Of a DNA stretch of 64,000 bases, positions 1-64,000 are shown piece after piece. Location: assembly GCA_943787795.1 (NCBI GenBank), contig CALSNU010000003.1:352001-416000 (forward strand), written 5' to 3'. Each line of letters opens with the position of its first letter. The stretch's first letter is position 1. A model generated the notes under the pieces. The model was not told the DNA's origin, ran no database searches, and worked only from the letters and a program-made list of their open reading frames with translations. A program made the position numbers and the translations under genes. This stretch comes from an uncultured bacterium (GTDB lineage Bacteria; Planctomycetota; UBA1135; GCA-002686595).

Positions 1-726
1 CTCGAAGACACGCTCGAGGCCGCCCACGATCAAACGCTTGAGGTAGAGCTCCGGCGCGATGCGCAGGTAGAGCTCGGCGTCGAGGGCGTTGTGGTGGGTG
101 ATGAAGGGCCGGGCGGTGGCGCCGCCGGCGATCGGGTGGAGCGTGGGGGTCTCGACCTCGAGGTAGCCCTGATCCTCGAGGTAGCGGCGGATCAGGGAGA
201 GCGCCTTGCTGCGCTTCACGAACACCTCGGTGACCCCCTCCGAGGCCCACAGGTCCACGTAGCGACGCCGGTAGCGCGCCTCCACGTCGGTCAAGCCGTG
301 CCACTTCTCCGGGGGCGGCGCGACGGACTTGGCGAGGATCTCGAGCTCGGTGACCCAGATGGTGGGCTCACCCTTCTGCGTGAAGGCCAGCTCCCCGGTG
401 GCGCCCACGAGGTCTCCCCCGTCCAGCCACTTGCGGCGGGGCCACCAGTCGCTCATGCGACCCTTCTGGAGGCCGATCTGGAGTCGGCCTGTCCGGTCCA
501 CCACCGGGGCGAAGATGAGCTTTCCGAAGTCCCTGGTGCCCAGGATCCGGCCGGCAATCGTGACCGTTTGGCCCACGAGCGGGCCCGGCTCCTCGGCGGT
601 GCCGGCGCCCTCGAGAAGGTCTGAGATGGGCCGTGCGTCGACTCCCCTGGCGGGGAAGGGGTCGACGCCTTCGGCGCGCATGGCCTCGATCTTGGCCAGC
701 CGGTCGGGGTGAGCGAGGTCCGTCAT
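1..726 (-). CDS. lysS: Lysine--tRNA ligase, class II (5' part; continues off the window edge)
   Basis: Minus-strand translation from ATG at 726: [25 protein letters not shown]...[22 protein letters not shown]...[54 protein letters not shown], which are LysRS-II motifs. Not in the ORF track because it is truncated. Confidence 0.96.
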
Positions 727-960
727 GGTGAAGAAAGTCCCCTGTTGGCCTCCCAAAGGGAAGAGGGGAGCCACGAATCACACTGACAGGTTCCTCCGAA
801 CTCTCCCTTGACGACAGCGGGCCGCCGTCGCATTCTTCTCGCCAACTGCGCGATGGCGCAGGGGCGCGGCCGGTGCCCCCCCGTTCTGGCTGCCCGACGC
901 CACTGGATTCGTCCGGAGGTTGACGGCGCTGAATGACCGGCCTGCCGCGTCCGACATCTC

Positions 961-1079
<119 letters not shown>

Positions 1080-1229
1080 CAGGGGCTTCCGGTCGGGGGA
1101 GCGAGTTCGGAGTGCGGCTGGAGAGCCATCTCCGGGGTAATCTCCCCGGACCGTATCCGCGCTCGCGCGGCCGCTCCTTGGATGGCCCGGCCCCGTGACG
1201 ACCGTCGACCCGCCTCAGGACCGTCGAAG

Positions 1230-3809
1230 ATGACGAGCAACCAGTACAGCCCCAATGAGATCGAGCGCCGCTGGCAGGACCGGTGGGAGGCGGATGGGAC
1301 CTACCGGACCCCGAACCCCGGCGACGCCGACTTCGACCCCTCGCGACCGAAGTACTACGTCCTGGACATGTTCCCCTACCCCTCCGGGGCGGGGCTGCAC
1401 GTGGGGCACCCCATGGGCTACATCGGCAGCGACATCGTCGCCCGGCGCAAGCGCATGGAGGGGCATAACGTGCTCCACCCCATGGGGTACGACGCCTTCG
1501 GGTTGCCCGCGGAGCAGTACGCCATCAACACCGGGCGGCACCCCGAGGAGACCACCCGCGATAACGTCGAGACCTTCCGGCGCCAGCTCAAGTCGATCGG
1601 CCTGAGCTACGACTGGGACCGTGAGTTCGCGACCTGCGACGTGGACTACTACCGCTGGACCCAGTGGATCTTCACGCGCCTCTACGACCGCGGTCTGGCC
1701 TATCAGAACGAGGTCCCCGTCTGGTGGTGCGATGAGCTGAAGACCGTGCTGGCCAACGAGGAGGTCATCGACGGCAAGAGCGAGCGCGGCGGCTTCCCCT
1801 GCGTCCGCCGCCCCCTGCGCCAGTGGATGCTCAAGATCACCGAGTATGCCGACCGCCTGATCGACGACCTGGACCTCGTGGACTGGCCGGAGTCGGTCAA
1901 GACCATGCAGCGCGAGTGGATCGGCCGCTCCGAGGGCGCCGAGATCGAGTTCAAGGTCGAGGGCCACGCGAACGCCTCGCTGCGCGTCTACACGACGCGC
2001 CCCGACACGCTCTTCGGCGCGACGTTCATGGTGGTGGCGCCCGAGCATCCGCTCGTGGGGGCCATGACCACCGAGGACCAGCGCGCAGCGGTGGAGGCCT
2101 ACGTCAAGTCGTCCTCCGCCAAGTCCGACCTCGAGCGCACGGACCTCGCCAAGGAGAAGACCGGGGTTTGGACGGGGGCCTACGCCCACAATCCGGCCTT
2201 CGACGCGGGCGACGACCGCGGCCGCATTCCGATCTGGGTGGCGGACTACGTGCTGGCGAGCTACGGGACCGGCGCCATCATGGCCGTCCCCGGCCAGGAC
2301 CAGCGGGACTGGGACTTCGCCACGGAGTTCGGCCTCAACATCGTCCGGACCGTGGAGCCGCCCGCGGACTTCGAGGGCGAGGCCTTCACCGGCGCAGGCC
2401 CTGCGATCAACTCGGGCTTCCTCGACGGGCTCGGGGTCGACGAGGCCAAGGCCCGGATGATCTCGCGCCTCGTGGAGCAGGGGGTCGGAGAGGCCAAGAC
2501 CAACTACCGGCTGCGGGATTGGCTCTTCTCGCGCCAGCGTTACTGGGGCGAGCCGTTCCCCGTCTTGCACCTCGAGGACGGAACGCACGTGCGCGTACCC
2601 GATGGGGACCTGCCGGTCACCCTGCCGGAGATGGACGACTTCAAGCCCTCCGACGACGGCGCGGCGCCCCTGGCGCGAGCGACCGAGTGGGTGAGCGCGT
2701 CGGACCCCGCCTCCGGCGGCCCGGCCAGGCGGGACACGGATACGATGCCGGGCTGGGCGGGATCATGTTGGTACTACCTGCGCTTCATGGACCCCAAGTG
2801 CGCCACGGCGCCCCTCTCGGCGGAGGCCGAGGACTACTGGGGCAACGTGGACCTGTACATCGGCGGCACCGAGCACGCGGTGCTCCACCTCCTGTACGCG
2901 CGCTTCTGGCACAAGGTCCTCTTCGACGCCGGCGTCGTGAAGACCAAGGAGCCGTTCCAGCGCCTGTTCAACCAGGGCATGCTGACCGCCTTCGCCTACA
3001 AGGACGGCACGGGCCGCCTGGTCCCTGCCGACGAGGTCAACCTCGAGTCCGACCCGCCCACCTCCAGGGCCACCGGTGAGCCCCTCGAGCAGGTCATCGC
3101 GAAGATGAGCAAGACGCTCAAGAACGTGGTGAACCCCGACGACGTCTGCGAGCAGTACGGGGTCGACACCTTCCGGCTCTACGAGATGTTCATGGGGCCC
3201 CTGGCGGACTCCAAGCCCTGGAACCCGCGCGACGTGCCCGGCTCCCGGAAGTTCCTGGAGCGCGCCTGGCGCCTGTTCGTGGACCCCGACGGCGACGCGC
3301 CCATCCGCGTGGGGCTCGGCGATGACTCGGAGGTGACCCCCGAGGGGCCCGCCCTCGAGGTGGAGCGTGCGCTGAACCAGTGCCTCCAGCGCGTGGACGA
3401 CTCGTTCAAGGCGTTCAACTTCAACACCGCGGTGGCGGCGTTCATGGAGTTCCTCAAGGGGGCGGCCTCGAAGGGGCTCAACGGGACCCAGGCCAGCCGC
3501 CTCGTGCGCGCCATGGCGCCCTTCGCGCCCCACTTCGCGGACGAGATCTGGTCGCGCATGGGCCACGGCGGAAGCGTGCACCACGCCCCCTGGCCGGCCG
3601 TGGATGAGCGCTACCTGAAGGCCGACGAGTTCGAGATGCCGGTCCAGATCCTCGGCAAGCTGAGGGCCAAGGTCATGGTGCCGCGGGAGGCCTCCCGAGA
3701 GGAAATGGAGGCGGCCGCGCGGGCCGCCGTGGCCGATCGCATGGAGGGCAAGCAGGTCGTGAAGACGATCGTCGTGCCCGGCCGCCTCGTCAACTTCGTC
3801 GTCAAGTGA
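1230..3809 (+). CDS. leuS: Leucine--tRNA ligase
   Basis: MFPYPSGAGLHVGH (HIGH), KMSK, TTRPDTLFG editing domain, DWLFSRQRYWG. Start placed at ATG 1230 because the longer ORF overlaps the tRNA. Confidence 0.97.
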   Translation: MTSNQYSPNEIERRWQDRWEADGTYRTPNPGDADFDPSRPKYYVLDMFPYPSGAGLHVGHPMGYIGSDIVARRKRMEGHNVLHPMGYDAFGLPAEQYAINTGRHPEETTRDNVETFRRQLKSIGLSYDWDREFATCDVDYYRWTQWIFTRLYDRGLAYQNEVPVWWCDELKTVLANEEVIDGKSERGGFPCVRRPLRQWMLKITEYADRLIDDLDLVDWPESVKTMQREWIGRSEGAEIEFKVEGHANASLRVYTTRPDTLFGATFMVVAPEHPLVGAMTTEDQRAAVEAYVKSSSAKSDLERTDLAKEKTGVWTGAYAHNPAFDAGDDRGRIPIWVADYVLASYGTGAIMAVPGQDQRDWDFATEFGLNIVRTVEPPADFEGEAFTGAGPAINSGFLDGLGVDEAKARMISRLVEQGVGEAKTNYRLRDWLFSRQRYWGEPFPVLHLEDGTHVRVPDGDLPVTLPEMDDFKPSDDGAAPLARATEWVSASDPASGGPARRDTDTMPGWAGSCWYYLRFMDPKCATAPLSAEAEDYWGNVDLYIGGTEHAVLHLLYARFWHKVLFDAGVVKTKEPFQRLFNQGMLTAFAYKDGTGRLVPADEVNLESDPPTSRATGEPLEQVIAKMSKTLKNVVNPDDVCEQYGVDTFRLYEMFMGPLADSKPWNPRDVPGSRKFLERAWRLFVDPDGDAPIRVGLGDDSEVTPEGPALEVERALNQCLQRVDDSFKAFNFNTAVAAFMEFLKGAASKGLNGTQASRLVRAMAPFAPHFADEIWSRMGHGGSVHHAPWPAVDERYLKADEFEMPVQILGKLRAKVMVPREASREEMEAAARAAVADRMEGKQVVKTIVVPGRLVNFVVK

Positions 3810-3881
3810 GCGCGGGTCCGGGCGCGCCGGCGTTGATCGGCCGGCTCCGGGTCGCGACAATCTGAGCAGGAGGACACAGCC

Positions 3882-5258
3882 ATGGCGCTGCTGGAAGAAG
3901 ACCACGCGTTCGAGATTGCTGACGCCGTGCTCGCTGCAAGCGAGGCGGATGAGACCGAGGTGGCCATCCACTGTGTGGAGGACCGCTTTGTGCGCTTCGG
4001 CCACGAGGGGCCCACCCAGTCCGCAGACCGGGAGCGCTACGACCTCGCGGTCCGCGTCCGGTTCCGCGATGGCGGCGGGTTTCGTGAGGCCAAGGCCAGC
4101 TCTGGGTCCCTTGACGAGGCGAGTGTCCTCGACGCCCTTGGGCGGGCGGAGATCCTCGCCCGCGTGGCGTCGCCGGACCCTGGCGCCGTCCCTCTGGGTG
4201 GCGCGGTTGAGGTCGAGGGGACCGCGCCCTCGCGCCCGACTCAGGACCACAGCTTCAAGGAGAAGGCCGAGTGGATCGAGGCGGCCCTCCGACGCTGCGA
4301 GTCAGAGGGACTCCATGGGGGAGGGCTGGCGCGCACGACCGTCGCCTCGCGCAGCCTCGTCAACTCGGCGGGTCGGCGGGTGCATGGGGCCACCTCGCGG
4401 GCGGAGTTCGCGTTGACCTGCGCGGACGGAGGCGCCGACGCCGAGACCGTCGGGGGCTCGGCGAGCTCCGCGTCAGTGCGCTGCTTCGTGGATCAGGTGG
4501 ACGTGGAGGGCGTGATCGAGGACGCGGTGACCAGCGCCGTCCGTGCGCGCGATCCGGAGGATGTCGGGGCCTCGCCCATGGACGTGCTCCTCGAGCCCCA
4601 GGCGGTGGCGGCGCTGATGACCTTCACCTCAGGCATGGGGTTCGGCGCCCGAGGCTTCCACGAGGGGTCTTCTTTTCTCACGGGGCGCGTGGGGGAGCGA
4701 CTGTTCGCCGAGGGGATCTCGATCTCCGACGACCCCACCCACCCCGACCTCCGGGGTCTGCGGTTCGATGGGGAGGGGACACCCCGAGGCGCGCACGCCC
4801 TGGTCTCCTCGGGCACCGCACACGGTCCAGTGACCGACGCCTCCTGGGCGCACCAGTTGGGGCTCCCCAACACAGGCCACTCGCAGGCCCAACCCTCGAC
4901 GGACGGCCCCTCTGCGGGGCACCTTGTGGTGGCGGAGGGGGACCTCTCGAGGGAGGAGCTCCTTGAGCGGCTCGGTGACGGCCTGCTCGTTCGCCAGCTG
5001 CACTACGTGAACGTGGTGGAGCCGCGGGAGCTCGTGCTGACCGGGATGACGCGGGGCGGTGTCTTCCGTGTCAAGGATGGGGTCGTTGGCCGCGCCATCG
5101 GCAACCTCCGGTTCACCCAGTCGCTCGTGGAGGCCCTCGGGGCGGTGGACGGTGTCGGCGATCGGGCGACCCGGGTGGGGTCCCTGATGGGCGGCGAGCT
5201 GGTGGCGCCGTCCCTGCTGATTCGCGGTTTCCAGTTCACATCAAAGGCGAGGTCCTGA
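3882..5258 (+). CDS. TldE/PmbA family protein (non-catalytic subunit)
   Basis: FDGEGTP, TGMTRGG and GNLRFTQS motifs; no HExxxH; AGGAGG RBS upstream; adjacent to tldD. Confidence 0.85.
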   Translation: MALLEEDHAFEIADAVLAASEADETEVAIHCVEDRFVRFGHEGPTQSADRERYDLAVRVRFRDGGGFREAKASSGSLDEASVLDALGRAEILARVASPDPGAVPLGGAVEVEGTAPSRPTQDHSFKEKAEWIEAALRRCESEGLHGGGLARTTVASRSLVNSAGRRVHGATSRAEFALTCADGGADAETVGGSASSASVRCFVDQVDVEGVIEDAVTSAVRARDPEDVGASPMDVLLEPQAVAALMTFTSGMGFGARGFHEGSSFLTGRVGERLFAEGISISDDPTHPDLRGLRFDGEGTPRGAHALVSSGTAHGPVTDASWAHQLGLPNTGHSQAQPSTDGPSAGHLVVAEGDLSREELLERLGDGLLVRQLHYVNVVEPRELVLTGMTRGGVFRVKDGVVGRAIGNLRFTQSLVEALGAVDGVGDRATRVGSLMGGELVAPSLLIRGFQFTSKARS

Positions 5259-5263
5259 GTCCC

Positions 5264-6772
5264 ATGGTCAACCCGACGGTCAAGACGAACCCGGCGCACT
5301 CCATGGAGGCGCTCGCGCGTAGCGCGGTAGACGAGGCCATGTCGCGGGGCGCCGACGCCGCGGACGCGCGAATCGTCCGCTGCGCCGAGGAGCGCCTCGT
5401 GATCCAGAACGGCGCCCTCAAGGAGTCCGATGCGCCCGAGGACTTCGGGATCGCGGTGCGGGTGTTCAAGGACGGCGCCATCGGCTTCGCGGCCGCGCCC
5501 GGTCCCTATCCCGCGATGCAGAACGCGGTGAGCGGGCTCGTGCGCCGCTGCCTCGCATCAGCCCGGGACCTCGCGCCCCTTCGTCGGGTGCCCGTGCGCC
5601 TGGCTGGCCGCGCGGACGCTTGCGGAGAGTACGCGACGCCCGTGGAGGAGGATCCGTTCACGGTCTCGCTCGAGGAGAAGCTCGACCTACTGATGCGAGC
5701 GAGCGAGCGCCTCGGCGGCCGCCGCGAGATTGTCTCGCGACTTGCGGGCATGAGCCTGCGCCGCGAGGAGCAGTGGATGGCCACCTCGGACGGGGGCTCG
5801 ACGCACCAGGTGCTCGTACGCTCCGGCGGCCGGATCGAGGCGATTGCGCGGGCCCGCGGCGTGGTGGAGCGGCGGAGCTACCCCAATGCGCTGGAGGGAG
5901 ACTTCCGGAGCGGGGGCTTCGAGGTGGTGCGGGCCCTTGACCTCGAGGGGAACGCGGAGCGCGTACGCGACGAGGCAATCGCGCTCTGCCACGCCGACGT
6001 TTGCCCGCCTGGCCAACGCACGCTGATCCTCGGAGGGGGGCAGCTCGCCCTGCAGATCCACGAATCCGTTGGGCACCCGACCGAGCTGGACCGGGTCCTT
6101 GGGGAGGAGCGAGACCTCGCGGGCGGCTCCTTTGCAGCGGCCACCGACCCTGGTTCGCTGGAGTACGGGTCCGAGTGTGTCAGCTTCGTCGCCGACTCGA
6201 CCGTCGCCGGAGGCCTCGATACCCGTGGTTGGGACGACGACGGTGTGCCCTCAGGCCGCTTTGATATCGTCAGGGACGGGAGGCTCCGTGCGTTCCAGAG
6301 TGGGCGCGTCAGCGCGGGTCGAGCCGGCGCGGAGAGCAGCCGGTCGGTCTCGCGAGCCGAGGGCTGGTATGCCCCGCCGATCGACCGGATCACCAACGTC
6401 TCGTTGGCCCCCGGACACGGCTCCCTGGACGAGCTGCTCGCGGACACAGAGGACGGCGCCATCCTGGCCGACACGATCAAGACCTGGTCGATCGATCAGG
6501 AGCGACGGAACTTCCAGTTCACGTGCGAGGTCGGCTGGGAGATCCGCGGCGGGCGGCGATCTCGTCTCCTCCGCCTCCCCACGTACCAGGGCTCGACCCT
6601 GGACTTCTGGAAGCGCTGCGATCGGGTCGCGGGACCGGAGGAGTGGCGGCTCTGGGGTGTGGTGAATTGTGGCAAGGGGAACCCGATGCAGATTGCCGAA
6701 ATGAGCCATGGCGCAGCCCCAGCCCGCTTCCGGGGCGTCCAGTTTGTGGACGTGGGGTCAAAGCTCTCCTGA
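5264..6772 (+). CDS. tldD: TldD family metalloprotease
   Basis: HESVGH (HExxxH), DDDGV and C-terminal NCGKGNP..SHG motifs; alternative start at 5303. Confidence 0.88.
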   Translation: MVNPTVKTNPAHSMEALARSAVDEAMSRGADAADARIVRCAEERLVIQNGALKESDAPEDFGIAVRVFKDGAIGFAAAPGPYPAMQNAVSGLVRRCLASARDLAPLRRVPVRLAGRADACGEYATPVEEDPFTVSLEEKLDLLMRASERLGGRREIVSRLAGMSLRREEQWMATSDGGSTHQVLVRSGGRIEAIARARGVVERRSYPNALEGDFRSGGFEVVRALDLEGNAERVRDEAIALCHADVCPPGQRTLILGGGQLALQIHESVGHPTELDRVLGEERDLAGGSFAAATDPGSLEYGSECVSFVADSTVAGGLDTRGWDDDGVPSGRFDIVRDGRLRAFQSGRVSAGRAGAESSRSVSRAEGWYAPPIDRITNVSLAPGHGSLDELLADTEDGAILADTIKTWSIDQERRNFQFTCEVGWEIRGGRRSRLLRLPTYQGSTLDFWKRCDRVAGPEEWRLWGVVNCGKGNPMQIAEMSHGAAPARFRGVQFVDVGSKLS

Positions 6773-7090
6773 GAGAGCCGCGGGGGCGCGGAGAGCTCCT
6801 CCCAGCGCCTGATCTGCCGGGCGAGTTTTTGCGGCGCCTCGTCCCGCATTGGGTAAAGTGGAACTAAGAGCCCTGCGAGCGTCCATTTGCTCTGCTTGGG
6901 ACCGTTCGGGTCTCGATGAATGGAACATTGAAGAGCGGTGAATGGGTCCAAGTCACGCTGCGACTCGAAGATGCTCTGTCCCGAATTTGCGATCACTGCC
7001 CACCCCTGGAATCGAAAGACCATCCGGCAAAGCGCCGGGGCGCCCCGCGAGCGCTCTGATGGCTGACGGTTCCCGACCTTAGAGGTTCCG

Positions 7091-10000
7091 ATGACCCTCA
7101 CTCATCGATTGTTTGCTGCAGCGTCCCTTTGCGCTGCTCCCCTCCTGGCTTCTGCTACCCCGACCGATCCTGGCGGCATGCTGAATCCGGAGGTGGCCTT
7201 CGTAGGCGCTTCCACCGCGGTGCTTGAATCCGCGGGCTCGGTGGCGGTCGAGGTCGCCCTGTCAGTCGCCTCGTCACAGGATGTGATCGTTCCCTTCAGC
7301 GTGGGCGGGTCAGCGACGGCAGCGGACGCGAGCGTGGGGTCCAGTCCGTTGGTGATCCCGGCGGGCCAACAGAGCGGCTGGGTGGTTGTCTCCGTGACGG
7401 ACGACGCCGAGTCAGAGGGCACTGAGCGAGTGGTCCTGACCCTGGGGGCTCCGACCGGCGGTCTGCTTGGCGCGACGGCCGTACACGAGGTGGTCATCGA
7501 AGACAACGAGCCCGCGGCGACGCTGGGCTTCGACCTGTCCGCTTCCGCGCTAGCAGAGGGAGCCGGCATCGCTACCCTCTCGCTCACCCTGTCGAGCGCC
7601 CGTACCGAGGATGTGGTCCTGGACTTCACGCTCTCTGGGGCGGCCACGCCCGGCGGGGTGGACGTCACGGTCACCCCTGCCAGTCAACTCCTGATCCCTG
7701 GCGGTAGCCTCACGGCCTCGATCGCAGCCTCCGTGGTAAACGACCCCATGGATGAGCCCGACGAGGACCTGCGAGTGAGCTTCGGCGCTCTTGAGAACGC
7801 CGTCTATGGCGCGATCACCACGCACGACCTCACGATCCTTGATGATGACGACGCGCCGTCCATCTCGTTCGCGTCCGGCGGCGCGACCGTCGTAGAGGAC
7901 GATCCCGTGGCAGCCCTGGGCATCGAGCTCAGCGCCGTCAGCGGATTCAATGTCACGGTGCCGATCACGGCGTCCGGCTCGGCGACCGAAGGCGCGGACT
8001 TCGTCTTCGCTCCTGCAAGCCTGACCATCCCCGCGGGGAGCAGCGCAGGCGCCGTCGATGTCACGATCCTCGATGACACGGACCTGGAGGGGGCAGAGAC
8101 CGCGGTGTTCTCCCTCGGGACCCCGACCGGCGCCACCCCGGGCGCCATTCCGACGGCGACGCTCCTGATCATCGATGATGACGGCCCGCAGCCGTCGCTC
8201 AGCTTCTCGAGCCCGGCGTCGGTTGTGGACGAGGCTGCAGGCATTCAAAGCCTCGCCGTCCAGCTGGATGGTTATGCCTCGGAGCCGGTCACGGTGGACC
8301 TGACCCTGGGGGGCACGGCCCAAGGGGGGCTCGACGTCAACCTCCTCACGACGTCCCTTTCGATCCCGGTTGGGGCGCTCGGCGGGATCGTCCAAGTCGA
8401 GGTGCTTGAGGATACGGATCCGGAGCCCTCGGAGACTGCCGTGGTGACGCTGGTCGGCCCGGTCGGGGCAGGCCTTGGCTCACCCGATTCGCACGTCCTC
8501 ACGATCACGGACAACGACACCCTCCCGGTCGTCACCTTCGCGGCGCCCGCGTCTTCTCTTCTGGAATCGGCAGGCCCCATCGCGATCGGGGTGGAGCTGA
8601 GCGCCGCGGCCTCATCCGACGTGACGGTCTCGCTGCTGCTCTCCGGGAGCGCCACACCCGGCGGGGTCGATCTCGACCTCCTCCCGCAGCCGCTCGTGAT
8701 TCCCGCGGGAGCCACTGCCGGCCAGTTTGACGTGACCCTGGTGGACGACGCGTTGTACGAGGGAGACGAGGAGCTTGTCATTGACCTCGGTGCCGTCACA
8801 GGGGCCACGGCCGGTGCGAGCGCGACCCACGTACTCACTCTCGTGGAGGACGACCCGATGCCGGTCGTGCAGTTCCCTGCCTTCCGAACGGTGGTGGATG
8901 AGGCGTCAGGTGGCTTCAATCTCCGCGTCGAGTTGAACACCGTCTCTGGACTCGACGTGGTGGCTCCCTTCCAGGTGTCTGGAGAGGCTGCGGGTCCGGG
9001 GGACATCAGCTTTGCCGCCGGGCCGGCCGTCATTCCTGCTGGTGCGACAGCCGTCGACATCCCGATCACGGTTGTTGTCGATCGGCTGCCTGAACCCGGG
9101 GAGCGAGCGCTCTTCACGCTCCTCGATGGCGGAGCGCCGGGGGTCGGGGCACCGGAGGGAGCCACGCTCGGAGCGGGGTCCTCCTTCCTCGTGATGCTCT
9201 CGGACGGGAACATGGGGCCGCTGGCCAAGGCGCCGCCACTGGCACCCTCTGTGACAAGCCTGGCCTTCGACCAGATCCGCGCCGGAGAGTCCTCGGTGGC
9301 GGATACGGTGTTCTTCACCAATCTCCACTCGGCTCCTGTGACTCTCACCGAGTTGGTCGTCCGGGGTGGGGGCGCGTTCTCGACGGCGAGCCAGTCGGCG
9401 CTGCCGCTGGTGCTCGCTCCGGCGGAGAGTGTGGGTGTGGACGTGCAGTTCGTGCCGCTCGCCGCAGGGCCTACGAATTCAACGCTCTCCGCGCGCCAAG
9501 CTGGGCAGGGGGCGCCGCCGCTGGAGGTCAACCTCTCCGCGAGGGCGCTTGGCCCCACGGGCGCTGATCTCCTCTTCACCGCGGCGCCCGAGGCATTTGT
9601 CGAGGCCGGCGGCGAGGTCTGGGTGCAGGAGTACGGCTTTAACGGAGGCGCTCTGGCCCGGCTGACCGATCCTGTCCAGGGGACCGACCTGGATGGGTTG
9701 TTCCAGTGGGTCCGGACGGGCACTCAGTTCGGCTACTCGATGCCGCTCCCCAACGGAACCTACGAGGTCCGCATCCTCGCCTGGGAGCCGGTCAAGCAGG
9801 GGCCCGGCCAGCGGCTCTTCGATGTACTCGCAGAGGGTGCGGTGATCATTGATGACCTTGACCTCTTTGCTGAGGTCGGCCGCTTCTCCGCCTACTCCTC
9901 TGACCCCTTCGAGATCACCGTGGCGGACGGCGTTCTCGACCTCAGCTTCGACGCTTCGGTGGCGCAGGCGCTTGTCAGCGCGGTCTCCGTGCGTTCGATG

Positions 10001-13000
10001 CCCGTGCTCTCTTCGCCATCCGCAGCGCTGACGTACGGAATCGTGGATCAGGGCACCGAAGCGACCCTGGACTTCGTGGTCGTGAATGAGGGGCTGCACA
10101 CCGGTCAGCTCGATCGGGTGACTTTCGGAGAGCCAACGCTTGGGTCGAGCCAGGACTTCCGGATCGACCATGGTGGCACCTCTTACGTTGGGGGCGCCGG
10201 AGAGCGTTCCTACTCGATTGATCCACCGATCGTCGTGCCTCCTGGGTCAACCAGCGTCTCGGTGAAGTTCAATCCGAGCGAGCACGAGGACAATGTGTTC
10301 GATCTGACGTTGGAGTCCGTGGAGCGTGGTGTCTCCCTCGTCGCCAGCGTCGCGGGCACAGGCGGCGCGGAGGCTGGATGGGGCTTCTTGCATCCGGTGC
10401 CAGTCACTTTCCCTGACTATGTCATCGACTTCGACGGGGACGGCCTGGAGACCGTGATGCTGCTCGGCGCGGGGTCTCATACGCACGAGCCGGGCCGTCA
10501 GCTCTCGACGTTCATGTGGCGGGTCAACGGTTCAACGGTCGCTTCCACGGCAGACGCTGAATTCACTTTCCCGCTGGGTGATTCCGGCGTGGAGCTGGAG
10601 GTCGGTGACGATAACGCCGCCCCGAACTTCGCTGCGGACGGACTGACCGTGAGTGTCTTTGGCGCCGGAGCAGTGCCGGGTGCACTTGTGGAGTACTACG
10701 ACGGCTCGACCGCTGGGACGCTGTTCCTGCTGGACAATTTGCCTGCCGCCCCTGACTACGTGCAGCGCCTGAGCGGCCTGCAATTGTTCGCCAGCGGGGG
10801 CACGGTAGGTCAATCCCCGTTCACCGAAGAGGTCATGGTTCGCTGGAGTGGTTCCGTCGACCTCCCCGTGGCCCGCACGCTGGAGTTCGTGGCCACAGGG
10901 GGTGCCGACCGTCGCCTCTTCGTGGATGGCCTCGCCGCCGCCGGTCCGCTGGCCTTGGGTGCGGGAGCACACTCGGTGGAGGTCCGCTTTGCCGTCTCGG
11001 CACTCAGCGAGCTGCCGGTCGCGCTCGGGGTATATGAGAGCGGGAGCGTCGCTTCTGATATCGTTGATCTGCTCACCCACGACGAGTCACAGGTCGGGCC
11101 GGTCGTCCACTCGATGCCGACCGTGGGTACGGACCTCGGCGGCAACCGCATCGAGATCAACGGCTTCGGGTTCTTCCCCGGTGCGCAGGTGGTGGTTCAC
11201 TGGGGAGCCCAGGACTTCGCCCTGGCGGACTTCGACGAATTCTCGGCTGAGCGCATTGTCCTGACGTCTCCTCCTGGCTCGGGTGCCATCGCCGTGACGG
11301 TCGAGACTCCGAATGGCGTCAGCGCTGCGCGCACGTTCACTTACTCACCGACGGGTCCGATTCCGGTGCGCTTCAACCTGCTCGAATCGGCGGCGGCGGT
11401 CGTGAGCAAGGCGACGAGTGCAGCGTGGGGCCCCGACGGGAAGCTGTACGTGGCCTCGCTCGCAGGGTCGATCAACGTGATCACCTACGATGAGAACTAC
11501 AACGTGCTCTCGAACGACTTCAAGGCGGGTGTCTCCAACCTGACGAATCGAGATACCCTCGGCCTGGTCTTCAACCCCTATGACGTCTACGACCCGCTCG
11601 ACCCTTCGAGCATCAAGGTCTACGTTTCCCACGGGGAGCACTTCCTCAACGGCGGTGGCGCCTTCACAGGTTCGTCGAGCTTCGCCGGGCAAATCTCAGT
11701 TCTGACCGGGCCGGACTTTGACAGTCCTCTCCCGCTTGTGACCGGGCTCCCGCAGTCGAACCACGACCATGCAATCAACGGCATGTTCGTGGACGATAAC
11801 GGGGACATCTTGCTCTGCAGCGGGGGCAACACCAACGCCGGGATCAAGTGGCCGCTGAGCGGGGACGTCCCTGAGTCACCGTTGTCCGCGGCGCTCCTCA
11901 AGATCTGCATCTCCCGTCCGGGCTTCAACGGGAACATCCAGTACGAAGATTCGGTGACCGGTTCGCTCGTGGTCGACCAGGTGCTTGGAGAGCAGATTGA
12001 CGTCGTCAGCGGCGTGGATGTCGAGGTCTATGCGCCCGGCATCAGGAACTCGCTCGATCTCGTCGTTCACTCGAACGGGTACCTCTACGCGACGGACAAC
12101 GGACCGAACAACAACTACGGCCCGGCGTCGCTCAGCATGACCACGCAGGGGGGCATGCCACACCCGACGACGAGCGACACCCTCGAGCTCGTGGAACCCG
12201 GTCGTTACTACGGCTCGGCGAACCGCGCGCGGGGCCGCTACGACGGGCGTGAGGCGATCTTTCATGCGAACGATCAGCCTTCGATCCCGCACCTGCATGC
12301 TGCGCCGATCGGGTTCCTCTATGCGTCGTCCAACGGTCTGGAAGAGTACCGAGCTTCGACCTTCAACTCGGCGATGCGTGGTGACTTGATCGCCATGAAA
12401 TGGAACACCGGGGTCTGGCAGATCTCACTTAGCGAGACGGGGCGTGAGGTGACCTCGACTGTGCTGCACAACGTCGCCACCGCTCCGTTCCCCCGCAATC
12501 GCGGCCTGGACGTGGTGGCGGGGCCAGGGGGCGTATTGCTTGCCATTGACTACAACGGGAATCGGGTGCGCGCACAGGTTCCGGACGACGCCGCGGCGAT
12601 CGGTTTGACCCCCTACGACATCTTCCCGTGGCGGGCTCCCGCGACCGGGGGCCAGCGCTTTGTACTGGGGGGCCAGAACTTCGGGACCAATGTCGCAGCG
12701 ACCAGCGTCTTCATCGGAGGGGTTGCGGCCACCGTGACCTCCGTGTCGGATGGCCGGATCGTGGGGGTCCTCCCGCCCAGTGCATCAGGGGAAGCGACCG
12801 GAGCCCTCGATGTTGAGCTGCAGATTGGGCTGGACTCCCGGACGATTCCGGGCGGCTTCCGTTACATGCCGCCGGCGCCGGGGATGAAACTTGGCACCTG
12901 GCGTGAGGCAGAGCCGGCGCCAATTGGCGTCGCCGAGGTCAGCGGCGCCGAGATCGATGGTGACCTGTTCCTCTTCGGGTCCGGCTCGAGCCAGACGCTT

Positions 13001-13762
13001 GCGTACGACGTGCTTCAGGGCTCCTACTCCGTCGGTCGCGCGGGCCGTCCGTTCACCGGGGGAGGTCACTCAGCTGTCGCGGCGGACGGTTTGCTGTACC
13101 TCTTCGGGGGCTTCGGCGCTGGCGCTGCCGGCAAGGTCCAGATCTACGATCCGGTCTCTGACACCTGGAGCATGGGGAGCCCCATGCCCTGGGACGCGGG
13201 CGGCTGCTCTGCGGAGTTCGTGGACGGGCTGATCTACGTCGGGGGCGGCGTTGCCCCCTCGGGGGGCACGGTGAGTAATTTTGCCTCTTACGACCCCTCC
13301 CTGGATAGCTGGTCGCCGCTGCCGGCTCTACCGGCCGGGGTTCACCTCGCGGCGTCGGGCTCGAATGGGGAGCGGGTCTTCATCATGGGGGGGCGTACGG
13401 GCATCCTCGGGCCTCAGGCTGGAGTGAACTTGGTCCAGGCCTTCGATCCCGCCACCGGGATCTGGGAGTCCAGCGCCGCCGGGCAGCTCGCGCCGCTCCC
13501 GCTGCCGAGGTCCTCCACCGGGCCCGCGATCTTCTGGGATGAAGAGCTCTACGTCTTCGGGGGCGCGGACGCCTCCTCGGCCTTCACCGAGGTTCAGGTC
13601 TACGACCCCGCGAGCGACTCGTGGCGAGCGGACTCATCCTTGCAGGGGCCCCGGCAGGGGGCCTGCGCCTTGCTCTTCGAGTCGAGGATGTTCCTGATCG
13701 GTGGCTCGGACGACCCGCTGGCTTCGCCGCTTCAGACAGGAGAAGTGTTCTCACCTCGCTGA
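7091..13762 (+). CDS. Giant secreted multidomain protein: 6 Calx-beta repeats, Ig-like (ASH-type), malectin-like, Ig-like, PKD-like, PA14-like, IPT/TIG, sorbosone-dehydrogenase-like propeller, IPT/TIG, Kelch propeller
   Basis: 2223 aa with signal peptide; six ~110-aa repeats (F...E..G...IPAG...DD...E..E...I.DD); malectin-like segment LPNGTYEVRI..E...GQRLFDV..EG..VIIDDLDL; GG..IEING.GF and GGQRFVLGGQNF IPT motifs; GIRN..DL/YATDNGPN propeller motifs; Kelch repeats (LY.FGG...YDP..D.W). Confidence 0.8.
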   Translation: MTLTHRLFAAASLCAAPLLASATPTDPGGMLNPEVAFVGASTAVLESAGSVAVEVALSVASSQDVIVPFSVGGSATAADASVGSSPLVIPAGQQSGWVVVSVTDDAESEGTERVVLTLGAPTGGLLGATAVHEVVIEDNEPAATLGFDLSASALAEGAGIATLSLTLSSARTEDVVLDFTLSGAATPGGVDVTVTPASQLLIPGGSLTASIAASVVNDPMDEPDEDLRVSFGALENAVYGAITTHDLTILDDDDAPSISFASGGATVVEDDPVAALGIELSAVSGFNVTVPITASGSATEGADFVFAPASLTIPAGSSAGAVDVTILDDTDLEGAETAVFSLGTPTGATPGAIPTATLLIIDDDGPQPSLSFSSPASVVDEAAGIQSLAVQLDGYASEPVTVDLTLGGTAQGGLDVNLLTTSLSIPVGALGGIVQVEVLEDTDPEPSETAVVTLVGPVGAGLGSPDSHVLTITDNDTLPVVTFAAPASSLLESAGPIAIGVELSAAASSDVTVSLLLSGSATPGGVDLDLLPQPLVIPAGATAGQFDVTLVDDALYEGDEELVIDLGAVTGATAGASATHVLTLVEDDPMPVVQFPAFRTVVDEASGGFNLRVELNTVSGLDVVAPFQVSGEAAGPGDISFAAGPAVIPAGATAVDIPITVVVDRLPEPGERALFTLLDGGAPGVGAPEGATLGAGSSFLVMLSDGNMGPLAKAPPLAPSVTSLAFDQIRAGESSVADTVFFTNLHSAPVTLTELVVRGGGAFSTASQSALPLVLAPAESVGVDVQFVPLAAGPTNSTLSARQAGQGAPPLEVNLSARALGPTGADLLFTAAPEAFVEAGGEVWVQEYGFNGGALARLTDPVQGTDLDGLFQWVRTGTQFGYSMPLPNGTYEVRILAWEPVKQGPGQRLFDVLAEGAVIIDDLDLFAEVGRFSAYSSDPFEITVADGVLDLSFDASVAQALVSAVSVRSMPVLSSPSAALTYGIVDQGTEATLDFVVVNEGLHTGQLDRVTFGEPTLGSSQDFRIDHGGTSYVGGAGERSYSIDPPIVVPPGSTSVSVKFNPSEHEDNVFDLTLESVERGVSLVASVAGTGGAEAGWGFLHPVPVTFPDYVIDFDGDGLETVMLLGAGSHTHEPGRQLSTFMWRVNGSTVASTADAEFTFPLGDSGVELEVGDDNAAPNFAADGLTVSVFGAGAVPGALVEYYDGSTAGTLFLLDNLPAAPDYVQRLSGLQLFASGGTVGQSPFTEEVMVRWSGSVDLPVARTLEFVATGGADRRLFVDGLAAAGPLALGAGAHSVEVRFAVSALSELPVALGVYESGSVASDIVDLLTHDESQVGPVVHSMPTVGTDLGGNRIEINGFGFFPGAQVVVHWGAQDFALADFDEFSAERIVLTSPPGSGAIAVTVETPNGVSAARTFTYSPTGPIPVRFNLLESAAAVVSKATSAAWGPDGKLYVASLAGSINVITYDENYNVLSNDFKAGVSNLTNRDTLGLVFNPYDVYDPLDPSSIKVYVSHGEHFLNGGGAFTGSSSFAGQISVLTGPDFDSPLPLVTGLPQSNHDHAINGMFVDDNGDILLCSGGNTNAGIKWPLSGDVPESPLSAALLKICISRPGFNGNIQYEDSVTGSLVVDQVLGEQIDVVSGVDVEVYAPGIRNSLDLVVHSNGYLYATDNGPNNNYGPASLSMTTQGGMPHPTTSDTLELVEPGRYYGSANRARGRYDGREAIFHANDQPSIPHLHAAPIGFLYASSNGLEEYRASTFNSAMRGDLIAMKWNTGVWQISLSETGREVTSTVLHNVATAPFPRNRGLDVVAGPGGVLLAIDYNGNRVRAQVPDDAAAIGLTPYDIFPWRAPATGGQRFVLGGQNFGTNVAATSVFIGGVAATVTSVSDGRIVGVLPPSASGEATGALDVELQIGLDSRTIPGGFRYMPPAPGMKLGTWREAEPAPIGVAEVSGAEIDGDLFLFGSGSSQTLAYDVLQGSYSVGRAGRPFTGGGHSAVAADGLLYLFGGFGAGAAGKVQIYDPVSDTWSMGSPMPWDAGGCSAEFVDGLIYVGGGVAPSGGTVSNFASYDPSLDSWSPLPALPAGVHLAASGSNGERVFIMGGRTGILGPQAGVNLVQAFDPATGIWESSAAGQLAPLPLPRSSTGPAIFWDEELYVFGGADASSAFTEVQVYDPASDSWRADSSLQGPRQGACALLFESRMFLIGGSDDPLASPLQTGEVFSPR

Positions 13763-13844
13763 TCCGAGTCCGTACCCTGCGAGCCGCGGTCTTCTCATCG
13801 GGAGAGCGCGGCTCGCGGTCGTTGCGGCGCGCGTGTGAACCCTG

Positions 13845-15812
13845 ATGGTGAGCCAGGAGCAGATCGGATCGAATGAGGAGCGCGGTGGGGCCCATGGCGG
13901 CGACCGCGGGGCGCTGCCCTGGTGGCGCGGTCCGGTGGCGGGCTCCTTCGTCCTCGCTGCAGCGCTCCGCGCGGTCTACGTGCTCGCGCTCCGTGACCAC
14001 CCGCGGTTCGAAGCTCCGACGATGGACGCTGGATACCACCTGGCCTGGGCGCGATCCCTGGCGGCGGGCGAGGTCTTCCAGGAGGGTCCCTTCTTCAGGG
14101 CGCCGCTCTATCCGTACTTCCTCTCCATCTGGACGACGCTCTCGCCTGACTCCACCCTCCTGGCGAGGATGGTGCAGGCGGCCCTCGGCGCGGTCACCGC
14201 AGCCCTCACTGCGGGGCTCGCCCAGCGGATCGCTGGCAGGGCGTCGGCCTGGTGGGCCGGCGGCCTCGTGGCGCTGTCTCCGGTGATGGTGGCCTTTGAC
14301 GCCGAGCTGCTGATCCTCGCGCTCCTTCTTCCGCTGTTGCTCCTGGCGCTGGGTTGCTGTGTGAAGTGGGGCGGGGAGGACCGGCCCTGGGCTGCCATGG
14401 GGACCGGTGCGCTGTTCGGCCTCGCGGCCATCGCGCGCCCGAACGTGCTCCTCTTCATGCCGGCGCTCTTCGCGTGGACGCTCTGGCGGACTCGGAGGCC
14501 TGCCGCGGGCCTCGCGTTGGCCCTGGGCACCCTGGCTCCCATCGTCCCGGTCACGGTGGCGAATGCGCTGGCGGGGGACGCCGCGCTGATCTCCACCCAG
14601 GCGGGAGTGAACCTCTGGATTGGCAACAACCCCCAAAGTGACGGGGCCACGGCCATCGTGCCTGGGACGCGTCAGGGGTGGTGGGATGGGTACTACGACG
14701 CGGTCGCGGCGGCCGAGGCGGCGGAGGGTCGAGCGCTCAGGCCCAGCGAGGTCTCCCGGCACTACGCGGGGAGAGCGCTATCCTGGATGTTTGCCGATCC
14801 CGGCGCGGCCGCCAGGCTCCTGGCCTGGAAGGCACGCCTGCTGGTGACGAACGTCGAGCTCGCCAACAACCAGGACATCGAATTCACCGCCCGCCGGACG
14901 CTGCCAGCGCTGCGCTTCAGCCCCTCTCGGTGGGATCTCCTCTTCGGGTTCGGGCTCGTCGGGCTCGTGCTCGCCTGGCGCCGAGACCGCCGGGGGGCCG
15001 GGGTCCTCCTCGGGTTCATCGCGGTGTATGCCATCAGCATCGTGCTGTTCTTCGTGAACTCCAGGTTCAGGGTTCCGCTGATGCCCGCGCTCTCGATTGG
15101 CGCGGGGTACGCCATCGTGCAGATCGCGGCGGGGATCCGCGCGAGGGACCCGCGTGCGTGTGCGCTGGTGGGGGTTCCAGCGCTCCTCCTCATGGGGCTC
15201 AGCAACCTTGTCCCGGCGGCAGTCCAGGAGACCGACGCGGCGGGCCTCGCGGATCTTGGTCGAGCAGAGCTCGCCCGGGGAGACGCTGGAGCCGCCCTCG
15301 AGTTGCTCAGCGCGGCGACCTCCCAGGCTCCGCGAAGCGTCCAGGTTCGCATGGCGCTCTCCTCCGCGATCGTGGCGGCGACGGGGGACCACCAGCGCGC
15401 CCTCCGCTCGCTCAGGGAGGTCGAGGTTCACGCGAACTCCAGGGACCGCGCCGAGCTCGAGGCGCGGATGTTTGGTCTGCGCATCCAATCCGGCGAGGCG
15501 CCGCAGGTTCTCGCCGAGGTCGCCGCCGCTCGCCGCGCGCGACCTGGAGACGGGGCGTTGGCCTACCTCTTCGCCATGGCGCAGGCCGCATGCGGTCAGG
15601 CCACCGGCGCCATCTTGACGCTCGAGGGGCTGATCGACGCGGAGCCGACCAACCTCGCCGCGGCGATCTACCTCGGTCGGCTCCAAGAAGACCTTGGCCG
15701 CGTCCAGGATGCGGCAGCGACCTACACCGGCGCCTTGGCTCGGATCAAGTTCGCCACGCCTGAGGAGGCCTCGTCGATCGCCGCCGGGCTGGCCCGCTGC
15801 GCGCCGGAGTGA
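13845..15812 (+). CDS. GT-C (PMT/ArnT-like, GT39-type) membrane glycosyltransferase with C-terminal TPR region
   Basis: MDAGYH...FFRAPLYPYFL, ARPNVLL, GVNLWIGNNP.SDG and FFVNSRFRVP motifs; many TM helices; TPR-like helical C-terminus. Confidence 0.8.
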   Translation: MVSQEQIGSNEERGGAHGGDRGALPWWRGPVAGSFVLAAALRAVYVLALRDHPRFEAPTMDAGYHLAWARSLAAGEVFQEGPFFRAPLYPYFLSIWTTLSPDSTLLARMVQAALGAVTAALTAGLAQRIAGRASAWWAGGLVALSPVMVAFDAELLILALLLPLLLLALGCCVKWGGEDRPWAAMGTGALFGLAAIARPNVLLFMPALFAWTLWRTRRPAAGLALALGTLAPIVPVTVANALAGDAALISTQAGVNLWIGNNPQSDGATAIVPGTRQGWWDGYYDAVAAAEAAEGRALRPSEVSRHYAGRALSWMFADPGAAARLLAWKARLLVTNVELANNQDIEFTARRTLPALRFSPSRWDLLFGFGLVGLVLAWRRDRRGAGVLLGFIAVYAISIVLFFVNSRFRVPLMPALSIGAGYAIVQIAAGIRARDPRACALVGVPALLLMGLSNLVPAAVQETDAAGLADLGRAELARGDAGAALELLSAATSQAPRSVQVRMALSSAIVAATGDHQRALRSLREVEVHANSRDRAELEARMFGLRIQSGEAPQVLAEVAAARRARPGDGALAYLFAMAQAACGQATGAILTLEGLIDAEPTNLAAAIYLGRLQEDLGRVQDAAATYTGALARIKFATPEEASSIAAGLARCAPE

Positions 15813-15813
15813 A

Positions 15814-17622
15814 TCAGGCCTTCGGCGGCGTTTGGATCAGCGCGAGGTAGACCGTGCCGGCTCCCGCCTCGGGGCTGTGGTCGCTCGTGAACAGGTCGAG
15901 TCGCCCGTCGTCCATGACGCCGATGGGCGTGGAGTCATCGCCGTGCTCTGCTGAGAAGTCCTCGAGCGTGAACTCCTCGGTGAGGTTGGTCGCCTTGATG
16001 GTCGCCCCCCGGCGGACCTGCACGTCGAGGCTGGCGAGCGAGTGGTCGTCCCCGAGCAGGACCCGGCCCCGGAGGTCCTTGCGAATCTCATCGCCCGCGC
16101 CTTCGGCGGTGGCCGCCTGGAAGACCGCCGCGCGGCCGTAGAGGGACGAGAAGTGGGCGGCCGCCAGGGCATTGACCTCGTCGTTCGCGGTGAGCCCGAT
16201 GAAGCGCCCCGTACCGCCCAGCTGGAGGCCCTCCAGGAAGCTGCTGGAGAGGATCGAGCCGCGCCTGGCCCGGGCTCCGTCCATGCTCGCGGCTCGGACC
16301 GCCGCCCGGTTGGAGTCCACCAGGATCACCTCGATCGCCTGCGCCCGCAGCGCGCGCTCAAGCTCCCGGGCGAACGGGCCCGCGCCTGCGATGAGGGTGC
16401 CCTGGGCGTTCGGGTCGGAGATCCCCAGGCGCCGGGCAATGGGGCCGGCCGTGAGCCCGTAGAACGCGACGGTCCCGATGATGACGATGAAGGCCAGGGG
16501 CGCCATGAGCTCGGCGCCGGGAGCGTCGACCTCCTGGAGGCGGATCGCGAAGAGCGACGACACGGCTGCCGCCACGATCCCGCGGGGCGCGAGCATGGCG
16601 AGGAAGGCTCGTTCGCGGCCGGGCAGCCGCGTCCCCAAGGTGGAGGCGAGGACGCACGCGGGCCGGACGAGGAGGATCAGGGTCGCCACAAAGGCGACGC
16701 CGCGCCAGCCCGTGGCGAGCATGGCGTCCACCTCCACCGTGGCGGCGAGCACGATGAACAGCGTCGAGATCAGGAGCACCCGTAGGTTCTCCTTGAACTC
16801 GACGATGTGATGGACGGAGAGGTCGCTTCGGTTGGCGAGGATGAAGCCCATGAGCGTCACCGCGAGCAGGCCGGACTCGTGGGCGAGGGAGTCCGCGCCC
16901 GCGAAGGCCAAGAGCACGAAGCCGAGGGAGAGCGGGCTCTCCAGCTCGTCAGGGACCAGGTGCTTGCGGAGCGCCAGGCCTAGGATCCAGGCGCCAGCGA
17001 CCCCCACGAGGGTGCCCACCAGGGCGGTGCGGCCCAGGTCGAGGGCGGCGGTGCTCAGGGTGTGGCGTGCCCCTCCCGCGCCCGCGCCCTCGACGACGGC
17101 GTGGAGGACCAGCACGGCGAGGGTGGCGCCGACGACATCGACGACGATGCCCTCCCACTTGGCGATGGGCTCAGCGGGGCCGCGGGGCCGGATCTGCCGC
17201 AGCAGGGGGCCGATGACCGTGGGCCCCGTGACCGTGAGGATCGCCCCGAGGACCAGCGCCGTCTCGATGGGCACACCGGCGACGAGGTGTGCGGCCGCCG
17301 TGGCCAGGCCCCATGTGACCACGACGCCGACGGTCAGGAGACGCGTGATGACCGCCGCGTTCTCCCCCAGCTCCTTCAGCTTGAGCGTGAGGCCGCCCTC
17401 GAAGAGGATGACGGCGACGGCCAGGGAGATCATCGGGTCGAGGGCCGACCCGAAGAGCGCCCGTGGCTCGATGATCTCGAAGCCTGGGCCGAGGGCGAGG
17501 CCGACCACAAGGAGGAGCAGGATGGAGGGCAGTCGAAGGCGCCAGGCCGTCCACTGCGCGGCGACGCCCGCGAAGCCGATGAGCGCGAGGGCGACGAGGG
17601 GGGAGAGGGGCGAGATCGGCAA
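15814..17622 (-). CDS. CPA1 (NhaP-like) cation:proton antiporter with C-terminal RCK/NAD-binding-like domain
   Basis: LRLPSILLLL.G, ILFEGGL.L, TVTGPTVIGPL, APRGIVAAAVSSLF; C-terminal IAGAG..A and ANDEVN motifs. Confidence 0.88.
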   Translation of the reverse strand: MPISPLSPLVALALIGFAGVAAQWTAWRLRLPSILLLLVVGLALGPGFEIIEPRALFGSALDPMISLAVAVILFEGGLTLKLKELGENAAVITRLLTVGVVVTWGLATAAAHLVAGVPIETALVLGAILTVTGPTVIGPLLRQIRPRGPAEPIAKWEGIVVDVVGATLAVLVLHAVVEGAGAGGARHTLSTAALDLGRTALVGTLVGVAGAWILGLALRKHLVPDELESPLSLGFVLLAFAGADSLAHESGLLAVTLMGFILANRSDLSVHHIVEFKENLRVLLISTLFIVLAATVEVDAMLATGWRGVAFVATLILLVRPACVLASTLGTRLPGRERAFLAMLAPRGIVAAAVSSLFAIRLQEVDAPGAELMAPLAFIVIIGTVAFYGLTAGPIARRLGISDPNAQGTLIAGAGPFARELERALRAQAIEVILVDSNRAAVRAASMDGARARRGSILSSSFLEGLQLGGTGRFIGLTANDEVNALAAAHFSSLYGRAAVFQAATAEGAGDEIRKDLRGRVLLGDDHSLASLDVQVRRGATIKATNLTEEFTLEDFSAEHGDDSTPIGVMDDGRLDLFTSDHSPEAGAGTVYLALIQTPPKA

Positions 17623-17787
17623 GGGGGCTGCTGGGGCAGTGAAGCGGTCGGGAGGGGGCGCTTACGGGGAATCGTAAGACCGCTGTCAGCTCCCGGTCTG
17701 GTGGGCTCGCGCTTGAGCGCCGAGTGTAGGTTGCCCCTGCGACGATTTGGTGTCGCTGTTCCCTCGGTATCCTCCAAACAAGTCTCC

Positions 17788-18405
17788 ATGGTTCGCCTGA
17801 CTCGCTCCCTCCTCGCGCTGTCCCTCGCCACCCCCCTGGCCCTCGTCGCGTTCACCGGCTCGACCTCCGCAGTGCCCGGTGTCACGCCCGCGCCGGCGGC
17901 GGCGACGAGCTACGGAGTAGACATGGGGCACAGCACCCTGATGTTCCGCTGCAAGCACCTCGGTGTGTCGTATCAGTGGGGGCGCTTCGACGCCTTCAGC
18001 GGGTCGTTTACCCTCGCCGAGAAGGGCGCCGAATCCAAGGTCGAGATGGTCATCGACGCGTCCAGCGTCAACTCGAACTCCAAGGGTCGGGACGATCACC
18101 TGCGTGGCCCTGACTTCTTCAACGTGAAGGAGTTTCCGGAGATCACCTTCAGCAGCAAGGCCGTCACTGGGGACGGGGAGCGGTACTCGATCAAGGGGGA
18201 CCTGACCTTCCACGGCGTCACGCGAGAGGTCGAAATGGAGGTGGTCAAGGTTGGCGAGGCCGATACCCGCATGGGGCGCCGCGCAGGCTTCGAAGGTCGC
18301 TTCAAGATTGACCGGACGAAGTTCGGTGTGGAGACCTACAGCGACTCGCTCGGCACAGAGGTCACCATGACCTTCGCTATCGAGGGCATCGCGAAGGACT
18401 CTTGA
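17788..18405 (+). CDS. YceI family (polyisoprenoid-binding) periplasmic protein
   Basis: Signal peptide; HS.L.F..KHLG, G.F..FSG, RDDHLR.PDFF, GDLTFHGVTR, IDRT.FGV. Confidence 0.9.
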   Translation: MVRLTRSLLALSLATPLALVAFTGSTSAVPGVTPAPAAATSYGVDMGHSTLMFRCKHLGVSYQWGRFDAFSGSFTLAEKGAESKVEMVIDASSVNSNSKGRDDHLRGPDFFNVKEFPEITFSSKAVTGDGERYSIKGDLTFHGVTREVEMEVVKVGEADTRMGRRAGFEGRFKIDRTKFGVETYSDSLGTEVTMTFAIEGIAKDS

Positions 18406-19247
18406 TCGACCCGACGCCGGTCCTGGTCGCCTCGGCGGTGGTGCTCGCCGTGCTCGCCGCCGCGCTGGCGACGCGGGGCGACTCCGGGCGGGGACCCTTG
18501 GCGCTCGCGCTCGCGGCGCTGGCGCCGCCGGCGGCCGCCTTCACAACCCTCGCCGTCTTTGGCCGCGCCACGTCGTTCCCCCCGAAGGACTTCCTGGACA
18601 GCGTGCTCGCCGCGGGCGTCGTCGCTGTGCCCCTGGGGCTCATGGTCGGCCTCGGTGGATGGCGAGCGTTGCTGGGGCTGGTGGGGGCCGTCGGGCTCTC
18701 GGTTTGGCTGTTTCTCACCCGGACCGAGAGCCTCCACGAGCGCTATTGGGGTGGTGAGGTCGCAGGGCACGTCACGGTGCTGGTCGGCGGAACGGCGTTG
18801 GCGCTGCTGGCCCGGTGGGCAGCGCCGACGCGGGATCGCGTGACCGAGTGCTCACTGGGGTTCGCGCTCGCGGCGGTCCTCGCCGCTCCCGCTCTGGGCT
18901 GGTCTGGGACGTTGGTCTCGGCGCTGCTCGCCGCGACGATCAGCGCCAGTTCGGGTCTGCCGGGGCTCCTCCTCCTGGTCCGCCCGACGCTGCGGGTCGG
19001 CTACGCGCCGCTCTTTCGGGCGGCGGCGCTCCCGCAGGTGCTCCTGCTTGCCGGTGTCCTCGCCAACGGAGCGCTCTACGCCGAGACCCCCGCCTGGGCC
19101 GCGTTGACCCTCCTCCTGGCGCCGCTGGTTTGCCTCCTTCCCGGCGGCGGGGTCCGCTTCGCTGTCCTGCGGCTAGTGGCCGTGACAGGCGCCTGCGCAG
19201 CAGCGGCCTGGCTCTCGCAGGGGGAGCCCAACCCCTACGGCTACTGA
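18402..19247 (+). CDS. Hypothetical integral membrane protein
   Basis: Strongly hydrophobic multi-TM ORF whose TTG start overlaps the yceI stop (TTGA). Confidence 0.65.
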   Translation: MIDPTPVLVASAVVLAVLAAALATRGDSGRGPLALALAALAPPAAAFTTLAVFGRATSFPPKDFLDSVLAAGVVAVPLGLMVGLGGWRALLGLVGAVGLSVWLFLTRTESLHERYWGGEVAGHVTVLVGGTALALLARWAAPTRDRVTECSLGFALAAVLAAPALGWSGTLVSALLAATISASSGLPGLLLLVRPTLRVGYAPLFRAAALPQVLLLAGVLANGALYAETPAWAALTLLLAPLVCLLPGGGVRFAVLRLVAVTGACAAAAWLSQGEPNPYGY

Positions 19248-19314
19248 CGCGCCGACGGGCCCTCGCGGGCCCATCGGCGCGGTTGCCCTTGGGGCGTGTC
19301 GCCTCTGGTGGGGG

Positions 19315-20436
19315 CTACTCCGCCTGTCTGGTTCCGCACGAGCCGCAGAAGCGGGCGTCGGCGCCGAGCGCCTCCCCGCAGGAGGTGCAGTGCCTGGAGT
19401 CCGGGGTCACCTTCTGGAGCCCCTCGCCGCAGGCGCTGCAGAACTTGCCGGCGGGGACGCTGCTGGAGCAGCCGCCGCAGATCACCCCGGCCGCAGCTGG
19501 TGCGAGGGTCTCCCCGCCCCGGTTGTCCCGGACCATCATCTGGGCGAGGCCGAAGCCGATGCCCATGCCCGCGCCGCCGAGCATGCCGCTGTTGCCCTCT
19601 CCGCCGCCGGAGCCGCCGGCACCGCCACCGCCCTTGGCCATGCCCTCGCCCGCGCCCATCATCGCCTTGCCGGCGGCGAAGCGCTGGTAGCCGTCGACGC
19701 CGCCCACGGTTCGCAGGTAGGCCGCGTCGCGATAGAGGGTCTTGAGGTTGTCAGCGTCCTCCTCGTCGATGCCGATCACAAAGTTGCCGAGGCGGACGAT
19801 GTCGAGGCCGTAGTCGGCGACGTGGTGGTCCATCTTGGCCAGCACGTCCACCTCGATCTCCTCGGTGTAGGCGCCCGAGGTGACGTCCAGGATGGGCCAC
19901 TTCTGCTTCACGATCAGCTCTGCGATGTTGTCGCGCAGGACCTTGAGGAGCTGCTCCTTGGTCCATGACTTGATCGTCGCCGATCCGGCGCGCCCCATGC
20001 CGACCAGCCCGACGATGAGCCGCTCCGGGTCGGTGACGCGGAAGCTGAACTCGCCGTGGACCATGGTCTCCACGGGGACGCCGGACTTGGGGTCCTCCAC
20101 GTGGCCGATCCGGCCTCCAAACTTCACCCCCGTGTGCTCGCGGGTGTTCACGAAGAAGACCTCGGCGATGAACACGTTGCCGCCCGTGAACGAGTCCACG
20201 AGGTTCGAGAGGAACGGCAGGTTTGATGAGTCCAGGGTGTAGCGGCCGGGCTGCATCACCTCGACCACCTTCCCATCACGGAAGAACACGGCCACCTCGT
20301 CCGACTCCACGGTCAACTGAGACTTCATGGGGATCGTCGAGTCAGGATGCTTCCAGACGACCTGAGCCTTCGTCCCGTCGGGACGGGCGACCATCATCTC
20401 GCCGACGCCGCGCTTGAACCAATCGATCATACCCAT
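19315..20436 (-). CDS. SPFH/Band-7-like (YdjI/'virion core'-type) protein with C-terminal double zinc ribbon
   Basis: LTVESDEVAVFFRDG...PGRYTL.SSNLPFLS...AEVFFVN motif; Gly-rich linker; C-terminal CxxC...KFCxxCG and CxxCG...RFCxxCG. Confidence 0.85.
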   Translation of the reverse strand: MGMIDWFKRGVGEMMVARPDGTKAQVVWKHPDSTIPMKSQLTVESDEVAVFFRDGKVVEVMQPGRYTLDSSNLPFLSNLVDSFTGGNVFIAEVFFVNTREHTGVKFGGRIGHVEDPKSGVPVETMVHGEFSFRVTDPERLIVGLVGMGRAGSATIKSWTKEQLLKVLRDNIAELIVKQKWPILDVTSGAYTEEIEVDVLAKMDHHVADYGLDIVRLGNFVIGIDEEDADNLKTLYRDAAYLRTVGGVDGYQRFAAGKAMMGAGEGMAKGGGGAGGSGGGEGNSGMLGGAGMGIGFGLAQMMVRDNRGGETLAPAAAGVICGGCSSSVPAGKFCSACGEGLQKVTPDSRHCTSCGEALGADARFCGSCGTRQAE

Positions 20437-20571
20437 GCTTCTACACCTCTCTGCTGTGCTCTCTTTGGGGGGGGCGAGCCAGTCGCGGCTGTGATCCGTG
20501 ATGACTGAATAGAACTCTTGTGGAAGCGTACGCTGAGTCGTCAAGTTCATTCATCCGGAGCCGCCGATTCC

Positions 20572-21732
20572 ATGGACCCCCTCGATCCCTCCGCCCACGA
20601 CAACTCCTACGAGGAGCGAGTCGATGACAGCGAGCTGTCCATCGAGGAGACGGAGGTGTCGGAGAGGGCCGCCGTGGACCTCTCCTGCGACGAGTGTGGA
20701 GCGCCTGTTTCCTGGAGCCCCGGGGACCGCGCCCTGCGCTGCGGCCACTGTGGGAGCTTGACCGAGGTTGAGGTCGAGGAGGTGGACGTGGAGGAGCGGC
20801 CGCTCTCGGAGGCCGCGGACGCCGCCAGGGGCTTCGGCGTCGACGTCCGGGTGCTGGCCTGCGAGGTGTGTCAGGCGCGGGTCACCTTCGACGGAGCGAC
20901 GATCTCCCGGTCCTGCCCGTTCTGTGGCTCGCCGGGGGTGCTTGACCAGGAGGCCAGCCGTAACGCGCTGCGGCCGGAGTCGCTGATCCCGCTTGAGGTC
21001 GGCAAGGAGCTGGTGGAGAAGAACTTCAAGGCCTGGGCGCGCGGCCTTTGGTTCCGGCCCAATGCGTTGAAGCGGGTCAACGTCGGGAGCGCCGTGGGCG
21101 TCTACGTCCCGGCCTGGGGATTCGATGCGAGGGTTCACGCCCGCTGGACAGCGCAGTCAGGCACCTATTACTGGGTGACCCAGAGTTACACCGTGCGCGT
21201 CAACGGCAGGTCGACGCGACGGACCCGTCGGGTCCGCAAGGTCCGGTGGCGGCCAGCGCGGGGGCAGCGGAGAGACCATCACGACGACGTACTCGTCTTC
21301 GCCTCCAGGGGAGTTGACCGGGACCTTGCCCACGAACTTGGCCCGTACTCCATGGCGGCGCTGGTGCCCTTCTCCTCGGAGTTCCTCGCCGGCTGGCGAG
21401 CTGAGGAGTATCAGATCGACCTGGTGGACGGTTGGGACCTCGGGCGAGAGACGATACGGGTCTTGCAGCGTGCGCTGTGCGCTCAGGATGTCCCCGGGGA
21501 CACGCACCGAAACTTGCGTGTACGCAACGAGTTCTCCGATGTTCGGTGGAAGCTCATGCTCCTTCCCATGTGGAGCGTGACGTACCGGCTGGCGGGGAGG
21601 TCCTACGCGGTCCTTGTGCACGGCGAGACAGGGAGGGTCGCCGGCAAGGCGCCCTACTCCTGGGTCAAGATCGGGCTCGCGGCGCTCGTGGTTCTGGCGG
21701 GGGCGTTGGCAGCCCTCGCGCTCAACCGCTGA
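20572..21732 (+). CDS. Zinc-ribbon membrane-anchored protein (YdjG-like)
   Basis: Four CxxC pairs (CDECGA, CGHCGS, CEVC, CPFCGS), GVYVPAW.FD, LLPMW...Y...VHGETGRV.G..PYSW.KI and a C-terminal TM helix. Confidence 0.75.
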   Translation: MDPLDPSAHDNSYEERVDDSELSIEETEVSERAAVDLSCDECGAPVSWSPGDRALRCGHCGSLTEVEVEEVDVEERPLSEAADAARGFGVDVRVLACEVCQARVTFDGATISRSCPFCGSPGVLDQEASRNALRPESLIPLEVGKELVEKNFKAWARGLWFRPNALKRVNVGSAVGVYVPAWGFDARVHARWTAQSGTYYWVTQSYTVRVNGRSTRRTRRVRKVRWRPARGQRRDHHDDVLVFASRGVDRDLAHELGPYSMAALVPFSSEFLAGWRAEEYQIDLVDGWDLGRETIRVLQRALCAQDVPGDTHRNLRVRNEFSDVRWKLMLLPMWSVTYRLAGRSYAVLVHGETGRVAGKAPYSWVKIGLAALVVLAGALAALALNR

Positions 21733-21769
21733 GCGAGCAGCAGCCTCCTCGCCCAGCGCGGATGGAGTC

Positions 21770-22906
21770 TCAGCGAATAGGGGGCTCGGGGAGATGCCGG
21801 ATCAGCGTCTCCTCCAGGCGCCGCAGCTCGGCGGCGGTGTGCTCGCTCGTGACCGCGCAGCGCACCAGGCCGCGGGTTGAGGCGCCGTGATATCGAATCG
21901 CCGGGGCGAAGATCCCCTCCACGTGCAGCGCAGCAGAGAGCCGCCGGGCGTCATCTTCGGACTCCATTTCGATGCGTAGCACGGGCAGGAACGTCCCGGT
22001 GGACCGTAGCCCGACGCGTCGGGCGGTCCGGTGGAGCTGACCGATATTGGCCCGTAGGCGCTCCAGCCGTTCGGGCTCCGCCTCGATCAGATCCAGGCTC
22101 GTGATCGCGGCGGCGCAAAGGGGCGGGGCCAGCGCGGTGGTCCCGGAGAAGCTGGAGGCGTGGCGCCGGACCGCCTCGACGGTCTCTGCGGAGCCTGCGA
22201 TGAACCCGCCGGCGCTGCCAAGTGCCTTGGCGAGGGACCCCGTCAGGATGATGCGCGGGTCGTCGAGCCCGAAGAGCTCCACGACGCCGCGTCCCGTGCG
22301 GCCCACCACGCCCACCCCGTGGCTGTCATCGATCAAGAGGTTGGCGTTGGTTGGCAGGTGCCTCAGGAGCTCCGCGGCGGGTGCCAGGCGGCCGTGCATG
22401 GCGAACGCGCCATCCGTCGCCACCAGGGGCGCCCCGTCCTTGTGGAGGTCGAGCAGGGCCAGCGCATGAGACATGTCTCCCGCCCCGTAGCCAAATGACT
22501 GGAAGCCGGCTGACGATAGAGCGTCGGTGATGCTTGGGTGAACGTCGGCGTCATGGAGCGCGACTCGGTCTGCGTCGTCCGGGAGTTGGCCCGGGGCGTG
22601 GCGGAGCGCCTGCGCTGCTGCGATATCTGCCAGGTAGCCGTCCGTCAGGACCAGTGCCGCCTCGGTCCCGAAGAACTCCGAGAGCCGCTCCTCGAGGCGC
22701 TCATGGAGCTCGAGGTTGCCCGAGGTGTTGCGCGAGGCGAGGCCAGAGACGCCGAAGCGGTCAATGGCCTCGTGGGCCGCCGCGCGGACGTGCGGGTCAT
22801 GGGCGAGGCCGAGGTATCCGCAGCCGTGAAAGCTGAGCAGATCGACGCCGTCCAGCCGGACGCTCGTGGGTCCGGTGGAAGAGAAAGCGGGGACGGCGCG
22901 CTTCAA
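21770..22906 (-). CDS. Divergent alpha-oxoamine synthase family (BioF/Kbl/SPT-like) PLP enzyme
   Basis: GYLGLA, DDSHGVG and GSLAKALG (PLP lysine) motifs; TTG start overlaps the stop of the upstream peptidase gene. Confidence 0.78.
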   Translation of the reverse strand: MKRAVPAFSSTGPTSVRLDGVDLLSFHGCGYLGLAHDPHVRAAAHEAIDRFGVSGLASRNTSGNLELHERLEERLSEFFGTEAALVLTDGYLADIAAAQALRHAPGQLPDDADRVALHDADVHPSITDALSSAGFQSFGYGAGDMSHALALLDLHKDGAPLVATDGAFAMHGRLAPAAELLRHLPTNANLLIDDSHGVGVVGRTGRGVVELFGLDDPRIILTGSLAKALGSAGGFIAGSAETVEAVRRHASSFSGTTALAPPLCAAAITSLDLIEAEPERLERLRANIGQLHRTARRVGLRSTGTFLPVLRIEMESEDDARRLSAALHVEGIFAPAIRYHGASTRGLVRCAVTSEHTAAELRRLEETLIRHLPEPPIR

Positions 22907-24114
22907 GGGGACACTCCGGTCGGGGCGTCGAGGGCGTAGGCCACGCCGCCGTTGCGGAACCACACCTGTTCCATGTCGTCACGCATGTAGCGCCGCGGGA
23001 CCACGCCCGGCCAGGCGGCGGCGGGATCGTTCACGAGCACCACGCCGCCCAGGCCGAGCCCCGTGATCACCAGCAGGTGCCCCGCCGTCTTCTCGTAGGG
23101 CGCGCCGCGCAGCTCGCCGGGCGCGGCGCGGATGCTCGCGATGAGCGGGCGACCGGCCTTGAGGTAGTCGGCGACAGACTGCCAGGAGGAGAGGCGCACG
23201 AGGCGGCCGGGGACCCCATGGGTGAAGGCCCCCTGCACGGCGCGGTTCCAGTTGCCATAGATGTTGAAGTGGGGGTCGAGGAGGGTGTTCGCCATGGTGC
23301 GCGTGGGGACGCGCCGGCCGTGGAACGCGGCGACCATGGCCACGGACGTCGGGCTGCAGACCCTGTGCCCGATGTCCTCGCCCGCGGCTCTCTGTGTCCT
23401 CGCGGGGACGCTGAGCTGGACCGGGAGCGGCCAGGGCTCGGCGCTCGCCGCCGCGACGCGCTCCTCCAGCAGGCGCTCGTCGGTGAAGGCCACGGAGGCG
23501 CGGACTGCCCCGGGCGGGAGGGGGGAGGGGCCGCAGGCCGTGAACCGCAGCTGGGCGCGGTCCTGGGGCGAGGAGGCCTCCAGAATGTCGACGGCGATGC
23601 GGGCCTCGTCGCAGGCCGTCACGACCTCCGCGGGCCGCTGGGCCACCCCCCAGTCACCGATCAGGAGCCACGGGGTCCAGAGGTCGGAACCCTGGGGCCG
23701 GGTCCGGATCTCCACCTTGAACGGCGCTGCGCTGTCCACGTTCCATGAGGGCAGGCATTGGGTGAAGGCCGTGGAGGCCACGAGCTGCTCGCTGACGAGC
23801 GAGCCATCGGGGTCGAGGGCGAGGGCCGTGACGGGCTGGTGCTCGTGCAGTGGATCCGCGGTCGAGACGTCGATGAGGTCACGGGGGCGGCCGCTCGTCG
23901 TGGCACCCGCCACCGACGCTCCGCCTGCCGAGACTTCGCCCGCCGGGACCTCGCCCCCCGAACCCTCGCCAACTGGAGGCGTTGCCCGGTCATGGGCGAC
24001 CTGGGGCTCCATGTCGGGCCCGCGCCTCGCCACGTCAGCCGGGGTCGCACAGCCGGCGTTGGCCGCCACGGCTACCGCGATCAGCAGGACTCTCCTCGGG
24101 CATTGGACCCTCAT
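22903..24114 (-). CDS. Peptidase C39-like (papain fold) putative lipoprotein
   Basis: Lipobox-like ANAG-C; catalytic motifs VCSPTSVAM (Cys), GHLLVITG (His), VNDPA (Asp); YGNWNRAVQ. Confidence 0.78.
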   Translation of the reverse strand: MRVQCPRRVLLIAVAVAANAGCATPADVARRGPDMEPQVAHDRATPPVGEGSGGEVPAGEVSAGGASVAGATTSGRPRDLIDVSTADPLHEHQPVTALALDPDGSLVSEQLVASTAFTQCLPSWNVDSAAPFKVEIRTRPQGSDLWTPWLLIGDWGVAQRPAEVVTACDEARIAVDILEASSPQDRAQLRFTACGPSPLPPGAVRASVAFTDERLLEERVAAASAEPWPLPVQLSVPARTQRAAGEDIGHRVCSPTSVAMVAAFHGRRVPTRTMANTLLDPHFNIYGNWNRAVQGAFTHGVPGRLVRLSSWQSVADYLKAGRPLIASIRAAPGELRGAPYEKTAGHLLVITGLGLGGVVLVNDPAAAWPGVVPRRYMRDDMEQVWFRNGGVAYALDAPTGVSP

Positions 24115-24178
24115 GCCACCCGTTATACGCTGCTCGGGTGAAGCCGTTCCACCTTGGCCCCCTCGCCCGCCGCGCAGA

Positions 24179-25027
24179 ATGGCGGATCGTGTGACGTCCT
24201 TGTTGTCCATGGCGGAGCCCGCGGCGTGGCTGGCGCTCGACGCCAAGCTGCCCCTCGCGTGGCTCGGAGAGCTGGCGACCGCGATGCCGGCGGTCGGCGC
24301 GATGGTGGGAGGCGCTGTGGCTGGAGGCGCTGTGGCGAAAGGCGCTGTGGCGAAAGGCGCTGTGGCGAAAGGCGCTGTGGCGGAAGGCGCTCTGCTCCGA
24401 GGCTCCCCGCCCGACGCCGACCCGTCCGGAGATGCTTCATTCGGAGCCGTCGCCGACCATGTCGAGGTCCCTCCTTCGGGATGGCGCCTCCACACCAAGC
24501 CCATCGCTCGGCTCCTGGGGGCCTGGGCCCTCCTCGTTCTCGCGATCGGAATGACCCCCGCTGGGGACGAGTGGGCAGAGCTACCGCGTCCGGTCTCGGC
24601 GGGCGCGGTGCTCCTCGGGCTCTTCCTGATCGGCTCCTCCCTGGCCGGGGCGAGCCCCGTCTCGGGTCGGGCGAGGCTCTCGGTTCGCATGCTGGTCTCG
24701 GCGCGTCGAGGGGCTCTGTTGCTGGTGCTCGCGTGGGCCGCGGACGGCGCAGCATCGGGCTGGGGGGTGCTGCGCCCGGCACCTCCCTGGGCGCCAGAGG
24801 TGGCCTCGGCGCTGCTGGATCTCTCGCCACGGACACTCCTGATGGAGAGCGGTGGCGTGGATTGGATGCGGCATCCGTCCGTCTACGAGTCCGCTGGAAC
24901 CGACCGAATCGGTCCGGGATTACGGTCGGTCTACGTCGGGCCGGTTGCAGGGAGCGTCACCCTTTTGGTGGGATGTCTGGCCCTGGCGGCGCGAAGCGCC
25001 GTTTCCCGGCGCCTGGCACGGCCTTGA
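24179..25027 (+). CDS. Hypothetical membrane protein with internal GAVAK repeats
   Basis: Several hydrophobic segments; fills the gap before the NIL gene; start uncertain (24179 or 24209). Confidence 0.5.
   Translation: MADRVTSLLSMAEPAAWLALDAKLPLAWLGELATAMPAVGAMVGGAVAGGAVAKGAVAKGAVAKGAVAEGALLRGSPPDADPSGDASFGAVADHVEVPPSGWRLHTKPIARLLGAWALLVLAIGMTPAGDEWAELPRPVSAGAVLLGLFLIGSSLAGASPVSGRARLSVRMLVSARRGALLLVLAWAADGAASGWGVLRPAPPWAPEVASALLDLSPRTLLMESGGVDWMRHPSVYESAGTDRIGPGLRSVYVGPVAGSVTLLVGCLALAARSAVSRRLARP
24311..24391 (+). repeat. 15-bp tandem repeat GGCGCTGTGGCGAAA, about 5.4 copies (in frame)
   Basis: Three perfect central units flanked by two variant units, read directly. Confidence 0.9.
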
Positions 25028-25081
25028 TCAGCGGAGACGCCCTCCCGACCGCGGCAAGCCAATCCCGACCTCGACTCGCCT

Positions 25082-25333
25082 ATGACCTCCCGCAAGTTCT
25101 TCTGCACGTTCCCCCAGGAGCTCATCAGCGAGCCTCTGATCTCGCACACCCTCGGGGTCAAGTTCGGGGTCGTCCCCAACATCCGGGCGGCCACCATCTC
25201 CGAGAGCCAGGCTCACGTGGTGGTGGAGATTGAGGGGGAGGCGGACCGGATCGAAGACTCCGTGGTGTACCTCAAGGAGCGCGGCGTTGCGGTGAGGGAG
25301 TTGGCGGAGGGCGAGGAGCCCCCGCGGGTCTGA
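25082..25333 (+). CDS. Stand-alone NIL (ACT-like) domain protein
   Basis: FP.ELI.EPLI..L..KFGV.PNIRAA.I....A.VV.EI.G pattern; 83 aa. Confidence 0.8.
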   Translation: MTSRKFFCTFPQELISEPLISHTLGVKFGVVPNIRAATISESQAHVVVEIEGEADRIEDSVVYLKERGVAVRELAEGEEPPRV

Positions 25334-25341
25334 GGCGGATC

Positions 25342-27234
25342 TTGCGGGCACTCCTACGACCTCTGTCCGTTGGCCTGGTGCTCTTCGGAGCGGCGTGCTT
25401 TGCGGTGGATCCGTTCCGCGCGATGGAGGACCGGCGCGGCCCGGATCGAGGTGCGGTCGTGAGCGAGCATCCGCTCGCCACTCGAGCGGGGCTCCGGGTG
25501 CTGGAGGCGGGTGGGAACGCCGCGGATGCCGCGGTGGCCACGGCGTTGGCGCTCGCGGTCGTCTACCCGCAGGCCGGCAACCTGGGGGGCGGGGGCTTCG
25601 CGGTCTGGGTGCCATCCGAAGGGGCGCCCGAAACCCTGGACTTCAGGGAGGTGGCGCCCGCCAGGTACACGGCGGACCTCTACCTCGACAGCGACGGCGA
25701 GGTGGTCTCGAAGCGCTCGCTGCGCACGCCCTTGGCGGTCGGTGTGCCCGGATCACCCCGAGGGCTCTTCGAGCTCTATCGGATGCACGGGTCGCGTCGG
25801 CTCTCCTTCACACAGGTCTGCGAGACGGCGATCCTTCTGGCCGAGAATGGATTCCGCGTGGACCCCTGGCTCGCAGCCTCCTTGTCGCGCGACTCCGTGT
25901 GGGAGTTGTTGAGCGCAGACCCCGGCGCGGCGGCCGTCTTCTACCCGGGCGGTGAGCCGCTGAAGGAGGGGGATACGCTGATCCAGCCGGCGCTGGCCAA
26001 GACGCTCCGCGCCTATGCGCTCGGGGGACCGGACGGGTTCTATTCGGGGTCGGTGGCCAAGGCGATCGTGGCAGACCTCGCCGAGGCCGACGCACGCACG
26101 GGGGCGGCGGCCGGTGCGAACCTCATGTCGCGGGCCGACCTCGAAGCCTACCGCGCGGTCTGGCGCGCTCCGGTCTTCGGGCGCTTCGCCGGACGTGAGG
26201 TGATCGGGATGGGGCCGCCGAGCTCCGGCGGCGTCGCGCTCGTTCAGATGCTCGGGATCTTGCAGGGGCTCCCCCTCGAGGTGGAGCGGCGGGCGGCGGT
26301 GGAGCGGGTGGCGTTGGGCGTGGACGAGGGGCCCCGGATGGGGCGCATGGGGCAGCTGCAAGGGGACGACGAGCTGTCTCCGCCGGAGCCGGTTGGCCTG
26401 GACGCACGCTCCTTCCATTGGTGGATCGAAGCCATGCGCTGCGCCTTCGCCGACCGAGCCGTCCACCTTGGCGACCCCGATCATGTGGGCGTGCCGGTCG
26501 AGGAATTGGTCTCCCCCGCCTGGATCGCAGAGCGCCGCATGGGCATCGGTGAGCAGGCGGACCTGGAGGTCGCCGCCTGGCAGCCTCCGATCCCGGACGG
26601 GTCGGATGAGACCACGCACCTCTCGGTGGTGGATCGTGAGGGCAACGCGGTGTCGCTGACCACGACCCTCAATGCCAGCTACGGGAGCGGCATCTTCGTG
26701 GACGCGGGTGGGTTCCTGCTGAACAACGAGCTCGATGACTTCTCCATCCAGGCAGGGGTGCCGAACATGTACGGGCTGGTCGGTGCCGAGGCGAACCAGC
26801 TGGCCCCCGGTCGCCGACCGCTGTCGAGCATGACCCCGGTCGTGATCCGATCGGCGTCGGGACGAGTGGAGATGGCTCTCGGTGCTCCGGGTGGTCCTCG
26901 GATCATCACCTCCGTGCTCCAGGTGATCCTGCGCGTGCTGGTCTATGAACAGGACCTCACGGAGGCGATCCGTGCCCCACGGATTCACCAGCAGTGGCGC
27001 CCCGAGCGCACGCGCTTCGAGGCGGCCTTCGATGAGGCTGTGATCGACTCTCTGCGGCGGGAGCACGGTCAGCCGGTCACTCCGCCAGAGCCCGGCCGGT
27101 TCTTCGGGTCGGTCCAGGCGATCCTCGTGGGCCCGGACGGGAGCGTTGAGGCCTTCAGTGACCCGCGACGCGGCGGCGCAGCGGGGGTCGAGGGGCTCGG
27201 TCTGGCGAAGCCCGCGATCTTGCCCGGTCGCTGA
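25342..27234 (+). CDS. ggt: Gamma-glutamyltransferase
   Basis: GGNAADAAVA, GNLGGGGF, DFRE.AP, autoprocessing site ETTHLSVVD, LNNELDDF, RPLSSMTP, GAPGG.RI. Confidence 0.95.
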   Translation: MRALLRPLSVGLVLFGAACFAVDPFRAMEDRRGPDRGAVVSEHPLATRAGLRVLEAGGNAADAAVATALALAVVYPQAGNLGGGGFAVWVPSEGAPETLDFREVAPARYTADLYLDSDGEVVSKRSLRTPLAVGVPGSPRGLFELYRMHGSRRLSFTQVCETAILLAENGFRVDPWLAASLSRDSVWELLSADPGAAAVFYPGGEPLKEGDTLIQPALAKTLRAYALGGPDGFYSGSVAKAIVADLAEADARTGAAAGANLMSRADLEAYRAVWRAPVFGRFAGREVIGMGPPSSGGVALVQMLGILQGLPLEVERRAAVERVALGVDEGPRMGRMGQLQGDDELSPPEPVGLDARSFHWWIEAMRCAFADRAVHLGDPDHVGVPVEELVSPAWIAERRMGIGEQADLEVAAWQPPIPDGSDETTHLSVVDREGNAVSLTTTLNASYGSGIFVDAGGFLLNNELDDFSIQAGVPNMYGLVGAEANQLAPGRRPLSSMTPVVIRSASGRVEMALGAPGGPRIITSVLQVILRVLVYEQDLTEAIRAPRIHQQWRPERTRFEAAFDEAVIDSLRREHGQPVTPPEPGRFFGSVQAILVGPDGSVEAFSDPRRGGAAGVEGLGLAKPAILPGR

Positions 27235-27653
27235 GGGTTGCGCCGCGCAGAGATACGGCACTGAAATACTCGGTGCCGCAGCCCCTTGCGCCGGGCCTCC
27301 CGGCCCCGGAGGGCTGCGATATCCCGAACCCGTCGAGCGGGAGTCCAACCTGCGAGTGATCGGTGCGCGAGAGCCCGGCCTCGGAGGATGTGGCGCTGAG
27401 GATCTCGGCGTAGGGGGCCTCGGCGGCAGTGGCTGCCGCGTCAGTATCGTCGGCGGCAGTGGGCGCCGCGCCAGGAGCCTCGGCGGCAGACACCTCAGCG
27501 GCAGTGGCCGCCGCCGCCGTGGCCGCCGCGGCAGTGGCCTCTGTCGGCGTGGGCCCGTCGCCGCGTCCCCTGCGCCGACCTTCAGCGGGCCAGCGCCCCG
27601 TCGCCGACGGAGCAGCCCTTGGGGCTCGGTCGCACGAGGGGTCCTGAACGAGA

Positions 27654-27688
27654 GCGGGGGCCCACCGCGACGCGCGGCGGGCCCCCGC
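27654..27688 (-). terminator. GC-rich hairpin just downstream of the 27707-28846 gene
   Basis: GCGGGGGCCC...GGGCCCCCGC inverted repeat with inner CCGCG/CGCGG; weak U tract. Confidence 0.5.
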
Positions 27689-27706
27689 AGCAGGGGGTCC
27701 CTTGGG

Positions 27707-28846
27707 TCAGCCGTCCAGGCCCTCGAGGTCGCTCGGGTCGAACTCGAACTCCTCCTCGATCTTCTTCTCCGTGTCGGCCTTGGCCTCCGCGGCGGCCTCC
27801 GCCTTGTCGATCCGCTCCCAGTGGGTGGGGTCCTCGACCACCGCGGCCCAGGAGTCGTAGAGCGCCTTGATCAGCTTGCGGTTGTAGCGCAGGTTCTTGT
27901 CGCTGAGCACGCCGTCGTCGGGCGTGCGCCAGTCGAAGGCCTGCGAGGTCTGGCTCCCTCGGGCGGCGTTGAGGGCACGCTGCGCGAGCATGCCCTGCTC
28001 GTTGTCGTCCGGCTTGGCCGGGTCGAGTTTGATCATCTCGTTGAGGATCGCGGGCCAGGCCGGTTGGCCGGCTTCCTCGAGGCGGCGCCGGGCGCGGCCT
28101 CCCGCGGCGCCGGCGTCCACGTCGAAGAACATCTCGGCGTCTTCCTGGAGCTTGGTCCACTGCTCGTTCGTGACGCCGTCGGGCTTGCCGAAGGGCTCGA
28201 GGGCCGCGAGGTCCACGGGCTCGGGCGCGGCCGGCTTGGCCTTCTTCTTGGCTGGCTCCGCCGTCGCGGCGCTCGCGTCAGCGCTGTCGGGTGAGCCGGC
28301 CTCCGAGGCCGCAGCCGCGGTGGTGTCGCCGGCTTCAGCGGCTGCTGCCGCTCCATCGCTCGAGGGTGTGTCTGCGGCGGGCGCGGAGTCGCCGTCCTTC
28401 GCTGCGGTCGTGCCGTCACCCGCGGCCGCCTCGGTGGGGGCTCCGGCCGGATCCTCGTCTTCACCTCCGAGGAAGATCACCGCGGCGGCCACGCCCCCGA
28501 TGAGGATCGCGGCCGTGGCGATGAGAGGCACCGGGGACTTCTTCTTCTGCGGGCGCTCCCTGCGGGACCGCTTGCTCCGGCCCTCGCCCTCCTCGCCGTC
28601 GGAGCGCTTCGCGCTGGCTCTTCCGCTCGACCTCCCCGAGCTGCCCCGGGTCGGGCGCGTGCTCTTCTTGGCCGCGGGCTTCTCGGTGGAGGCTCCGCTG
28701 GAGGCCTCCTGTGTCTCCTCCTCCTGGGAAGCGCTTGCCTTGGCTTCGGCTCGCTTGCGGGCGAGGATCTGCTCTCGCATGGAGGGGCCGTCACCCTTCT
28801 TCGTCGGGGTCTTGCGCGGGATCGGCTTGGGGTCGTTCTCGGTCAT
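27707..28846 (-). CDS. Hypothetical single-pass membrane protein (basic disordered N-terminus, TM helix, Ala-rich linker, helical C-terminal module)
   Basis: 379-aa ORF with host-like codon usage; TM segment VPLIATAAILIGGVAAAVIFL. Confidence 0.75.
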   Translation of the reverse strand: MTENDPKPIPRKTPTKKGDGPSMREQILARKRAEAKASASQEEETQEASSGASTEKPAAKKSTRPTRGSSGRSSGRASAKRSDGEEGEGRSKRSRRERPQKKKSPVPLIATAAILIGGVAAAVIFLGGEDEDPAGAPTEAAAGDGTTAAKDGDSAPAADTPSSDGAAAAAEAGDTTAAAASEAGSPDSADASAATAEPAKKKAKPAAPEPVDLAALEPFGKPDGVTNEQWTKLQEDAEMFFDVDAGAAGGRARRRLEEAGQPAWPAILNEMIKLDPAKPDDNEQGMLAQRALNAARGSQTSQAFDWRTPDDGVLSDKNLRYNRKLIKALYDSWAAVVEDPTHWERIDKAEAAAEAKADTEKKIEEEFEFDPSDLEGLDG

Positions 28847-28847
28847 G

Positions 28848-28890
28848 GCTGGGGTTCCGCTGGGGTTCCGCTGGGGTCAGTGGGGGTCAG
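28848..28890. repeat. 11-bp tandem repeat GCTGGGGTTCC (2 perfect plus 2 degenerate units)
   Basis: Read directly; lies immediately upstream of the ATG at 28846 (minus strand). Confidence 0.75.
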
Positions 28891-28918
28891 CCCCTGCGGG
28901 CTGGGGTTGTTCTTGATC

Positions 28919-30319
28919 TCAGCCGTTCTTGCGGCTGCGCTCTTCTTCCATCTGCTGACGGAGGGCCCGGTTGTACTGCCGGAGCTCCTCCTTCGTCTTG
29001 GGCTCGAAGTCGGGGTCATCCAGCAAGGGGTCGCCCGCCTCTTCGACGCCGTCGAAGCGCTTGTACTTGCGGTCATACCAGGCGAACCACTGCTTGAGCC
29101 CGGACTTGATGCGCTCCTGGGTTCCGCCCATGGCCTCGGAGACCACGAAGGTCGTCTCGTGGCCGGTGATGTCGCGGAGGGCCTCGTGCAGGAAGTTGAG
29201 GCGGATGCGATCGTTCTCGTCCTCGTCCGGCCGGGACGGCATCTCCTCGACGATCAGCGACATCTTGGTCAGCAGCCCGGGGACGATGGGCTTGCCCGCC
29301 GCGATCACCTGCTCCCGGATGGCGCGCGTCGTGCGGGGCGGCGCGTCGACATCCTCCACGAAGGTCGCGATCAACGCCGTGAGGCGCTGCTGCTCCTCGG
29401 CGGGCATCTCGACGTCGAAGGGGATGGTTCGGAGCTCGCTCTCGTAGACCACGGAGCCGTCCGACAGCGTCTTCTTCTCGGCCTTGCGCCGGCCACGCCT
29501 GCGCATGGCAGCGAGCTCCTCGGGGCTGATGTAGCGCTCGGCCCTGATCCAGCGCCAGCGGTCGTCCCCCCCCGACTCTCCGTCCAGGTTCTTCAGGATC
29601 CAGCGCGTCCAGCGGTCGTCGAGCTTGAGGCTCATGTCACTGGCCTGGACCCGGAGGTGGACGATGGCGACTCCGGCTTCCAGGGAGACCACGGAGCCGT
29701 CATAGGGCTTCCAGGCCGCCACCGGGCCCTCGGGCCCGGGGTCCATCACGGCGGCCACGTGGTCCTCGGCCCACTGGATCTGCGCGAGCTGGTCGAGGTC
29801 TGCCCAGGCGGTCGCGGCCGCCCCTGCCGCGCCTTCGGAGTCGGCCTCAGGATCAGGCTCAGGATCAGGCTCAGGATCAGCCTCAGTGGTCGGGGAAGGC
29901 TCCTCGCCATCCTCGGCGGCAGGCGTGTACTCGAACGCCGCTTGCTCGGCCAGGCGTGTCAACAGGCGCGCCTCGTTCCCCGTGGCCGCTGCTTGCTGGA
30001 GCTCGCGGGCGAGGCCCACGATCGGGCCGTCCCAGCTCATGGGGTCGACGTAAGCGGCGGTCTCCTTGACCTCTTCCTCCTCGACCGGAGCCACGTAGGG
30101 CGTCGATTCACTGGAGCTGTTCGCCCAGAGGACGAGCAGGAGCGTCGCGAGGACCGCGCCCCCGATGACGTACATCTTTGTGGGGTCCTGGGAGGCGCCC
30201 TTGGCGCCACGCTCCCGCGCCACGTAGACGTGCCCGCAGGACGGGCACTTGACCTTGGCGCCCTCCTTGCTGCTGGGAATCTTGGCCTGGGTGCCACAGG
30301 AGGTGCACTTGATGAGCAT
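28919..30319 (-). CDS. Hypothetical single-pass membrane protein with N-terminal zinc ribbon (MJ0042-type)
   Basis: MLIKCTSCGTQAKIP...KVKCPSCGHVY, TM helix, DPEP repeats (12-bp repeat near 29847-29885), helical C-terminal module. Confidence 0.78.
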   Translation of the reverse strand: MLIKCTSCGTQAKIPSSKEGAKVKCPSCGHVYVARERGAKGASQDPTKMYVIGGAVLATLLLVLWANSSSESTPYVAPVEEEEVKETAAYVDPMSWDGPIVGLARELQQAAATGNEARLLTRLAEQAAFEYTPAAEDGEEPSPTTEADPEPDPEPDPEADSEGAAGAAATAWADLDQLAQIQWAEDHVAAVMDPGPEGPVAAWKPYDGSVVSLEAGVAIVHLRVQASDMSLKLDDRWTRWILKNLDGESGGDDRWRWIRAERYISPEELAAMRRRGRRKAEKKTLSDGSVVYESELRTIPFDVEMPAEEQQRLTALIATFVEDVDAPPRTTRAIREQVIAAGKPIVPGLLTKMSLIVEEMPSRPDEDENDRIRLNFLHEALRDITGHETTFVVSEAMGGTQERIKSGLKQWFAWYDRKYKRFDGVEEAGDPLLDDPDFEPKTKEELRQYNRALRQQMEEERSRKNG

Positions 30320-30553
30320 GGACGCGTTGGTTGGAGGGGGGAGGGGGCGGTTGGGGCGGACCGGTTCGGCCTGAATTCGATCCCCTCCGAAGAGCCACCG
30401 GGGGCCTCGGCGGGCCCGCGCGGCAGCAAGGAAGCTACTGGCACGCGCGTTTCGTCGCAACCGGGGGCGGGGCGGCGCGCCCCGCAGGGCCCTCGGCGGG
30501 AATCACGGATCCTGTCGTCGCGCTGGGCGCGACCGTCGAACATCATGCCCGCG

Positions 30554-32578
30554 ATGCCGTCCCCGCTCTTCGATCTGAACTGTCCTTTCGAGCCCACCGG
30601 ACACCAGCCCCAGGCCATCGACGCCCTCGTCAAGGGCCTCGCCGAGGGGAAGGCACACCAGTGTCTCCTTGGCATCACAGGGAGCGGCAAGACCTTCACC
30701 GTGGCCTCCACGATCGCCCGCTCGGAGCGCCCGGCCATCGTCCTGTCGCCCAACAAGACCCTGGCCGCGCAGCTGTACTCCGAGTTCAAGGAGCTCTTCC
30801 CCAACAACGCCGTCGAGTACTTCGTCAGCTACTACGACTACTACCAGCCCGAGGCCTACGTGCCCTCGAGCGACACCTTCATCGAGAAGGACGCCAGCCG
30901 GAACGAGAACATCGAGCGGCTACGCAGCAGCGCGACGCGGTCCCTGCTGGACCGTCGGGACGTGATCCTCGTGGCCTCGGTCTCCTGCATCTACGGTCTC
31001 GGGAGCCCCTCGAACTACAGCCAGATGGCGGTGCCGCTGCGGGTCGGGGATGAGCTGGACCGCGACGATCTCCTCCGCCAGCTGACCCAGATGCAGTACG
31101 CGAGGAACAACCTCGACTTCCGTCGAGGCACCTTTCGGGTCAGAGGGGACGTGGTGGAGATCTTCCCGTCCTACGAGGAGGACGAGGTCATCCGGGTTGA
31201 GTTCTTCGGGGACGAGATCGAGGGCATCACCCGCGTCAATCCGCTGCTGGGCGAGATCTTGGGCGACGTGGAAGAGGTGGTGGTCTATCCGCAGAACCAC
31301 TACGTCGCGCCCAAGGACCGGCTCGCCTCAGCGATCCCGAAGATTGAATCGGAGCTCGAGACCCGCCTCTCCGATCTCAAGGGGACCAAGAAGCTGCTGG
31401 AGGCGCAGCGCCTCGAGCAGCGGACGCGGCATGACCTCGAGCTGCTGAGGACCGTGGGGGTCTGCAGCGGTATCGAGAACTACAGCCGCTTCATGGACGC
31501 GCGGGAGGAGGGCCAGCCCCCCTTCACGCTCCTGCACTACTTTCCGGATGACTTCGTCATCTACATCGACGAGAGCCATGTCTCGGTCCCGCAGGTTGGG
31601 GCCATGTTCAAGGGGGACCGCAGCCGCAAGGAGACCCTGGTGGAGCACGGCTTCCGCCTCCCCAGCGCCATGGACAACAGGCCCCTCAAGTGGGCCGAGT
31701 TCGAGAAGCTCGTGAAGCAGGTGGTCTATGTCTCCGCGACCCCTGGTCCCTACGAGCGCAAGGTGAGCGCCGGGGCCATCGCCGAGCAGATCGTGCGCCC
31801 GACGGGGCTCCTCGACCCCAAGATCGAGGTCCGGCCCGCGAAGACCCAGGTGGACGACCTCCTCTCGGAGGTGCGCAAGGCCGTGGCCGCAGGTCAGCGC
31901 GTGCTGATCACCACGCTGACCAAGCGGATGTCCGAGGAGCTCACCAATTACTACGCAGAGCTCGGTGTGAAGGTGCGCTACCTGCACTCCGAGATCGATG
32001 CGCTGGAGCGCTCCGCGATCCTCAGAGACCTGCGCATGGGGTCCTTTGACGTGCTGGTGGGGATCAACCTGCTGCGGGAGGGCCTGGACCTGCCGGAGGT
32101 CGCGCTGGTGGCGATCCTGGACGCGGATAAGGAGGGGTTCCTGCGGGGCCAGACCAGCCTCATCCAGACCTGCGGCCGCGCGGCGAGGAACGCTGAAGGG
32201 CGGGTGATCTTCTATGGCGATCGCGTGACGGAGTCGATGCGCCTCGCCATGGATGAGGTTGATCGTCGCCGGGAGGTGCAGCTCTCCTGGAACTCGGAGC
32301 ACGGGCTGGAGCCGAGGACGATCTTCAAGCCGATCCGTGAGGGGATCGAGGCCCTGTACGAGATGGACTACCCGTCGGTCCCCGAGCTCCCGGAGAGCGG
32401 CGGCGTGCAGGACGGCGATGAGGACCACCCTCGGAGCTGGCCGGTTCAGCGGCTTCGTGGCGAGATCGAGCGGACTCGAGCGGACATGCTGCTCGCCGCC
32501 GGGGAGCTCCGTTTCGAGGAGGCGACGTCCCTGCGGGATCGCCTGAAGGAGCTCGAGGAGGTCGAGCTCTCGCGTTGA
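30554..32578 (+). CDS. uvrB: Excinuclease ABC subunit B
   Basis: GITGSGKT, YYDYYQPEAY beta-hairpin, DESH, GINLLREGLDLPEV, GRAARN, C-terminal UVR domain; start at 30545 or 30554. Confidence 0.97.
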   Translation: MPSPLFDLNCPFEPTGHQPQAIDALVKGLAEGKAHQCLLGITGSGKTFTVASTIARSERPAIVLSPNKTLAAQLYSEFKELFPNNAVEYFVSYYDYYQPEAYVPSSDTFIEKDASRNENIERLRSSATRSLLDRRDVILVASVSCIYGLGSPSNYSQMAVPLRVGDELDRDDLLRQLTQMQYARNNLDFRRGTFRVRGDVVEIFPSYEEDEVIRVEFFGDEIEGITRVNPLLGEILGDVEEVVVYPQNHYVAPKDRLASAIPKIESELETRLSDLKGTKKLLEAQRLEQRTRHDLELLRTVGVCSGIENYSRFMDAREEGQPPFTLLHYFPDDFVIYIDESHVSVPQVGAMFKGDRSRKETLVEHGFRLPSAMDNRPLKWAEFEKLVKQVVYVSATPGPYERKVSAGAIAEQIVRPTGLLDPKIEVRPAKTQVDDLLSEVRKAVAAGQRVLITTLTKRMSEELTNYYAELGVKVRYLHSEIDALERSAILRDLRMGSFDVLVGINLLREGLDLPEVALVAILDADKEGFLRGQTSLIQTCGRAARNAEGRVIFYGDRVTESMRLAMDEVDRRREVQLSWNSEHGLEPRTIFKPIREGIEALYEMDYPSVPELPESGGVQDGDEDHPRSWPVQRLRGEIERTRADMLLAAGELRFEEATSLRDRLKELEEVELSR

Positions 32579-32665
32579 GGCGGGCCCGCCTCGGAGCGAG
32601 GCATCGGCGCCTCGGTTCGGCGTACACGCCCAGCGCGACCCCCGGGCTTACTGCATCATGATTCC

Positions 32666-33001
32666 GTGACCAGCGACTTCTACTGTGACGAGGTGCTCTC
32701 GGGAAAGACCCCGGTGGACGTGGTGCGAGAGACGGAGACCGTCCTCGCCTACCACCACACCCGGCCGTTCTGGCCCGTTCACATCGTGGTGATCCCCAAG
32801 CGCCATGTGCCCTCGCTAACGGATCTCGGAGACGCCCCCGAGGGCCTGCTTGAAGAGCTCCTGGGCGTGGTCCAGAGCGTCGCGCGAGAGGTCGAGGTGG
32901 AGCATGGCGCGGCGCGCGTGCTGACCAACCTCGGCGCCTATCAGGACTCCAAGCACCTCCACTTCCACGTCAACCATGGCGAGGCGGGAGGAGCCTCATG
33001 A
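32666..33001 (+). CDS. HIT family protein
   Basis: HIVVIPKRH and histidine triad HLHFHV. Confidence 0.9.
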   Translation: MTSDFYCDEVLSGKTPVDVVRETETVLAYHHTRPFWPVHIVVIPKRHVPSLTDLGDAPEGLLEELLGVVQSVAREVEVEHGAARVLTNLGAYQDSKHLHFHVNHGEAGGAS

Positions 33002-34077
33002 GCACCGCCCCCGATCTGGCCGGTAGCGAGCTGGAGGCGGCCGTGAGGCTCTTCGAGCTGGAGGGCGACCTGGTGGAGATTGTGGGGCTCCACCGGGGTC
33101 ATATTCACGACACGCTGGTCTCGACCTGGCAGGTAGGCGGCGAGTCGGACGGACACCGCCGGTTCGTTCATCAGCGGCTGAATGACAGGGTCTTCAGGGA
33201 CATTCCCGCGCTCATGCACAACGTGGGCGTGGTGACCCGGCACCTCGCGCGGGCAGGGGGCGCCGATGGATTGACCGCGCTGGCCCTCGTGGGGGCGCGG
33301 GACGGCGCGGACTATGCCTTCGCGCGGGACACGCCCTGGAGGACCTACCACTTCGTGGAGGGCACCGAGTCCTACGACCACCCAAAGGACGCTGACATGG
33401 CGCGGTCAGCCGCCCTCGCCTTCGGGGACTTTCAGATCAAGCTGAGCACCCTGCCCGCGTCGGAGCTTCGGCAGACCATCCCCAACTTCTTCAACTCCGA
33501 GGCGCGCCTCGCCCAGCTGGACGACGCCTGCCGCAGGAACCCCCTGGAGCGCGTCGCCGAGGTCCAGGAGGAGCTCGCCTTCATCGACGCGCGCCGCAAG
33601 CAGCTCTCGGTCTTCGAGAACGCCCTGCGGACGGGCCGCATGCCGCGGCGTGTGATCCACGGGGATACCAAGCTGAACAACGTCCTGTTCGACAGCGAGA
33701 CCGGGAAGCCGCGCTGCATCGTCGACCTGGACACGTGCATGCCGGGCTACTCCCTGTTTGACTTCGGGGACCTCGTGCGCTTCACGGCAGCGACCTCGGA
33801 TGAGGATGAACGGGATCTGGACCTCGTGGACGTGGACATGGACCTCTTCAAGGCCCTGCGGGATGGGTACATGGAGAAGGCCAGCGGCTTCCTGAACGCC
33901 TTCGAGGTCGACCACATGGCGTTCGCGGCCCGGATCGTGACCCTGACGATCGGGATGCGGTTCCTGGCCGATCACGTCATGGGGGATCACTACTTCAAGA
34001 TCGAGCGCGAGGGTCACAACCTCGACCGAGCACGGGTCCAGTTGCGCATGGTGGAGACCATGGAGCGGCGCCTCTGA
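32998..34077 (+). CDS. Aminoglycoside-phosphotransferase-fold kinase (N-acetylhexosamine 1-kinase-like)
   Basis: GHIHDT, HGDTKLNNVLFD, VDLDT.MPG...DFGD, RFLADH..GD.YFKI....HNL.RA..Q; start overlaps the HIT stop. Confidence 0.85.
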   Translation: MSTAPDLAGSELEAAVRLFELEGDLVEIVGLHRGHIHDTLVSTWQVGGESDGHRRFVHQRLNDRVFRDIPALMHNVGVVTRHLARAGGADGLTALALVGARDGADYAFARDTPWRTYHFVEGTESYDHPKDADMARSAALAFGDFQIKLSTLPASELRQTIPNFFNSEARLAQLDDACRRNPLERVAEVQEELAFIDARRKQLSVFENALRTGRMPRRVIHGDTKLNNVLFDSETGKPRCIVDLDTCMPGYSLFDFGDLVRFTAATSDEDERDLDLVDVDMDLFKALRDGYMEKASGFLNAFEVDHMAFAARIVTLTIGMRFLADHVMGDHYFKIEREGHNLDRARVQLRMVETMERRL

Positions 34078-34146
34078 CTCGACGGCCTGGCCGCCCGTGG
34101 CTCGACGGACCCTGCGGGGAAGCCCGCGCGCCCGACCCGCATGTGG

Positions 34147-34198
34147 CCCAGCGGATAGACCCAGCGGATAGACCCAGCGGATGGGCTCAGCCGGTTGA
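34147..34198. repeat. 13-bp tandem repeat CCCAGCGGATAGA (about 2.8 copies plus a degenerate unit)
   Basis: Read directly in the intergenic region before uvrC. Confidence 0.8.
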
Positions 34199-34492
34199 TT
34201 CCGCGGGGGGGCTCTCTGCGGGGGGACTCTGCAGGGAGCCTTTGCTGGTTGACTCCTCTCGGGACGCCGGCGCCGCGACCCCCCCCGAGTGGTGCCTTCC
34301 TCGGGCCCGTTCGCCGGGTCCCGCCACCGGCTCCCCGGTGGCCTGCGCTACGGGCTCGGCGCCTCGAGCCCGTGGGGGCATTCGGGAGCGAGGACCTCGG
34401 CGAGGCTGAGGGAGGTCGTGGAGCCGACCCAATAACGCTCGTGCCCGCACGCGCGCGTTGCGTAGGGGGCCACGGGGGCCTATACCCCTGGG

Positions 34493-36331
34493 GTGAAGAG
34501 TGGCGGCTCGAACGACCCCGGCTGGTGGCCGGCGGATATCCCGAGGAGACCGGGGGTCTATATCTTCCGTTCGGTGGAGGGCAGCGTCCTCTACGTGGGC
34601 AAGGCGGGGAACCTGCGCAATCGGCTCACGGCCTACCGCCGCCCCGAGAACGACGGGCGGATCCTCATCCGGTTCCTCGGGGATGAGGCCGACTCGGTCG
34701 AGACGATCGTCACCCGGACGGAGCAGGAGGCGCTGCTGCTGGAGGACACCCTCATCAAGCAGTACAAGCCGCCCCACAACATCCGGCTCAAGGACGACAA
34801 GTCCTTTCGGATGCTGAGGATCGACATGAGCGACCGGTTCCCGCGGTTGAAGCACGTCAGGGCGCACTCTCCAGAGATGGGGCGCGAGGGCGGGCGCTCG
34901 CGCTACTTCGGGCCGTTTGCCAGCGCCGGAGCGCTGCGCCGGACGCTCGCGGACCTCCACCGGATTGTGCCCCTCAGGGACTGCCCGGACTCGGTCATGG
35001 ATAACCGTTCGCGGCCCTGCCTCAAGCACCAGATCGGGCTCTGCTGCGCGCCCTGCGTCGGGGCTGTCGAGCCCGCCGCCTACACCGACCTCGTGGAGCG
35101 GGCCTCCCGGATTCTCTCGGGCGATGGGACGGAGCTCGAGACGGACCTGCGCCAGCGAATGACGGCCGCCTCCGAGGCGCTCGAGTTCGAGCGCGCGGCG
35201 GTTTGGCGCGATCGCCTCGAGGCTCTGCGGCGCACGGTGGAGGGGCAGGGGGTCCGTCCCAAAGACTCGGTGGACCGAGACGTCCTCGGCCTCGCCCGTC
35301 GAGGGGGCCGCGCCTCGATCCATCGGATCGCCTGGCGGGATCGGCGGATGGCCGAGTCAAGAACGCACCACTTCCGCTCGGAGCTGCCCGATGAGGAGCT
35401 CCTTCACAGCGTCCTGAGCGCGATCTACGCGCCGGGCCGGCGGGCCGCGCCGACGGAGATCCTCCTGCCGTTCGCCCCGTCCGAGCAGGGGCTGCTCGAG
35501 GAGCTGCTGGGGGCGCGCTTGCTGGTGCCCTCCAGCGGTGATCGCAAGCGCATGCTCGACTTCGCCTTCGAGAACGCAGCCCAGGGCCTGACGCGGCAGT
35601 CGGATGAGGAGGATCGGGACGCCGACGCCCTGGCGCGCCTCATCGAGCTCCTGGACCTCGATCCAGGGACCGAGGTGATTGACTGCTTCGATATCTCGAC
35701 CACGCAGGGGAGCCACGTGGTCGCGAGCCGGGTGCGCTTCAAGCGCGGCCACTCCGATCGATCGGGCTACCGGCGGTACAAGATCCGCGAGGTGGACGGT
35801 CAGGATGACTTTGCGTCGATGCACGAGGTCGTGCGCCGGAGCCTCGAGCGGGGTCAGCGTGAGGGAGATCTCCCCGACCTCGTGGTCATCGATGGCGGGC
35901 CTCCGCAGCTGGAGCGGGCCATGCTCGCGCGGCAGGAGTCGGGCGCCTTCGGTGTCGCGCTGATCGGCCTGGCGAAGGCGCGTGGGGAGCGCAAGGTCCG
36001 CGGCAAGCGCAAGGGGCCCGTGGAGGAGCGGGTCTGGATCCCCGGGGCGAGCGAGGCCGTGGTCCTCGGCGCCCATAGCGAGGTCCGGCACTTGCTCGAG
36101 CGGATCAGGGACGAGGCGCACCGCTTCGCGATCACCTACCACCGCAAGGAGCGCGGGAAGATCACGAGCCGGCTGGACGGCATCGCCGGGGTGGGCCCCG
36201 CGCGCCGTCGAGCGCTCCTCACCACCTTCGGGTCGGTGGCGGGAGTGACCGAGGCCAGCGTGGAGCAGCTGGCCGCGGTGGATGGGATCTCACCCGAGCT
36301 CGCGAGAGTGATTTCTGACGCCTTACATTGA
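34493..36331 (+). CDS. uvrC: Excinuclease ABC subunit C
   Basis: PGVYIF...LYVGKAGNLR (GIY-YIG), Cys-rich region, FERAA.WRD, DCFDIS, PDLVVIDGG, RDEAHRFAI, HhH tail. Confidence 0.96.
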   Translation: MKSGGSNDPGWWPADIPRRPGVYIFRSVEGSVLYVGKAGNLRNRLTAYRRPENDGRILIRFLGDEADSVETIVTRTEQEALLLEDTLIKQYKPPHNIRLKDDKSFRMLRIDMSDRFPRLKHVRAHSPEMGREGGRSRYFGPFASAGALRRTLADLHRIVPLRDCPDSVMDNRSRPCLKHQIGLCCAPCVGAVEPAAYTDLVERASRILSGDGTELETDLRQRMTAASEALEFERAAVWRDRLEALRRTVEGQGVRPKDSVDRDVLGLARRGGRASIHRIAWRDRRMAESRTHHFRSELPDEELLHSVLSAIYAPGRRAAPTEILLPFAPSEQGLLEELLGARLLVPSSGDRKRMLDFAFENAAQGLTRQSDEEDRDADALARLIELLDLDPGTEVIDCFDISTTQGSHVVASRVRFKRGHSDRSGYRRYKIREVDGQDDFASMHEVVRRSLERGQREGDLPDLVVIDGGPPQLERAMLARQESGAFGVALIGLAKARGERKVRGKRKGPVEERVWIPGASEAVVLGAHSEVRHLLERIRDEAHRFAITYHRKERGKITSRLDGIAGVGPARRRALLTTFGSVAGVTEASVEQLAAVDGISPELARVISDALH

Positions 36332-36392
36332 CCTCCAGCGGCCGGGGTGCCGAGAGGCCTCCTTGGGCCCGACTCGCCCGCCTTGATCCAAC

Positions 36393-37757
36393 ATGCAATC
36401 CACGCTCACACTCTCCGCGCTGGCGGCGCTCCTGGCTCTCCCGGCTGTTCAGGAGCCCCGTCCAGTCCTCGACGGTGAGCGCAAGCACACGCTCACCGAG
36501 GGGGCCCTGCGTGCCAGCGCCCTCTGGCGATCGGAGCGGGGCCTGGAGCGCAGCGCGCGGCAGGTGCTGGAGATCTTCACCGCGGTGGACGCTGCGGGAG
36601 CTCCCCGGGCGGCGGAGCTGACAGGGCCGGAAGGGCCCGCGGTGGAGCTGCTCCTCGCTGAGTCTGCCGCTCAGCTCGGAAAGCTGGGCGGCCGACGTGG
36701 CGAGCGGGTGCAGTGGGATCCGGACTTCCGAGGGACGGGGACGCCCGCCGTCGCGGTGGTCCCGCGAATGAACGACCGGGTCCTCTTCGGGACCGGGCTC
36801 CCGCCGGCGACCCGGCGACTCGCGGCGCTCGCTGCCGCCCGAAGGCTCGCCCCCGAAGCCCCTGCGGGGACCCCGGGGTGGCTGACGTCGGGCGGCTGCT
36901 CCCTCCGTGCCCAGCGCGGCTTGGAGGCGATCGGCCACGCCCGCGCCATGTCCGTTGAACCGTGGACCTCCTCCGGTCTCGTGGAGCTCCGATCCGCCCT
37001 GGCCCTGGTGGGGCCTGCTCAGGGCCGTGACCCCGGTGGAGTCCCCGCTGGCGCTAGCGAGCGGGGGGCCGAGCTGCTTCGGCTCGCCGCCGCCGCGCCG
37101 CCGAGCCGCGACCTGTTTCTGGCGGACCGCCCAGCCCGGGATAGCGCCGGCGGTGCGGCCCGCATGCTCCTCGCGCTCGAGCGGGAAGGAGACCGCGCTG
37201 GGGACCTCACGCATGACGAGCTCGCGGTACGTGCGGCGAACCGACTCCAGGGGCTGCGTCCGCGCTGGGTGGTCGAAGGCGGCGCCGTGGCCGGGCACCC
37301 GGGAGGCTGGATGGCGACGGCGACGCGAGCCTCGGACGCCCTCGTCCTCGAGGCCTCACCGCCGCTCGCTGGTCCGTTCCGGCTCGACGCCACCGTGGTC
37401 ATCTTCGCCAACGACCCCAAGAACGCGGGCCAGGCAGACCTGGTCGTCGGGGATCAGGACGGAGACCGCATCCTCCTGGCCATCAACACCAGGGAGGGGA
37501 TCTACCTCTTCCGGCGACCGGGCGTTGGCGAGCCGTACGAGATCCTCGCGGAGATGGGCCGAGTGGAGGTCCCGCCCTTCAAGGAGATCAAGGTCCAGAT
37601 CGACTACGACGGCGAGGTGATCCAGGTCCAGGTGGCGGACGTCAAGCTCGCGCCGGTCCGCCTCGCGGAGCGCACGCTCGACGGGGCGGCCGGCTTCGGG
37701 GCGCACGCCGGGAGTTCGGTCTTCTTCAAGCGCTTCAAGCGAGGGCCGCGCCGCTAG
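36393..37757 (+). CDS. Hypothetical exported protein with a beta-rich (lectin/DUF1080-like?) C-terminal domain
   Basis: Signal peptide MQSTLTLSALAALLALPA; C-terminal beta-strand pattern ending GAAGFGAHAGSSVFFKRFK. Confidence 0.6.
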   Translation: MQSTLTLSALAALLALPAVQEPRPVLDGERKHTLTEGALRASALWRSERGLERSARQVLEIFTAVDAAGAPRAAELTGPEGPAVELLLAESAAQLGKLGGRRGERVQWDPDFRGTGTPAVAVVPRMNDRVLFGTGLPPATRRLAALAAARRLAPEAPAGTPGWLTSGGCSLRAQRGLEAIGHARAMSVEPWTSSGLVELRSALALVGPAQGRDPGGVPAGASERGAELLRLAAAAPPSRDLFLADRPARDSAGGAARMLLALEREGDRAGDLTHDELAVRAANRLQGLRPRWVVEGGAVAGHPGGWMATATRASDALVLEASPPLAGPFRLDATVVIFANDPKNAGQADLVVGDQDGDRILLAINTREGIYLFRRPGVGEPYEILAEMGRVEVPPFKEIKVQIDYDGEVIQVQVADVKLAPVRLAERTLDGAAGFGAHAGSSVFFKRFKRGPRR

Positions 37758-37759
37758 GC

Positions 37760-38737
37760 TCAGCCGCGCGGGTGGTGCATCTGGTGCACCGTCCGCACAT
37801 GTCCCTCGTCGAGGTGGGTGTAGAGCTCGGTGGTGCGAATGGAGGCGTGCCCGAGCATCTCCTGGACCGCTCTGAGGTCGGCGCCCCCGGCGAGCATGTG
37901 GGTCGCGAAGGAGTGCCGCAGGTCGTGGGGAGATGTGCTCGGTGGCAGCCCTGCCGATGCGACCGCCTCCTTGACGCGTCGCCAGGCGCTGGAGCGATCC
38001 AATGGGCGGCCGCTCCGCGAGAGGAACACCGCCTTGGCCCGCCCTCGGCTGGCTAGCCGAGGGCGCCCCTCGCGCATCCAGCGATCGAGGGCCTCCCGAG
38101 CGGTGCGGCCCAGCGGCACGACCCGCATCTTGTCGCCCTTGCCGTGGAGCCGAAGGGGGGAGAGGTCCGGCGGGAGGTCGTCCGTCGTGAGCCCGATGGC
38201 CTCCGAGATGCGGGCGCCGCCGGCGTAGAGGACCTCGAGCAGGGCGCGGTCGCGCAGCGTGCGCCAGGTCTCGTCCGCCGCGGGGACCGCGTAGACGGAG
38301 AGGAGGGCGTCCACATCCTCAGGCGTGAGGGTGGTCGGGAGGAGCCGACGCAGCCTCGGGGAGCTGATGCGTGCGGTGGGGTCGCGCTTGAGGGTGCCCT
38401 CCGCGATCTGGAAGCGGACCAGCATGCGCAGGGCCACGAGGCCGCGCGCGACGGACGACTCTGCGGCGCCCGCGCCGCGCCGATCGCCGAGCCAGCGGAC
38501 GATCCCGTCCTCTTCCAGCGCAGCCCACTCGGTGACGCCAGCGCCGCCCAGCCAGGCACCGAGCGAGCGGAGGTCCGAGCGGTATGCCGCGACGGTGTTC
38601 CTGGACAGGCCCGCCTCCACGCGCATGGCGTCCAGGAAGTCCACGATGTCGGCCTCCAGCTGAGGGGGGACAGCCCCGGGCCCGCCGCCTGAGCCGCTGG
38701 CCCCGGCGTGGGCTCCGGCGTTGAGACGCTGCGTCAT
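37760..38737 (-). CDS. xerD: Site-specific tyrosine recombinase XerD
   Basis: GLSRNTVAAYRSDL, RDRALLEVLYAGGARISE, GKGDK.R.VP, SPHDLRHSFATH.L.GGADLR.VQEMLGH...TTELYTH, ends HHPRG. Confidence 0.9.
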   Translation of the reverse strand: MTQRLNAGAHAGASGSGGGPGAVPPQLEADIVDFLDAMRVEAGLSRNTVAAYRSDLRSLGAWLGGAGVTEWAALEEDGIVRWLGDRRGAGAAESSVARGLVALRMLVRFQIAEGTLKRDPTARISSPRLRRLLPTTLTPEDVDALLSVYAVPAADETWRTLRDRALLEVLYAGGARISEAIGLTTDDLPPDLSPLRLHGKGDKMRVVPLGRTAREALDRWMREGRPRLASRGRAKAVFLSRSGRPLDRSSAWRRVKEAVASAGLPPSTSPHDLRHSFATHMLAGGADLRAVQEMLGHASIRTTELYTHLDEGHVRTVHQMHHPRG

Positions 38738-38838
38738 GGGGCCAGCGTGGGGGGAGGGAGGGAAGAGTTCAAGGCGAACCGGGAGCCGCCGCCGGGATCG
38801 GGGTAGGCTCTTCGCCGAGGTCCCCCAGCGAGCCACCG

Positions 38839-39615
38839 ATGTCCCCCAGCGAGCAAGACGATCGCGCCCCGAGCGCTTCAGCCGCCACGCCTACCCCAGA
38901 GGCTGGCTCATCCGCCTCTGGTGCCACCGGCAGCGCTGGTCCTGCCGCTGGATCTTCGAGCCTGGCCGACCCCGCTGCCCTCAGAGCACCCGCGCGTCGG
39001 CACCTGATCCTCTTCATGGTGGTGGCCTTGCTGGTCGCCCTGGACCTCTGGTCGAAGTCCGCGGTCTTCAGCTGGTTCCAGGATCCCGAGGCCCAGGCCG
39101 CGCTCCCGCGCTCCGAGCGAGGGCACCCCCGCTTCCCGCTCATCGGGGAGTGGCTGGGCTTCATGCTGAATCTCAACTACGGGGCCGCCTTCGGGAAGGG
39201 GGGCTCGATGCCCTGGCTGCTGGTAGGGGGTCGCTGCGTGGCGTCGATCTTCCTCACGTTCCTCATCTACAGGACTCCGGTGGGCCAGCGCGTCTACCTC
39301 GGCGCGCTGGTGCTCATCCTCTCCGGCGCCCTCGGGAACCTGTACGACAACTTCACCTTCGCGCCGGCCCCCGACCTGCCAGGCGTTCAGGATGGCCGGC
39401 CCTTCGGACCGGTGCGCGACTTCATCGACGTCTACTTCTACGGCTGGGATTGGCACTTCCCGACGTTCAACGTCGCGGACTCCTGCATCACGGTCGGCGC
39501 CGTTCTTCTGCTCCTGAGCGGGATCGGTGGCGGCCGGCCGGCGGCACCTCAGGTCGCGGCCGGGGGCTCCACCGAGGGCCTCGCCGGGGACGCAGATGAA
39601 GACCTCGACAGGTGA
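38839..39615 (+). CDS. lspA: Lipoprotein signal peptidase II
   Basis: DLWSK, NYGAAFG, GALGNLYD, VRDFI, FPTFNVADSCI. Confidence 0.93.
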   Translation: MSPSEQDDRAPSASAATPTPEAGSSASGATGSAGPAAGSSSLADPAALRAPARRHLILFMVVALLVALDLWSKSAVFSWFQDPEAQAALPRSERGHPRFPLIGEWLGFMLNLNYGAAFGKGGSMPWLLVGGRCVASIFLTFLIYRTPVGQRVYLGALVLILSGALGNLYDNFTFAPAPDLPGVQDGRPFGPVRDFIDVYFYGWDWHFPTFNVADSCITVGAVLLLLSGIGGGRPAAPQVAAGGSTEGLAGDADEDLDR

Positions 39616-39720
39616 CCGGGTTCTGTCCTGGCTTCCGTTCCCGAGTCGTCGGCCCTATCCTCCGGTGAGGATGGGAGCTTGGTCCAACGGCACGAAGGCG
39701 ACGCGTGGGGGTGACGGCCG

Positions 39721-40566
39721 ATGAGGCTCTCCGACCTTACGCCAGCGCACGTGAAGCAGGCGGCGTCGATCTTCCTGGAGCACGCCTGGCCCAACGGTCC
39801 AGCCGGCCGCGCCGCCGAGCTGGCGACCGCCGTCGATCAAGCGTCGACCATGGAGGAGCTGGCGGAGGTCTTCGAGCTGGTGCGGACGGGCGAGGGCGAG
39901 GGGCGCCGCCGTTTCTGCCTGCGACTCGGGAACGATCGCTATCCCTGGATGAAGCTCGTGATCCAGGAGTTTCTCGTGTCGGGGGAGTTCTTCATCTCTG
40001 CAGACACCCACGACGACATCCGGATCGACCCGTCCATGCCGGACTACGCGGCTTGGAACGAGCTACGTAACCACAACCGAGAGCTGAAGGAGGCGGTGGA
40101 GGCCCACTGGGAGCGCGCGGGGCTGCCGACCCACAGCGACCTGCGCGCGCTCTGCGAGGGGATGGCCCGTCTCGAGTCGGGCGGATCCAAGGGGACCGCC
40201 GGACCACGCCTCCTGATCGTGGACGATGACGAGGATGTGTGCTGCGGCGAGGCGGCCTTCCTGCGAGCCCGGGGCTACATCGTGGAGACGGCCTTCGACG
40301 GTCGAGAGACCCTCGAGCGGATGGGGCGCGACCCCCTCCCCGATCTGGTTGTCCTCGACTTCGCCATGCCGGAGTTCGACGGAGAAGAGGTGATGCGGCG
40401 CCTGCGGGCGGATCCACGTACCGCCGAGGTGCCGCTGCTGCTGGCCACCGCCAGCGAGATCGAGCTGCCAACGATCCAGCGAGCGAGCGGTCTGCTGCGC
40501 AAGCCCTATCCGCGGGAGGTCCTGTTCGAGATGATCGAGCGCCTCCTCGGCGAGTCCCCCGGTTGA
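39721..40566 (+). CDS. Response regulator: unknown N-terminal domain plus C-terminal receiver domain
   Basis: REC motifs LIVDDD, PDLVVLDFAMPEFDG, LAT, LRKPY in the last ~120 aa. Confidence 0.85.
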   Translation: MRLSDLTPAHVKQAASIFLEHAWPNGPAGRAAELATAVDQASTMEELAEVFELVRTGEGEGRRRFCLRLGNDRYPWMKLVIQEFLVSGEFFISADTHDDIRIDPSMPDYAAWNELRNHNRELKEAVEAHWERAGLPTHSDLRALCEGMARLESGGSKGTAGPRLLIVDDDEDVCCGEAAFLRARGYIVETAFDGRETLERMGRDPLPDLVVLDFAMPEFDGEEVMRRLRADPRTAEVPLLLATASEIELPTIQRASGLLRKPYPREVLFEMIERLLGESPG

Positions 40567-40602
40567 TCGACGGGTCGGCTGATCCGCCGCTCCCCTCGCC
40601 CT

Positions 40603-40641
40603 GGCTCCTTCCTCGGGCTCCTTCCTCGGGCTCCTTCCGCG
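40603..40641. repeat. 13-bp tandem repeat GGCTCCTTCCTCG, 3 copies
   Basis: Read directly; the third unit has one mismatch. Confidence 0.8.
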
Positions 40642-40861
40642 GGCGCAGCCCGCAGGCCGGCCCCGGGTGCCGCCCGGCGGCGGGTCCTGACTGAACCTGA
40701 GCCTGCGACCGAGCGCTGGGAAGTTCCCAGCGCCCTGTCCGCAGTGGGGGAGTCGCCGCAGGACCGCTGCCGCTGAGGTCCTTGGGGCACGGTCCCTCCG
40801 CCGAGCCTCCCCTGGAGGAGGAGGGGGACCGCGGCTCGCATGGGCGAGGGGCGGGTGCTCC

Positions 40862-40953
40862 GGGGCCTGGGGAGCCAGGGGCCTGGGGAGCCAGGGGCCT
40901 AGGGAGCCAGGGGCCTAGGGAGCCAGGGGGCTCGGGAGCCAGGGGGCTGGGGG
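40862..40953. repeat. 16-bp G-rich tandem repeat GGGGCCT(G/A)GGGAGCCA, about 5.7 copies
   Basis: Read directly; units diverge progressively from left to right. Confidence 0.9.
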
Positions 40954-41150
40954 TCGGAGGGACCGCGGGGCCCGGCCTGGGTAGGGCCCGGAGGGGATCG
41001 AGAGAACCTTCCGCCAGCGAGGGCTGATCCCCCTTGGCATTCCAACGGGGTGGACCGATACTCCTTCGCCCCGCATGCCGCTTCCCGCGTCCGAGAGGCC
41101 CCGTCAGGAGGATGGGGTGGGAGCAAGGCGGCACCAGACGGGTTCAAGAC

Positions 41151-44302
<3,152 letters not shown>

Positions 44303-44306
<4 letters not shown>

Positions 44307-45676
44307 CGGCCGGAGCCGACCAGGCGATCCCCGGCCCGATCACCTCGAGCCCCAGCGTTGGCCTCGGCCGGCGGGGGCTCCAGCTGCTGTACGACGCTTG
44401 CATCGGGGTCGTCTGGACGATCATGCTCCCGCTCTTCCTGGGCGCGGGCGTCCTGCGGCCTCGTCTGGCCCGCAAGGCCCTGTCGCTCTCCACGGTGGGG
44501 CTCGTGCGTCTCCCGCCGCCCGCGGCTCGCCGTAAGCGCGTCCTGGTGCACGGAGTGTCGGTGGGGGAGATCAAAGCCTCCCAGTCCCTCGTCCTCGCTC
44601 TCAGTGAGCGCTACGAGGTGGTGGTCAGCGCCTTCAGCGATACGGGAATGCAGGTGGCCCGCCAGCTGTTCCCTGAGATCGAGGTCGTCCGCTACCCCTT
44701 CGACTTCGCGCCCATCGTGGCGCGCTTTTGGCGGCGAGTATGCCCGGACTTTGTGCTGCTGGTCGAGCTGGAGGCGTGGCCATGCTTTCTGCGGGCGGCC
44801 AACCGGCGCGGCGCGCCCGTGGCCGTGGTGAGCGGCCGGATCACCGAGCAATCCTTCCGTCGGTACCAGCTCTTCGGGGCGCTCCCCGAGTTCGGCCGCA
44901 TCTCGCTCTTCGCCGCGCAGGATGAGGCCTATGCGGCCCGCTTCGCGGCGCTCGCCGGCTCCTCGGAGCGGGTCCTGGTGACCGGCAACGTCAAGGTCGA
45001 CGGGCTCCGAGGCGCGGTGGACGGGGCCGTCAGCGACCGACTGCTGGACCTCCGCCGGCAGCTGGGCCTCCCTGAGGAGCGCGGCGCTCCCTTCGTGATC
45101 GTCGCCGGAAGCACCCATGAGCCCGAGGAGGAGGCGTTCGTGGACGCGGCACGAGAGTCGCTGCCGGAGGCACGTCTCATCGTTGTGCCCCGTCACCCCG
45201 AGCGTGCCGCGGCGGTCCAGGATGCCCTGGCCGCCGGCGGGCGAGGGGCGCCGTCGCCAGAGCGCCTCTCCGAATTGAGGGCGCTGGGCCAGGCGGCTGA
45301 TCCGCGACGCCCGCTGATCGTGGACACCATCGGAGAGCTTGAGGAGTTGTACGGGGTCGCCGACGCGGTCTTCATCGGCGGCAGCCTGATTCCCCACGGG
45401 GGGCAAAATATGATGGAGCCCGCGGCCCAGGGGGTCCCGGTCGTCTACGGCCCCCACGTGGACAACTTCCTCAAAGAGACCGAGATGCTCGAGGCGGTGG
45501 GCGCAGCGCTGAGGGTCGACGACGCCGCCGCCCTCGGGAATGCCCTCGCAACCCTCGCCGCAGATCCCGCCATGAGGCGGAGAATGGGGGAGGCGGGGCG
45601 TTCGGCGCTCAGGGCCGAGCGGGGTGCGACAGTCGCGACACTAGACGCACTGAGGGCTCGTATCGGACTCGCCTGA
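44303..45676 (+). CDS. waaA: 3-deoxy-D-manno-octulosonic acid (Kdo) transferase
   Basis: HGVSVGE, YPFD, VELEAWP, TGNVKVD, AGSTHEPEE, VPRHPER, GGSLIPHGGQN..EPA; GTG start overlaps the secA stop. Confidence 0.92.
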
Positions 45677-45779
45677 GGCCTTCGAGAAGGGTAGAGTTTT
45701 GCTCTGGCAGCCGATTCCGGCCGCACCCGACTGAATCCGTAAGGGCTCTCTCCGCCCACCGAATCCAACCCACGACCCC

Positions 45780-46967
45780 ATGTCACGCAGCCTCTTCACG
45801 TCTGAATCCGTCTCCATGGGCCACCCTGACAAGGTGGCCGACCAGGTATCAGACGCGGTCCTCGACGCCCTCCTGGAGCAGGATCCCTCGAGCCGTGTGG
45901 CCTGCGAGACCATGGTCACCACCGGGGTCTGCATCATCGCGGGCGAGATCACGACCAAGGCGGTGGTCAACTACCAGGACATCGTGCGGGGGACCCTGCG
46001 CTCTATTGGCTACACCGACGACGCCTTCGGGATCAACGCTGACACCTGTGCGGTGATGGTGACGCTCGATCGGCAGTCGCCGGACATCGCCCAGGGCGTG
46101 GACGACGACAAGGGGCTCCACGTGGAGCAGGGCGCTGGCGACCAGGGCCTCATGTTCGGCTATGCCTGCGATGAGACCGAGGAGCTGATGCCGCTCCCGA
46201 TCCATGTCTCTCACCGACTGGTCGAGCGCATGGCCGAGCTGCGCCAGAACGGCACGCTCGCGTGGCTGCGTCCTGACTCCAAGAGTCAGGTCACGGTGGA
46301 GTATGACGGCGACAAGCCCGTCCGTGTTCACACCGTGGTGATCTCCACCCAGCACGACCCGGAGGTGAACGGGAAGTCCGAGGAAGCCGCGGTGCTGGCC
46401 GAGATCCGACAGCAGATCATCGAGCACGTGATCCGTCCTGTCATCGATGCGGAGATGCTTGACGATGACACGATCTTCCACGTCAACCCCACGGGTAAGT
46501 TCGTCATCGGCGGGCCCCACGGAGACTGCGGCCTGACGGGCCGGAAGATCATCGTCGACACCTACGGGGGCATGGGCCGCCACGGTGGCGGCGCGTTCAG
46601 CGGCAAGGACGCCTCCAAGGTGGACCGCTCCGCGGCCTACGCGTCCCGGTGGGTCGCCAAGAACGTCGTGGCCGCCGGGCTTGCGACTCGCTGTGAGGTC
46701 CAGCTCTCCTACGCCATCGGGGTCGCGAAGCCGCTCTCGGTGCGCGTGGACACCTTCGGCACGGCCAAGGTGTCGGAGGACGCCATCAGCAGCGCCATCG
46801 GCCAGGTCTTTGACCTGACGCCCCGCGGCATCATCGATGCCCTGGGCCTCAAGGCGCCCATCTTCCGGCAGACGGCTGCTCACGGCCACTTCGGCCGGCC
46901 GGGGTTCCCCTGGGAGGCCACCACCAAGGTGGACGCCCTCAAGGACGCCGCGGCAGCACTGGCCTGA
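45780..46967 (+). CDS. metK: S-adenosylmethionine synthetase
   Basis: [41 protein letters not shown]. Confidence 0.98.
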
Positions 46968-47044
46968 GTCCTATCCTGGCGGATACAGTGACCGTCGGGG
47001 CACGTCGCGGTATCCACCACCCAGCCCCTCCTCCCAAGCCACAG

Positions 47045-47719
47045 ATGAAGACCGCACTGCAACCGCCGAGTCCGCGCCGCAACGCCGGGTTCACGCTCAT
47101 CGAGATCCTGGCCGTGATCCTGATCATCGGGATCCTGATGACCTTCGTCATCCCCAACGTCGTCTCGTCGATCGAGCAGGCCAAGGTCACGGCGTGCCGG
47201 TCCAACCTTGAGCAGGTCAAGCGTGGCTTCCTCGAGTACGAGACCAGGTACAGCCGCACGCCTACGGAGTCCGGCGTGGGCTTCTTCGCGTCGCTGATCA
47301 CGGACAAGGTCTGGGATCCGGATGTGAAGAACTCCAAGACGCTGACGTGCCCCGCTGTGCAGCTCAACTACCTGACCCCTGGGGCGGACGGGATCCCTAC
47401 TGAGGACTGGTTCCTGCCGGAGAACCGGGACGCCATCGACGGCGGCTGGTCTGCATACGCGGGGCGAGATCTTCGCCGCAAGCCGCTCCGCGGCTTCAAT
47501 GGCCGCGGCAAGGTCGCGCTGGTGGCGGACGACAATGACCCGGAGGGGAATCACCCCACCACGACCAACGTCCTCTGGGACAACCTCCAGGTTCGTGGCC
47601 TCGAACTGATCGACGTGCAGCGCGAAGGCCTGCTCGACGAGAGCGAGGAGGTCACCTTCATCCCTGTCGGAGCGGACTCTCCGATCGAGGGGCTCCAGGC
47701 CCTCTCCCTGACCAAGTAG
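47045..47719 (+). CDS. Prepilin-type N-terminal cleavage/methylation domain protein (Planctomycete pilin-like)
   Basis: RRNAG|FTLIEILAVILIIGIL class III signal, C.SNL.Q motif, degenerate H-X9-DG-like segment NHPTTTNVLWDN. Confidence 0.85.
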   Translation: MKTALQPPSPRRNAGFTLIEILAVILIIGILMTFVIPNVVSSIEQAKVTACRSNLEQVKRGFLEYETRYSRTPTESGVGFFASLITDKVWDPDVKNSKTLTCPAVQLNYLTPGADGIPTEDWFLPENRDAIDGGWSAYAGRDLRRKPLRGFNGRGKVALVADDNDPEGNHPTTTNVLWDNLQVRGLELIDVQREGLLDESEEVTFIPVGADSPIEGLQALSLTK

Positions 47720-47861
47720 CCATGACGGCGCGTCCGAGCCTCAGCGTGGCTTGGATCGAGACCGCTGATCCGTGGATTTTCGGCGCGCGAGGTGAGGAGG
47801 CGGCGGTGCTTGCTCCGATAGCCGTGGTGGGGGATCTAGCTTCCTTGCCCCTCCACCCGGA

Positions 47862-48776
47862 ATGAATCCCCTCGCGCTTCTTCGCTCGCTACGCCCGCAC
47901 CAGTGGGTGAAGAACATCTTCGTCCTCGCGGCGCTGGTGTTTGCGCTGGGCGAGGTGGGCGTGGACGCTGCGGCGCAGCAGGATCGGATCCTCCGGGTGT
48001 TGATCGCGGCGGCGGCGTTCTGCCTGGGCGCCAGCGCGATCTATCTGGTCAACGACGTGATGGACGTCGAGTCCGACCGGCGGCATCCGGAGAAGTGCAA
48101 GCGCCCGATCGCAGCGGGCGAGGTCAGCGTCGCGCAGGCGCTTGCTCTGAGCGCGGTGTGCGTCGTCGGAGCCCTCTGGCTGGCGGGAGCCTCCACCCCG
48201 GAAGGGGGCGACAGCGTGATGACCGTCGTCGGGATCTACATGGTCTCGAACCTGCTGTACTCTCTGAAGCTGAAGCAGATCGCGATCGTGGATGCCTTCC
48301 TGATCGCGCTCGGCTTCATGCTCCGGGTGACCGCTGGCGCCTATGCTGCGGCAGCCCCCATCTCCGAGTGGCTCCTGCTGAGCACCCTCTTCCTGGCGCT
48401 CTTTCTGGCCTTCTGCAAGCGGCGGGCGGAGATCGACCTCCTCGGCGAGGACGCTGCGAGCCACCGCAAGAACCTGGGCCAGTACACCCCCGCGTTCCTC
48501 GACCAGGCCACCGGGGTCCTCGCGGCCTGCGCGATTATCACCTACTCCATGTACACGGTGGACGAGGAGACGGCGGCGAAGTTTGGAGAGGACAACGACC
48601 TCGTCTGGACGGTGCCTTTCGTGGTCTTCGGGCTCTTTCGATACCTCCTGATGGTCACTAGGAAGGAGGCCGGCGGGAGTCCCACCAAGGTGCTCCTCGG
48701 CGGGGATCTCATCTTTGCCGTGAACGGGGTGCTGTGGATGGCCGTCGTGGCCGCCTGCCTGTTCGCGATCGGCTGA
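47862..48776 (+). CDS. UbiA-family prenyltransferase, polyprenyl-phosphate phosphoribosyltransferase (DPPR synthase) type
   Basis: LRPHQWVKN, YLVNDVMDVESDRRHPEKCKRPIAAG, YSLKLKQ..IVD, KRRAE, TYSMY, GLFRY, SPT. Confidence 0.85.
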   Translation: MNPLALLRSLRPHQWVKNIFVLAALVFALGEVGVDAAAQQDRILRVLIAAAAFCLGASAIYLVNDVMDVESDRRHPEKCKRPIAAGEVSVAQALALSAVCVVGALWLAGASTPEGGDSVMTVVGIYMVSNLLYSLKLKQIAIVDAFLIALGFMLRVTAGAYAAAAPISEWLLLSTLFLALFLAFCKRRAEIDLLGEDAASHRKNLGQYTPAFLDQATGVLAACAIITYSMYTVDEETAAKFGEDNDLVWTVPFVVFGLFRYLLMVTRKEAGGSPTKVLLGGDLIFAVNGVLWMAVVAACLFAIG

Positions 48777-48793
48777 GCGGCGCCCGCTCGCTG

Positions 48794-50425
48794 CTACTGC
48801 CCTGGGAGGTTGCGGAGCTGCTCGGTGAGGAGCGCCGCCCGCTGGGCGCGCCGCTGCTGGGCCTGCTCCGCGGTGTGGATGATCGCCTGTTGTGGCCCGA
48901 GGGCCTCCCACTCGGGCCGGAGCAAGGCCCAGTGCGCTCTGTCAGGATCGTCCTTGGCGATCCCGCTCAGCCAGCGTCCAACCAGCGCCTCGGCCCCGGC
49001 CGGGTCGCCAAAGCGGCGCGTCATGGCGTCGGCGAGCCAGGGGAGGCAGGCGGCCTCTTCACCGGCCGGCAGGAGCCCCTCGGCGGCCGCCAGGCGTAGA
49101 TCCGCCGGTGCCCCGGCTCCGTTGAAGGCCTCGAAGAGGACCTCGACGGGGACGGCATGGGTCCGGCCCAGACCGCGCACGAGGGCCACGCGGACCTCGT
49201 GGGGCGGGGTCTCGCCCAGGCGTGCGATCAGCGGAGCCCCGGCGCTCCCCGGCGCCACCGAGGCCAACGCCTCGGCTGCGGCCCCGGCCACACCGTCGCT
49301 GGCGTCGTACAGGGCACGCTGGAGGCTCGCCGCGGCGCCCCCGCCTCGTGGCCCCATGCGCTCCAGGACCTGGACCACGTGGAGTCGGACGTACTCGTCG
49401 TCGTCCTCGAGAGCGGCGCCCAGCTCGACCGCGGCCCAGGGGCCGAGGCGCGAGAGGATGAAGCGCGCGTCGTCCACGCCCCGGAGCTGGAAGTGCTCCC
49501 CTGAGAGGTCAGAGATCAGCCGCCACACCTCGGCGCGCAGCGCAGCAGGGGCCACCGTGTCACGGCTCTGCTTGCCCGCGGCCCAGTCGGCCATCAAGCG
49601 GTCCGCGTCCTCCGCGGTGACGTCCTCGCGGCCGGTGGCGGCGCGAACGACGTCGTAGAGCTGCTGGTTGGCCGAGCCGGAGGCCTCCGTCCCGGCGCTG
49701 GCGATGGCGGCCAGCGTGCGGAGCCCGCTCAGGTTCCCGTGCGCGGCCAGGGTTCGCGCCGCCCAGACCAGCGCCAGGCTGTCCTGCTCGTACTTCAGTC
49801 GTCGAAGGAGCGCGGTGACCTCGGGGCCGCTCCCCTCCAGCTCCGCCGCGGGTACGAGGGCCCAGGAGGCATAGGCGCGGACGCTCGGGTCATCGTGGTC
49901 GGCGGTCAACTCGGTCAGCGCGGCCGAGGTGGGAGCGCTCGGCGCCGCCTGTGCGAACTGGGCCAGGACCCTCAGGTCCTCGGGGGCGCGCGCGGGGTCG
50001 CGGAGGCCAGCAGCGAGCACCGGCGCGAGCTCATCCCTCGACGCGACCACGTCAGCCGTGGCGGTCTCGAGGTATCTGCCGTCGCTCAGGACCATGCCCA
50101 CGAGGCCGTCGCGGAGCTCGACCAGCCCCGGGTCGAGGCTCGGGGCCTGATCGGCGGACACGGCGTCCTCCTCGGCCTGGGCGGGCGGCCCGGGAGCCTC
50201 CTCGATCTCACCGGGCATCAGGCCTCGGTTGCCCCTCAGCTCGCGGGCGCTGAGGACGCCCTCGCGGCGGCTGACCCCCAGCTCGGAGAGGGTCGCGTCG
50301 AGGACATCGCGCGTGGGTCGGGGGGAGGGCTCGGCGGCGCTGGAGGCCTCCCCGGTCGGGTCAGCCTCCCCGGGACTGCAGGAACCCAGGAGCGAGAGAA
50401 TGGCCAGCGCCGCGAGGGATCTCAT
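48794..50425 (-). CDS. HEAT-repeat lipoprotein
   Basis: Lipobox LLGS-C; HEAT-like repeats (DDPSVRAYASWAL, DDDEYVRLHVVQVL, VAGAAAEAL, EVRVALVRGLG). Confidence 0.75.
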   Translation of the reverse strand: MRSLAALAILSLLGSCSPGEADPTGEASSAAEPSPRPTRDVLDATLSELGVSRREGVLSARELRGNRGLMPGEIEEAPGPPAQAEEDAVSADQAPSLDPGLVELRDGLVGMVLSDGRYLETATADVVASRDELAPVLAAGLRDPARAPEDLRVLAQFAQAAPSAPTSAALTELTADHDDPSVRAYASWALVPAAELEGSGPEVTALLRRLKYEQDSLALVWAARTLAAHGNLSGLRTLAAIASAGTEASGSANQQLYDVVRAATGREDVTAEDADRLMADWAAGKQSRDTVAPAALRAEVWRLISDLSGEHFQLRGVDDARFILSRLGPWAAVELGAALEDDDEYVRLHVVQVLERMGPRGGGAAASLQRALYDASDGVAGAAAEALASVAPGSAGAPLIARLGETPPHEVRVALVRGLGRTHAVPVEVLFEAFNGAGAPADLRLAAAEGLLPAGEEAACLPWLADAMTRRFGDPAGAEALVGRWLSGIAKDDPDRAHWALLRPEWEALGPQQAIIHTAEQAQQRRAQRAALLTEQLRNLPGQ

Positions 50426-51468
50426 CGGGGGTCCACCGTCACCCGGTGGACAAGCTCGGCGTCCTCGAAGGGGTCGGTGACCGTGTCGATCTCTCGCGCG
50501 ATGCCCGTCTCGGGGTCGCGATAGTAGGGCGAGCGCTTGTAGACGAGGACCGCCTCGACGCCGCCGGCCGCGTCGGGGTCATCGATGGCGAGCGTACGGC
50601 TCTCGCCGAAGTGCAGGAGGGTGCTCTCGATGTCCTTCTCGTGCCGGTAGGGGTCGCGGATCCGGTGCAGGTGTCGCCACGGGCCGCCGCCGGCGGCGAC
50701 GCCGGCCTCGTTCAGCGTGTCCGCGTCACCGGGGAGCGGGCGCCACCAGATATCGGAGGCGCGGCTGCGCTCGTCGGTGGGGTAGGAGTGCCCGCCACGG
50801 ACGTTGGCGATGGTGACCGACGGGTCACCCGCGTCATCCCGCGCGCCCATGAACGTCACGGCGGAGCGCACCATCTCGATGTAGTGTCCGCCGGGCATGG
50901 TGTGGAAGCGCCCGCTCTTCGGGGTGCCGTCGCGATAGGGCATGTGGCACTCCATGCAGCCCTCGTTGTGCTCGGCGAACGGGGTCGCCTTCCACTGCTG
51001 GACGGTCTTGTGCTGGTCGTGGCACCCCGAACACATCTCGACCCGCTGCAGCTCACGCCGGGTGGTGGGCTGGCAGGCGGCGCGCGGGTTGTCGATCTTC
51101 CCGGCCATTTTCCCGTCCGGGAGGAGGTGGCAGGTGAGGCAGTCGACGCCCTCTGCTCGTCGCGCGGAGCGGGGCAGGACGCGCTCGCCAAGCCCGGTCT
51201 CGAAGATGGGCCGCGGGGCGTGGCAGTCGATGCAGTCCTTGTTGGCGAACTGGTCGGACTGGACCCGCACGTCCTCGTTGAGCCACGAGTTCGCGTGGGG
51301 TGAAGAGGCCCACTCGTCCCAGATCTGACTGTGGCACTCCCGGCACTGCTCCGACGAGACCCACTCGGCGGGGGTCTGCGCGCTCGCCGTCTCCTCCGGG
51401 GTCCCGATGAGGGCGGAGAAGAACCAGCTCGCGAGGACGAGGACGACGATACCGAGGGCGATACGCAT
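50422..51468 (-). CDS. Pentaheme c-type cytochrome (c554/c552-like)
   Basis: N-terminal signal/anchor and five CxxCH motifs (CRECH, CIDCH, CLTCH, CSGCH, CMECH); W.SSPHA and GHSYPT motifs. Confidence 0.88.
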   Translation of the reverse strand: MRIALGIVVLVLASWFFSALIGTPEETASAQTPAEWVSSEQCRECHSQIWDEWASSPHANSWLNEDVRVQSDQFANKDCIDCHAPRPIFETGLGERVLPRSARRAEGVDCLTCHLLPDGKMAGKIDNPRAACQPTTRRELQRVEMCSGCHDQHKTVQQWKATPFAEHNEGCMECHMPYRDGTPKSGRFHTMPGGHYIEMVRSAVTFMGARDDAGDPSVTIANVRGGHSYPTDERSRASDIWWRPLPGDADTLNEAGVAAGGGPWRHLHRIRDPYRHEKDIESTLLHFGESRTLAIDDPDAAGGVEAVLVYKRSPYYRDPETGIAREIDTVTDPFEDAELVHRVTVDPR

Positions 51469-51667
51469 GGGATTCCTGTAGCCCAAGGGTACGCCCCGGG
51501 TCACGCGGTGAAAGGGAAGACATGTACGCCTCGTGGCCAGGGGTGCGTCACGGCGCCGCTGACCTCCCCGCGGCGCCGCCCTCCTGCGGGGAGTTCGACA
51601 GCTAGCTTGAGGGTCCGGCGAAGGCGCAGCAGCGGAGCCGCGGGGTCGACCGAGCCTGCCGCGCCCG

Positions 51668-51717
51668 CTCAGGCCAGCTCAGGCCAGCTCAGGCCAACTC
51701 AGGCCAACTCAGGCCAG
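51668..51717. repeat. 10-bp tandem repeat CTCAGGCCA(G/A), 5 copies, with degenerate CCAGC-rich units continuing to about 51780
   Basis: Read directly. Confidence 0.88.
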
Positions 51718-51790
51718 CGAGGTCAGCTCCAGCGAGGTCATCGCCACCCAGCCCAGCTCCAGCCTGCCGGGCCAGCCCGAGCGTGGCCGT

Positions 51791-52477
51791 TCAGGTCGCG
51801 ACGGCCGAGAGCGTCCCGTCGTCCCCGATCTCGACCGTGCGGGTCGCGACCCGCTCCGCTTCCCCGGGGTCATGGGTCACGTGCAGGGTGGTCAGGCCGA
51901 GCTGGCCCTCGAGCTCGGCGAGGCGGTCGAGCAGGGCAGCTCGGCGTGGCGCGTCCAGGGGGCCGAGGGGTTCGTCAAGCAAGAGGATGCGCGGCTCGCT
52001 GGCGAGGGCGCGGGCCAGGGAGAGCCGCTGGGCCTCCCCGCCGGAGAGCGTCGGCGCCTTCTGACCGTTGATCCCAGTGAGGTCCACGAGCTCGAGGAGC
52101 TCTTCGGCTCGCTGCTTCGCCGGCGCGCCCGTGAGGCCGCGCCGCTTGAGGACGAACAGCAGAGTCTGGAGCACCGTCATGTGGGGCCAGAGGGCGCCGC
52201 CCTGGAACAGGAGCCCGACGCCGCGCTCCTGGGGGGGCGTGGAGCGGCTGCCGGCCCTGGAGGCGGAGCGGTCGAAGAGCATGATCTCACCCGCGGCGGG
52301 ATCCTCGAGGCCCGCGATGGCCCTCAGCAGGGTGCTCTTCCCCGACCCAGAGGGGCCGACGAGGAGCACGTGCTCTCCTTCCTGAACGTCCAGGTCCACA
52401 GGGCCCAGGATTCTCGTGGCGCCGGCCTGGACCGTGAGGCCGCGGATCGCGATGGCGTGTTGCTGGTGGTGGCTCAT
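51791..52477 (-). CDS. ABC transporter ATP-binding protein (FbpC-like, short)
   Basis: GPSGSGKS, LFQ..ALWPHMTV, LSGGEAQR, LLLDEP, VTHD. Confidence 0.9.
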   Translation of the reverse strand: MSHHQQHAIAIRGLTVQAGATRILGPVDLDVQEGEHVLLVGPSGSGKSTLLRAIAGLEDPAAGEIMLFDRSASRAGSRSTPPQERGVGLLFQGGALWPHMTVLQTLLFVLKRRGLTGAPAKQRAEELLELVDLTGINGQKAPTLSGGEAQRLSLARALASEPRILLLDEPLGPLDAPRRAALLDRLAELEGQLGLTTLHVTHDPGEAERVATRTVEIGDDGTLSAVAT

Positions 52478-54390
52478 GGGAGGAAGCGGAGGCGGCGCCT
52501 GGAGAAGAGCGTCCAGAGGAGGCCGGGGAGGAGGATGGCGAACACCACCAGGAGCGACAGCGCCGAGACGAAGTCGTCTCGTCCAAAGTGCACGGCGTTG
52601 AAGACGCGGAACATGGCCGTGTCGTTGGCGGCGGGGACCAGGACCGCGGCGTCCAGCTCGCGGACCGAGAGGGCGAACACCGCGATCCACGAGCCCGCGA
52701 GGGAGGTCCAGATTCCGGGCGTCAGGATCCCAAATAGGCGCCGGGCGGGGCCCGCGCCGGCGAGCTCGGCGGACTCCTCCAGGCGCCGGTCGAAGGACCG
52801 TACCGCCCCGGCGCAGATCAACGTCGCCACGGCGAGGAACCGACCGGCGAAGAGGACCACCACCAGCCCGCCGGAGTCGTAGAAGGAACCCGTGGCGTCA
52901 TGATTCCAGAGGACGATGGAGCCGATCCCGAACAGGGTGCCCGGGGCTGCGAGGGGCAGGATGGTGAGGAACTCGAGGGTCACACCGCGGCGGCCCCGGG
53001 CGATGGCGTGACCCAGGATCAGTGCCAGGGGGGTGGCGAGGGTGGCGGCGCCGAAGGCGAACAGCAGGCTCCACAGGAGGCTCTCCCGGGAGAGGTCCAG
53101 CGCTCGCGCGAAGGCACTGGCGACGTTGCTTGCGAACGCTGGCAGCCCGCCTCCGAAGTCCGAGAGGTCATCGGTGGCCGAGGCCTTCAGGGCAGCCTCG
53201 ACCTCGGGAGCGGCCGGGTCGACCGAGCGCTGGCGACCCTGCGGGGCGGCGGCCCTGGCGGGGGAGATCCCGGGGGAGATCCCGGGGGAGGGGCTGCTGG
53301 CGGGGGCCCCGCCGGAGGCCGCTCGGGCCGCGGCTTGGGCCGCAGAGACGGCGTCGGTGATCCCGGCGCCGGTCAGGGTCGGCGCAGGGGTGGCCCCCAT
53401 GTTCTGGGCCGCACCGCCTCCTTGGGTCCACCCGTCTCGCCGGATGGAGACGCCGCTGAAGACCCTTGAGCCGCCGCCCGATTCATACGCGAGGCGGCCG
53501 ATGGGGAGCAGGGCCCCCACGGTGACCACGGCCAGGCAGAAGAGGGTCGCGGGCGCGCGCCAGCGCCCGAGCTTGAGGGTCCGGGGGTGCTGGAACGTGG
53601 AGTCGATGGTCACCCCGCCGGAGCGGGCCCTCGCCCGCAGCAGGGGCAGGACCACCGCGGCAGTCAGGGCCAGCAGGGGGAGCGCCGTGGCCACGGCGCG
53701 CGCCTCGTTCCCGTCCACCTGCCAGGTGCTGAACACCTCGCCGGCGTAGACGTTGAACTTGCGCCCGACCGACGACACGTAGTCGGGTAGCGCGAAGTCG
53801 TTGATTGCCACGACAAAGGCCAGGAGTGAGCCTCCGAGGGCCGAGGGGAGGATCAGGGGGAGCTCCATGGCCAGCACGGACCCCAGGCCTCCTGTGAGGA
53901 GGGCGGCCTCCTCGCGGCGGGCATCGATGCGCTCGGCTGCGCGGGCCGCGAAGAGCGCCACCAGCGGGAATGAGCTGACCCCGAGGATCAGGGCGCACAT
54001 GACGGGGCCGCGCAGCGGGAGCAGCATGGTCCACGTCATGGCCAGCATGATCGGCGGCAGCAGGATGGGCACGATCCCCAGAGCCCGTAGCAGCCTGGCG
54101 CCGAGGACATCGGTCCGACTGACGAGGAAGCCGAAGGGGAGCCCGATGGCCAGGGCGATGGAGGCGGCACCCAGTCCCAGGAGGACGGTCCAGAGCAGCA
54201 GGAGAAGCGTGCGACCCCCGACCAGGTCGGTGATCACCGAGGGGTCCCCGGCGAGGCGTTCCGCCATGAGCAGCAGCGGCGCGAGGCACAGCACAAGAAA
54301 GCCGAGCAGGCCCACGGCGAGCAGGGGCCGGCTGACGAGCGCCGTGGATCGGTGGGGCTTGGCCAAGGGGTCAGCGGATGAAGGTCTCAC
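52474..54390 (-). CDS. Fe3+-type ABC transporter permease (FbpB-like) with a central low-complexity insert
   Basis: Two EAA-like loops (IDARREEAALLTG, FDRRLEESAELAGA); start uncertain (54390 or 54366). Confidence 0.85.
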   Translation of the reverse strand: MRPSSADPLAKPHRSTALVSRPLLAVGLLGFLVLCLAPLLLMAERLAGDPSVITDLVGGRTLLLLLWTVLLGLGAASIALAIGLPFGFLVSRTDVLGARLLRALGIVPILLPPIMLAMTWTMLLPLRGPVMCALILGVSSFPLVALFAARAAERIDARREEAALLTGGLGSVLAMELPLILPSALGGSLLAFVVAINDFALPDYVSSVGRKFNVYAGEVFSTWQVDGNEARAVATALPLLALTAAVVLPLLRARARSGGVTIDSTFQHPRTLKLGRWRAPATLFCLAVVTVGALLPIGRLAYESGGGSRVFSGVSIRRDGWTQGGGAAQNMGATPAPTLTGAGITDAVSAAQAAARAASGGAPASSPSPGISPGISPARAAAPQGRQRSVDPAAPEVEAALKASATDDLSDFGGGLPAFASNVASAFARALDLSRESLLWSLLFAFGAATLATPLALILGHAIARGRRGVTLEFLTILPLAAPGTLFGIGSIVLWNHDATGSFYDSGGLVVVLFAGRFLAVATLICAGAVRSFDRRLEESAELAGAGPARRLFGILTPGIWTSLAGSWIAVFALSVRELDAAVLVPAANDTAMFRVFNAVHFGRDDFVSALSLLVVFAILLPGLLWTLFSRRRLRFLP

Positions 54391-55417
54391 CGAGCTCGCT
54401 GGAGCGCGCGCCGATGGTGGCGCCGATGTCGCTGTACTTCACGTTCATGGCGCGGAAGTCTCCGATGCGGCCGACATGAGCGGGGCGCGGGACGTCCTCG
54501 CGCACTGGGATTTGAGCCGAGCGAGAGGCGGCGAGCCGCGCCTCGATCTCGCGGGTCAGCACCCAGTCGACGAAGCGCCGGGCGTTCTCGGGGTGGGGGG
54601 CGTCCTTGAGGATCATCACGCTGTTGGGGATCAGCAGCGTCCCCAGGGGCGCACCGTCCTTCATCAGCACGCCCGGCCCCGCCTCCTGGTCCGGGTAGAC
54701 GCGCCGGACGGGCGCTCCCTGGAGCCTCGCGACGTTGAAGTCGTCGGTGTCGGTCCAGGCCCAGGCGAGGGCGCCATTCTTGACGAGGGTCATGGATTGG
54801 CCGTTGCTCTCCGGCAGGTTGACGGAGCCGGACTGGTTGGACGTCACCACCCGCTTGAAGAACTCGCGTGCCCAGTCCTCGCCCATGACCTCGTAGAGCC
54901 CGGTGGCGTGGGTCAGCGTCGTCCCTGTGAGCGGGCGGGCGATGCCGCACTTCCCGGCCCAGCGGGGATCGAAGAGGTCCATCGTGCCCTTGGGGTCCTC
55001 GCCGGCTGGGACCAGGTCCGTGTTGACGATAAGGACCCGGGCCCGCGCGGCGAAGCCGGTCCAGCGGCGCTCGGGATCCCGGAAGAGCTCGGGGATCTCG
55101 GCCGCGCTGGGGGAGTCGTAGGGCTCGAGCAGCCCGAGCTCGGCGAGGCGGATGGTCTGCGCGATCTCGTTGTTCCAGAAGACATCCGTCCGGGGGCGGC
55201 CGGCCTCTTCGATGATGGCCCTGACGTGGCCGACCGTCTTGGATTGCTCGATGTCGTACTGGACGCGGACCTTCAGGCCGGAGCTCTGTTCGAAGTCACG
55301 CATGAGCTCCTCCGAGAAGACCTGGTCGAGGGACACGCGAACGACGAGGTCCGGCTCCGAGCAGGCGCTGAAGGTCGCGACGAGAACAGCGGGCAGGAGG
55401 ATTCTGGGGAGTCTCAT
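54371..55417 (-). CDS. Fe3+-type ABC transporter substrate-binding lipoprotein
   Basis: Lipobox FSA-C; PRTDVFWNNE, WTGFAARARV..VNT, TDTDD, IPNSV.I.K.APHPENA..FVD. Confidence 0.87.
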   Translation of the reverse strand: MRLPRILLPAVLVATFSACSEPDLVVRVSLDQVFSEELMRDFEQSSGLKVRVQYDIEQSKTVGHVRAIIEEAGRPRTDVFWNNEIAQTIRLAELGLLEPYDSPSAAEIPELFRDPERRWTGFAARARVLIVNTDLVPAGEDPKGTMDLFDPRWAGKCGIARPLTGTTLTHATGLYEVMGEDWAREFFKRVVTSNQSGSVNLPESNGQSMTLVKNGALAWAWTDTDDFNVARLQGAPVRRVYPDQEAGPGVLMKDGAPLGTLLIPNSVMILKDAPHPENARRFVDWVLTREIEARLAASRSAQIPVREDVPRPAHVGRIGDFRAMNVKYSDIGATIGARSSELGETFIR

Positions 55418-55520
55418 GTCCTGGAAGATAGGCACCCCAGACCGGCGGGCCACACCCCGGCACGAGGATGTCGCCGAAATCGGCCGCTAGGGCCCAGGAT
55501 GTGACGGCAGAATCCGGCGC

Positions 55521-56309
55521 ATGCTTTCAACCATCCTCCTGCTGCTGCCAGCAGGCTTCGACCCTCAAGGGGCAGAGGTCGAGACCTTTAGCCTCTTCCA
55601 TCCCGTTCCAGCGGACGCTCTCCGCCCCCTGTCCTCGGATCGTCCGGACGCCACGGAGAGCCCGATCACCGTGGACGCCGGGCACCTCCAGTTCGAGGTG
55701 AGCGTCGTCGACTGGACCCGAGATCGAGGCCGGGACCGCTTCGTGGGGTTCCAGACCAACGCCAAGGTCGGCCTCTCGGACCGGACGGATCTGCAGTTCC
55801 TCGTCGATCCCTACATCCGCCAAGACGCGGAGCTGGGCGGCGATGACTCGGGGATCGGCGATGTGGTGACCCGCCTTAAGGTCAACATGTGGGGCAACGA
55901 CGGCGGGGACTCCGCCTTCGCCCTGCTGCCCTTTGTCAGCTTCCCCGCGGGTGGGGATGTGGGGGGCTCCGAGATCGAGGGCGGCCTCGCCCTCCCGTAC
56001 GCCACGAGCCTGGGGGCGGTGAGCCTGGGCCTCATGGCCAGCTTTGACGCGGTGCATGATGACGTCGAGGATCGCTACGACCTTGAGGTGCTCCACACGG
56101 CGGTGGCGGGGTTCACCCTGGACGATCACACCGGGAGCTACCTGGAGTACGCGGGGATCGCGGGCCCAGACGACTACATCGCGACCCTGAACCTCGGCCT
56201 GACTCGCAATCTCTCGAGCGAGACGATCGTGGACCTTGGCGCCCGCGTGGGCCTGACCTCCGCGGCGGACGATATCGGACTGTTCTTCGGCTTTACCCGT
56301 CGATTCTGA
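55521..56309 (+). CDS. Outer-membrane beta-barrel 'transporter' (MetA-pathway/phenol degradation family-like)
   Basis: Signal peptide, DRPDATESPITVDAGHLQFE signature, GIGD...RLK, terminal Phe. Confidence 0.8.
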   Translation: MLSTILLLLPAGFDPQGAEVETFSLFHPVPADALRPLSSDRPDATESPITVDAGHLQFEVSVVDWTRDRGRDRFVGFQTNAKVGLSDRTDLQFLVDPYIRQDAELGGDDSGIGDVVTRLKVNMWGNDGGDSAFALLPFVSFPAGGDVGGSEIEGGLALPYATSLGAVSLGLMASFDAVHDDVEDRYDLEVLHTAVAGFTLDDHTGSYLEYAGIAGPDDYIATLNLGLTRNLSSETIVDLGARVGLTSAADDIGLFFGFTRRF

Positions 56310-56352
56310 GCGGCGCCTCTTCGCGGTCCAGCTGAGGCCTTACCGAGGCCCA

Positions 56353-56396
56353 GCTGGGGCCTCGCTGGGGCCTCGCTGGGGCCACGCTGGGGCCAC
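56353..56396. repeat. 11-bp tandem repeat GCTGGGGCC(T/A)C, 4 copies
   Basis: Read directly. Confidence 0.88.
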
Positions 56397-56596
56397 GGCG
56401 TCGGGTGACGGGGAGGTCGACGGGCGGGAGCGACCCCTCTTCCGGGGCATCTTCTGCTCGGCTCTCGCCTGCCAGCAGGTCGGCCGCACCGCGGTCGGGC
56501 TGGGCCGCTAATATCTCCGGCCCGCGCTGGCGCCGCTGTCGCTCCTGGCCCGCGCAGGGCACTCGCACCCCGAGTCCCCATTCCTCGATAGATCCA

Positions 56597-57772
56597 ATGA
56601 CGCTCGCCAACCGCATGCAGGTCCTCGGGACCGAGACCGCCTTCGAGGTCTTCGCCAAGGCCAAGGCCCTTGAAGCCACGGGCAAGGACGTGGTTCACCT
56701 CCACATCGGAGCCCCCGACTTCGAGACCCCGCCCAACATCGTCGAGGCCGGGCGCAAGGCCCTGGCCGACGGCTACCACAAGTACACCCCGGCGAAGGGA
56801 CTCCCCGAGCTCCGCGAGGCGGTCGTGGACAACGTGCGCGAGTTCCGGGGCGCGGAGATCGACGCGGACAACGTGCTCATCGTGCCTGGCGGCAAGCCGA
56901 CGATGTTCTATGCGATCATGATGTTCGGCGAGCCGGGCAAGGAGATCGTGTATCCGAACCCCGGGTTCCCGATCTACGAGAGCCTCATCCACTGGTCGGG
57001 CGCGAGGCCGGTGCCGTATGCCCTGCCCGAGGACCGCGGCTTCTCGTTCTCGGCGGAGGACGTGCTCTCCAGCATCACGCCCCAGACCTCGCTGCTCATC
57101 GTCAACACGCCGGCCAACCCCACCGGGGGCGTCGTGCCGCGCTCGGAGATGGACGCCCTCGTGGCCGGCCTCGAGCAGCACCCGCACGTGACGATCCTCT
57201 GCGATGAGATCTACAGCCGTCAGCTCTACGACGGTGAAGAGCATGTCTCGATCCTGCAGTACGAGTCCGTGCGAGATCGCGCGATCATGCTCGACGGGTG
57301 GAGCAAGACCTACGCCATGACGGGCTGGCGACTGGGGTACGGGGTCTGGCCCTCCGACCTCGTCGCGCACGCAGAGCGGCTGCAGATCAACTCCAGCTCG
57401 TGCGCCAACGCCGCCACGCAGGTGGCAGCGATCGAGGCCATGCGCGGGCCCCAGAGCGCGGTGGACGAGATGCTCGAGGCGTTTGATGGCCGGCGGAAGA
57501 TCATCCACGAGGAGCTTAACGCGATTCCCGGCTTCTCCTGCGTCATGCCCAAGGGGGCCTTCTACGCCTTCCCGAACACCTCCGGCACGGGGATCTCGAG
57601 CCGTGTGCTCGAGGACGAGCTCCTCAATGAGGCTGGCGTCGCTTGCCTCGCCGGGACGAGCTTCGGCGACTTCGGCGAGGGGTACATGCGCTTCAGCTAT
57701 GCCAACAGCGCAGAGAACATCCGCGAGGGGCTACGCCGGGTGCGGGCGCACCTCGAGCAGCGGGGGAGCTGA
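56597..57772 (+). CDS. Class I PLP-dependent aminotransferase (aspartate aminotransferase-like)
   Basis: IGAPDF.TP, NTPANPTG, DEIY, DGWSKTYAMTGWRLGY, GAFYAFP, RFSYA. Confidence 0.93.
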   Translation: MTLANRMQVLGTETAFEVFAKAKALEATGKDVVHLHIGAPDFETPPNIVEAGRKALADGYHKYTPAKGLPELREAVVDNVREFRGAEIDADNVLIVPGGKPTMFYAIMMFGEPGKEIVYPNPGFPIYESLIHWSGARPVPYALPEDRGFSFSAEDVLSSITPQTSLLIVNTPANPTGGVVPRSEMDALVAGLEQHPHVTILCDEIYSRQLYDGEEHVSILQYESVRDRAIMLDGWSKTYAMTGWRLGYGVWPSDLVAHAERLQINSSSCANAATQVAAIEAMRGPQSAVDEMLEAFDGRRKIIHEELNAIPGFSCVMPKGAFYAFPNTSGTGISSRVLEDELLNEAGVACLAGTSFGDFGEGYMRFSYANSAENIREGLRRVRAHLEQRGS

Positions 57773-57776
57773 GGTC

Positions 57777-58805
57777 ATGGGGGCAGACTTTCGGAGCGAC
57801 ACCGTGACCCGGCCGTCCGCGGCCATGCGGGCGGCGATCCTCGAGGCCGAGGTGGGCGATGACGTGCTCGACGGCGACCCGACGGTCCGGCTCCTCGAAG
57901 AGGAGGCCGCCGCCTGGCTGGGCAAGGAGCGCGCGCTCTTTGTCCCCTCGGGCACCATGGCCAACCAGGTCGCTCTCGGCGCTTGGACTTGCCCAGGAGA
58001 CGAGATCATCTGTCAGCGCTGGGCCCACGTGACCACCTACGAGGGTGGTGCCGCCGGCTTCCTCCACGGACTGCAGTCCATGACCCTCGGCGGCCGCGAT
58101 GGACGGATGAGCGCCGCGGAGGTCGAGGAGGCCATGCGCCCTGACTTCATTCACTGCCCCAAGACGGCCCTGGTCTGCCTCGAGCAGACTCACAATGTCG
58201 CCGGAGGCGTCGTGGTCCCCATGGAGGAGGTCTCGGCCATCTCCGCGGTCGCTCGTGGCCGCGGGGTCCCCGTGCACCTGGATGGCGCGCGGCTCGCGAA
58301 TGCGGTCGTGGCCTCAGGGATCCCCGCGGCGGACTGGACCGTCCACGCCGACTCGGTGTCCCTGTGTCTCTCCAAGGGCCTCGGGGCGCCCGTGGGGTCC
58401 GTGGTCGCCGGGGACGCCGCCTTCATCGAGCGCGCCATGCGCGTCCGGAAGCGGCTCGGCGGCTGGATGAGGCAGGCCGGTCTCCTCGCTGCAGCTGCTC
58501 GGGTTGCGCTCGCAGAGAACGTCGGACGCCTGGCGCTGGACCATGCCCTGGCGCGCGAGGTGGCCGAGCGCCTCGGCAGGATTGACGGCCTGGAAGCGGA
58601 TCCCTCGCTGGTGGCCACCAACATCGCCATGGTGACCGTGGACCGAGAGGGTCTCTCAGCGGCTCGGGTGGCGGAGCTTCTCGGTGAGCACGGGGTGCAG
58701 GTCATGGCGATGGGGCCGCAGGTGCTGCGGTTCGTCACCCACCTCGACCTCGCCGCGGGTGACGTGCAGCGGCTCGAGGAGGCCGCGCAGGCGGTCATGG
58801 CTTGA
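57777..58805 (+). CDS. ltaE: Low-specificity L-threonine aldolase
   Basis: DFRSDTVTRPS, GDDV..GDPTV, PSGTMAN, EQTHN.AGG, HLDGARLAN, CLSKGLGAPVGS, GG.MRQAG. Confidence 0.93.
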   Translation: MGADFRSDTVTRPSAAMRAAILEAEVGDDVLDGDPTVRLLEEEAAAWLGKERALFVPSGTMANQVALGAWTCPGDEIICQRWAHVTTYEGGAAGFLHGLQSMTLGGRDGRMSAAEVEEAMRPDFIHCPKTALVCLEQTHNVAGGVVVPMEEVSAISAVARGRGVPVHLDGARLANAVVASGIPAADWTVHADSVSLCLSKGLGAPVGSVVAGDAAFIERAMRVRKRLGGWMRQAGLLAAAARVALAENVGRLALDHALAREVAERLGRIDGLEADPSLVATNIAMVTVDREGLSAARVAELLGEHGVQVMAMGPQVLRFVTHLDLAAGDVQRLEEAAQAVMA

Positions 58806-59077
58806 CCGAATTGCGCCCGGTCGCGGACAGTTTTACCTTCTCATTTCGGGAGGCGACGGGGCCCTTGCGCGTGGGCTAAGGACGGGGCAACGGAGTCGAG
58901 GAACCTCTTCGGCAGATGCCCGCTGGTCGATTCGAGACAACCCGCCGCAGTGCGACAAGGGGTCCGCGGGTGTTGCTTCTTGCGGACTGTGGTTCGGGGG
59001 TGGACACTCGCTGCTGAGATCGCTCCCCGGCCGGGGAACGCGCCGCCGTTGATCGTTCTTCCACAGCTCTCCACTTC

Positions 59078-60694
59078 ATGAGAATTCTCCCCATCCTCGC
59101 AGCTGGCCTGCTCGCCTCCTCGCTCTCGTCCAGCGCCGCAGCTCAGTGCCCCGGTTCACAGCCTGGCGCTGACGTCATCGTTGGCCAGATCCCGAACATC
59201 TCGAACTACGGGCAGCTGAACGGCATGGCCGCTTACGCGCTGGGGACCACGTCCTGCAACGTGGGAGACCAGGAGCTGCTCTGGTTCGCGAACAACACGA
59301 ACCACCCGGTCATCGGGCAGAACATCTACCGCCTCGAGAACGGGCGGTTCGAGCAGGTCGGGATGAGCTGGCTGAAGCACGGCTTCACCGCGCTGCAGCA
59401 GAACCTCTGCTGTAACTGCAACAGCTCCGGCACCGGCTCGCGCCTCGGTGTTGGGTGCTCGGATCCGTACAGCTCCGGCCTCAACGGTTCGCAGAGTGGC
59501 CTCGGCCCGAAGTTCCAGGTCAACGCCTTCACCGGCGCGTTCAACTACCCGTTCGCCCAGCAGGGCCAGACGGGCGACCGGATCTTCAAGCGCATCCAGG
59601 TCCCGGTGGACGACGTGCTCGCGTCTCAGCACCCGACGGCCCGCTACTTCGGTGAGGCCCAGTACATCGCCCCGGACGACGCGGCGGCCGGGAACGGCTT
59701 CAACAACGTCTCCTGGTGCAACCTCAACCGTCCGCAGTCCGGCACGAGCCTCAGCATCGGCGGCGGTACGAACCGCGAGCAGGCTGCGATCCGGGCCTGG
59801 GCGGTCTACGAGCCGAACGCCACCGTCACCGACGTCAACGTCCCCGGTGAGGGTCAGTTCGTTCTGGGTCAGAACGTCATCGATCTGGGCAACGGCACCT
59901 GGCGCTACGAGTTCGCGATCTTCAACAACAACAGCCACTTCAGCGGCGAGTCCTTCTCCGTGCCCGTCGGCACCGGTTCGACTCTCCTCGACGTCGGCAT
60001 GTCCTTCCCGCACTACCACTCGGGCGAGCCGTACACCAACACGGCCTGGACCGGGACGCAGGCGGGCGGCGCGATCACCTGGAGCACCGAGGCCTTCGCG
60101 GTGAACGAGAACGCCAACGCGCTCCGCTGGGGAACGACCTACAGCTTCTGGTTCACCTCCAACGGTGAGCCGACGGCTGGCACCGCCACGCTCGGCCTCT
60201 TCCGCCCGGGCAACCCTGGCGACCAGCAGGTCTCAATCCTGGTCCCTGGCGACCCCTCGGGCAGCGGCGCCGTCATCACCAGCTACTGCGACGCCAACCC
60301 GAACTCCACCGCGGTGGCCGGTGATATCACCGCCAGCAACGTGGATCAGTCCGCTCGTACCATGGAACTCGAAGCGAGCAACCTCCCGGCGAACTCCAAC
60401 GGCTTCTTCATCTCCTCGCTGGATCAGGCCTTCGTGGCCGGCGCCGGCGGCAGCGCGGGCAACCTCTGCCTCGGCGGCAGCATCGGCCGCGGCGTCGCGG
60501 GTGGGATCAAGTCCTCCGGGAGCACCGGGGCCTTCTCCGGCACCGTTGATCTGGACGCCATCCCCACGGGGAACGGCAGCATGTCGGCCATGACGGGGCA
60601 GACCTGGTACTTCCAGGCCTGGCACCGTGACAGCCTCATCCCCGGCTTCACCACGTCGAACTTCACCGACGGCGTGAGCGTCCTGTTCTTCTAA
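59078..60694 (+). CDS. Secreted Cys-containing protein: putative lysyl-oxidase-like N-terminal domain, middle beta domain, conserved C-terminal domain
   Basis: Signal peptide (…SSAAAQ); strongly biased codon usage; LOX-like motifs and C-terminal YC.ANPNST…NLCLGG.IGR…WYFQAWHRD…SNFTDG (see findings). Confidence 0.8.
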   Translation: MRILPILAAGLLASSLSSSAAAQCPGSQPGADVIVGQIPNISNYGQLNGMAAYALGTTSCNVGDQELLWFANNTNHPVIGQNIYRLENGRFEQVGMSWLKHGFTALQQNLCCNCNSSGTGSRLGVGCSDPYSSGLNGSQSGLGPKFQVNAFTGAFNYPFAQQGQTGDRIFKRIQVPVDDVLASQHPTARYFGEAQYIAPDDAAAGNGFNNVSWCNLNRPQSGTSLSIGGGTNREQAAIRAWAVYEPNATVTDVNVPGEGQFVLGQNVIDLGNGTWRYEFAIFNNNSHFSGESFSVPVGTGSTLLDVGMSFPHYHSGEPYTNTAWTGTQAGGAITWSTEAFAVNENANALRWGTTYSFWFTSNGEPTAGTATLGLFRPGNPGDQQVSILVPGDPSGSGAVITSYCDANPNSTAVAGDITASNVDQSARTMELEASNLPANSNGFFISSLDQAFVAGAGGSAGNLCLGGSIGRGVAGGIKSSGSTGAFSGTVDLDAIPTGNGSMSAMTGQTWYFQAWHRDSLIPGFTTSNFTDGVSVLFF

Positions 60695-60713
60695 GAGCCG
60701 CTCCGGAGACTCG

Positions 60714-60748
60714 GCGCCTCGCCCTCCCGCTCGCGGGGGGCGAGGCGC
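60714..60748 (+). terminator. Terminator-like hairpin after the secreted protein gene
   Basis: GCGCCTCGCCCTCCCGC / GCGGGGGGCGAGGCGC long stem about 20 nt after TAA; short U tract. Confidence 0.6.
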
Positions 60749-60868
60749 TTCCATAGGCGCCCCTCGGCCGCGCTAGTGCCCGGTCCCGGTCCGCCCGACG
60801 GAGCGGAGCGAGGATTCGGGCTCCCTACTCGTCGCCGCTCGCCCGCAGTGACTATCCTGCTGCCGATC

Positions 60869-61816
60869 ATGAATCAGAACGCCAAGCTCACCGTCGTCGG
60901 CGCCGGCTACGTCGGCTCGACCTGCGCTCATCTCGCCGCGCTCAAGGACCTCGCGCCGGAGATTTGCCTGATCGACATCGCGGAAGGGCGGCCCCAGGGC
61001 ATCGCCCTGGACATGAACCAGTCCGCAGCGGTGGAGGGGTTCGCGAGCCGCGTGGTCGGCACCAATGACCCGCGGGACACCTACGACTCGGACGTCTTCA
61101 TCGTCACGGCGGGTCTCCCAAGGAAGCCGGGGATGAGCCGCTCTGATCTTCTCGAGGTCAACGGCAAGGTCATGCAGAGCGTCGCGGAGTACATCCGTGC
61201 AGGCTCGCCGGAGGCCGTCGTCATCGTCGTGACGAACCCTCTCGACTCCATGGTGACGCTCATGCGTCACTGCCTCGGGTTCCCCTCCCGGCGGGTCGTC
61301 GGGATGGCGGGGGTCCTCGATGCGGCGCGCTACTCATGGTTCATCTCCGAGGCCACCGGCGCCGCCGTGCAGGACGTCGATGCGATGGTGCTCGGCGCCC
61401 ACGGGGACTCCATGGTGCCCATGCCGGACCGCTGCACCGTCAATGGCATTGGAGTGTTGGATCTCATCGACCGCGCCGCGGTGGAGGCCATGGGCGAGCG
61501 GACGAAGAAGGGCGGCGGCGAGATCGTCAAGCTCCTCAAGACCGGCAGCGCCTGGTACGCCCCGGCCTCGGCGTCGGTGGCGATGGCCGCCTCGGTCCTG
61601 CGCGATGAGCGCCGGATGATGCCCTGCGCCTGCTTGCTGAACGGCGAGTACGGGCTGGAGAACCTCTACATGGGCGTCCCGGCCATCCTCGGGCGCGGGG
61701 GCGTGGAGCGCATCGTCGAGCTGCCCCTGAAGACCGAGTCGCGGGCGTTGCTCCAGAAGACGGCGGGAGCGATCCACGACGATGTCCTCGCCATGCGCGA
61801 TCTCGGCCTCTTCTGA
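60869..61816 (+). CDS. mdh: Malate dehydrogenase (LDH-like)
   Basis: VVGAGYVG, TAGLPRKPGMSRSDLL, VTNPLD, GMAGVLDAAR, LGAHGDSMVP, GSAWYAP. Confidence 0.95.
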   Translation: MNQNAKLTVVGAGYVGSTCAHLAALKDLAPEICLIDIAEGRPQGIALDMNQSAAVEGFASRVVGTNDPRDTYDSDVFIVTAGLPRKPGMSRSDLLEVNGKVMQSVAEYIRAGSPEAVVIVVTNPLDSMVTLMRHCLGFPSRRVVGMAGVLDAARYSWFISEATGAAVQDVDAMVLGAHGDSMVPMPDRCTVNGIGVLDLIDRAAVEAMGERTKKGGGEIVKLLKTGSAWYAPASASVAMAASVLRDERRMMPCACLLNGEYGLENLYMGVPAILGRGGVERIVELPLKTESRALLQKTAGAIHDDVLAMRDLGLF

Positions 61817-61907
61817 TCCACTTCCGACCACCGCACCTCCCAGAGCCGGCCGTTGGGTCGGGCCATGACCGTTCACCAGGGCCCGCGTTCATCGCGGGTC
61901 TCGTTCC

Positions 61908-63308
61908 ATGACTGACACTCGCACCGAATCCGACTCCATGGGGCCCATCGAGGTCCCCGCGGATGCCCTCTGGGGCGCCCAGACCCAGCGCTCGCTCCAC
62001 AACTTCAAGATCGGCGAGCAGCGCTTCACACGCCCGATGATCCGCGCCCTCGGCCTGGTGAAGAAGTGCGCCGGTGTGGTGAACAGCGAGCTGGGGGAGC
62101 TGGACGCCCTCGAGCCCGCCGCGCGCGAGGCCCTGGTGGCGGCCGCGGCCGAGGTGGTCGACGGCAAGCACGACGACGAGTTCCCCCTGGTCGTCTGGCA
62201 GACAGGCTCCGGGACCCAGTCGAACATGAACACCAACGAGGTGATCTCCAACCGAGCGATTCAGATGCTCGGTGGAACGGTCGGCTCGAAGGACCCGGTC
62301 CACCCCAACGACCACGTCAACCGCGCTCAGTCGTCGAACGACACCTTCCCGACGGCCATGCACGTGGCGGCCACCGAGGAGGTCGTGCGGACCCTGGTTC
62401 CCGCCCTGCACGCCCTCGCAGACGCCTTCGCGGCCAAGGGCGTGGAGTGGGACGGGATCGTGAAGATCGGCCGGACTCACCTCCAGGACGCCACCCCGCT
62501 GCGGCTGTCGCAGGAGGTCTCCGGCTGGCGTCAGCAGGTGCTCGACGCGATCCGCGGCGTGGAGTCCACCCTGCCCGCCCTCTACGAGCTGGCCCAGGGC
62601 GGCACCGCGGTGGGGACCGGCCTGAATACCAAGCCGGGCTACGATGAGCGCTTCGCGGCGCAGATGGCCGACGAGACAGGGCTGCCGTTCGTGACCGCGC
62701 CGAACAAGTTCAGCGCCCTCGCCGGACACGACGCCCTCGTGCTGTGCCACGGCGCGCTGAAGGCGGCGGCGTGCGCCTTGATGAAGATCGCCAACGACGT
62801 CCGGTGGCTCGGGAGCGGGCCCCGCTCCGGGCTCGGTGAGCTCAAGCTCCCCGCCAACGAGCCGGGGTCCTCGATCATGCCGGGCAAGGTCAACCCGACC
62901 CAGTGCGAGGCCCTGACGATGGTCTGCGCCCAGGTCCTGGGGAATGACGCCTGCGTGGGGGTGTCCGGCAGCCAGGGCAACTTCGAGCTCAACGTGTACA
63001 AGCCCGTGATCATCCATAACGTCCTCGAGTCCATCCGGCTCCTCGCCGACGGGGCGGACTCGTTCCGTGAGAACTGCGTGGCGGGGCTGGATGTGGACCG
63101 CGAGCGTATCGACCACCTCATGCGCCAGTCGCTGATGCTCGTGACCGCGCTGAACCGCCATATCGGGTACGACAACGCCGCCAAGGTGGCCAAGAAGGCC
63201 TACGAGGAGGGCACCACCCTCGTGGAGGCGGTGACGGCTCTGGGGCTCATGACCGAGGACGAGTTCAGCCGCGCGGTGGTCCCCGGAGAGATGACCGGGC
63301 CTCGCTGA
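61908..63308 (+). CDS. fumC: Fumarate hydratase class II
   Basis: [45 protein letters not shown]. Confidence 0.97.
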
Positions 63309-63422
63309 GCCCCTGTGGCAGGGCTTTGTCGCGGATTTCGACGATCGCATGCACCGCGCGGGGCCTCCGGTTCCTATTCTTCCTCCCCCGAAAGTTCGCC
63401 GCGCCCCTGCGCCCCGAGACCG

Positions 63423-63548
63423 ATGAAGCTCAAGATTCGCAACAGCAAGTCCAAGAAGGCCAAGAAGACGGGCTTCCTCAGCCGTCAGAAGACCGCCGGC
63501 GGCCGGAAGGTCAACAAGCGCCATCGCGCGCGCCACGGCAGCTTCTGA
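63423..63548 (+). CDS. rpmH: 50S ribosomal protein bL34 (divergent)
   Basis: 41-aa highly basic ORF MKLKIRNSKSKKAKKTGFLSRQKTAGGRKVNKRHRARHGSF with the GF..R..T.GGR.V..R.R pattern. Confidence 0.8.
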   Translation: MKLKIRNSKSKKAKKTGFLSRQKTAGGRKVNKRHRARHGSF

Positions 63549-63566
63549 TTCGGCAGCTTCTGATTC
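63536..63566 (+). repeat. Perfect 15-bp tandem duplication CGGCAGCTTCTGATT spanning the rpmH stop codon
   Basis: 63536-63550 is identical to 63551-63565. Confidence 0.85.
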
Positions 63567-63681
63567 TGCGACCTGCTTAGAGATGTGCGCGGCTGCCGCC
63601 CCTCCGGGGCCGGCTTCGCATCAGGCGGCCTTACCTGGCGGTGGGCCGCCTCTCTCGTGCCTGCCCTTTCGCGTGAATTCT

Positions 63682-63722
63682 GCATGGCTGGCGCATGGCT
63701 GGCGCGTGGCTGGCGCGTGGCC
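63682..63722. repeat. 11-bp tandem repeat GC(A/G)TGGCTGGC, about 3.6 copies
   Basis: Read directly; an isolated variant unit lies near 63737. Confidence 0.85.
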
Positions 63723-64000
63723 TTCCCATGGCCGGTGCATGACTGGCGCGCGTCGGAGTGAGCCCTTGGCGAGACAAGCCCGGCGGGGTGGCGAGCGCTC
63801 CGTTCCGTCGAGCGTCTTGCCTGGGAGCCCTCCCAGTCACGACCTGCCATGTCGGGATCAACTGTGCCTAGACTAAGGAGGGACCCGCCCCCGCCTGTGC
63901 GCCGAGGCGGCGGGCGGCCTGCGCTCGGCGGCCAGGGTCCCGGGCCCCGGTTCACGGCGGCCGCTCTGTCAGGCGCTCTCCGCAGAACCCCCAAGACCCA

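Follow-up and report, generated by a model that had tools for sequence, protein, structure and literature searches.

Can an exported protein that has the lysine and tyrosine of the lysyl oxidase (LOX) cofactor in place, and a single histidine where LOX has its HxHxH triad, still build a quinone and oxidise amines? The question is raised by a gene in the window, by which we mean the whole 64,000-nucleotide stretch of planctomycete DNA analysed here. A preliminary description, made from the sequence, had proposed a secreted protein of remote LOX fold that may form an LTQ-like cofactor at a rearranged metal site. All nine motifs that it listed are present in the translation, in order and at the residue numbers given (GTTSCNVGD at residues 56-64, nucleotides 59243-59269; IYRL at 83-86; CCNC at 111-114; Y131 at 59468-59470; IQVPVDDV at 173-180; RYFGEAQYIAP at 189-199; NNVSW at 209-213, ending at 59716), and the spacing of 31 residues from Lys to Tyr is confirmed, compared with 35 in human LOX (K320/Y355, PMC4448552). 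The motif set lies beyond chance, since its residues are near-invariant in a large family and the predicted fold matches LOXL2. The description was thus right on the fold and the residues, but its interval, 59165..59722, covers the LOX-like domain only of a gene that runs from 59078 to 60694 (Table 1), and it missed a second domain, copies of the protein that have lost Lys and Tyr while keeping both histidines, and a polyferredoxin-TPR partner.

Table 1. Positions in the window of the gene, its predicted parts and the downstream hairpin
Feature	Position	Strand	Basis
Whole gene, putative exported LOX-fold protein	59078..60694	+	ORF of 538 aa; homologs match over full length
Sec-type signal peptide, residues 1-22, ending AAA	59078..59143	+	Read from sequence
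Predicted lysyl-oxidase-fold domain (domain 1), about residues 29-245	59162..59812	+	Predicted model; LOXL2 546-762 (5ZE3) best match; collinear profile alignment
H76, remaining His in HxHxH region, predicted metal ligand	59303..59305	+	Conservation, 332/336
K100 (LTQ-lysine position) and H101 (new His, predicted metal ligand)	59375..59380	+	Conservation; LOX alignment
C127-S-D129-P-Y131, with Y131 at the LTQ-tyrosine position	59456..59470	+	Aligned to GWxDxY of LOX
Obligatory Ig-like beta-sandwich domain (domain 2), residues 246-391	59813..60250	+	Co-occurrence; predicted docking; fold matches
C-terminal domain, likely sorting or anchoring	60272..60691	+	Common to 84 ORFs of the genome; no Pfam match
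GC-rich hairpin 3' of the stop codon	60713..60749 (approx.)	+	z -2.8; 2/200 shuffles equally good

As read from translations, a threonine-aldolase-like gene flanks the gene on one side and malate dehydrogenase and fumarase genes on the other. Elsewhere in the window, the translation of an ORF on the minus strand (50422-51504) contains several CxxCH motifs and is multihaem cytochrome c-like; it lies beside a HEAT-repeat-like ORF. The downstream hairpin of the preliminary description is real, and the terminator scan called no plus-strand terminator at its position (about 60713-60749). The codon bias described as strong is present and is better graded as moderate to strong, with C-ending codons at the 98th percentile and GC3 at the 82nd among 2241 filtered ORFs of the genome. 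The sequencing runs that contain the DNA of the window are marine. In one RNA library (X18), two contigs from a strain 95-98% identical span 59087-60628, with the flanks represented by short pieces; they lend weak support to transcription of the gene, as contigs cannot rank expression, and contigs from two other libraries (X15, X16) span gene and flanks alike and are uninformative on expression level.

A hydrophobic N-terminal stretch is present in 214 of 226 Met-starting homologs and a Tat-like motif in none of the 226, so that metal and cofactor would have to be added after export. The C-terminal domain, of about 140 residues and ending WxFQAWHRD...SNFTDG, is within 15 residues of the ORF's own stop codon in 81 of its 84 copies in the genome, and is likely a sorting or anchoring domain, so far unnamed.

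Structure prediction and Foldseek on the domain agree with the LOX-fold claim. An AlphaFold model of residues 24-391 (120 alignment rows, pLDDT 97.6, pTM 0.94) consists of two beta domains, and domain 1 modelled alone (residues 27-245) also has a pLDDT of 97.6. With the single-domain model, Foldseek places human LOXL2 at the top (E 3.7e-4, probability 1.0, TM 0.45; next entry 3.7e-2), and in a second structure search of 48161 chains LOXL2 546-762 is the sole match with Z >= 8 (Z 9.4, rmsd 3.8, 164 residues aligned; next 7.6). The single-domain model was required in Foldseek, where the two-domain model returned generic Ig matches and LOXL2 was not listed; the domain 1 part of the two-domain model also has human LOXL2 as its best match. 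Runners-up in the structure search are GH2 beta-galactosidase domains, described as LOXL2's own nearest structure (PMC5899467). As a canonical control we used a profile of 16 LOX domains from Planctomycetota, HxHxH being complete in all 16, which finds 5ZE3 at E 1e-33. Profile-profile alignment to it is collinear over 143-148 columns, at a low probability of 11-36% compared with 0.09% for a reversed profile and 0.5% for domain 2, and it brings K100, F103, C127, D129, Y131, D32 and N209/N210 into register with LOX counterparts; H76 aligns within the HxHxH region in an ambiguous register. At a structural identity to LOXL2 of 9-10%, domain 1 is predicted to be a remote relative with the fold of the LOX catalytic domain.

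What is shared with LOX (PF01186; LOXL2 5ZE3; Haloterrigena turkmenica LOX) is the predicted fold across the whole catalytic domain, secretion, the LTQ Lys and Tyr, and the order and register of D-x-I-V, N-x-G, Y-R-L, K-x2-F, G-C/W-x-D-x-Y and NN. In contrast to LOX, HxHxH is absent and its segment, N61-Y84, has about 10 residues fewer than in LOXL2 (23 aa versus 33), a new His follows the Lys, about 35 residues are inserted after the Tyr, domain 2 is obligatory, and there is no PF01186 score: a match was found neither for the gene at E <= 10, nor among 42 family proteins scanned, nor in the 85% complete genome. The calcium site of LOXL2 is given as D549, L550, E722, D724, N727 and N728 (PMC5899467); D32 (333/336), N209 and N210 lie in register with it, and E722/D724 have no clear counterpart. 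The protein is predicted to work like lysyl oxidase yet is not a PF01186 member, as both the HMM score and HxHxH fail. The prokaryotic LOX survey used PF01186; the accessible part of its text describes a widely conserved His core and does not mention Planctomycetes (PMC4448552).

Among near homologs (at least 40% identity; 332 of 354 rows full-length, reduced at 90% to n = 292), H76 is present in 290, K100 in 286, H101 in 290 and Y131 in 286. A distant set was drawn from 32 regions, mostly weaker matches of the genome search, in which 41 ORFs matched, 28 of them at 25-36% identity; of these 28, K100 is kept in 27, H101 in 28, Y131 in 27 and H76 in 26. Pooled, the Lys and Tyr whose invariance the preliminary description had wanted checked are near-invariant rather than variable (K100 324/337, Y131 323/337), and the two histidines are likewise retained (H76 332/336, H101 334/337), together with C127 (337/337), D129 (331/337) and, near-invariantly, four cysteines. 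The proposed reduction of the HxHxH triad holds throughout the near homologs, every one of the 292 lacking HxH in residues 62-84.

In the pooled 337 sequences K100 and Y131 are both lost in 12, K100 alone in one and Y131 alone in two. The double loss takes 8 changes on a FastTree tree from which the two columns were left out, and independent pairs favour joint loss 7:0 (sign test, p ~0.016). All 12 sequences retain H76 and H101. These copies tend to lose S59, I79, Y196 and other residues too, so that the joint loss indicates a shared function and not a bond. K100 and Y131 thus appear, from the alignment, to share a function that some members have given up without losing the histidines and cysteines. 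Copies without K and Y that keep both His include L130:1656-3344, L129:2757-4661, L113:1288-3063 and L025:3375-5138, as well as P0122, P0131, P0158, P0160, P0169 and P0258; some stand in tandem with intact ones, and the L130 locus has four genes in a row. They are possibly copper-binding or non-catalytic paralogs, and would serve as natural controls. Elsewhere H76 is replaced though K and Y are kept, by Tyr in L117 (1143-3077) and L118 (876-3065) and by Lys in two near homologs, while L131 (506-2848) keeps K and Y with H76 and H101 both missing.

Known LTQ and TPQ sites use three histidines. In LOXL2, the zinc or copper ligands are given as H626, H628, H630 and Y689 (PMC5899467), and A654 and F656 are described as adjoining Y689 (PMC9659206). 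H101 and F103 occupy the sequence positions of A654, the residue after the Lys, and F656, and H101 is by its position a plausible replacement ligand. Among the conserved residues of homologs we found no third metal ligand and no third invariant His. H314 of domain 2 was rejected as a candidate, being present in 283 of 292 near homologs but in 1 of 28 distant ones, and having a loop whose predicted contacts are residues 93 and 170-171, not the active site. M72 was likewise rejected, being found in 20 of 28 distant homologs and not in near ones.

Of 350 sequences with domain 1, 342 also have domain 2, and the eight without it are mostly partial matches or short records. Predicted docking of the two domains scores 0.97, compared with 0.00 for the best of three controls. 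Of 157 solved complexes 116 attain the mark, as do 2 of 215 mismatched pairs, counts that are approximate here because we supplied the alignment ourselves and included a zinc rider. Docking runs have at least 98% of their contacts in common, with a pLDDT of at least 95 for the docked partner. The predicted interface (residues 80-98, 144-152, 169-171, 195-211 and 236-246) excludes H76, K100, H101, F103 and Y131, so domain 2 is predicted to dock on domain 1 away from H76, K100, H101 and Y131. Domain 2 has no Pfam match; among known structures it matches YcnI, pilins and adaptins about equally well (Z 9.1-9.5). Although YcnI/DUF1775 provides the top rows (Z 9.5 and 9.3, rmsd 2.8, 105-109 residues aligned), domain 2 differs from that copper-binding domain in having no His conserved across the family, and the resemblance is probably a generic Ig-like match.

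The family to which the protein belongs is large: clustering at 90% leaves 2767 homologs, and at 50% identity there are 2213 clusters. The expectation that it would be annotated as hypothetical was correct: sequence searches of Pfam, NCBIfam and the PDB gave nothing useful and no named family, and in the ESM Atlas the matches were all hypothetical clusters, under 0.9. Among the best 120 of the 2767, the best 150 of the 2213 and the genome loci, no sequence bridges to HxHxH. The genome itself holds three paralogs, all with H76, K100, H101, D129 and Y131. The family is found, with at most four of its candidates scored per genome, in 60 of 301 sampled Planctomycetota genomes. Canonical LOX is found in 15, three genomes holding both. 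The canonical HxHxH domains include five copies in one genome (G125; L013, L018-L021), and G183, G216 and G263 are among the other genomes noted. In a second phylum, whose sampling was centred on a genome titled Polarisedimenticolaceae and which we take to be Acidobacteriota, 15 of 201 sampled genomes carry the family. One member (P0106) is labelled dinoflagellate and is 58% identical to the bacterial domain described here, probably through contamination, and another (P0122) ends in a PEP-utiliser domain and is possibly a chimeric assembly. In the literature covered, we found no paper on the family or on its pairing with the partner described next.

Clustering of the neighbours at 79 family loci shows that, beyond the synteny of close kin, one gene recurs, in 7 loci of different taxa; no conserved operon beyond this partner was found at the 79 family loci or at 20 partner loci. 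The gene encodes a membrane polyferredoxin with C-terminal TPRs, in which Fer4_5 is above cut-off in 6 of 6. Its best NCBIfam match, NapH/MauN TIGR02163, stays below cut-off (57-72 bits versus 213 in the three scanned), and it has no name in the Atlas. In the same 301 Planctomycetota genomes the partner is found, at E <= 1e-60, in 45, all of them among the 60 with the family. In the second phylum 14 of 201 genomes have it, all 14 among the 15 with the family. In the second phylum 13 of the 14 partners are on the contig of the family gene, within about 4 kb. In Planctomycetota at least 16 of the 45 are adjacent to it, distant subfamilies included, 14 of these coming from loci chosen partly for adjacency and 2 from coordinates. 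Absences match as well: three genomes of the same order as the source organism (G208, G119, G138) lack both, two of them holding only remote ferredoxins (E 1e-18 or weaker), and in two taxonomic families (f24, f25) the genomes with the LOX-like gene and those with the partner coincide, 3 of 10 in one and 3 of 6 in the other. Kin are not independent, but the two genes lie next to each other in two phyla and are absent together within taxonomic families, so that the link exceeds shared ancestry. Among the 15 genomes with canonical LOX, none has the partner.

The partner is not universally needed, as 15 of the 60 family genomes lack it: 13 fall in three whole taxonomic families (f63 with seven, f82 with four, f21 with two), and the others are G177 and G242. 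Four family loci from f63 and f21 (L104, L106, L107, L127; partner absent) have an extra N-terminal region of about 230 residues without a Pfam match, and N-terminal regions of similar size also occur in some near homologs. As members in the partner-less genomes still keep K, H, H and Y, it might be argued that the protein is a LOX-like oxidase that processes itself, with a third ligand yet to be found and the partner linked otherwise, for example through disulfide formation or the removal of H2O2 or aldehyde. The four near-invariant cysteines are in keeping with this, as is an archaeal LOX described as refolding to active enzyme with Cu alone (PMC6452851). However, canonical LOX, which likewise contains Cys and produces H2O2, does without the partner in all 15 genomes of this sample; no third His is invariant, and M72 is seen in 20 of 28 distant homologs and not in near ones. 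We consider self-processing improbable.

In 26 aligned partners the cysteines and H23/H29/H84 do not vary, and a PxEPSE loop is present. By a crude hydropathy method, most have four segments ahead of the clusters, and in 16 of the 26 the number behind them is odd, so that the TPRs would lie in the periplasm. The four hydrophobic segments, two Cys motifs and two 4Fe-4S motifs are as in NapH/MauN and CcoG, whereas a first motif CGWxCH, an invariant His pair in helix 1, the PxEPSE loop, extra helices and the C-terminal TPRs set the partner apart from them. In this genome the partner (C1:1074762-1077042, L163) is not adjacent to the three paralogs and reads in two frames, with a break after about residue 135-142 of a homolog; five close relatives are intact, and an assembly error is plausible, the alternative being a recent break of the gene. 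Of the known relatives, NapH is described as delivering electrons from menaquinol to a periplasmic enzyme, and CcoG as reducing Cu(II) for cuproenzyme assembly (PMC8456105).

The activity of CcoG brings up a reading without any amine oxidation, in which a modified Y131, with or without K100, and the two His hold Cu at the surface, as in MopE, CorA or MbnP, and the partner is a CcoG-like reductase for uptake. MopE* and CorA are described as binding Cu through two His, a protein-derived kynurenine and water (PMC11951088), and the survival of both His in all 12 copies without K and Y is what copper capture would lead one to expect. It would also lead one to expect copper genes nearby, but in clusters read by eye no copper transporter or chaperone recurs near the 79 family loci or the 20 partner loci. 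Moreover, catalysis is the better explanation for so strict a conservation of precisely the LTQ residues, and fusions to redox enzymes are hard to place in such a scheme. Capture of copper therefore strikes us as a rather poor prospect.

The fusions have their own bearing on function. A PQQ glucose/sorbosone dehydrogenase domain is fused in 7 of 42 scanned proteins, mostly long ones, and CxxCH outside the core occurs in 20 of 292 near homologs; 16 CxxCH members inspected by eye have mono- or di-haem class I cytochrome c-like domains, with Pfam matches for two. Three of 13 scanned CxxCH members have no PQQ domain match. A di-haem module with motifs about 110 residues apart, with or without the PQQ dehydrogenase domain, is fused in P0153, P0134, P0141, P0145, L050 and L078. 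Such proteins could be taken for respiratory amine dehydrogenases, in which the same K-Y quinone would be re-oxidised not by O2 but by way of cytochrome c and the polyferredoxin, with the electrons passing to the quinone pool. Besides the haem and PQQ fusions, including those haem members without a PQQ match, the nearness of the partner to NapH/MauN speaks for this, mauN being located in methylamine dehydrogenase clusters. Yet most members have no haem domain, and where cytochromes are present they often accompany the PQQ domain, which may be what they serve; the C-terminal domain shared with so many ORFs of the genome suggests export beyond the inner membrane, and one partner per genome for several paralogs is an awkward arrangement for a respiratory chain. 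We regard a dehydrogenase of this kind as unlikely, while giving it some weight.

Longer members are also fused to galactose-binding-like, Ig, PKD and dockerin domains. This context, and the likeness of domain 2 to pilin and adhesin folds, would suit a non-catalytic surface or adhesion module whose conserved residues are structural. Under that assumption, joint loss of K and Y with Cys and His intact would be unexpected, and so would the link to an Fe-S membrane protein, which makes a purely structural role very hard to credit.

We favour instead, at roughly even chances, an exported amine-oxidising enzyme of LOX fold, with Cu at H76/H101 and an LTQ-type quinone formed from K100 and Y131, matured with electrons from the membrane Fe-S partner. 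The direction of electron flow and the membrane topology of the partner are proposed by analogy with NapH and CcoG and from hydropathy. A partner acting in maturation fits best because the site is short of a full His set and a single partner serves several Sec-exported paralogs. The protein would be exported unfolded via Sec and be held in the periplasm by the TPR region of the partner; electrons from quinol or cytoplasmic ferredoxin would then yield Cu(I), or else promote the activation of O2 at the under-coordinated metal. Y131 would be oxygenated and K100 would then add to give the LTQ-type quinone, after which the C-terminal domain would sort the mature enzyme to the surface, where primary amines or protein lysines may be converted to aldehydes. 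One partner gene could serve several paralogs, three in this genome, as expected of a maturation factor.

In its dedicated Fe-S partner the system would differ from LOX, where LTQ formation is described as autocatalytic with Cu and O2 (PMC11951088). Parallels may be found in the TTQ and CTQ systems (MADH-MauG, LodA-LodB, GoxA-GoxB) and in MbnP-MbnH, where an exported protein with a residue-derived cofactor is linked to a redox partner, the logic that we infer here. Those systems use tryptophan and dihaem or flavin maturases, however, whereas the present one would combine Lys and Tyr of a LOX fold with a membrane polyferredoxin. Tentatively, and with somewhat less assurance than an even chance would warrant, we propose a second lineage of LTQ-type quinoproteins, in which a two-His site replaces the three-His self-processing site and the cofactor is built or recycled by an Fe-S protein; it would be the first tyrosine-derived quinone wired to membrane electron transport.

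In the account of PMC11951088, as far as its accessible text goes, LTQ is listed for lysyl oxidase alone and no structure has the mature cofactor. A bacterial family of more than 2000 clusters in which the Lys/Tyr pair goes with another metal site, and which offers natural variants without K and Y and a candidate partner, would open LTQ biogenesis to experiment in tractable proteins and reveal which copper ligands it needs. A function would also be assigned to one of the many orphan NapH/CcoG-like proteins. If our reading is true, this LTQ-type lineage is commoner than canonical LOX in the sampled Planctomycetota, by the genome counts above, and it would point to oxidation of amines or protein lysines at the cell surface by marine Planctomycetota and Acidobacteriota.
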